In this document: piece by piece, positions 1 through 32,000 of the stretch
How positions within the stretch are numbered: the first letter of the stretch is position 1
Layout: every line of letters begins with the position of its first letter
Source of the DNA: Methanopyrus kandleri AV19
GTDB taxonomy: Archaea > JAADCQ01 > Methanopyri > Methanopyrales > Methanopyraceae
DNA: 32,000 nt
Reading direction: 5' to 3'
Assembly (NCBI RefSeq): GCF_000007185.1
Contig: NC_003551.1
Location: 360,001-392,000, forward strand
The notes under the pieces: model-generated
What the model was told of the DNA's origin: nothing
What the model saw: the letters and a program-made list of their open reading frames with translations, nothing else
Databases searched by the model: none
Translations under genes and position numbers: made by a program

Positions 1-552
1 CACCTGGCCCAACTCATGGACAACGAAGGCACGTTGATAGCCATCGACGTGGACCCGGACCGCATGCGGGCGTTGAAGAGCAACCTAGCCAGATGCGGTG
101 TCGCCAACGCGGTGGCCCTCCGTATGAACGCCCTCGACTTGCCGAGCACCGACTGGGAGTTCGATCGAATCCTTCTCGACGCGCCGTGCACCGGGGAGGG
201 AACTATCCACAAAGACCCTTCTAGGAAGACTAGCCGCGATCCGGAGGACATCGCCACGTGTGCCAGGTTACAGCGCCGCTTGATAGACGCGGTCGTAGAT
301 GTGTTGAGACCAGGCGGTGTGCTGGTCTACTCCACCTGCACATTCTCGCCCGAAGAGAACGAGCTGATAGTGCAATACGCCGTAGATGAACACGGACTGG
401 AGCCGGAGCCCGTGGACGTGGGGTGGGCGGACAGGGGACTACGCGTGCCGGGGGTCGAGCCGAAGGTGCGACGGACGTGCGCCCGGCTGTATCCCCACAG
501 ACACGGTATGGGGATCTTTTTCGTCGCTAGATTACGGAAGCCCCTCAGCTAA
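1..552 (+). CDS. RNA (cytosine-C5) methyltransferase, NOL1/NOP2/Sun family, C-terminal part (5' end lies outside the window)
   Basis: Frame 1 is open from base 1 (HLAQLMDNEG...). It carries the family motifs DAPCTGEG (motif IV Cys) and YSTCTFSPEENE (motif VI TC-Cys). Stop at 550-552. Confidence 0.8.
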   Translation, partial: HLAQLMDNEGTLIAIDVDPDRMRALKSNLARCGVANAVALRMNALDLPSTDWEFDRILLDAPCTGEGTIHKDPSRKTSRDPEDIATCARLQRRLIDAVVDVLRPGGVLVYSTCTFSPEENELIVQYAVDEHGLEPEPVDVGWADRGLRVPGVEPKVRRTCARLYPHRHGMGIFFVARLRKPLS

Positions 553-612
553 GGCCCCATCGATCACCCATTAATAGCTCACCAAGGGATTCCTTCGTCA
601 TCGGGGCGCGCA

Positions 613-1065
613 TTGGGAGCATTGGAGGAGTTCGAGTGGAAGCTCGCCGAACACGATGTTCCTATTCCCGTCCGTCAGGACGCTGTGGCGCTGTACCGTG
701 TGTTACTGGAGACGGTTCGAATTTGGGGGATAGAGAGGGAGGAAGGCGTTCGGGAGAGTAGAAGCGAAGTCCGCGCACGGATCAGCTGTGAGGGACTCGA
801 TTGCGCCGTCCTCACGAAGGTGGGTGAAGATCGGCCACAACTTCTCCTGAGAACTGTCTTGGGTCCGAGGTTGCTCGCGGAAGTGTTCGAGCGGGCACAC
901 GAGAGCGGCGTCAGATCCTTCCACTTCGACCTTCAGGGGCGAGGATTGCGGGTAGAGGGCGAGTACGACGTGGGCATCGTTCAGATCAAGGTCGTCGGCG
1001 GGGGAGCGGGGTGGGAGCTGCTGGAGGATTTAGAGAAGAGGGGGTTCTCTGTAACTGGGTTATAG
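613..1065 (+). CDS. hypothetical protein (150 aa, TTG start)
   Basis: Only long ORF in this interval and it fills the gap between neighbours. Charged E/R/V-rich composition matches the other genes. No family recognised by eye. Confidence 0.45.
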   Translation: MGALEEFEWKLAEHDVPIPVRQDAVALYRVLLETVRIWGIEREEGVRESRSEVRARISCEGLDCAVLTKVGEDRPQLLLRTVLGPRLLAEVFERAHESGVRSFHFDLQGRGLRVEGEYDVGIVQIKVVGGGAGWELLEDLEKRGFSVTGL

Positions 1066-1115
1066 TCGGTCGGCAAAGGGAGAGTTCCTCACACGTTCGG
1101 ATAGCGGGGACCTCC

Positions 1116-2186
1116 TCATCCCGATGCGACGAGCTCCTCACAGAGGTCGATGAACCGTTCCCGAGCGTTGCCCCCGAAGAGTTCCTTACCTCTCTCCCCC
1201 ATACGCTTCAGGTCTTCGGGATCGATGCTCAGGGCTCGACTCACGGCTTTTACGACCTCTTCGGGGTTAGAAGCGTCTTCGGCTGCCACCGCAACACCGC
1301 GTTTCTCCAACTTCTTAGCGGTAACGTATTGATGGTCCCTGAGCACGTCCCTCCTGGGCAGAACCACCACCGGCTTCCCCAGCGCGGCGGCCTCCACGGG
1401 AGTGGCTCCCCCTAGGCACACGACGAGATCGGCTGCCTTCAACAGGGCCGGAAAATCGTGGAAGAAGCGCTTCACCACGATCCCAGAACACAGTCCATTC
1501 AGCGCTCGTTTCAAGCGCTTGGGATCCATGGCGTTCCCCGTGTTCACGACCACTTCCCAATCCCTAAGTAGCCCCTCTTCGGCGCACCTGACGAGCCCCT
1601 CCAGAGCGGGCTTGTAGCCGGCCGAGCCCGTAGTCCACACGAGTACTCGATCTCCCAGGTCGTACTTCTCCCGGGCCTCCTCCGGATCGGCCTCCTCGAA
1701 GCTCCGAGGCAACACGATACCGACGTTGATCACCCGATCGCCGTAGTACTCGGCCATATCCTCATCCCAGACTCCGATGATGTCTGCGCACAACTTCGCG
1801 ACCTTACCCGAGACGGAGACTACGTCGGTCGGCTCGTAATGTGCCACGGGTAATCGCTTGAACTTCCCGGCGATCATCGGCCCGATAGCCACACCGGCCC
1901 CCGTGGACAGGATTAGATCGGGCCGCACGTCACGGAGTACTTTGGAAGCCGCTAGGTAGTTCTTCAGCCCGCCCAGAGCGGCCTTCCAGGAGGTATCACC
2001 CATCCTCCTGGGTCTCGGCAGACCTACGTACTCTTCGAAGCCCGCCTTCTTGAGCCGTTCTACGGCCTGATCGGAGTCTTCATTGACGGCGAACGTCACG
2101 TCATGTCCTCGATCGGATAACTCCTCGGCGAGGGCGAGTGCCCTCGTGAGATGTCCGCCATCCCCTGAAGCTATTAACACGTGCAC
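1116..2186 (-). CDS. MurG-like GT-B glycosyltransferase (GT28/GT1 type)
   Basis: 356 aa. N-terminal Gly-rich loop (IASGDGGHLTRAL). C-terminal nucleotide-sugar-binding half (DLVVCLGGATPVEAAALGKPVVVLP) typical of MurG/Alg13-14-like enzymes. Confidence 0.65.
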   Translation of the reverse strand: MHVLIASGDGGHLTRALALAEELSDRGHDVTFAVNEDSDQAVERLKKAGFEEYVGLPRPRRMGDTSWKAALGGLKNYLAASKVLRDVRPDLILSTGAGVAIGPMIAGKFKRLPVAHYEPTDVVSVSGKVAKLCADIIGVWDEDMAEYYGDRVINVGIVLPRSFEEADPEEAREKYDLGDRVLVWTTGSAGYKPALEGLVRCAEEGLLRDWEVVVNTGNAMDPKRLKRALNGLCSGIVVKRFFHDFPALLKAADLVVCLGGATPVEAAALGKPVVVLPRRDVLRDHQYVTAKKLEKRGVAVAAEDASNPEEVVKAVSRALSIDPEDLKRMGERGKELFGGNARERFIDLCEELVASG

Positions 2187-2216
2187 GGACGTTCCCCCGG
2201 GGACTACCGGTTGGGA

Positions 2217-3419
2217 GTGCAGGTAGGCATAGTCGGCAAGCCGAACGTGGGTAAGAGCACGTTCTTCGCGGCTGCCACACTGTCACCCGTGGAAACTGCG
2301 GACTACCCTTTCACTACAGTCGATCCGAACCAAGGTGTCGCCCACGTCCGAACGGAATGCCCCTGTAAAGCGTTCGGTGTGGAGTGCCAGCCTCGGAACT
2401 CCTCGTGCATCGACGGCAACAGGTTCGTGCCAGTGGAGCTGATCGACGTCGCGGGACTAGTTCCTGGCGCCCACGAAGGGAGAGGGCTCGGCAACAAGTT
2501 TCTGGACGACCTCAGGCAAGCATCCGTGCTGATACATGTCGTGGATGTTTCGGGATCCACGGACGAGGAAGGTCGTCCGTGCGATCCGGGTACTAGAGAA
2601 CCTGCCGAGGACGTGAGGTTCCTGGAGCGCGAGCTGGACGAGTGGATAGCGGGCATACTGCGCAGGGACTGGGACCGGACTGCCAAGCGCGCAAGCCTGG
2701 AGAAAATCCCGGCGGCGGAAGTTCTCAGGGAACGGCTGGCGGGCATCGGGGTGTCGGCATCGGACGTCGAGAGTGCCATGGAAAGGGCGGAGGTACCGAG
2801 CGACCTCACGAAATGGTCGGACGAGGACATCCGACGGTTCGCCCGGGAAGTGCGGCGTGTCAACAAGCCGATGGTCATCGCCGCCAATAAGATCGACGTC
2901 GAGTGCGCCGAAGAGAACCTGAAGAGATTGGAAGAGGAAGTCGAGTACCCGGTGGTTCCCACGTGTGCCGAGGCGGAGCTCGCGCTCAGGCGTGCGGCCG
3001 ACCAGGGGTTGATCCGCTACCTACCGGGGGATTCAGATTTCGAGATACTGCAGGAAGAAAAGCTGAGCGACGAGCAGCTCCAGGCGCTCGAATTCATCAG
3101 GGAGAAGGTTTTGAAACGCTGGGGTTCCACCGGAGTGCAGGAGGCCCTGAATCGGGCGGTATTCGATGTGGCTAAGATGATCGTAGTGTACCCGGTAGAG
3201 AACGAGAACAAGTTGTCGGACTCCGAAGGCAGGGTACTGCCGGATGCACTGCTCCTCCCGGAAGGTACTATGGTACGCGAATTGGCCTATAACATCCACA
3301 CCGAAATCGGGGAGAGTTTTAATAGAGCCATCTTAGTGAAACCCGACGGGAGCCGTGAGGTAGTTGGTGAAGATCACGAGTTGGAACATGGAGATGTTGT
3401 CAAGATTCAGACGTCCTGA
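2217..3419 (+). CDS. Obg/YchF-like GTP-binding protein with C-terminal TGS-like domain
   Basis: P-loop GKPNVGKST, G3 DVAGLV, G4 NKID, C-terminal GDVVKIQT. The start is placed at GTG 2217 (MQVGIVGKPNVGKST), which avoids overlap with the divergent gene. The listed ORF begins at 2181. Confidence 0.8.
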   Translation: MQVGIVGKPNVGKSTFFAAATLSPVETADYPFTTVDPNQGVAHVRTECPCKAFGVECQPRNSSCIDGNRFVPVELIDVAGLVPGAHEGRGLGNKFLDDLRQASVLIHVVDVSGSTDEEGRPCDPGTREPAEDVRFLERELDEWIAGILRRDWDRTAKRASLEKIPAAEVLRERLAGIGVSASDVESAMERAEVPSDLTKWSDEDIRRFAREVRRVNKPMVIAANKIDVECAEENLKRLEEEVEYPVVPTCAEAELALRRAADQGLIRYLPGDSDFEILQEEKLSDEQLQALEFIREKVLKRWGSTGVQEALNRAVFDVAKMIVVYPVENENKLSDSEGRVLPDALLLPEGTMVRELAYNIHTEIGESFNRAILVKPDGSREVVGEDHELEHGDVVKIQTS

Positions 3420-3446
3420 CCCCGCCCCTAAGGGGGTGAACATGCT

Positions 3447-3887
3447 TTGAGAATCCTCGCGCTAATATTGCTGCTATCGCTCCCCCTCACCCCCGCACTC
3501 GCGGAACCCACACCCTCCGCGGGGTACTCTAGCCCTTCAGAGCAACCCGCTCAGGAGGAAGTGAAGACCGAGGAGCAAATGGTCGAAACCAGCAACGTAC
3601 CTCCCAGCGAAGCTGTACGCCCATCAACCCCTGAACGGGAAAAGGAAGTCACAACCACGACCTCAGCGGCTGGTAGTTCCGAGACCCCCGAGATAACAAA
3701 GTCGGAGAAGACGAATGAGAAGAAGGAGAACCGCGTGGTCAACCTCCGCGAACCGAACCCCGTGGAGAAAAAGAATAATGCGAACGTTACGATGCTTATG
3801 GGCATCCTGGCCGCGTCGGCGTTAGGCGCGTATAGTATCGCGAAGAGAAAGAGGAGAGAAGCGCTCGTCAAGGTTCCCGCAGCATGA
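3447..3887 (+). CDS. secreted, C-terminally membrane-anchored low-complexity protein
   Basis: TTG start 9 nt after a GGGGGTGA RBS. Signal peptide MRILALILLLSLPLTPALA-EP. Acidic T/S/E/K/P-rich disordered middle. C-terminal hydrophobic helix MLMGILAASALGAYSIA followed by KRKRRE. Confidence 0.55.
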   Translation: MRILALILLLSLPLTPALAEPTPSAGYSSPSEQPAQEEVKTEEQMVETSNVPPSEAVRPSTPEREKEVTTTTSAAGSSETPEITKSEKTNEKKENRVVNLREPNPVEKKNNANVTMLMGILAASALGAYSIAKRKRREALVKVPAA

Positions 3888-4116
3888 TCCTGTCGGCCTC
3901 CTTAATGGCAGCTTCCGCCGCGCGCTCAACTGCCTCTTTAATCTCCTCGTCGGAAAGTTCGCTCAGCGGGTGTACCTCCACCTTAACGTCTACGTCCACG
4001 GACTTGCCGTCCACCGTCACCGTTACGTCAACGTCCTCCAAGTCACGCTTCGGAATCCTGCGATAGAGCTCCCGGAGAGCTGCTTCGTGGATGCGTTCGA
4101 TGTCTTCGAGCTTCAG
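3868..4116 (-). CDS. small conserved-looking protein (about 82 aa, possibly DUF3194-like); not in the ORF track; start unresolved
   Basis: My translation of the minus strand gives LKLEDIERIHEAALRELYRRIPKRDLEDVDVTVTVDGKSVDVDVKVEVHPLSELSDEEIKEAVERAAEAAIKEADRIMLREP*, with stop TGA at 3868-3870. It lies directly downstream of prefoldin beta. The first canonical start (TTG) is only at codon 26; CTG 4114-4116 overlaps the pfdB stop as CTGA. Confidence 0.45.
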   Translation of the reverse strand: MKLEDIERIHEAALRELYRRIPKRDLEDVDVTVTVDGKSVDVDVKVEVHPLSELSDEEIKEAVERAAEAAIKEADRIMLREP

Positions 4117-4475
4117 GCCGCTCCGGCCCCGCCACCTCCCTCGGCCTGCTGAAGAGCCTTCTGGAGCCTCTTCTGGAGGTTCTCGATCTGCTGCTGGAGG
4201 CGTTTTTCTTGCTTCTCTAGTGTTTTTACCCTTAGCTCCAGTGTTTCTTTTCTGTCCTCGAGCTCTTCCTTCACCTCATCACGGTCAGCTTCTATCAGCA
4301 AGCCACCAACAGTTTTGTATACCTTGGTATCTTCCTCGATTTCGTCGAGTTCCTTCAGGGCCCTTTCGATCTCCCTAAGCTGCAGCTCCAGCTGCTGCTT
4401 TTGCGCGACGATGGAGCTCAACTGCTGCTGAAGCTGCTGGAGCTGAGCCACCTGCTGCTCCACATTCTGCGCCAT
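4113..4475 (-). CDS. pfdB: prefoldin subunit beta
   Basis: 120 aa. Two coiled-coil arms (QQVAQLQQLQQQL...; LELRVKTLEKQEKRLQQQIENLQKRL) flank the beta-hairpin core KVYKTVGGLLIE. Confidence 0.9.
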   Translation of the reverse strand: MAQNVEQQVAQLQQLQQQLSSIVAQKQQLELQLREIERALKELDEIEEDTKVYKTVGGLLIEADRDEVKEELEDRKETLELRVKTLEKQEKRLQQQIENLQKRLQKALQQAEGGGGAGAA

Positions 4476-4727
4476 CTACACGTCCCCCAGAACCGTCGTG
4501 ATGACCCGCTCTGAGAGCGCGAGGAGACGGAACACTCCGGAGGCTGATGCTCGGAGTGCCGACACGTCTTCCGCCCGGATCTCTATTTGTATGTTGTTAC
4601 CGCGGCGGTCGATATCCACCCGGGATCGCCGTGCCGGCATGAGTTTAACGTCCGGTAACACCGATTCGTAGACCACTCTGGCGACTCGTTCCGATTTGAG
4701 CTCGGCCTCACATCGAAGCGCGTGCAC
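4476..4727 (-). CDS. pcc1: KEOPS complex subunit Pcc1
   Basis: 83 aa. Matches the archaeal Pcc1 pattern (ARVVYESVLPD...RRSRVDI...IQIEIRAEDVSALRASASGVFRLL, compare Pyrococcus AKVVYEAVLYE...RRSEIDF...DIKATDSSALRGTVNSYLRWI as I recall it). The stop abuts the pfdB ATG. Confidence 0.8.
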   Translation of the reverse strand: MHALRCEAELKSERVARVVYESVLPDVKLMPARRSRVDIDRRGNNIQIEIRAEDVSALRASASGVFRLLALSERVITTVLGDV

Positions 4728-4742
4728 GGTCCCACCCTCGTG

Positions 4743-5321
4743 TTATAACTTCATCCTCTCGTCCTTGGTGCGGAAATCCCGGTAGAACAGGGACGGTCCG
4801 ACCTTCTCGGTGCGACGGTAGAAGGTAAGGGTCCCTAAGTGACGAGGATGGCCTTCGACCACCAACAGCACGTCGGCTAGGGCCTCCTCAAGTACATCCT
4901 CCAAGGAGCCCGCTCGGGGAACGAATTCTACTCCGAGGACTTCGGACAGCGACTCCGCGACCTTCATGTGACCGGAAACTGGGCGTTTCGACGTCGTGAT
5001 CACCAGATCACCTGAAAGATCAACCCTATTCCCGAAGAGCTCACGCTGTAGCTTGACACCACCTAGCCAGAATGATAATCGTAACCTGGGTGGGATCTCT
5101 CCGAGATCTATTACATGGAGTCGGGCGGGGTTGCCTTTGGCTTCCGTCACGTAGAACAGGACTTCAGCACCAGATTCTAGTGCTTCCAGTACGGTGTCCC
5201 GGAGGTTCTTCGTACCCCTCAGAACGTAAGTAGCATCGGGTAGTGCGCACTCCAGGTCACGACATAGCGAGCGCGTGCGACGAGCGGGACGCTGTGAGGT
5301 GGTGATGGCCGCCGGTCTCAA
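4743..5321 (-). CDS. Brix/Imp4-like ribosome biogenesis protein
   Basis: 192 aa. N-terminal ITTSQRPARRTRSLCRDL typical of archaeal Brix proteins. Sits in the conserved position next to rpoP and rpl37ae. TTG start overlaps the rpoP stop (TTGA). Confidence 0.7.
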   Translation of the reverse strand: MRPAAITTSQRPARRTRSLCRDLECALPDATYVLRGTKNLRDTVLEALESGAEVLFYVTEAKGNPARLHVIDLGEIPPRLRLSFWLGGVKLQRELFGNRVDLSGDLVITTSKRPVSGHMKVAESLSEVLGVEFVPRAGSLEDVLEEALADVLLVVEGHPRHLGTLTFYRRTEKVGPSLFYRDFRTKDERMKL

Positions 5322-5473
5322 CGAGCTTTATACCTCCTGGGCACGGGGTGCCGGGGCTTCATCACCAGTCTGAAACCACAGTGGGTGCAGCGAATGGGGT
5401 CTTCGTTGATGTCCAACCTGACTTTCTTACCACACCTCATGCAGATGTATTCGTACTTCTCTTCCTCGTACAT
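5318..5473 (-). CDS. rpoP: DNA-directed RNA polymerase subunit P (Rpb12 homologue); not in the ORF track (51 aa)
   Basis: My translation gives MYEEEKYEYICMRCGKKVRLDINEDPIRCTHCGFRLVMKPRHPVPRRYKAR*. It has a CxxC...CxxC zinc ribbon with the YxCxxCG and IRCxxCGxR signatures. Confidence 0.85.
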   Translation of the reverse strand: MYEEEKYEYICMRCGKKVRLDINEDPIRCTHCGFRLVMKPRHPVPRRYKAR

Positions 5474-5475
5474 GG

Positions 5476-5745
5476 TCACTTCTCCTCCAACGCCTTCCGA
5501 ATAGCGCGCCTGACGATCCTCTGAGCTTCAGTCTCGGGATAGTAGGCTCCTCCTGTGAACTCCGCACCGCACTTAGTGCATCTCCAAATACCGGTACCGA
5601 CTCTCTTCACGGCCCGCTTGTGACACACGGGACACTCGTGTTTTTGTCGCTGGACCGATTCGATCTCCGCGACACGACGTCGGATCCGCATTCCGTACCT
5701 GGGTCCGAAGCGTCCCGCTGGACCGACCTTCTTCGTACGACCCAC
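5476..5745 (-). CDS. rpl37ae: 50S ribosomal protein L37Ae (eL43)
   Basis: [18 protein letters not shown]... plus zinc ribbon CPVC...CTKC. GTG start preceded by a GGGGGGTG RBS. Confidence 0.95.
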
Positions 5746-5801
5746 CGTCCTGCACCCCCCGCGCGCAGGCCCTTTGACCCCTATAAGGTTTGGGGAGTGG
5801 G

Positions 5802-6605
5802 TTACAGTTGAGCCTTGACGGTGCGTCGGACTTCTTCCGCCTTCTTCGTGGCTAGGTCGATAGCGTCCTCCAGTAGATGCTCGGGAAAATCCCCAAGCTC
5901 TCCCTTCTGAACCGCGCAGACTTCTCCACTTTCGGTGACGGTTACTGTCAGCCTGGTGTCCATGATGACCTCCTCCTCAAGACAGGGGTCGACGAGCAGG
6001 TACTCACCGACTTTAGCGATAGTAACGGAGATGGGAAAGTCGTTGATAGCGAGCGGTTCGGTATCTTCCTCCATAACTTCAACCTCATCGTCCACGACTT
6101 CGGCTTTTGGCACCTCGGTGATGGAGAGTGCGGAAACCGAGCCGATCATGGAGGCGTCGAACAAGTTCCCGTCGTGGTCCAGTACGTGGATGTCTACGAA
6201 GGTGACCCAGCAGTGCTCACCTTCCTCTATGCAGAGCTCCTCAAGATCTATCATCTCGGACTCGCGGATCCCCCTGTCTACGACACGAGAGAGCTCGATC
6301 GCGTTTTCATCCGGAGGACCAGGTTCGAAGGATGGGTCGGCGAGCGGAACGAGTTCCGCGTTGACCGCCAGGGCTCCTTCGTTAGGTGAATCGGGGTAAG
6401 GGCGACCCACCTCCAGCTTCACACCGACGACCAGCTGGGTGTTCCCGAGACGGACCAAGGCCGACCCGTTCGCTTTGGAGATGACCCCGGCACGTACCTC
6501 GATGGGACGAAACTCTTCGAAATCACGCCCGTCGATCCTCTCTCCGGCCCTGATAGCGGCGAGTACCTCATGACGTTTAATACGGGCTAGCAGGTCCAGG
6601 TCCAC
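5802..6605 (-). CDS. rrp42: exosome complex component Rrp42 (RNase PH-like, non-catalytic)
   Basis: 267 aa. [35 protein letters not shown] RNase PH domain. Third gene of the rrp4-rrp41-rrp42 string. Confidence 0.9.
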
Positions 6606-6606
6606 G

Positions 6607-7341
6607 TCAGTCTCCCCCGTATTTCTCCTTTAACGCCCTGCGCTGCTCTTTGTACACTATCTTGCACCCTTTCTTGGCCAGCTTCACCGCCTGTTTGAAC
6701 TCCCCAGGCGTCATATCACCGTCCATTTGGAGCAGCGTGATCTTACCCTCTTTCGGCATCATGGCGAGCGGGACGTCAGCTTCCCCGTAACCGTCTTCGT
6801 AGTACATGGGATCCAGCACCACTTTCCCTTCGACCTTCCCCGCCGCACACGCCGCCACCAGATCGCGCATCTCGATCCCCGCGTCCGCTAGGGCAACTGA
6901 GGCCGCACTGATACCGGCACACCGTGTCCCCGCGTCTGCTTGAAGGACCTCGACGAAGATGTCGATGGCCGTTCGCGGGTAGTATTCGGTGAAGATGGCC
7001 GGCTCCAGGGCCTCTTTAGACAGCTTGGAGATCTCGATAGATCGTCTGTCCGGACCCGGCCGCTTCCTTTCGTCCACAGAAAACGGGGCCATGTTGTACC
7101 GGAACCTGACGACGGCACGGTCCGGTTTCTGCTTATGCCTGGGATGGAGCTCGCGGGGCCCGTATACCGCGGCTACTATCTTGTTGGCCCCTAACTCCAG
7201 GTAAGCCGAGCCATCAGCCCGCTTCAGTACTCCGGCTTGAATCTTCAGCGGACGCATCTCATCGGGCTTGCGACCGTCCAGCCTCAGACCGTCCTCCGAG
7301 ATCAACCGCTCTGGCCTCTCCTCCATTTTGCCGATCACCAC
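6607..7341 (-). CDS. rrp41: exosome complex exonuclease Rrp41 (RNase PH-like, catalytic)
   Basis: 244 aa. [36 protein letters not shown] and a DAGTR-type phosphate site ([11 protein letters not shown]). The start could be GTG 7341, GTG 7338 or ATG 7326. Confidence 0.9.
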
Positions 7342-8054
7342 CGTGAGAGTCGTTTTAGATTCGCTTTCAACCAGTCGGTAAGACCACGGAGATGCGATCG
7401 ACGCTCGATCTCGCGGATAGCTCGTACGGCGAGGAGCTCTCGTTCTTTCTTCGGTTCCTCCCGAGCACGCACGTATATCCGTCCATTGGCGCCCACGACG
7501 ATGTCACAGCCGAGAACGCGCTTGAGCATCTTGATCATGGAACCTTTACGTCCGATCACCCTGGGGACCTTCACGGGGTCTATCTCTACGACCTGACCAC
7601 CCTGAAGTCGGCCGAGCCTCGTCGGAGCATCGTCTTCGAGCAGAGACAGTTCCACGCGTTGTACCGGATCCACCTCTCGAACGACCGCCGTTATAACATC
7701 TCCCGGCCGGTAGTACCTGGAAAGGTCGGTTTCAATGAGATCGACTTCTTCCTCAAGAGCGTTCGACACGTGAAGTATCGCCGGAAGAGGCGCACGAACG
7801 TCGATGAGCCAGCTTGAGAACTTCACCTCCTCCACGATCCCAACGACGAAATCGCCCGGAGAGGGCCTGTAGGGGCCGGCCAGCGGTATCACTCTGATCC
7901 TACGGCCGTCGATGTCGACGAGTCCGGTGACTTTAGAGTATACCTCGTCCCCACTGGTGTACGTCCCCTCGCTCGCGATCACCTGCCCTCTAGCCAACAA
8001 CTCACCGGGAGTGACGACCTGACGGTCCTCGACGTACAGCTCGAACTCGGGCAC
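7335..8054 (-). CDS. rrp4: exosome complex RNA-binding protein Rrp4 (S1 + KH)
   Basis: 239 aa. S1 segment [22 protein letters not shown] segment [33 protein letters not shown]. Confidence 0.9.
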
Positions 8055-8061
8055 GCTTACA

Positions 8062-9129
8062 TCACCTCGGCACGTAATCCGGGAACCTTTGCACGACCTC
8101 GACTACGAGCTCGAGGGCGTGTTTCGCATCCTCGAGATCCAGCACCTCCGCCGGCGAGTGTAGGTACCTGGTCGGTATCCCCACTACACCTGTCGGAACG
8201 CCACCTCTGGTTAGGTGAATGGCCGTCGCGTCGGTGGTGCCTCCCTCACCTACCTCGAGCTGATACGGGATGTCCAGCTCCTCCGCGGTGTCTATCAGTA
8301 GCTTTCTCACCTTGGGGTGAGTGATCAGACCCCGACCACTCGCGTCGACTACCGTGATCGCCGGCCCCTTCCCGAGCTTCAGCTCCGCCTCCTTCACTCC
8401 CGGCACGTCACCGGCTACGGCAGTGTCTAGAACTACAGCACCGTCCGGGTAGACCTCGAAGGCGGACGTTTTGGCCCCCTTCAGACCCACCTCCTCCTGG
8501 ACTGTTCCCACCAGGTAAAACGTGGGGTGGTCTCCGTCGAGGTCGGCGAGACGCTCGGCCAGCGCGAGAAGAACGGCGACACCGATCTTGTCGTCGAGAC
8601 CTCGGCCGTTGACCCTCGATCCTACCAGTTCTACGAACTCTCCGGCTAGGACCCCGACATCCCCTACGCTCACGAGTTCCTCAGCCTCCTCCCTGTCTGA
8701 GGCGCCGATATCTATGAACAAGTCCTTGTGCTTGGGCACTTTCCGCCGATCCTTCGGCTCCTGGATGTGCGGAGGCTTGGTCCCGACGACCCCCGGCACC
8801 TTTTCGCCTTCGGAGTTCACGATGATCACGCGTGAGCCCGGTAAGATCCTGTCATCGATACCGCCGAGCTTCGCGAACCGTATGAACCCGTTCTTGTCGA
8901 TGGACTTGACGATGAAACCCACCTCGTCCATGTGGGCGGCTACCATCACCTCGTACTCGGAGCCTTCGATAGTACCGATCACGTTCCCTAAGGTATCTAC
9001 GTGGACATCATCACAGTACTTCTCCAGTGTGGCCTCCACGTACTCGCGGACCTCGTCCTCCCAGCCCGGTGGAGCCACACGGCCGACCAGCTCGCGTAGG
9101 TGTTCCGTGAGGGTTTCGACGGTTCCCAT
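8062..9129 (-). CDS. M42 family (TET/FrvX-type) aminopeptidase
   Basis: 355 aa. M42 metal-ligand motifs AAHMDEVGF, GRGLDDKIG, QEEVGLKGA and RYLHSP. Confidence 0.85.
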   Translation of the reverse strand: MGTVETLTEHLRELVGRVAPPGWEDEVREYVEATLEKYCDDVHVDTLGNVIGTIEGSEYEVMVAAHMDEVGFIVKSIDKNGFIRFAKLGGIDDRILPGSRVIIVNSEGEKVPGVVGTKPPHIQEPKDRRKVPKHKDLFIDIGASDREEAEELVSVGDVGVLAGEFVELVGSRVNGRGLDDKIGVAVLLALAERLADLDGDHPTFYLVGTVQEEVGLKGAKTSAFEVYPDGAVVLDTAVAGDVPGVKEAELKLGKGPAITVVDASGRGLITHPKVRKLLIDTAEELDIPYQLEVGEGGTTDATAIHLTRGGVPTGVVGIPTRYLHSPAEVLDLEDAKHALELVVEVVQRFPDYVPR

Positions 9130-9858
9130 TCAGGGACCCTCCACACTCTCCCTCTCCAGTATTTTGCTCTCGAAATCTCCTTTCGTGATCTCGTTAAGCT
9201 TCTCGAAGAACTCGTCCTGCAGTCCCGCCGGTAAGCGGACTACGGCCACCCAGGCGCCGTCGTACTGCCACTCCTCCCGCTCGATATCGCCGAATTCGCG
9301 CACGACGCCCATAGCCTGTCCGGTGTACTTCGCGGGGATACGGATGGCCACTTTCACTTCCTCAAACTTCATCGGTAGGACCGGACGCAACTGCTTGATG
9401 ACGTCCTTTACCTGCTCCTCGGCACTTTTCATAGGGTCGATGTGAACACCGGCCTCCTCCATGGCCCGCTCGATCCGCTCAGGAGGATGCGGGGCCCCCG
9501 TTCTGGGATCCACCGCACGGCGGGCGATTATGTGGATGATTTTCCGTTTGACCTCTTCCTGCATCCTTCTTCGTTGTTCCGCGGTTAGCTGTATTTCCCC
9601 CTCCTTGATCACGATTTCCGCGACCTTAATGGGATCGGAAGTGCCGAAAAGTTCCTCCATCGCTTGCTCTGAGGCTCTCTCACCCTTCCTAGCGTCACGA
9701 AAGACTTGTTCCACGGCCAGTATCTCCTCAACGTCCACGTCTTCACCTTCCCGGAATTTACGGGCCCCTTCGGGGTCTACGAGTACCTCGAAGCGCTCGC
9801 CTCCCTTCTCCAGACGCGCTACCACGGCGTCTTCTAGACTGACTCGGGCCATCGTCAT
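9130..9858 (-). CDS. ribosome maturation protein SDO1/SBDS homologue
   Basis: 242 aa. N-terminal FYSH-type segment [31 protein letters not shown] overlap with the psmA stop. Confidence 0.9.
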
Positions 9859-10595
9859 TCACCCTCGTCTTCCTCCGAACCGACTACACGTTCAAACATC
9901 TCCTCGATCTTCTTCCGCTCCAACTTCCGGAACCCTTGTTTATCGACGACGGCGATCTCGAGGTTGTCAGCGGTAGTCTCTTCCCGTGAGGCTTCGTACA
10001 GCGCCCGCACCGCGAGCTCGATGGCCTCTTGAAGGGTCATGTCCTCCCGGTATTCCTCTTCGAACACGTCCAACGCTTCCTGTCGACCCTCACCGATCGC
10101 CGTGGCTTTGTGTTCGGTCAGAGCACCGCTGGGATCGGTCTCGAACAGGCGACATCCCTTCGTGTCCACCCCGGCGATCAAAAGCGCGGTTCCGAAGGGT
10201 CGAACTCCTCCATGCTGCGTGTACACCTGCTTGAGGTCGCAGATAGCCTTCACGAGCACGTCCACATCGATCGGCTCACCGTAAGTGTACCGATACGTCT
10301 GTGCCTCGATCCTGGCGCGCTCGACTAACACACGAGCGTCCGCGACGAGCCCCGCCGTAGCCGCTCCAATGTGAGTGTCGATCTGGTAGACTTTCTCTAT
10401 GGACTCGGGCTCGATCAGCTTGGAGGTGACGCGCTTATCGACCCCGAGGACGACACCCTCTTCCACTTTAATCCCCAGAGCCGTAGTGCCACGCTTGACG
10501 GCCTCGCGCGCGTACTCGACCTGGAACAGTCGACCGTCCGGGCTGAAGACGGTGATGGCCCGGTCATACGCCGTCTGAGCGGGTTGCACGGCCAC
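9855..10595 (-). CDS. psmA: proteasome subunit alpha
   Basis: 246 aa. Alpha-subunit signature [20 protein letters not shown]. Confidence 0.95.
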
Positions 10596-11089
10596 TACCC
10601 CCGATTCTCCTCAGGCAGTGGACATTCGAAGCTAGCGAACGCCACTATACGACCATCCTCCACGACGTCGACTTCACCGTTCTCGTACAACACGAACTCG
10701 CGGTTCCCCACCCGCTCACGGTCCCATTTCGGGATTCGAGAGAGGTACCGTTCCGCCCCTTTAATCGTTCCGGAGGTACCGAGAACCTCGATGAAAACAC
10801 GCCCGAGCTTCGGATCCCGACGGTATAAGGATAATGCCGCACGTGCCTCCTCCTCTTGACCCCGTCGCACCCTCAAGATACCCGCGTTGAGATCACGGTA
10901 ACTACGTACGAGCCATGGTCCGATCCGGCCGGTTCCCGTGGGCCCCAGCACCGAAAGTAGAGCCCGAACGACGAGGTCCTTCATCCCCCCGAAGTCCAGC
11001 GCTTCGACGCGCTCCGACCATACCTTGAACGTTACATAACGCCATCTGGGGCGGAGTGCGGAGGACAGACGCACACGCATGTGTTTCAC
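10595..11089 (-). CDS. rnp2: RNase P protein component 2 (Pop5 homologue) with a roughly 48-aa C-terminal extension
   Basis: [12 protein letters not shown]...[17 protein letters not shown]...[15 protein letters not shown] is the Pop5 fold pattern. GTGA overlap with the rnp3 stop. Confidence 0.8.
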
Positions 11090-11820
11090 CCCAGTGAGAC
11101 GACGCCTGGCACTGTGAAAACGTGCTTACACGCCGCGTTCCACCGGAGGATTTCCCTGGGAGCCTCGACACACATCTCCTTCACCTCGCTATCTTCAAAC
11201 CCCATAAGTTTCAGGAGATCCTCCACCTGCTTCGGTCTGATCAATTCCAGTGGATCACGTGCGCCCAGCGCCACGGTCGTCGGAAACCGTTTCCTACGGC
11301 GCAAGCGTAAGAGATCGCGAATTCGAGAGACCTGCCACGCGAGTCGCTCGCCCTCCCGTCGGAACAGTCTCGATAGGTCGATCTCCACGTAAGTCCACTT
11401 CTCCCGTGCCAGCTCGATCTCGTACTTACCCAAACCAGCGTGGGGATTACCGCGCTCTGGATGTGATAGCAGATCCACCCTAGTATCGGAGACAGCAGCT
11501 CGATTGATTTTAGGGTCGCCGCCGCCGACGGCGAGTAAGTACACGAGGGGTCGTGTTCGGCGGATCGCTCTACGGAGAGCCCCCGCAGACTCCGCCTCCA
11601 ATTTGCAGCCGGGTAGGACGAGCACGCTCTCAACGTGTTCACGGATATCCCGGATCTCCTCGATGAGCCACCTCAGATCGTCAATATTCAGACGCTCTGC
11701 TTCCAGCTCCAGACAGAGGACGGCGATCTCGTAGTCCAAACGCTCGGCGGCCAGAGCCATCCTCAGGGGGTCTACCTCGTCGACGTGAACTCGAAGGGCG
11801 AAGTTCTCGGAAACCCTCAA
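11086..11820 (-). CDS. rnp3: RNase P protein component 3 (Rpp30 homologue, PHP/TIM-barrel type)
   Basis: 244 aa. Conserved position upstream of Pop5. TTGA overlap with the preceding gene. Family call rests on length, position and general pattern, not on a strict motif. Confidence 0.75.
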   Translation of the reverse strand: MRVSENFALRVHVDEVDPLRMALAAERLDYEIAVLCLELEAERLNIDDLRWLIEEIRDIREHVESVLVLPGCKLEAESAGALRRAIRRTRPLVYLLAVGGGDPKINRAAVSDTRVDLLSHPERGNPHAGLGKYEIELAREKWTYVEIDLSRLFRREGERLAWQVSRIRDLLRLRRRKRFPTTVALGARDPLELIRPKQVEDLLKLMGFEDSEVKEMCVEAPREILRWNAACKHVFTVPGVVSLG

Positions 11821-12278
11821 TCGTTGGAGAAGATACCGAGCCGCTCTAGCGTCTTTATGCCCCCCTCGCGGCTCGCAGGGTAGCTCTCCAGGTTGACTTT
11901 CACCCTGATCACATCGTCTGCGTCCGATATCCGCAGCTCCCCCTTGTAGGCGCTCTGCTTGTCGAAGCGCAGGTAGAGGTTGCCCTTGTCGTCTACTCGC
12001 CGCTCGATGTCACTCCACACGCGCCTCCGCTCCTCCTCCGGTATGTTCTCACGCCAGTGTTCCAGAACTCGCTCGATGTACTTCGGTCTGTCGATCTTGA
12101 CTTGAAAGATGGTGATCGGGTTCCCGTGGTGTCCCTCCGCGTAGAACGTCTCGGGCTCGACGTCTCCCTCCTCGAGGACACCACCTAATACGTTCGCCAA
12201 CGCCTCGAGAACTTTCTTCTCGTCCTCAGTAGCGTGGGCGATCACGCGGGCCGAGATACTGTTGACGGGGAGAGTCAA
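11817..12278 (-). CDS. DUF54/COG1325-type predicted RNA-binding protein of the exosome superoperon
   Basis: 153 aa. N-terminal beta-strand plus the HATEDEKKVLEAL signature. Conserved position between rpl15e and rnp3. Confidence 0.6.
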   Translation of the reverse strand: MTLPVNSISARVIAHATEDEKKVLEALANVLGGVLEEGDVEPETFYAEGHHGNPITIFQVKIDRPKYIERVLEHWRENIPEEERRRVWSDIERRVDDKGNLYLRFDKQSAYKGELRISDADDVIRVKVNLESYPASREGGIKTLERLGIFSND

Positions 12279-12311
12279 GGTACGACCCCGATGAGGGCGC
12301 GGCGAAGGGGA

Positions 12312-12890
12312 TCACTTACCGCGCCTCCTGTGGGCCCGAAGGCTCGGTCTGACTTTCTCGGCACCCTTACCGCGCTTCCGCAGTCCTCGAGCCTTCTTGC
12401 CCGCCCCGGTCTTACCACGGAACACGCGTCCTTTCTGGGACTTCTGACAGATCCAGTTAATGCGGTGGTCGCTCTTGATCTGCGGGTGATACGGGTCTAC
12501 CATTATCACCTCATAGTACTTGTACTGACCGTCCTCACCGACCCAGTAGGAATTGAGCACCTCCAGGTTCGGGTACTTACGCTGGGCGCGCTCCTCGGCT
12601 ATCCACTGCTTGCTCTTGCCCGGTGAGAACTTGTTCTTACCCATACGCTTGGGACGACGACCCTTCTTCGGTCTCGACTTGCGACGACCTCCCTTGGGTA
12701 CGCGTACGCGGACGACCACGTAGCCGGGCTTGGCTCGGTACCCGAGTCGACGTGCTCGCTCGATTCTCGTCGGACGCTTAATACGCTGGACCGACGGTCC
12801 CTTACGCCACTTCGGGAGACGCTCCTTCAACAGCTCTCCGACGTAAGAGTCCTTGGGTCGCTTCCACGCCTCCCGCTGGTACTTGTACAT
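12312..12890 (-). CDS. rpl15e: 50S ribosomal protein L15e
   Basis: [13 protein letters not shown]...[29 protein letters not shown]. Start set to ATG 12890, which has a GGGGTGGA RBS 10 nt upstream. The listed ORF starts at GTG 12926. Confidence 0.9.
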
Positions 12891-12969
12891 CGACACGGCA
12901 TCCACCCCTTCGCGGCCGGCCCACACCGACTTAAGAGTTTACCGTGAAGGATCATCCACGGGTTGACGC

Positions 12970-13710
12970 CTATGGGGACGAGCCTTCCTCGATCTCCTCG
13001 AGGGTCTCGGCCACCAGCTGTCTGACGGCGTCTCGCCCCTCTCGAACCCTGGTGAGGAAGATCTCGGAGGGCCCGACGCGTCTTAGGACCTCTTCGACTA
13101 GCTCGTCGGTAGGCTCCACGTCGAGCTCCCTAAGCCGAGCCCTGACCACGTTACGGGCTGCCTTGATCACTTCGGTGGCGAACTCGGCGTCGGACCGATC
13201 TGCAAGGTGCACGATGAGGGCTTCCGGTGTGTTCGGAGGTACCGGAGATCCGCGACCGTGATGTGCGGCCACCGCGTGGATGAGTTCCACCGGCGCACCT
13301 CGAGCGTACAGCTCCGCCGCGATCAGTGTGAGGTGGTCCAATCGACGTCCGAAGTCGGAGATCTTGTACCGCTCCTCGCGCCGCTCGTAGGACGTCGCCT
13401 TACCCAAGTCGTGGAGTATCGCGGCCGCGATCACGAGGTCACGGTCCACCTCCAACCCGTAGATTTCCTCGAATACCTCGGCCATCGCGAGGGCGAGTTT
13501 GGTTGTTGCCACTGTGTGTTCGAGCAATCCCCCTGGGTAAGAATGATGTTGTCTGCGGCTAGCCGGAGCCTCCTCGACGGGCTCGGGATCGGGTACTTCT
13601 TCGTGGGCGAACCCCTCTTCCAAAACCTTCATAACGAGTTCTCGCAGGCCCTCGTCTTCGATACTTTCGACGAGCTCCTTCAGCTTCAGTTTCAACTCCT
13701 CGGTCCTCAA
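12970..13710 (-). CDS. HD-domain metal-dependent phosphohydrolase
   Basis: 246 aa. [12 protein letters not shown] and AAILHDLGK (H...HD) motifs, then HHGRG. Confidence 0.75.
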
Positions 13711-13773
13711 GCTCGTCTCCCCTCGGGGGCTCGAAAATGGTCGAGGGGACTTCCTTTCTGCTGGGAGCGTAGG

Positions 13774-15273
13774 TTGCCCGATCGGGTACGGATCTTCGAC
13801 ACGACGCTAAGAGACGGTGAGCAGACACCGGGCGTCAGCCTCACGGTGGAGGAAAAGGTCGAGATCGCGAGGAAGTTGGACGAGTTCGGCGTGGATACCA
13901 TCGAAGCGGGCTTCCCCGTAGCCAGTGAGGGTGAGTTCGAGGCAGTGAGGGCGATAGCAGGCGAGGAACTGGACGCGGAGATATGCGGGTTGGCCAGGTG
14001 CGTGAAGGGGGACATAGACGCGGCGATCGACGCCGACGTGGACTGCGTGCACGTGTTCATAGCCACGTCGGACATCCACCTCAGATACAAGTTGGAGATG
14101 TCCCGGGAAGAGGCATTGGAGCGTGCCATAGAGGGCGTGGAGTATGCCAGTGACCACGGAGTCACCGTGGAGTTCTCCGCGGAGGACGCCACACGGACGG
14201 ACCGGGACTACCTACTCGAGGTCTATAAAGCTACCGTGGAAGCCGGCGCGGATCGTGTCAACGTCCCGGATACTGTGGGAGTTATGACCCCTCCCGAGAT
14301 GTATCGACTGACGGCGGAAGTTGTCGACGCCGTAGACGTGCCGGTCAGCGTGCACTGCCACAACGACTTCGGCATGGCCGTGGCCAACTCATTGGCCGCC
14401 GTCGAAGCCGGGGCTGAACAGGTTCATGTGACCGTGAACGGGATCGGCGAGCGTGCCGGTAACGCCTCGCTGGAACAGGTCGTAATGGCCCTCAAAGCGC
14501 TGTACGATATCGAGTTGGACGTGAGGACCGAGATGCTCGTCGAGCTCTCACGGCTCGTGGAGCGACTGACGGGCGTCGTAGTACCGCCGAACACCCCGAT
14601 AGTCGGCGAGAACGCCTTCGCCCACGAGTCGGGGATTCACTCCCACGGCGTGATCAAGAAGGCGGAGACGTACGAACCTATACGGCCCGAGGACGTCGGT
14701 CATAGACGGCGTATAGTACTAGGTAAGCACGCCGGTCGGCACGCGATCAAGAAGAAGCTCGAGGAGATGGGGATCGAGGTCACGGAGGAACAACTCGACG
14801 AGATCGTTCGGCGCGTCAAGGAGCTCGGGGATAAGGGCAAGCGCGTCACCGAAGACGATCTTGAAGCCATAGCCCGAGACGTCGTCGGCGAGGTACCCGA
14901 GTCCGAAGCTGCGGTCAAGCTGGAAGAGATCGCCGTGATGACCGGGAACAAATTCACGCCGACGGCGTCGGTCCGTGTGTACCTGGACGGTGAAGAGCAC
15001 GAAGCGGCATCGACCGGTGTGGGCTCCGTTGACGCGGCGATACGGGCACTGCGCGAAGCGATCGAGGAGCTCGGTATGGACGTGGAGCTGAAGGAGTACC
15101 GCCTAGAGGCCATCACCGGGGGCACCGACGCCCTCGCCGAGGTCACGGTGAGGTTGGAGGACGAGGACGGGAACGTCACCACGGCCCGCGGTGCCGCCGA
15201 GGATATCGTGATGGCCAGCGTGAAGGCGTTCGTTCGGGGCGTGAATCGGCTGGCACGTCGACGTAGGGACTAA
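13774..15273 (+). CDS. leuA: 2-isopropylmalate synthase / (R)-citramalate synthase family enzyme
   Basis: Start placed at TTG 13774 ([17 protein letters not shown]). Motifs [12 protein letters not shown] and [12 protein letters not shown], plus a C-terminal LeuA-dimer regulatory domain. [15 protein letters not shown] looks more LeuA-like than CimA-like, but the two cannot be separated by eye. Confidence 0.85.
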
Positions 15274-16295
15274 CGCGTCGGGTCCTCCAACCCTAACTCT
15301 TCCGCCACTTCTCGAACGGCACGCACCGATCCTTCCGGGAGCTCGATACCCTCCCGAAGTGCGCGTTCTCGGCGTCGGAACTCCGGCTCTCCCGGAAGGA
15401 GAACATCATCTCCGGCGGATTTAACTTGCGATATCAACCTTTCAAGCCGCTCGTAGTATTCATGCTCATCGACCAAGGTCGACAGGTCGAGCGCCACGAA
15501 CACATCACCCTTGTTGCACGGAACCGTGGGATCAGTAGTCCCCTGAACATCCTTCCCGGCGGCAGCCCCGACGACGGGACCCGCCAGCACCTCGAGTGCC
15601 AAGCACAGGGCGTACCCCTTGTGTCCCCCGAACGGTAGTAGTGCCCCTTCGAGGGCCTCCTCGGGATCCGTGGTGGGCTCTCCGTCGGGCCCTACGGCCC
15701 AGTCCTGAGGTATCTCCCTGTTCTCTCGCAACGCCTGAAGGATCTTCCCCCTCGCGACCACGCTCGTGGCCATATCGACGACGATAGGTGGACCGTCCCT
15801 ACGAGGGAACGCGATGGATACCGGATTGGTTCCTAGCACAGGTTGGGAGCCACCGTAAGGGGCGACCGCGGGTTCCGTCCCGCAGGTCGTGAATCCGATG
15901 AACCCCCGTTCGGCGACCAGCGTCGTGTAGTACCCGGCGATCCCGTAGTGAGACGCGTTACGAACAGCCACCATACCTAATCCGTGCTTCCGGGCGAGTT
16001 CGACGGCCTCCAGTGTTGCCCGATACCCGACGACGTGTCCCAGCGAATGATCGGCGTCGTAGAGTACGACCGAGGACTTCCTGGAGATTTCCTCTATCCT
16101 CATCTCGGGACGGATTGCGCCCCTCTTGATCCCTTCGATATAACCAGGCAACCTCAGGACGCCGTGGGAGTGGAATCCGCGAAGGTCTCCCTCCACGATG
16201 ACTTCGGCGGCGGTCCGAGCGTCTTTACGCGGCACGCCGACGGCGTGGAGAGCTTCACTGACGAAGTCCGTCAAATCCTCAGGCCGTATTTTCAA
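15270..16295 (-). CDS. comC: L-sulfolactate dehydrogenase (Ldh_2 family malate/sulfolactate dehydrogenase)
   Basis: 341 aa. Ldh_2 pattern [20 protein letters not shown]. Lies immediately downstream of comE (3-nt spacer). Confidence 0.8.
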
Positions 16296-16298
16296 CGA

Positions 16299-16865
16299 TC
16301 ATCCCTCCCGCAGCGCTCGAACGAACCGCACCTTGATCTCCTCCGGATCCAAATCTATTAAGGGAACGTCAGCGTTTCCAGGCTCGACCTCTAGCCTTAC
16401 CATACGAGGACCTTCCGTCGCGAGCGCATCTTCTAAGGCTACTTCAGCGGACTCGGGTTCGGAGGCCTCGAAGTACGTCAACCCATGGGCCTCAGCCACC
16501 TTCTCCCAATCGATGCGATCGGACGGCGTAGGCTGATCGCCTGTAGTGGCGTACGTGGAGTTGTCGATGAGCACGAGGGTATAGTTACGCGGTCTCTCTT
16601 GAGCGATCGTAGGGAGAACCCCCATGTTCATCATAAGACCGCCGTCTCCTTCGATCGCCAGTACCTCCCGATCGGTACAGAGCGCCAGTCCGAGACCGAC
16701 CGAGCAGGACTGACCCATCGCCCCCAACATGTAGAAGTTGAGGCGCCGGTCGTTAACACGGTAGAGCTCCCGGGCCGGGAAACCCAGGTGGACCGTCACT
16801 ACGGCATCGTACCGCTCGGCCACGTCGGCAACTACTCTCAGAGCTTCAATTCGCTTCATGCCCAT
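16299..16865 (-). CDS. comE: sulfopyruvate decarboxylase subunit beta (TPP diphosphate-binding half)
   Basis: Start at ATG 16865 or 16859 (MGMKRIEAL...). TPP motif EGDGGLMMNMG...N. The upstream 99 codons of the listed ORF are antisense to comA. Confidence 0.85.
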   Translation of the reverse strand: MGMKRIEALRVVADVAERYDAVVTVHLGFPARELYRVNDRRLNFYMLGAMGQSCSVGLGLALCTDREVLAIEGDGGLMMNMGVLPTIAQERPRNYTLVLIDNSTYATTGDQPTPSDRIDWEKVAEAHGLTYFEASEPESAEVALEDALATEGPRMVRLEVEPGNADVPLIDLDPEEIKVRFVRALREG

Positions 16866-16932
16866 CGACCCCGCGTCGCCCGGTCCCGAATACACTAAAG
16901 CCGTTCCCCCCGGATCGGCCGGAGGGCGCCCG

Positions 16933-17703
16933 GTGAAGGCGTTCGAGAAGTCCGTGAAGATTCCCAAGGTGGACGGCGCGACGGTCATGCTGGACAAGGG
17001 ATTGACACCCGAGTTCGTGGAATCGTTCCTGAAAGTCGCCGGAGAGTACGTGACGGCCGTCAAGCTGGGATGGGGCACGGCCCGGCTCATCGACAAGGAG
17101 ATCGTCGCGCGAAAGGTCGAGATGTACGTGGATGCGGGGCTGGACGTGTTCCCGGGAGGCACCCTGGCCGAGATAGCGATTGCTCAGGGTAACTTCGAGG
17201 GGTACTTGAACGAGCTCGATGAGCTGGGATTCAACGCGATCGAGATCTCAGACGGTATGATCCCAATGTCCATCGAGAAGAAGTGCGAGCTCATCGAGCG
17301 GGCGTGCGAGCAGGGTTTCACCGTCTACGCCGAGGAAGGTAAGAAGAGAGACGAGGAGTACTCCGTGCTTTCGCCATCCGACATCGTGGGGCGCATGAAC
17401 AAGTGCGTGGAGGCCGGTGCCGAGTACGTGATCGTCGAGGCCAGAGAAAGCGGTAAGCACGGTCCGATGGGAGCGGAGAAGAGGGAGCGCGTGCGCGTAC
17501 TCTCGGAGATCGTTAAGGGAGTCGGGATTCAGCGCGTGATGTTCGAGGCTCCGGAGAAGGAGCAGCAGTTCGAGCTGATCGTCAAGTTCGGTCCTGAGGT
17601 CAACATCGCGAACGTCCCGCCGGAGGAGGTGATACCGCTAGCCACACTGCGGGCGGGTCTCAGAGCGGAGACCATGGGCCGGGTCGCGCTGGACGGGGAA
17701 TGA
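16933..17703 (+). CDS. comA: phosphosulfolactate synthase
   Basis: Start at GTG 16933 (VKAFEKSV...). Collinear with the M. jannaschii ComA as I recall it (MLDKGL.P.FVE..LKV.G.Y...VK.GWGT, EISDG, VI.EARESGK, FEAP.K.QQ). Confidence 0.85.
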   Translation: MKAFEKSVKIPKVDGATVMLDKGLTPEFVESFLKVAGEYVTAVKLGWGTARLIDKEIVARKVEMYVDAGLDVFPGGTLAEIAIAQGNFEGYLNELDELGFNAIEISDGMIPMSIEKKCELIERACEQGFTVYAEEGKKRDEEYSVLSPSDIVGRMNKCVEAGAEYVIVEARESGKHGPMGAEKRERVRVLSEIVKGVGIQRVMFEAPEKEQQFELIVKFGPEVNIANVPPEEVIPLATLRAGLRAETMGRVALDGE

Positions 17704-17706
17704 CGC

Positions 17707-18210
17707 TTGAACGTCGATGACGCCATCGTCGAGGCGCTAGAGGAGGCTGGAATCACCTTCGCCTGCTGGCTACCCTGTTCCCTCTTGGACGGGATCATCA
17801 GGCGATTGGAAGAACACCCAGAGATCCGAACGGTCAGGGTGTCCAGGGAGGAAGAAGGCGTAGGGATCTGCGCGGGAGCTGCCCTCGCGGGCGAGAAACC
17901 CGCACTGATAATGCAGAACTCGGGTCTCGGTAACTCCGTCAACGCTCTCTGCTCACTCACCTTAACCTACCGACTCCCACTGCTGATGTTGATGAGTCAC
18001 CGTGGCTACCTGTTCGAAGACATCCCGGCACAGGTGGGGATGGGGAAAGCGGCGCCTAAGATCTTGGAAAACCTCAATCTACACGCGTTCACGATCGAGC
18101 GGCCGGAAGAGCTGGACGTGATACCGGGTGCCTGGAAGCTCGCCGAGACTGCGGGCGAACCCGTCGGTGTATTCTTAAGTCCGAGACTGTGGCGTCAGAC
18201 GGGCCGATAG
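17707..18210 (+). CDS. comD: sulfopyruvate decarboxylase subunit alpha (TPP pyrimidine-binding half)
   Basis: 167 aa. VSREEEGVGICAGAALAGEKPALIMQNSGLGNSVNAL (catalytic Glu region of the TPP_enzyme_N domain). TTG start 3 nt after the comA stop. Confidence 0.85.
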   Translation: MNVDDAIVEALEEAGITFACWLPCSLLDGIIRRLEEHPEIRTVRVSREEEGVGICAGAALAGEKPALIMQNSGLGNSVNALCSLTLTYRLPLLMLMSHRGYLFEDIPAQVGMGKAAPKILENLNLHAFTIERPEELDVIPGAWKLAETAGEPVGVFLSPRLWRQTGR

Positions 18211-19169
18211 AAGACGTGGAAGCAGTCCCAACTCTTCTCTACGATCACGTCATGCAGCTCTTCGAACGACGGCTCGTACAGTTCCACATCGAGTCCGCGC
18301 CACCGGACCACTTCGCCGACGAGCGGCCGGTACCCTCCCTCTCGGTCGTGGAGCGATGCATGTGGATATCCGAAAGCTGCGGCGATCTCGAGACCGTAGT
18401 CCAGAAGCGTTTCAATGAGGTCGAGAGTAGCATCGAGCCCCAGCAGATGTATGTGATGTTCGATGAACAACTTCGGTGGATCATCCGATTCCAGTAGCTC
18501 AACCATACCCCGAATTACCTCCAACTCAGCTCCTTCAACATCCATTCGTACATAAGTGGGCCTCTCGCCGAGTTTTTCAGACAACTCGTCGAGTGTTATC
18601 GACTCAACCTCTATGTAATCACCATCCTCGGCGTTAACGATACGATGCCAATTAGATCTATTTTCCAGAATCATGCGAATCCTACCACACTTATCAGATA
18701 CTGCATACTCGAAAGCTTTAACCCTATCTTCCAAATTATTAAGAGCTATATTCTCCCTAAGTAATTCCAAGTTTTCCCTCACGGGTTCGATAGCATACAC
18801 TCGAGATCGCTCAGAAGCTAACGCTGTAAGAATAGCGTAATAGCCAATATTTGCTCCAACATCAAAAGCTATTTCTTCATCATTAAGAAATTTACCAACA
18901 AGATATTTGGACGCTTTCGGTTCACGAATATTGCGAAGCCGAAGTTCTCGTGATACACCAGCATCATTTGTATGAACACGAAGATGAAAAGAAACATCTT
19001 CTACCTGTACGCGCACGATGTCACAATTAGATTTCAATTTGTCCATTATAGCGTCCACTGTTTCAGTGAGTAGCACACATCCCGCGTACAATAGTCTAGA
19101 CCCAAGTCGACGCGGTCGATCCCCCATTCCAGGATAGAGACCGAGAGCAGTCTGGAAACGCTTTCGCAA
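18195..19169 (-). CDS. FkbM-family SAM-dependent methyltransferase
   Basis: SAM motif I AFDVGANIGYYAI, then VYAIEP, and a late MDVEGAELEV motif typical of FkbM enzymes. Alternative start at ATG 19046 (MDKLKSN...), where the AT-rich codon usage begins. Confidence 0.75.
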   Translation of the reverse strand: MRKRFQTALGLYPGMGDRPRRLGSRLLYAGCVLLTETVDAIMDKLKSNCDIVRVQVEDVSFHLRVHTNDAGVSRELRLRNIREPKASKYLVGKFLNDEEIAFDVGANIGYYAILTALASERSRVYAIEPVRENLELLRENIALNNLEDRVKAFEYAVSDKCGRIRMILENRSNWHRIVNAEDGDYIEVESITLDELSEKLGERPTYVRMDVEGAELEVIRGMVELLESDDPPKLFIEHHIHLLGLDATLDLIETLLDYGLEIAAAFGYPHASLHDREGGYRPLVGEVVRWRGLDVELYEPSFEELHDVIVEKSWDCFHVFYRPV

Positions 19170-19181
19170 GTGAAAGTTCCC

Positions 19182-19682
19182 CTAGAGAACTAGTTCTGAA
19201 AACACATAGTAATTCAAGTCATAGTCGTTATCTACTATAGCTACTACCAGTTCGAACTCCGTACCTTCAACTAGTTTTAACCATTCCAAAATATCCTGAG
19301 CCGTAAATTCATCCAATTCCTCCTGCAGTACTTTGACGGCTATCCTTTCGTCTTCACCGCGGAACGCCCGAAATTCAGTCCCGAATTTGCGGCCTGGTTT
19401 GGGCTTCCATCCACGTCGTCTGAGATCAGCGTATACTGCGTAGCGCACGGGGAATCTCGGATCCTCCTCCACGAACCTATCCATCAGCTCCTCCGGACTA
19501 ATCCGTACGTTTCCACTACGGACTTCAAGCCTACCGATCTCACATAAGAATAGCGCTTCTTCAGGCCACAATTGCAGACCGCGACGTGACGGTTTCCCGT
19601 ACATGGAGGAGTACAGTCTGTTCGCATCTCGGTCATTCCGAACGAGCACCTTCGATCCGACTAACTCGCCTTTCGCCGCCAT
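19182..19682 (-). CDS. endA: tRNA-splicing endonuclease family protein, probably a non-catalytic (structural, beta-like) subunit
   Basis: 166 aa from ATG 19682 (GGGTGGA RBS 5 nt upstream). Collinear with M. jannaschii EndA (VYADLRRRGW...GRKFGTEFR..., AIVDNDYDLNYY), but the catalytic Tyr, His and Lys positions read F107, D/E/R111-113 and F143. Confidence 0.8.
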   Translation of the reverse strand: MAAKGELVGSKVLVRNDRDANRLYSSMYGKPSRRGLQLWPEEALFLCEIGRLEVRSGNVRISPEELMDRFVEEDPRFPVRYAVYADLRRRGWKPKPGRKFGTEFRAFRGEDERIAVKVLQEELDEFTAQDILEWLKLVEGTEFELVVAIVDNDYDLNYYVFSELVL

Positions 19683-19872
19683 TGTCTTCCACCCGCACGG
19701 TAACACCGTCAACTTCGATTTCGTCTCCAGGGGACACCAGCCACCAAGGCTTCCTGACGAGCTTACCGTTCACACGCACACGTCCCGACTCCACCAGCCG
19801 TTTGGCCTCACGCCGGCTTTCGGCGAGACCGACGTCCCTAAGGAACGCGTCCAACCTGCGTCCTACCGTCAC
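19633..19872 (-). CDS. small S4-domain RNA-binding protein
   Basis: 79 aa. RLDAFLRDVGLAESRREAKRLVESGRVRVNGKLVRKPWWLVSPGDEIEV is a complete S4 alpha-L motif. GTGA overlap with the upstream stop. The 3' 50 nt overlap the endA-like start in another frame. Confidence 0.65.
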   Translation of the reverse strand: MTVGRRLDAFLRDVGLAESRREAKRLVESGRVRVNGKLVRKPWWLVSPGDEIEVDGVTVRVEDNGGERRVSRIEGARSE

Positions 19873-20348
19873 TCGAGCTCTTCCTCCCGTAACCTCGGCT
19901 TCTTCACCTCGTAAATCGGCTTCCCGTCGATCGTCTCGGGTGCCAGCCAGTCGATCACCTTCTCGACGTCCTCGGGTCGCTCGGGGAAAACTTCCACCAC
20001 TATGGGGCCCAGCGGGGATTCTCCTCCTTCGGCGAAGCTCACGCTCCCAGCGAACGCCGCCTGCTTGTTCAGGTGGAACAGGATCGATCCTTCAGCGGTG
20101 ACTCCTTCCCGCAGTACCCTCCGGGCCGCGTCTAGAATCTCTTGCTCCCTGAGCAGCTCGTAGATGCGACCCAGACTCAGGCGTGCCTGCGGACCTTCAC
20201 ACACGAACTCCAGTCTCCTCAAGTCACCCATTTCCTCCTCGCGTTCCTCGAACATCTCCAGATCGAACAGATTCCCTACGGCTTTTCGGACTTTCTCCTC
20301 GTCTTCAGTCGGGTACACGTAGGTGGTCAAAACCACCCGGGAGATCAT
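19869..20348 (-). CDS. UPF0201/DUF54-type predicted RNA-binding protein
   Basis: Start at ATG 20348 (GGGGTGAT RBS 4 nt upstream). N-terminal VVLTTYVYPTEDEEKVRKAVGNLF signature, the same TEDE.KV motif as the 11817-12278 protein. Confidence 0.6.
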   Translation of the reverse strand: MISRVVLTTYVYPTEDEEKVRKAVGNLFDLEMFEEREEEMGDLRRLEFVCEGPQARLSLGRIYELLREQEILDAARRVLREGVTAEGSILFHLNKQAAFAGSVSFAEGGESPLGPIVVEVFPERPEDVEKVIDWLAPETIDGKPIYEVKKPRLREEELE

Positions 20349-20895
20349 CCGGATCACCCCTCAGGATTGCCCTTATTACCATTCGGCACTTCTCCCGGAA
20401 CTCCGGCAGACTAACGCGCTCGTTCACGATCATCACGTCGGCTCGGGAAATCACATCACCGATCCCGAACCCCAACTCTCGTTCGTCCCGCTCTTCGAAC
20501 TCCCGCTTGGTGTCCGGATCGTCCTCACGACCCCTTATCCGTAGCCTCTCGAACCTAGTCTGAGGGGACGCATGGATAGCCACGACTATTACCGACCGCT
20601 CGCCGAACCTATCCCGGAAGTACTCGAGTTCCTCCGGGTTCCTGATCCCGTCGATTACCACCACTCCCGCCCGTCTCAGTTCGCGTTCGACGTCTTCCTC
20701 TACTAACCGAGCCACCGCGTCCATTCCTCGCTCCTCACGGAGTCGCTTCGCCATCTCTCCTACGTCCATCCCCCGACGCTCGGCTTCGCGACGGACCGCG
20801 TCACCCATCACCACGACGGGAATACCCTCCTCGCGGGCGACCTTGACGAACTCACCTTTACCAGCCCCCGGCATTCCGACCACGCAGATGAGCAT
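20305..20895 (-). CDS. UPF0200-type P-loop nucleotide/nucleoside kinase-like protein
   Basis: 196 aa. Walker A VVGMPGAGKGEF. DGIRNPEELEYFR and FERLRIRGREDDP segments resemble archaeal UPF0200/adenylate-kinase-like proteins. GGGGGTGA RBS 7 nt upstream of the ATG. Confidence 0.7.
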   Translation of the reverse strand: MLICVVGMPGAGKGEFVKVAREEGIPVVVMGDAVRREAERRGMDVGEMAKRLREERGMDAVARLVEEDVERELRRAGVVVIDGIRNPEELEYFRDRFGERSVIVVAIHASPQTRFERLRIRGREDDPDTKREFEERDERELGFGIGDVISRADVMIVNERVSLPEFREKCRMVIRAILRGDPDDLPGGFDHLRVPD

Positions 20896-20942
20896 CCGGT
20901 GCTCACCCCCTGAACGTTCTCCGAAACAGAACGATCCGTACA

Positions 20943-20953
20943 GATATTTTAAG
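20943..20953 (-). promoter_or_regulatory. candidate TATA box (minus strand CTTAAAATATC) for the UPF0200-DUF54-S4-endA-FkbM operon
   Basis: Only AT-rich block in the 53-bp spacer. About 53 nt upstream of ATG 20895, leaving room for a roughly 27-nt leader that carries the GGGGGTGAGC RBS. Overlaps the DUF763 stop codon. Confidence 0.35.
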
Positions 20954-22022
20954 ACTCGGTCACACGGCCCAAGAAGCGGCGGAGCCGAGGAGACCTTATC
21001 CGCTCCAGCAGCTCGGCCGCGAGTCTCATGAGCTCTCGATGCACCGGGTAAGGATCCCCGGACTTGCAGCCGAAAGCCGCGGTGTACTCGGCGGGATCAC
21101 GACGGTCGGGCCCTTCTCCGTACACTACTTCGGCGATCAACGCCAGGGCACGGACTAGACTCGGTCCGACGCCGCGCACTGTCAGGAACTCCTTGAAATC
21201 TGTCGGATTAACCTCGTACAGGCGCCGCAGAGCGTCTCGATCGAGACGCCTTGGCACCCATCCGTCGGGTACTTCGACACCGCCCTCTCTGCCCAGGTAT
21301 TCGTCGAGCGGTCCTGAGATGCTGTTCCTGACCGCCCTCCACTCTCGCAACACGCGGTCCGGACCGTCCCCAACCAGATCGAGTACAGCCTCCCGACACT
21401 TATCGGCTCGATCCCCTTGAAGCGACAGGACTTTCCTCGTCTCATCCGCCACCACCGGATGTCCCTCCACGAACTCCGAGACTTCGCTGTCGAGCCAGTG
21501 GTAACGTCGCGCGGTCTTCCGATCGACGTCCATCCCCTGCTGGATCACCACCCACCGACCGTTTTCATCGAACACGATAACGTGGTGGTAGAGGTCGTGA
21601 CCATCTTGGAGGCATACGGAATCCGACCGTGCCGTTAGACGGCTGGCCGTCACCAACTGTCGGGGATCCAAATTCATCCGATCTGCGAGCTCCCGCACGC
21701 GCTTCGGGGTCTCAAGGGCCAGTCGTCCCTTCCCACCCGCGACGGCGATCCCGTGTTCTTCGGGATCCAACGCCTCACGGAGTGCCGCCGTGACGACTGT
21801 AGTACTACCGGATGTGTTCCGCTCGTACCCTAGCAGACACGCCAGGGATTGGAACCATCTCGGATCCGCGAGCTTCTCCAGAGCCCCGTCGGTACCGTGC
21901 TCCTCCACCAGAAGTCGAAATAACGCCCTGGATAGTTTCACCATCTCGGGAAAATGACGGGGTGGAGGACACTTCACAAGACGGAGCTCCGCCGCGCGGG
22001 GCACCGCCGCCGGTTCCCCCAA
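20949..22022 (-). CDS. DUF763-family protein
   Basis: 357 aa. N-terminal LRLVKCPPPRHFPEMVKLSRAL...LADPRWFQSLACLLGYERNTSGSTT resembles the DUF763 pattern (LPLHGGKAPRWL..RM..L...LSDP.WFQ...C.LG.DWHSSG.TT) as I recall it. TTG start. Confidence 0.6.
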   Translation of the reverse strand: MGEPAAVPRAAELRLVKCPPPRHFPEMVKLSRALFRLLVEEHGTDGALEKLADPRWFQSLACLLGYERNTSGSTTVVTAALREALDPEEHGIAVAGGKGRLALETPKRVRELADRMNLDPRQLVTASRLTARSDSVCLQDGHDLYHHVIVFDENGRWVVIQQGMDVDRKTARRYHWLDSEVSEFVEGHPVVADETRKVLSLQGDRADKCREAVLDLVGDGPDRVLREWRAVRNSISGPLDEYLGREGGVEVPDGWVPRRLDRDALRRLYEVNPTDFKEFLTVRGVGPSLVRALALIAEVVYGEGPDRRDPAEYTAAFGCKSGDPYPVHRELMRLAAELLERIRSPRLRRFLGRVTES

Positions 22023-22045
22023 ACGTTATGAATTTCGTAACGGTT
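22021..22045. repeat. AT-rich quasi-palindromic element, copy A (AAACGTTATGAATTTCGTAACGGTT), 8 nt beyond the 3' end of tRNA-Met
   Basis: Arms AAACGTTA and TAACGGTT (7/8 complementary) around a 9-nt AT-rich centre. Shares AAACGTTATG + AATTT + TAAC with copy B. Confidence 0.6.
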
Positions 22046-22052
22046 CCTGGCT

Positions 22053-22165
22053 TGGTGCCGGGGCCGGGATTTGAACCCGGGACCTCGGGGTATCCCAGGC
22101 CGGTCACCCCTCGGGGTCATCGGGCCCTATGAGCCCCGCGCTCTACCAGGCTAAGCTGCCCCGGC
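22053..22165 (-). tRNA. tRNA-Met (anticodon CAT), elongator type, with a 36-nt intron, encoded CCA and C at position 8
   Basis: Hand-folded cloverleaf: GCCGGGG-CA-GCTT-AGCCTGGTA-GAGC-G-CGGGG-CTCATA[intron]A-CCCCG-AGGTC-CCGGG-TTCAAAT-CCCGG-CCCCGGC-A-CCA. The GCCGGGG acceptor and G1:C72 argue against an initiator. Confidence 0.9.
22092..22127 (-). other. tRNA intron at canonical position 37/38 with a bulge-helix-bulge motif
   Basis: Intron is GGGCCCGATGACCCCGAGGGGTGACCGGCCTGGGAT. The central 4-bp helix pairs CTCA (nt 32-35) with TGGG (intron nt 31-34). It is flanked by 3-nt bulges TA|G and AT|A that carry both splice sites. The outer helix is GGCC/GGCC. Confidence 0.8.
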
Positions 22166-22192
22166 TACGCCCGCGGGGAACTCCCCTCTCGA

Positions 22193-22202
22193 ATTAAAAA
22201 AG
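22193..22202. promoter_or_regulatory. AT-rich box (ATTAAAAAAG), candidate shared TATA element for the divergent tRNA-Met and THUMP-SPOUT genes
   Basis: Only AT-rich stretch in the 56-bp divergent spacer. Its centre is about 32 nt from the mature tRNA 5' end (22165) and about 25 nt from ATG 22222. No RBS precedes that ATG, which suggests a leaderless mRNA. Confidence 0.35.
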
Positions 22203-22221
22203 TTACGTGGGGTAGCCCCCT

Positions 22222-23223
22222 ATGGAGCTGCTCCTAACGCTCGCCCCGGACGTTCGACCGGAGGAGACCGAGAGAATGGCGCGGAAGATACAGGACAAGC
22301 TCAAACTACCCGCGGAGCCCGATCCCCTGAAACCGGTTCGCAGGCTTAGGATCGAGGGTGTAGAAGACCCCGACGGAATCGTCAGTAAGCTGAGAGAAGA
22401 GTTCCCGGAGGTCTCTCGAGTCGTGATCGTGAAGCGCCGAGGTCGGTCTCACGATCTCGATAGGATCGCCGCGCAGGCTGCCAAGCTCGCGAGAGGTGAG
22501 ATACTGCCGCACCATACCTTCGCCGTCGACGCCCGGAGGCTCGACAAGGATCTTCCCTACACGTCCCGCGATCTGGCCATCAAGGTCGGCGAAGCGGTGC
22601 GACGGGTTACGGGTGCGTCCGTAGACCTCGACAGTCCGGACCGGTACGTGGACGTCCACGTGTCTCGACACGGGCACCTAATCGGGATCACCCCAGCAAC
22701 ACTGAGGGAGCCACACCGGAGTTGGCTTCCATCCGGCGCCTTTAAGCACGTTCACGTATGCTGTGAGCGACCGGAGACGGAGTACGAGATCGCCGACTTA
22801 ATCCGGATAACCGCGGCACTGGGACTGGGAAGCCTGATACTGGTAGAACCGAACCGGGACGCCGTTCGAGGGGCCGAGGAAAAGGTGGGGGCTTCTTCGC
22901 TTATCGACCTTCGAATCGAAGAGGATCTGAAAGAAGCCTTAGCAGAGTTCGACGTCGTAGTCGGCTTACATCCGACAGCGCCGAACGCTGAGAGTGAACT
23001 CCTACGAGCGGTGGAAGGAGCGAACCAGATCTGCCTCCTAACGGGATCGGAAACTAAGGGACTCAGTCGAGAGGCGAAGGAGCTCGCGGACGTGCTCGTA
23101 CACCTCGGACCGACGACGGCCGAGCCTATGCGGACCGCCAACGCGGTAGCGTACGCTGTAGGTGTGCTGGCCGCCAGGACGGTTAGCCTAGGGTCAGCCA
23201 CCGCTCCCACTCTTCATCGGTGA
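22222..23223 (+). CDS. THUMP-domain / SPOUT (SpoU-TrmH type) methyltransferase fusion protein; predicted tRNA methyltransferase
   Basis: The first ~170 aa show a ferredoxin-like plus THUMP pattern (HHTFAVDARRLDKDLPYTSRDLAIKVGEAVRRVTGASVDLDSPDRYVDVHVSRHGHLIGI). The last ~150 aa carry three SpoU motifs (EIADLIRITAALGLGSLILV; ICLLTGSETKGLS; VLVHLGPTTAEPMRTANAVAYAVGVLA). Confidence 0.7.
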   Translation: MELLLTLAPDVRPEETERMARKIQDKLKLPAEPDPLKPVRRLRIEGVEDPDGIVSKLREEFPEVSRVVIVKRRGRSHDLDRIAAQAAKLARGEILPHHTFAVDARRLDKDLPYTSRDLAIKVGEAVRRVTGASVDLDSPDRYVDVHVSRHGHLIGITPATLREPHRSWLPSGAFKHVHVCCERPETEYEIADLIRITAALGLGSLILVEPNRDAVRGAEEKVGASSLIDLRIEEDLKEALAEFDVVVGLHPTAPNAESELLRAVEGANQICLLTGSETKGLSREAKELADVLVHLGPTTAEPMRTANAVAYAVGVLAARTVSLGSATAPTLHR

Positions 23224-23260
23224 CACCTCGTAGACCCGGTTGACACATCATCCCCGACCC

Positions 23261-24133
23261 ATGGGAAAAGTCGCTTTACGGACCACCGAGTCGCCAGTCC
23301 AGGGAGTGTCCGGTTTGGTCCTAGAAAGGATCTTCGAGGAAGCTGAAGGCGAAGGACGTGGTGCGTTGATCGGGTACTTGACCTGTGGACACCCAGGACT
23401 CGAAGAGACCGTCTCACTGGCTCGGGCGCTTCGTGATGGAGGTGTGGATATCCTGGAACTCGGGGTTCCGTTCTCCGAGCCCATCGCCGACGGTCCGACG
23501 ATACAGAAGGCGGTAGACGAGGCGTTACGAGCGGGCACTACACCGTGGGACTGCTTAGAGGTCGCAGAGGAGGTGTCCGAGTTCGTCCCCGTCGTGCTCC
23601 TATGTTACTACAATACGCTCCACGCCAACGGATTTGAGCGATATCTCTCGGCGGCGGCGGAGGCCGGTGTCTCCGGAATCATAGTGGCGGACATGCCGGT
23701 CGAGGAATCCGACGAGGTCCACTCCGTCGCTCGAGATCTCGAGATCGACGTGATCTACCTGGTAGCCCCTTCCACGACCGATGAGCGGCTGAAGAAGATA
23801 GGGGAAAGAGCCTCAGGGTTCGTGTACGTGATCTCCAGGTACGGCGTCACCGGAGCCCGACGGGATCTTTCCGAAGATACCCTGGAGCTCGTTCGTTGGG
23901 TGCGTGACCACGTCGACGTACCGGTAGCCGTGGGGTTCGGGATCTCGGAACGTTGGCACGTGGAGGAGGTAATAGCCGCGGGCGCTGACGGGGCGATCGT
24001 TGGATCGGCGTTCATCAAGGAGATACACCGGTCCGAGGACATAGCGGAAGCGGAAGAGCGGGTTAGAGAGCTCGCGAAGGAGTTGGTGGAGGGTGCCCGG
24101 GACGGGTACCGTCGAAGATCATCCTCTGAGTGA
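23261..24133 (+). CDS. trpA: tryptophan synthase alpha chain
   Basis: GALIGYLTCGHPGLEET...DILELGVPFSEPIADGPTIQKA (catalytic Glu and Asp present), ...GFVYVISRYGVTG...VAVGFGIS. The start could be ATG 23261, GTG 23306 or TTG 23315. Confidence 0.9.
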   Translation: MGKVALRTTESPVQGVSGLVLERIFEEAEGEGRGALIGYLTCGHPGLEETVSLARALRDGGVDILELGVPFSEPIADGPTIQKAVDEALRAGTTPWDCLEVAEEVSEFVPVVLLCYYNTLHANGFERYLSAAAEAGVSGIIVADMPVEESDEVHSVARDLEIDVIYLVAPSTTDERLKKIGERASGFVYVISRYGVTGARRDLSEDTLELVRWVRDHVDVPVAVGFGISERWHVEEVIAAGADGAIVGSAFIKEIHRSEDIAEAEERVRELAKELVEGARDGYRRRSSSE

Positions 24134-24499
24134 CTTACCGGCGGCTTCTTTGAGCTTCGCAGCCAGCCGTTTAGCCGCCCGGCTCAGTGCTCTCTCTGCC
24201 TCCTCCTCGAGTACTTCATCCGCGATCTCCAAGGCTCGCTCGATAACCTTCTGTGCCTCCTCCGGATCCGACAATTCGGGCTTTCTGCGTCTCAGCTCGT
24301 CCTGCAACATCCGCTCTAGATGCACATAAGCGCGGTCGGATAGCGAAGGGACGAACCGTTCGTAGAACTCCGAACTTAGGGATTCTTTCACCGAGCTTCG
24401 ATCGACCTCGAGCCTCTCCGCGAGGTATACCTCCTGCCAGAGCCTGAGGATTCTCTCGCGCGCCTTCTCCGAGGCGATGACGCGACGGGTCACGCTCAC
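24119..24499 (-). CDS. hypothetical all-alpha protein (126 aa)
   Basis: GTG start in a GTGA overlap with the upstream ORF stop. Charged helical composition. No family recognised. Confidence 0.5.
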   Translation of the reverse strand: MSVTRRVIASEKARERILRLWQEVYLAERLEVDRSSVKESLSSEFYERFVPSLSDRAYVHLERMLQDELRRRKPELSDPEEAQKVIERALEIADEVLEEEAERALSRAAKRLAAKLKEAAGKSLRG

Positions 24500-24816
24500 T
24501 CCTCCCCTAACTTGAGGTGCTTCTCGAGCTCCTCCAGAACTTTGCGAACGCCGCGTTCGGCTACGTACCCTAACCTCCAGTCGACGTCCTCTAGCGCCCG
24601 CTCCACAGTCTTACACACCGCCTCTACGACCCAGCGGTACTCGTCGACGTCGATCCCGGCGTCACGTAATCTCCTGTAGTACCGGCTGCGGAAGTTGACG
24701 GCGAAACGCTCCAGCTCCCTCTTCACCTCGTTGGAAAGTTCGACGGGGTCCAGTTCTTCCCTCACGCGATTCGAGAGGTCCGAAATTACCTCCTCAGTAG
24801 TGTGTTCAGCCGTCAA
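24496..24816 (-). CDS. hypothetical all-alpha protein (106 aa)
   Basis: TTG start with a GGGGGTTGA RBS-like element upstream. Translationally coupled to the 24119-24499 ORF. No family recognised. Confidence 0.5.
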   Translation of the reverse strand: MTAEHTTEEVISDLSNRVREELDPVELSNEVKRELERFAVNFRSRYYRRLRDAGIDVDEYRWVVEAVCKTVERALEDVDWRLGYVAERGVRKVLEELEKHLKLGEE

Positions 24817-24998
24817 CTGTCAACCCCCGTGAGTCGAGGGATGAACGTGAAGATAATGGAAAACCTCCGACAATGGACGGGGGGTCGGGAAGTCCGCCTA
24901 CGGTCATCCCTTAGGGGTCCCACAAGGCTGAACTCATCATCCCTCCTTCCGCGCAAAGCTTTTACGACCTCGCATTTCCGTCACACGCATGGGTAGTC

Positions 24999-25073
24999 GG
25001 GCCCGCAGCTCAGTCCGGTTAGAGCGCGGGGCTCATAACCCCGTGGTCCCGGGTTCAAATCCCGGCGGGCCCA
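24999..25073 (+). tRNA. tRNA with anticodon CAT, intron-less, C at position 8; acceptor stem is tRNA-Ile-like, so possibly tRNA-Ile2(CAU) rather than Met
   Basis: Hand-folded: GGGCCCG-CA-GCTC-AGTCCGGTTA-GAGC-G-CGGGG-CTCATAA-CCCCG-TGGTC-CCGGG-TTCAAAT-CCCGG-CGGGCCC-A. Followed by CCC, so CCA is not fully encoded. Confidence 0.9.
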
Positions 25074-25078
25074 CCCTG

Positions 25079-25104
25079 AAAACGTTATGTAATTTATAAC
25101 CTTT
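25079..25104. repeat. AT-rich quasi-palindromic element, copy B (AAAACGTTATGTAATTTATAACCTTT), 6 nt beyond the discriminator base of the second tRNA(CAU)
   Basis: Arms AAACGTTAT and ATAACCTTT (8/9 complementary) around GTAATTT. Ends in a T-run. Confidence 0.6.
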
Positions 25105-25120
25105 CCCTCGGGAAGATCCC

Positions 25121-26080
25121 TCATGTAAGAACGAACGGAACGGGGTACAGGACGGCGACCGCGGACATCACCTTCCAGTCCAGCCCGTTACGGCGGCTGT
25201 AAAGGTACAGCAGTACCATCGCCGCGAGTGGCACGGTAACGGTAGCCAGTTCCCTCGAACCGAGACGCCAGCTCGTGAACAGGAGTCCCACGGCGACTGG
25301 AAACGTCGCCTGGAATACCATTGCACCCGTCACATTACCCAGGGCTAGGTCGTCGCGGCCTTTCAGGTACCAGATCACGCTGTTCAGCTTCTCAGGGAGT
25401 TCCGTGGCGATCGGTGCGAGAAGACACGACACAGTGAACGGGTCGGCCCCGAGCCTCTCCGCCAGTCGTTCCACCGCATCCGCGAACCCGTGCGCCCCGG
25501 CCACCAACAGAGCGACCGAACCGACGAGGAACACGGCGGCCAACAGACCCGCCAGTACTGGGTGTGCCATTTCGAGCTCGATGGAAGGCTGCTCAACCAC
25601 GTCCCCGGTTCTCAGGAGCCGTCGCACGTAAACCAGATACAACAGGAACAGCACGGCTGCAACCGCGAAATGGGCGGGTTTGAAATCCGTGAGTGATACC
25701 GCAAGCACTAAGGAGTAAGCCACCAGAAAATGTCGAGCATCTAAGCTGAAGTGGGAGGTCTTTATCACGGGCCGCCGCCGACGGCCCATCAAGTACGCCG
25801 CGAGCACCGAAAGACCTCCTATCCCCATAGCGACCGTCGACAACATCAGGGGAGCGCCTAAAATGGCACCTACCGCCACTCCTTCTCGGTATCCCGCGAT
25901 GATCGCTACGATAGGTACTAAGGTTTCGGGTAGGGCTGTGGCCACGGCGGCTATGAAACTCCCGGTGAATCCCGACGGCAACTTGAACCGGTAACTGATC
26001 CACTCGACGGTGTTCGTGAACAGCCAGGCACCCAGGAGCAAGGCCCCGAAGCTGGCCGCTATCTGCGCTATCAGCGTCAA
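25121..26080 (-). CDS. Ca2+/Na+ (cation) antiporter, CaCA/YrbG family membrane protein
   Basis: 319 aa, about 10 hydrophobic helices. Two alpha-repeat signatures: GSFIAAVATALPETLV and LLAPIATELPEKL...ALGNVTGAMVFQATF. Confidence 0.8.
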   Translation of the reverse strand: MTLIAQIAASFGALLLGAWLFTNTVEWISYRFKLPSGFTGSFIAAVATALPETLVPIVAIIAGYREGVAVGAILGAPLMLSTVAMGIGGLSVLAAYLMGRRRRPVIKTSHFSLDARHFLVAYSLVLAVSLTDFKPAHFAVAAVLFLLYLVYVRRLLRTGDVVEQPSIELEMAHPVLAGLLAAVFLVGSVALLVAGAHGFADAVERLAERLGADPFTVSCLLAPIATELPEKLNSVIWYLKGRDDLALGNVTGAMVFQATFPVAVGLLFTSWRLGSRELATVTVPLAAMVLLYLYSRRNGLDWKVMSAVAVLYPVPFVLT

Positions 26081-26094
26081 GGGGGCCAGTCCCC

Positions 26095-26403
26095 GTGTCC
26101 GGAACGATCAAACTGAGCCGGTGTGGTCTTCGGGCTCCCACGTGCGAGCCCGTCCGGAGATCCTACTTCGAACGACTTCGCAGATACCGCGATTATCAAG
26201 TGAGGGAGCTCTATGAGTCAGGTGTACGGATAAAGGTGTTGGCCCGAGTGTTCGACCTCTCCGAAGGGGAGATCAAAGAAATCCTCCTCTCGCCGCCGCG
26301 GTGCGCGCGCTGCGGCAAACCGCTCCGCACGAACGTGCCACTATGCTCCGAGTGCGAACGGGTGCTGGAGGGAGATGATAGGAGCCGTACTGATGGGAGG
26401 TAA
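26095..26403 (+). CDS. small HTH plus zinc-ribbon protein, putative transcription regulator
   Basis: YQVRELYESGVRIKVLARVFDLSEGEIKEIL (sigma-r4/LuxR-like HTH) followed by CARCG...CSEC. The start is uncertain (GTG 26095 or GTG 26200). Confidence 0.5.
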   Translation: MSGTIKLSRCGLRAPTCEPVRRSYFERLRRYRDYQVRELYESGVRIKVLARVFDLSEGEIKEILLSPPRCARCGKPLRTNVPLCSECERVLEGDDRSRTDGR

Positions 26404-26872
26404 GGGCCGAAGGCTCGGCGGCGACAAACCTTGGCTGACGGTGAACGGTCGGCCGATCGTAGAATGGGCGACGGAAATGCTGCGTAGGATCGGTTGCGAG
26501 GAGGTCTACGCGGTTTCACCCCGTAGGGACGGACGCTGGGACGGGCCATGGTTGCGGGATAGTAAGGGATCAGGACCTATGGCGGGCGTGAGGGCGGTGT
26601 TCCGAGAGTTCCCGAACGAAATAGTGTGCGTGACGTCATGCGACGTCGTGTTCGACCCCAGAATATTTCGAGAAGTCGCCGAACCCCCTTGTCACACCCG
26701 CGGGACCCTGTTCCCGTTCCTGGTACGCGCGGAGGACGCACCGGAACACCGCACCGTTAGAGAGTTCTTGAAGAATATAGGATCCACGGAATTGGAGGTA
26801 CCGGCGACGGACCTGGATGAGCTAGAGGACTTACCGCGATATCGAGCACTGCTTTCCCGAATCACCGGATGA
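26375..26872 (+). CDS. MobA-like nucleotidyltransferase (molybdenum cofactor guanylyltransferase family), short form
   Basis: N-terminal GAVLMGGKGRRLGGDKPWL signature, then GPMAGV and a CD acidic motif (VTSCDVVF). 165 aa, shorter than typical MobA. Confidence 0.6.
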   Translation: MIGAVLMGGKGRRLGGDKPWLTVNGRPIVEWATEMLRRIGCEEVYAVSPRRDGRWDGPWLRDSKGSGPMAGVRAVFREFPNEIVCVTSCDVVFDPRIFREVAEPPCHTRGTLFPFLVRAEDAPEHRTVREFLKNIGSTELEVPATDLDELEDLPRYRALLSRITG

Positions 26873-28859
26873 ACTTCCCTCTCCGCCTGCGTTGGTACTC
26901 TTCGATGCAACGCAGTATACGTTCTTTTTCCCGCTCCCGCTCGCGTTCTTCCCACCGCTTCCGAGTTCTTCTCACGGCCCTTCGGAGCTCGTCCGATTCC
27001 ACGAGGGCCAGAGTACCTGCCCTCTTCACGGTCACGTCTTCACCCTCACGGAGTAGTGGCAGATCGAGGCGACGAAACTCCTCCAAAGCGTGTTCCGGTA
27101 TCGACGCATCCTCCGGTACGATCACGGCCTCAGGACTCAGGTCGGAGAGCTCTCTAACGTTCGACTCACTCATGCCGCTGGGATCTTCGACGTAAAGCAC
27201 GAACACCGGCGGAGTTTCTAACCCAGCGAGCGCCTCGTGCGACGCTTTCTCCACCTCGACTACCGGTATTCCTTTACCCGACCGAAGGATGGCGTTGAGC
27301 CTCTCGGCCCGTCTCAACTCCCGTTCTAGGCGTTCCCGACGTGACTTTTCGCGGATCAGTTCACGTCTTAAGCGCTCGATCTCACGCTCCTTAGCCTCGA
27401 GCTTACGACCTATCTTTTCCTCAACGAGCTCCTCCATCCTATCGCGCATCCGATCCAACTTCTCCTTGAGCTCTTCGTTCTCGCGCTTGAGACGCTCAAC
27501 GAGACGTTCTAAGTGCTCAATCTCATGTTCGTACTTCTTGACCTTTTTCTCGTACGCGCGCAATTCTTTCTTCAACGAGGCGATACGCTCACGGTATCGA
27601 TGGATCTTCTCGCGCTCTTCCCGCCGTTCACGCTCCACCTGGCGCTCTTCTTCCACTATCCGGAGGGCGTCCACAACCGGGAGTCCCTTGATCACGTAGC
27701 TGGCGGCCCGAAGTACGTCCCGGCGCTTGATCTCTTCCGAAGCTTTGCGCTCGACCTTACGCAGAGCCGGCTTCACGATCGCGTGGTATGCCTTTACCGC
27801 CGCAGCCAGCGCGTCACGTTGGTGGGTGTCCCTGGGTCTGATATTCTGGTCTCGCCGGGCGAGATGTCCCTTCACAAGTTCACGTTTCTCGTCCACCGAG
27901 AGCCGACGATCCGGCACGTAAAGCCGTGCTCCCAGGGATCGGGCCAGCCGTCGAACGGCCTGAGGGACAGGAGTGACGTCGGTGGCGACTACCGCAGGTC
28001 TACCCAGTGACTCGATCCGCTCGGTGAGCTCACTGAAGGACAGCTCACGGGAACTCTCGAGGTGTACGACCTCACCGTCCGCGTTGAGAACTGCCAAGGC
28101 CGTGGTCGTCCCGGGATCCACGCCGATGGTGAGAAGCTCACGGCGGTGGGAGGTGTCCCGGAACGTGATCCGGTCGCGAAGTACGGGCTCGACGTCGATC
28201 TTGATCTCCCGCGCGTCGACCTTGTTCACGACGGGTTTCACGCGATCGTACCGCTCGTACACGGTGAACTCGGCACTGGCGTACCCTCCCTCGGCCTTTC
28301 TGACCCGAAGGTCGTACTCCATCCCCTCCGCTTCGAGGAGCCGTTGGAGCTCTCTCGTGGCTCTCTTCACCGCGGCGTGCAGGTTCCTGGCGTAACGTGA
28401 CTGACTGTACCCTCCCTGACCGGGCCTTCGCAAACGACCTATTCGGACCCTCGTCTCGTCCTCCAGCACGAACGCCTCCACACCAACCCCGAGTTCCGCC
28501 AGGCGCGCACACGTCAGCGCTTCCTCTTCGGGGTTCCGGGGATCGGGCGTCGGGAGGCCGTGTTCACGCGCCAAACGTTGGAGTGACCGTTGATCACCGG
28601 GCTTTCCCGTGACTTGAACTAACTTGAGCTCGGGATGCGACTTCACGAGTTCTAAGAACTCAGAAGCCCCGTCCAGGAGTTCGTAGACGTCATCCACGGC
28701 GACCACGTCCGGTTTCAGCGAGAGAATGAGATCGAAGAGCTCACGCTTGGAGAGACGTTTCTTGAGGACTTCCTCACCATCCTCCAGTATCGCGACGGCA
28801 TATTCCGGGGGTTCGGACCGGACGATGTCGATCCCTACTACGATCACGTCCGAAACCAC
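26862..28859 (-). CDS. DUF460/COG2433-type protein: two RNase-H-fold (RuvC/YqgF-like) modules separated from a C-terminal domain by a long coiled coil
   Basis: 665 aa. VIVVGIDIV...DVVAVDDV and LLTIGVDPGTTTALAVLNADGEVV...AVVATDV nuclease-like beta-strand/acidic patterns. About 130 aa of E/R/K heptad-rich sequence (nt 27287-27677). Confidence 0.65.
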   Translation of the reverse strand: MVSDVIVVGIDIVRSEPPEYAVAILEDGEEVLKKRLSKRELFDLILSLKPDVVAVDDVYELLDGASEFLELVKSHPELKLVQVTGKPGDQRSLQRLAREHGLPTPDPRNPEEEALTCARLAELGVGVEAFVLEDETRVRIGRLRRPGQGGYSQSRYARNLHAAVKRATRELQRLLEAEGMEYDLRVRKAEGGYASAEFTVYERYDRVKPVVNKVDAREIKIDVEPVLRDRITFRDTSHRRELLTIGVDPGTTTALAVLNADGEVVHLESSRELSFSELTERIESLGRPAVVATDVTPVPQAVRRLARSLGARLYVPDRRLSVDEKRELVKGHLARRDQNIRPRDTHQRDALAAAVKAYHAIVKPALRKVERKASEEIKRRDVLRAASYVIKGLPVVDALRIVEEERQVERERREEREKIHRYRERIASLKKELRAYEKKVKKYEHEIEHLERLVERLKRENEELKEKLDRMRDRMEELVEEKIGRKLEAKEREIERLRRELIREKSRRERLERELRRAERLNAILRSGKGIPVVEVEKASHEALAGLETPPVFVLYVEDPSGMSESNVRELSDLSPEAVIVPEDASIPEHALEEFRRLDLPLLREGEDVTVKRAGTLALVESDELRRAVRRTRKRWEEREREREKERILRCIEEYQRRRRGKFIR

Positions 28860-28922
28860 CCGGCCGGAGGCCTCTTAGGTTTATCAGACCGTAGAGCTCA
28901 GTAACTTGCGGGGGCCGTTCAG

Positions 28923-29306
28923 GTGAATCCGGCACCTTCCGAGCTGCGGTTCGGCGCCTACGCTATTGACTGCGTGATCACGGCCGTGATGTCATTGTTA
29001 ATATGTCTGGCTTTAGCACGTCCGGTGACTCCGGTGAGATTCCTCAGCACTTGGTCACTGATTTCGTGGATATACTGGACGATGTTCGAAGGCACCTACG
29101 GAGAAAGCCCAGGCAAACGGGTTTTCGGACTCAAGGTCGTCAACGAAGAAGGAGAGGCCGTGAGTCTTCCGGAGGCGGCCATTCGAAACGTTTCGAAGGC
29201 CCTACCCGTAGTGTGCTACGTGGACGGTGCGTTGATCCTGCTGACCGAATCGCGACAACGGGCGTTCGACCTCCTGGCGGGGACGTTCGTCGTCACTTCA
29301 GGATGA
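28923..29306 (+). CDS. RDD-family membrane protein
   Basis: 127 aa. RFGAYAIDCVI..., GKRVFGLKVV, and C-terminal RQRAFDLLAGTFVV, with 2-3 transmembrane helices. GTG start. Confidence 0.7.
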   Translation: MNPAPSELRFGAYAIDCVITAVMSLLICLALARPVTPVRFLSTWSLISWIYWTMFEGTYGESPGKRVFGLKVVNEEGEAVSLPEAAIRNVSKALPVVCYVDGALILLTESRQRAFDLLAGTFVVTSG

Positions 29307-29832
29307 GTTGCCTGGCGACGGAGTTCGCCATGTGATCGCCGCAGAGCTCTCGAACTACCTCTAAGCAGGCGTCGATTGCGAACGCTGGGCCCCTACTAGT
29401 CACCACGTTCCCGTCCCTCACCACCCCTTTAGGCACGGGCTCCGCGCCGTTCACCTTGAGCTCCGCCTCAAATCCGGGGTACGTGGTCGCCTTCCTTCCC
29501 CGTAGAACCCCAGCCTCCGCGAGGACTAATGCTCCGGAAGATAAGCCCACTACCATACCACCGTCGGATTCTACAGACCGGACAAGGTCCAAGCAGTGCC
29601 GATAACCGATCAGCGTCGTGGGCGCGGATCCGCCGAGCACGACCACACCCTCGTAATCGTCCCCCTCGACGTCCCACACCGTGGAGTCGACGCCCACTTC
29701 CATACCTCCCATCCCTTCAGCACGCTCCTCGACCCCCACCAAATCCCAATCGAGCCCGCCGCGTGAGAGTACACTCACGACCGCGCCGAGCTCGAGCTCC
29801 TCAAACCCGTCGTCCACCAGCACCGCGATCAA
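29293..29832 (-). CDS. DJ-1/PfpI/ThiJ superfamily protein with Ser at the nucleophile-elbow position
   Basis: IAVLVDDGFEELELGAVVSVL..., YEGVVVLGG, and MVVGLSSGALVLAEAG where family members have (I/A)C(A/H)GP. TTG start with a GGGAGGT RBS 8 nt upstream. Confidence 0.8.
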   Translation of the reverse strand: MIAVLVDDGFEELELGAVVSVLSRGGLDWDLVGVEERAEGMGGMEVGVDSTVWDVEGDDYEGVVVLGGSAPTTLIGYRHCLDLVRSVESDGGMVVGLSSGALVLAEAGVLRGRKATTYPGFEAELKVNGAEPVPKGVVRDGNVVTSRGPAFAIDACLEVVRELCGDHMANSVARQLILK

Positions 29833-29845
29833 GGGGGAACCTCCC

Positions 29846-30271
29846 TTGCTCGTCGTCTCCCTGGGGTGTCCGAAGATCCCACCGAAGATCTCCTCCGCGA
29901 TTTACGCGTGCTACCGGTATGACGATAGAGCGTTAGTACTCAGCACCGAGGCGGGATGTAAGCTCCTCGAGTACGCCGACCCTGAGAAGGAGTACGTGGA
30001 TGAAACTCGAACGTACGAGAAATACCTAGAGGACCCGGATGCCGCCGGTATCCTGCTCGCGTTCGTGACGAACGATACGGAATTACAGATAGCGGTCACC
30101 CTGAAGGAGGTATCGGAACCCGACGACGCGAGGGCGGTATGTACCGAGGAGTTCGAGGATCGGCTCGAGGACTGCGGGTTCCTTACCGCACCGGTAACTG
30201 GTCGGCGGTGGAAGCACGACCCGAAGAGATGGGTTAAGGCGGTCGAGGACGTGCTGGGGGCGAGTCGATGA
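29846..30271 (+). CDS. hypothetical protein (141 aa if TTG 29846 is the start)
   Basis: The 3' two-thirds of listed ORF 29681-30271. The part upstream of 29846 is S/T/P-rich and antisense to the DJ-1 gene. ATGA coupling to the next ORF. The start is uncertain (alternative GTG about 44 codons further in). Confidence 0.4.
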   Translation: MLVVSLGCPKIPPKISSAIYACYRYDDRALVLSTEAGCKLLEYADPEKEYVDETRTYEKYLEDPDAAGILLAFVTNDTELQIAVTLKEVSEPDDARAVCTEEFEDRLEDCGFLTAPVTGRRWKHDPKRWVKAVEDVLGASR

Positions 30272-30561
30272 CGTTCTGCCTCGAGGAGCGGGAGTACGAG
30301 ATACTAATGGCGAGAAGGCCGTTCGACGACTGTGCGAGATACATCGAATCGAAGTTTGGAAACATCGTCAAGTTACAGCCTGGTGAGGAGATTCTGCCGG
30401 GACTTCGAGCGATAGGATACGGGAAAATCCCGGTGGCGTACGGGGATGAATGGATTGTACTACCGATAACGAAACCGTGCCACGGGAGCTTCGTCGTGAA
30501 GATAGAAGTTAGTGCAGAAGAACTCGAGTGGTTCCTGAAGAAGCATGTAAGCGGGCGTTAG
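30268..30561 (+). CDS. hypothetical protein (97 aa)
   Basis: ATG in an ATGA overlap with the upstream stop. Mixed alpha/beta-looking sequence with 3 Cys. No family recognised. Confidence 0.5.
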   Translation: MTFCLEEREYEILMARRPFDDCARYIESKFGNIVKLQPGEEILPGLRAIGYGKIPVAYGDEWIVLPITKPCHGSFVVKIEVSAEELEWFLKKHVSGR

Positions 30562-31289
30562 CGGCGTCCACCACGACCTGTCTTCCGGGCCGCGATGTGA
30601 CCGACCTTCCTACCCGGCGGGTCACCTCTGGCGATCGTCGTGGGCTTACCCGGGCTCTGGTGGTTACCTCCACCGAACGGGTGGTCGACGGCGTTCATCG
30701 CGACGCCACGTACCTTCGGCCACTTACCACCCTTGCTGCGCATGTGGTAGTACTTCTTACCCGCCTTCACGAACGGCTTCTCGCGCTTACCACCACCGGA
30801 CATGACGCCGATCGTGGCCCGACACCGTGGGTCGAACGTACGTACCTTACCAGAGGGGAGCTGCACGTAGGTACGTCCGACATCGTGGGCGATGATGGTG
30901 GCGTAGCATCCGGGCGCCCGCGCGAACTTACCGCCGTCACCCGGCTGTCCCTCGATGTTGAATATTGGGACTCCTTCCGGGATCTCCGCGAGTGGAAGCG
31001 TGTTGCCGGGCTTGATCTCCGCGGACACACCGCACTCTATGATGTCGCCCACCTTGGTTCCCTCGGGCACTAGTATGAGTCGCTCCTCTCCGTCCTCGAA
31101 CCTCACTCTAGCCACAGGAGCGTTGCGTGCCGGATCGTGGAGCAGCTCGACTACCTTACCGACGACCTTGCCCTTCTTTTCCTGTTCATCGTAAGGCCTG
31201 TGCTCTATACGACCACGGTAACGGTGAGATGGAGCGCGGTACGTAGGCCCGCCACGTCCCAACCGCTGCGGGCGGATACGCTTGCCCAT
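30558..31289 (-). CDS. rpl2: 50S ribosomal protein L2
   Basis: 243 aa. GRGGPTYRAPSHRY..., GGGKREKPF, and MNAVDHPFGGG.HQ signature. Confidence 0.95.
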   Translation of the reverse strand: MGKRIRPQRLGRGGPTYRAPSHRYRGRIEHRPYDEQEKKGKVVGKVVELLHDPARNAPVARVRFEDGEERLILVPEGTKVGDIIECGVSAEIKPGNTLPLAEIPEGVPIFNIEGQPGDGGKFARAPGCYATIIAHDVGRTYVQLPSGKVRTFDPRCRATIGVMSGGGKREKPFVKAGKKYYHMRSKGGKWPKVRGVAMNAVDHPFGGGNHQSPGKPTTIARGDPPGRKVGHIAARKTGRGGRR

Positions 31290-31301
31290 CTCGGGAACCC
31301 C

Positions 31302-31589
31302 CTACAGGATCCCTAGATCGACCGCGACGTCCTCGGCGCGGTACTCCGGCTTTAACTTGACGTAAGCTTTCTTCTCCCCGGTCGGGGTTATTAGGGTATT
31401 TACCTTTTCCACCTCGACGTCGAACAGCTCCTCGACGGCCTTTTTAATGAGCGGTTTGTTAGCGTCCCGCCGCACGATGAACGTGAGCTTGTTCTCCGCC
31501 TCCATCAACCGCATCGCCTTCTCAGTGGCCACTGGGTACAGTAGGACGTCGTGTGGGTCTTCGATCTTAGGACCGTATCTCTTGGCCAC
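31302..31589 (-). CDS. rpl23: 50S ribosomal protein L23
   Basis: 95 aa. [45 protein letters not shown]. Confidence 0.95.
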
Positions 31590-31592
31590 GGT

Positions 31593-32000
31593 TTACTCCC
31601 CCAGACGCTCTTCCAGTACCTCCAGGGCTCCGGGTGTGAACACAGTCAGTCGCCCGGGATGCGCACCGGGAGCCAGGTGTTCGACGCCCAGGTGCATCGC
31701 CTCGACCACGTCGACACCTGGATGGTTTCTAGCACCTAACTTGATACCCTCGTCCTCGTCCACCACGATGAGCACGCTCTTCGGCTTTACGTACCGTCGA
31801 CCGCGCCGCTTACCCTTACCTGCCCGGATGCGTCGATTGCTCTTGGCCCGCTCTACGTCGGCCCACAACCCGACGCTCTTGAAGAATTCCCGGACCTCCC
31901 GAGCCTTGTTCAGGCTTTTCAGCTCGTCCACGACCACCACCGGGAGGTGTGGAACATCGTCGATCACATGGCCGCGCTCCTTCACGAACTCGGGCTTGGC
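31593..32000 (-). CDS. rpl4: 50S ribosomal protein L4, C-terminal part (5' end outside the window)
   Basis: The frame is open to base 32000. IRAGKGKRRGRRYVKPKSVLIVV...HLAPGAHPGRLTVFT. Conserved L4-L23-L2 order. Confidence 0.9.
   Translation of the reverse strand, partial: AKPEFVKERGHVIDDVPHLPVVVVDELKSLNKAREVREFFKSVGLWADVERAKSNRRIRAGKGKRRGRRYVKPKSVLIVVDEDEGIKLGARNHPGVDVVEAMHLGVEHLAPGAHPGRLTVFTPGALEVLEERLGE

What the first reader, a model, noticed from the sequence alone, without database searches (positions are those of the whole stretch)
22222..23223. THUMP-SPOUT fusion: a predicted tRNA methyltransferase architecture with no characterised member that I know of
Seen: the N-terminal ~170 aa follow the ferredoxin-like plus THUMP pattern shared by ThiI, Trm11, Tan1, Trm14 and CDAT8 (TFAV..RR....PYTSRDL..KVG..V......VDLDSPD..V.VHV......IGI). 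The C-terminal ~150 aa carry the three SpoU/TrmH knot motifs (IRITAALGLGSLILV; LLTGSETKGLS; HLGP...PMRTANAVAYAVGVLA). Established: THUMP docks on the tRNA 3'-CCA/acceptor end and positions a fused catalytic module on nucleotides 6-12. The known partners are Rossmann-fold methyltransferases, PP-loop ATPases, a cytidine deaminase and a pseudouridine synthase. Inference: a SPOUT module on this THUMP ruler predicts a new 2'-O- or base-methylation in the acceptor/D-arm region. The gene is divergently paired, across a 56-bp spacer, with a tRNA gene whose position 8 needs another THUMP enzyme (CDAT8). I cannot check whether databases already list this architecture.
Basis: partly seen in the sequence, partly recalled or inferred. 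Interest (0 to 1): 0.72.

Follow-up and report, generated by a model that had tools for sequence, protein, structure and literature searches.

The report
Second THUMP–SPOUT methyltransferase of Methanopyrus
The gene really does encode a THUMP RNA-docking module fused to a knotted SpoU-type methyltransferase, but this architecture already has a characterised member (TrmTS, 2025), and this protein is an uncharacterised second family that sits in the same genome as a true TrmTS.

Summary
The ORF at 22222..23223 (+) encodes 333 aa with a THUMP domain (Pfam E=4.5e-13) and a SpoU_methylase domain (E=2.3e-10). The AlphaFold2 model is confident (pLDDT 94). Its N-half matches Trm14, ThiI and CDAT8; its C-half matches TrmJ, TrmL and RlmB. 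The divergent tRNA(CAU) with C8, 56 bp upstream, is real.

The claim of "no characterised member" is wrong for the architecture. TrmTS (TK1257, NAR 2025) has the same ferredoxin-like–THUMP–linker–SPOUT layout and makes Cm6/Am6/Um6. Pfam PF14419 has long described a "SPOUT fused to THUMP".

This protein (M. kandleri AV19, UniProt Q8TYA3) is not TrmTS:
- Its SPOUT domain is PF00588-type, not PF14419.
- The two SPOUT profiles do not cross-hit.
- The same genome also encodes an intact TrmTS orthologue (Q8TVD0) that keeps all the reported essential residues.

Q8TYA3 belongs to a small, unnamed family of about 30 clusters at 50% identity. Members occur in Methanopyri, Vulcanisaeta, Ignisphaera and other Thermoproteota MAGs.

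The most likely function is a dimeric, SAM-dependent 2'-O-methyltransferase that docks on the tRNA CCA end. Its target would lie in the acceptor-stem to position-10 region and differ from that of TrmTS. The site is unknown.

Verdict: a new variant of a known kind, of moderate interest.

The parts
22222..23223 (+). Complete ORF, 333 aa plus stop codon. It is M. kandleri AV19 AAM01617.1 / WP_011018772.1 / UniProt Q8TYA3, annotated 'THUMP domain-containing protein'.
   Evidence: ORF listing; exact-sequence look-up.
22222..22446 (+). N-terminal ferredoxin-like domain (NFLD), about residues 1-75. Secondary structure: beta 2-7, alpha 13-27, beta 31-33, beta 41-45, alpha 50-60, beta 64-74.
   Evidence: AF2 model with pLDDT 95-98 in this region. 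The N-half matches PH1313, Trm14, TrmN, ThiI, Trm11 and CDAT8 in Foldseek.
22447..22695 (+). THUMP domain, about residues 76-158.
   Evidence: Pfam PF02926 at residues 77-154, E=4.5e-13. hhalign of the N-half against the TrmTS N-half: probability 99.3%, E=2.7e-20, 35% identity.
22696..22749 (+). Linker, residues 159-176 (ATLREPHRSWLPSGAFKH). It has a conserved basic residue and a Pro (family consensus K.R...P). Its length is comparable to the TrmTS linker.
   Evidence: Alignments A1 and A2. Secondary structure of the two models gives 18 aa here against 21 aa in M. kandleri TrmTS. hhalign places it opposite the TrmTS linker.
22750..23187 (+). SpoU/TrmH-type SPOUT catalytic domain, residues 177-322. 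Residues 323-333 (23188-23220) form a disordered tail.
   Evidence: Pfam PF00588 at residues 177-295, E=2.3e-10. Foldseek: S. acidocaldarius TrmJ TM 0.78-0.79 at rmsd 2.1-2.9 A, plus TrmL, AviRb, RlmB and RlmR. NCBIfam TrmJ/TrmH hits fall below their cutoffs.
22786..22824 (+). SPOUT motif 1 (E189-G201, EIADLIRITAALG). R195 corresponds to the catalytic Arg41 of TrmH. E189 occupies the TrmH Asn35 position. E189 and D192 are invariant in the family.
   Evidence: phmmer alignment to E. coli TrmH 7edc_A; column table.
23035..23067 (+). SPOUT motif 2 (L272-S282, LLTGSETKGLS). G275 and E277 are invariant.
23101..23169 (+). SPOUT motif 3, the knot loop and C-terminal helix (H294-L316, HLGPTTAEPMRTANAVAYAVGVL). 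R304 and Y311 are invariant. T305 and N307 correspond to Ser150 and Asn152 of TrmH.
   Evidence: The correspondence to the TrmH/TrmL motif is my own reading, because the Pfam match ends at residue 295.
22192..22202 (.). A/T-only box AATTAAAAAAG in the 56-bp spacer. Its centre lies about 25 nt upstream of the ATG and about 32 nt from the tRNA 5' end. It is a candidate archaeal TATA element, which would imply a leaderless mRNA.
   Evidence: Sequence. The block TAAAAAAG(G)TTACGTGGGGT is conserved at the same distance from the start codon in Methanopyri loci L001-L003. Promoter function is inferred, not shown.
22056..22165 (-). Neighbouring, divergently oriented tRNA(CAU) gene with an intron of about 36 nt at position 37/38. 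It has C at position 8 and G at position 6. It is listed as context only; no functional link to the enzyme was shown.
   Evidence: Rfam RF00005, 52.2 bits. The adjacency is conserved in Methanopyri loci L001-L004 but not in Thermoproteota loci.

Best explanation
Q8TYA3 is a SAM-dependent RNA 2'-O-methyltransferase, most probably acting on tRNA. It is built like TrmTS but carries a different catalytic module.

Proposed mechanism:
- An 18-residue conserved linker fixes the distance to a compact SpoU/TrmJ/TrmL-type SPOUT domain.
- That domain dimerises and binds SAM in its trefoil knot.
- It uses the motif-1 arginine (R195) together with motif 2 (G275, E277) and motif 3 (R304, T305, N307) to methylate the ribose 2'-OH of a nucleotide a fixed distance from the CCA end. 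The target would lie in the acceptor stem up to about position 10.

The same genome has an intact TrmTS, which makes Nm6 on C/A/U. The window protein should therefore serve a different site or a different base or tRNA subset. Examples are G6, which TrmTS rejects, a neighbouring acceptor-stem position, or position 8-10.

Shown here: domain identity, fold, conserved residues, paralogy with TrmTS and family distribution.
Inferred: CCA docking, dimerisation, ribose rather than base chemistry, and the target region.
Unknown: the exact site.
For: - THUMP and SpoU_methylase both score above the Pfam gathering cutoffs.
- The AF2 model has pLDDT 94.1 and pTM 0.78.
- In Foldseek the N-half matches Trm14, TrmN, ThiI, Trm11 and CDAT8. 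The C-half matches the 2'-O-methyltransferases TrmJ (TM 0.78-0.79), TrmL, RlmB, AviRb and RlmR.
- R195 aligns with the catalytic Arg of TrmH. Across 28 family members every sequence has Arg at position 195 or else, three residues on, Arg (His in two members) at position 198. E189, D192, E257, G275, E277, R304 and Y311 are invariant.
- Tkaczuk et al. [quoted passage not shown] R195 and T305 meet it.
- TrmTS has the same NFLD-THUMP-linker-SPOUT layout. It was shown to need the CCA end and to make Nm6.
- The N-halves of the two families align at hhalign probability 99.3%, E=2.7e-20. The linkers are of similar length.
- The same 1,694,969-bp genome encodes TrmTS orthologue Q8TVD0. It retains K155, K160, R193, S229, D270, T322, T325 and E326.
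Against: - There is no experimental datum for any member of this family.
- Positions of M. kandleri tRNA modifications are essentially unmapped, so no orphan modification can be assigned to it.
- T305 is Ser or Thr in only 19 of 28 members, and N307 is not conserved outside Methanopyri.
- THUMP is not exclusive to tRNA enzymes. Known counter-examples, from general knowledge, are RlmKL on 23S rRNA and THUMPD2 on U6 snRNA.
- Gene context gives no functional hint outside Methanopyri.
- I had no access to model coordinates. The knot and the distance from the CCA pocket to the SAM site were therefore not measured.
Confidence: 0.62

Rival explanations
1. It is a position-6 enzyme like TrmTS but with complementary specificity. 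It would make Gm6, or Nm6 on a tRNA subset that TrmTS does not serve. The two paralogues would then share one site.
For: The architecture is the same and the linker length is similar. TrmTS rejects G6. The adjacent tRNA(CAU) has G6, and the other tRNA in the window has C6.
Against: The catalytic domains are of different SPOUT families. The geometry of the active site relative to THUMP therefore need not be the same. G6 in hyperthermophile tRNAs is usually the m2G/m22G site of Trm14. There are no data on Gm6 in Methanopyrus.
Confidence: 0.2
2. It methylates a non-tRNA RNA, such as rRNA or another structured RNA with a free single-stranded 3' end. In this view THUMP serves as a general RNA-binding module, as in RlmKL or THUMPD2.
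For: Several of the best structural matches of the C-half are rRNA 2'-O-methyltransferases: RlmB, RlmR, AviRb and the thiostrepton/nosiheptide resistance enzymes. The existence of THUMP enzymes acting on rRNA and snRNA is general knowledge; THUMPD2 papers are listed.
Against: The closest SPOUT structures are tRNA enzymes: TrmJ at TM 0.78-0.79, and TrmL. Among the known single-catalytic-domain NFLD-THUMP enzymes I considered (ThiI, Trm11, Trm14/TrmN, CDAT8, TrmTS), all act on tRNA.
Confidence: 0.08
3. It is a base methyltransferase (for example making m1G, m1A or m3U) or transfers another group, rather than a ribose methyltransferase.
For: Other SPOUT families (TrmD, Trm10, RsmE, Nep1, TrmY, Tsr3) do such chemistry. 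The family has unusual invariant acidic residues (E189, D192) in motif 1 where TrmH has Asn. The Ser/Thr of motif 3 is not universal.
Against: The sequence and fold place the domain inside the SpoU/TrmH/TrmJ/TrmL cluster. In the Tkaczuk 2007 table the members of that cluster with an assigned specificity (TrmH, RlmB, AviRb, TrmJ, Trm56) are all 2'-O-methyltransferases. The Arg plus Thr signature is present in the window protein.
Confidence: 0.07
4. It is a catalytically inactive or regulatory paralogue, for example a tRNA-binding chaperone or a partner subunit.
For: No direct evidence of activity exists. The catalytic Arg position alternates between R195 and Q195 across the family.
Against: Where position 195 is Gln, an Arg (His in two members) appears at position 198 on the same helix face. 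The SAM-knot motifs G275, E277 and R304 are invariant across 19-30% identical sequences. That is the pattern expected of an active enzyme under selection.
Confidence: 0.03

Closest known systems
TrmTS (T. kodakarensis TK1257; Pfam THUMP + PF14419 SPOUT_MTase_2; COG1818 / 'AF2226-like', 'SpoU family 4'), the tRNA Cm6/Am6/Um6 2'-O-methyltransferase (PMC12255305)
   Same: The domain order is the same: NFLD, THUMP, conserved linker, SPOUT. The size is similar (333 against 348-355 aa). The N-halves align at hhalign probability 99.3%, E=2.7e-20, 35% identity. The motif-1 Arg (R193 and R195), the G-S-x-E/G motif 2 and the L-x-P knot loop are collinear. Both occur in hyperthermophilic archaea.
   Different: The SPOUT domain belongs to a different family. 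The window protein hits PF00588 and not PF14419. TrmTS hits PF14419 at about 1e-81 and not PF00588. SPOUT-only hhalign gives only 19.9% probability, and HMMs of the two SPOUT domains do not cross-hit at E<=10. The TrmTS SPOUT domain is about 25 aa longer, with long helices. Its best structural matches are AF_0751 and Trm56 (TM 0.61-0.67), whereas the window protein matches TrmJ at 0.78-0.79. No counterparts of TrmTS residues S229, D270, T322, T325 and E326 could be identified. M. kandleri has its own intact TrmTS, Q8TVD0, so the window protein is a paralogue, not the orthologue.
SpoU/TrmH-family 2'-O-methyltransferases (PF00588): TrmJ (Nm32), TrmH (Gm18), TrmL (Nm34), RlmB
   Same: The catalytic domain matches at the sequence and fold level. 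The motif-1 Arg, the motif-2 G-x-E and the motif-3 (R)-T-x-N are present.
   Different: None of these enzymes has an NFLD-THUMP module. They use N- or C-terminal extensions, or the dimer itself, to recognise the D-arm or the anticodon arm. The window protein scores far below the NCBIfam equivalog cutoffs (26 against 167-350 bits). Motif 1 has invariant Glu and Asp where TrmH has Asn.
Trm14/TrmN (THUMP + Rossmann-fold m2G6/m2G67 methyltransferase) and the other THUMP enzymes (ThiI s4U8, CDAT8 C8-to-U8, Trm11 m2G10)
   Same: They share the NFLD-THUMP docking module, which gives the best full-length Foldseek matches. The logic of measuring from the CCA end to positions 6-10 is also shared.
   Different: The catalytic domain is a knotted SPOUT fold. 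It is not a Rossmann fold, a PP-loop or a deaminase.

Membership tests
TrmTS (THUMP + PF14419, tRNA Nm6 methyltransferase) | Domain order NFLD - THUMP - linker - SPOUT in one polypeptide of about 350 aa | tested here: met
   Pfam domains and AF2 secondary structure. The full-length alignment with the TrmTS profile is collinear.
TrmTS (THUMP + PF14419, tRNA Nm6 methyltransferase) | SPOUT domain of the AF2226-like type (PF14419) | tested here: not met
   There is no PF14419 hit at E<=10. Only 1 of 28 family members hits it, weakly at E=0.0028. True TrmTS proteins score 1e-62 to 1e-82. SPOUT-only hhalign gives 19.9% probability. HMMs do not cross-hit.
TrmTS (THUMP + PF14419, tRNA Nm6 methyltransferase) | Residues reported as essential (R193, S229, D270, T322, T325, E326) and linker lysines K155 and K160 | tested here: not met
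   Only the R193 equivalent (R195) and a basic residue plus Pro in the linker can be matched. The rest have no alignable counterpart. M. kandleri Q8TVD0 keeps all eight.
TrmTS (THUMP + PF14419, tRNA Nm6 methyltransferase) | Being the orthologue, that is the only family copy in the genome | tested here: not met
   M. kandleri AV19 (the same 1,694,969-bp record) and Methanopyrus sp. KOL6 each encode a separate PF14419 protein 47-49% identical to Thermococcus TrmTS.
TrmTS (THUMP + PF14419, tRNA Nm6 methyltransferase) | CCA-dependent formation of Cm6/Am6/Um6 | not testable with these tools
   This needs an enzyme assay and LC-MS mapping.
SpoU/TrmH family of SPOUT 2'-O-methyltransferases (PF00588) | Pfam PF00588 match above the gathering score | tested here: met
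   41.2 bits against a cutoff of 29.7, E=2.3e-10. 16 of 28 family members also match.
SpoU/TrmH family of SPOUT 2'-O-methyltransferases (PF00588) | Three motifs: motif-1 Arg; motif-2 G-x-E; motif-3 Ser/Thr-x-Asn at the start of the C-terminal helix | tested here: met
   R195 aligns with the TrmH Arg. G275 and E277 are invariant. T305-A306-N307 is present in the window protein and in Methanopyri relatives. In the wider family, motif 3 keeps R304 but not always Thr or Asn.
SpoU/TrmH family of SPOUT 2'-O-methyltransferases (PF00588) | Alpha/beta trefoil-knot fold | tested here: inconclusive
   The AF2 model superposes on TrmJ at TM 0.78-0.79 and rmsd 2.1-2.9 A over the whole catalytic domain.
SpoU/TrmH family of SPOUT 2'-O-methyltransferases (PF00588) | Membership of a named equivalog (TrmJ, TrmH, TrmL, RlmB) | tested here: not met
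   NCBIfam scores are 15-27 bits against cutoffs of 160-350.
SpoU/TrmH family of SPOUT 2'-O-methyltransferases (PF00588) | Homodimer with the active site at the interface; SAM binding | not testable with these tools
   Only monomer prediction was available.
THUMP-domain RNA-modification enzymes | THUMP domain preceded by an N-terminal ferredoxin-like domain | tested here: met
   PF02926 E=4.5e-13. Foldseek matches of the N-half to PH1313, Trm14, TrmN, ThiI, Trm11 and CDAT8 at E 1e-13 to 1e-8.
THUMP-domain RNA-modification enzymes | Recognition of the tRNA 3'-CCA end | not testable with these tools
   This needs binding or activity assays with CCA-deleted tRNA.

The most novel reading that the evidence does not exclude
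This family would be a second THUMP-guided SPOUT enzyme that installs a ribose methylation not yet assigned to any enzyme. Candidate sites are Gm6, a neighbouring acceptor-stem nucleotide on either strand, or Nm8-10. The last of these could be coupled to CDAT8-edited U8 in Methanopyrus. The fusion could have arisen independently of TrmTS or by swapping the catalytic knot domain. My evidence cannot distinguish the two, so convergent evolution of a 'CCA ruler plus knotted methyltransferase' design is not excluded.
Probability: 0.35. Interest if true: 0.6.

Novelty: new variant of a known kind. Interest (0 to 1): 0.45.

Why it matters
Hyperthermophile tRNAs are heavily 2'-O-methylated, and many of the responsible enzymes and sites are unknown. 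For M. kandleri almost no positions are mapped. TrmTS showed in 2025 that a THUMP ruler can be coupled to a SPOUT domain.

The present protein shows that the same genome carries a second, differently built enzyme of this kind. It also defines a small family in Methanopyri and hot-spring Thermoproteota that includes the cultured Vulcanisaeta distributa. That gives a concrete candidate for an unassigned acceptor-stem or D-arm ribose methylation.

Comparing the two paralogues is also a natural experiment. It asks how the same docking module positions two different knotted catalytic domains.

The practical impact is limited. It is one more tRNA modification enzyme, in organisms that are hard to manipulate.

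Tried and rejected
1. "It is the M. kandleri orthologue of TrmTS." Rejected. The SPOUT family differs, and a separate intact TrmTS is in the same genome.

2. [quoted passage not shown] Not sustained.
- In the full-profile search, TrmTS proteins were the top out-of-family hits.
- With an N-half-only profile they score 70-78 bits, the same as other THUMP proteins.
- The origin is left open.

3. Gene context as a functional clue. The divergent tRNA and the flanking small ORFs and DUF763 are conserved only within Methanopyri. Thermoproteota loci have unrelated neighbours. There is no operon signal.

4. The bacterial-type promoter and terminator scan found nothing, as expected for an archaeon.

5. 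Folding the pre-tRNA alone was uninformative (z=-1.6).

6. Searches that failed:
- The search for related loci with the broad alignment A2 had no usable conserved stretch. A narrower alignment, A3, worked.
- The M. kandleri genome paper is not held.

7. TK1257 itself was not retrieved. Its family was recovered by querying with peptide fragments translated from the mutagenesis primers in Supplementary Table 4 of PMC12255305. A 355-aa Thermococcus orthologue, P0176, has identical residue numbering and was used for mapping.
Full report
**The observation**

The ORF at 22222..23223 (+) exists exactly as described: 333 aa with an ATG start. Pfam finds THUMP (PF02926) at residues 77-154, E=4.5e-13. 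It finds SpoU_methylase (PF00588) at residues 177-295, E=2.3e-10. Both are above their curated cutoffs.

NCBIfam gives only sub-threshold hits. ThiI and Trm14 match the N-half, and TrmJ, TrmH and RlmB match the C-half. Sequence search of the PDB gives weak hits to TrmH, TrmN, TrmJ and PH1313.

- Rfam finds it at 22056..22165 on the minus strand (52.2 bits). ARAGORN missed it because of an intron of about 36 nt.
- The anticodon is CAU. Position 8 is C and position 6 is G.
- The spacer to the ATG is exactly 56 bp.

The exact protein sequence is M. kandleri AV19 AAM01617.1 / WP_011018772.1 / UniProt Q8TYA3. It is annotated only as "THUMP domain-containing protein".

**Structure**

An AlphaFold2 model built on a 28-sequence family alignment is confident, with mean pLDDT 94.1 and pTM 0.78. 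It divides as follows:

| Region | Residues |
|---|---|
| Ferredoxin-like domain | ~1-75 |
| THUMP | ~76-158 |
| Linker | 159-176 |
| Alpha/beta SPOUT domain | 177-322 |
| Disordered tail | 323-333 |

Foldseek against the PDB matches the N-half to PH1313, Trm14, TrmN, ThiI, Trm11 and CDAT8. It matches the C-half to SpoU-type 2'-O-methyltransferases. The best is S. acidocaldarius TrmJ (TM 0.78-0.79, rmsd 2.1-2.9 A). Then come E. coli and P. aeruginosa TrmJ, TrmL, AviRb, RlmB and RlmR. I could not inspect coordinates, so the knot is inferred from the superposition and not traced.

**Is the architecture uncharacterised? No.**

A literature search found Matsuda et al., NAR 2025 (PMC12255305). T. 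kodakarensis TK1257, named TrmTS, is a 355-aa protein with NFLD, THUMP, linker and SPOUT domains. The paper reports that:
- it makes Cm6, Am6 and Um6 but not Gm6;
- it requires the CCA end;
- it dimerises through its SPOUT domain;
- it depends on R193, S229, D270, T322, T325 and E326, and on the linker lysines K155 and K160.

Tkaczuk et al. 2007 (PMC1829167) already listed THUMP among the domains fused to SPOUT. They also predicted that COG1818 (the AF2226 family, "SpoU family 4") contains ribose methyltransferases.

I recovered the TrmTS family by querying with peptides translated from the paper's mutagenesis primers. Its Pfam signature is THUMP + PF14419, "AF2226-like SPOUT RNA methylase fused to THUMP".

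**Is the window protein a TrmTS? No.**

1. Its SPOUT domain hits PF00588 and not PF14419, even at E<=10. TrmTS proteins hit PF14419 at 1e-62 to 1e-82 and never PF00588.
2. Profile-profile comparison, split by domain, gives two different answers.
   - The N-halves are clearly homologous: probability 99.3%, E=2.7e-20, 35% identity.
   - The SPOUT halves reach only 19.9% probability, over the knot region alone.
3. HMMs of the two SPOUT domains do not cross-hit at E<=10.
4. A model of the M. kandleri TrmTS orthologue (pLDDT 92.4) has the same beta-alpha order but longer helices. Its SPOUT domain is closest to AF_0751 and aTrm56 (TM 0.61-0.67). The window protein is closest to TrmJ.
5. A profile search with TrmTS sequences returned "SPOUT family RNA methylase [Methanopyrus kandleri]" (P0280 = AAM02675.1 / Q8TVD0).
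   - It is 348 aa, has THUMP + PF14419, and lies on the same 1,694,969-bp genome record as the window protein.
   - It keeps all eight functionally tested TrmTS residues.
   - Methanopyrus sp. KOL6 also has both proteins.

The window protein is therefore a second, paralogous THUMP-SPOUT enzyme.

**The family**

The word-indexed search found only ten close relatives. They are Methanopyrus species at 83-92% identity and unnamed Methanopyri MAG proteins at 54-66%.

The exhaustive profile search of 1.84 billion cluster representatives found 13 hits below 1e-30 and about 30 representatives of 290-354 aa that cover both domains in one stretch. Of 28 sequences scanned, 23 hit THUMP and 16 hit PF00588.

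Named members come from these groups:
- Methanopyri
- Vulcanisaeta, including cultured V. distributa strains
- Ignisphaera
- Thermoproteaceae, Thermoprotei and Nitrososphaeria MAGs
- Methanomethylicota
- one Diapherotrites MAG

Source annotations are "hypothetical", "THUMP domain-containing", or evident THUMP-driven mislabels such as TAN1 and thiamine biosynthesis ATP pyrophosphatase.

Members are 19-31% identical to the window protein outside Methanopyri. Even so, E189, D192, E257, G275, E277, R304 and Y311 are invariant. R195 aligns with the catalytic Arg of TrmH. Two covarying types emerge:
- In one type position 195 is Arg and position 280 is Gly.
- In the other, position 195 is Gln, an Arg (His in two members) appears at position 198 one helical turn on, and position 280 is Asp.

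This is the pattern expected of a conserved, active catalytic site.

**Mechanism**

Three things point to a THUMP-docked, dimeric, SAM-dependent ribose 2'-O-methyltransferase:
- the fold;
- the Arg (N-terminal helix) plus Thr (C-terminal helix) signature that Tkaczuk et al. associate with ribose methylation;
- the TrmTS precedent.

The linker is similar in length to that of TrmTS (18 against 21 residues between the last THUMP strand and the first SPOUT strand). It shares a basic-residue-plus-proline pattern. The target is therefore probably near position 6.

Because TrmTS is present and intact in the same cell, I expect a different site or a different base or tRNA subset. G6, which TrmTS rejects, is one option. 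Positions of M. kandleri tRNA modifications are essentially unmapped, so no orphan modification can be matched. This step is inference.

**Surroundings**

- Upstream, the divergent tRNA(CAU) is followed on the minus strand by a DUF763 gene.
- Downstream on the plus strand, trpA starts 17 bp after the stop codon.
- Then come two small minus-strand ORFs and a second tRNA-Met (24999..25075), which also has C8 but has C6.
- The tRNA adjacency, the small ORFs and DUF763 recur in Methanopyri MAG loci. They do not recur in Thermoproteota loci, whose neighbours are unrelated. The pairing reflects lineage synteny and is not evidence of a functional link.
- The spacer contains one A/T-only box (22192..22202) about 25 nt before the ATG. 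The block TAAAAAAG(G)TTACGTGGGGT is conserved in Methanopyri relatives. It is a plausible TATA element for a leaderless transcript. This is inferred.

**Evolution**

TrmTS proteins were the best out-of-family hits of the full-length profile. With an N-half-only profile, however, they score no better than other THUMP proteins. I cannot say whether there was one fusion followed by replacement or divergence of the knot domain, or two independent fusions.

**Verdict**

What remains new is a distinct, uncharacterised THUMP + SpoU-type family that coexists with TrmTS. I rate it a new variant of a known kind, with interest about 0.45.

Noticed in passing
window 22056..22165 (-) and 24999..25075 (+): Both tRNA(CAU) genes in the window have C at position 8, so both would need CDAT8 editing. 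The first has G6 and an intron of about 36 nt, and ARAGORN missed it. The second has C6, which makes it a potential TrmTS substrate.
   Followed up: partly
window 22056..22165 (-); L001 2822..2936, L002 2822..2936, L003 2825..2937, L004 1395..1516: The exons of the intron-containing tRNA(CAU) are identical in the window and in three Methanopyri MAGs. The intron keeps conserved flanks (GGGCCCGAUGACCC ... GGGCCUGGGAUA), while its central hairpin varies in sequence and length. The intron also contains a C-box-like GAUGA.
   Followed up: no
window 18195..19169 (-), 19182..19712 (-), 20305..20895 (-): A cluster of RNA-related genes lies 1.3-4 kb upstream. It comprises a tRNA-splicing endonuclease (EndA; PF01974 + PF02778), an FkbM/Trm5-like methyltransferase, and an adenylate-kinase-like AAA protein. 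They lie near an intron-containing tRNA gene.
   Followed up: no
protein P0066 (358 aa; Pfam): This is another unusual architecture: NFLD-THUMP fused to an FtsJ-like (Rossmann-fold, typically 2'-O) methyltransferase domain. It is not among the THUMP enzyme types listed in the 2023 review.
   Followed up: no
protein P0047 (371 aa, Candidatus Diapherotrites MAG): This DPANN member of the family has the same motif 3 (HLGPNSSQPMRSSQALAYALA). A lysine/asparagine-rich repeat of about 70 aa (KENK...) is inserted between a degenerate N-terminal module and the SPOUT domain. NCBI labels it 'TrmH family RNA methyltransferase'.
   Followed up: no
Supplementary Table 4 of PMC12255305, compared with TrmTS sequences: As printed, the 'D270A/E/N' primers place the mutated triplet one base out of frame at codons 266/267 of ...NKRLLIITDP.... 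They would encode I267P, I267R and wild type respectively, not changes at D270. This may be a table error, but it weakens D270 as a firmly established essential residue.
   Followed up: partly
window 24119..24499 (-) and 24496..24816 (-); L017 5942..6643: Two small adjacent ORFs (126 and 106 aa) with no Pfam match are conserved next to the methyltransferase gene in a Methanopyri MAG (127 and 103 aa). Their function is unknown.
   Followed up: no
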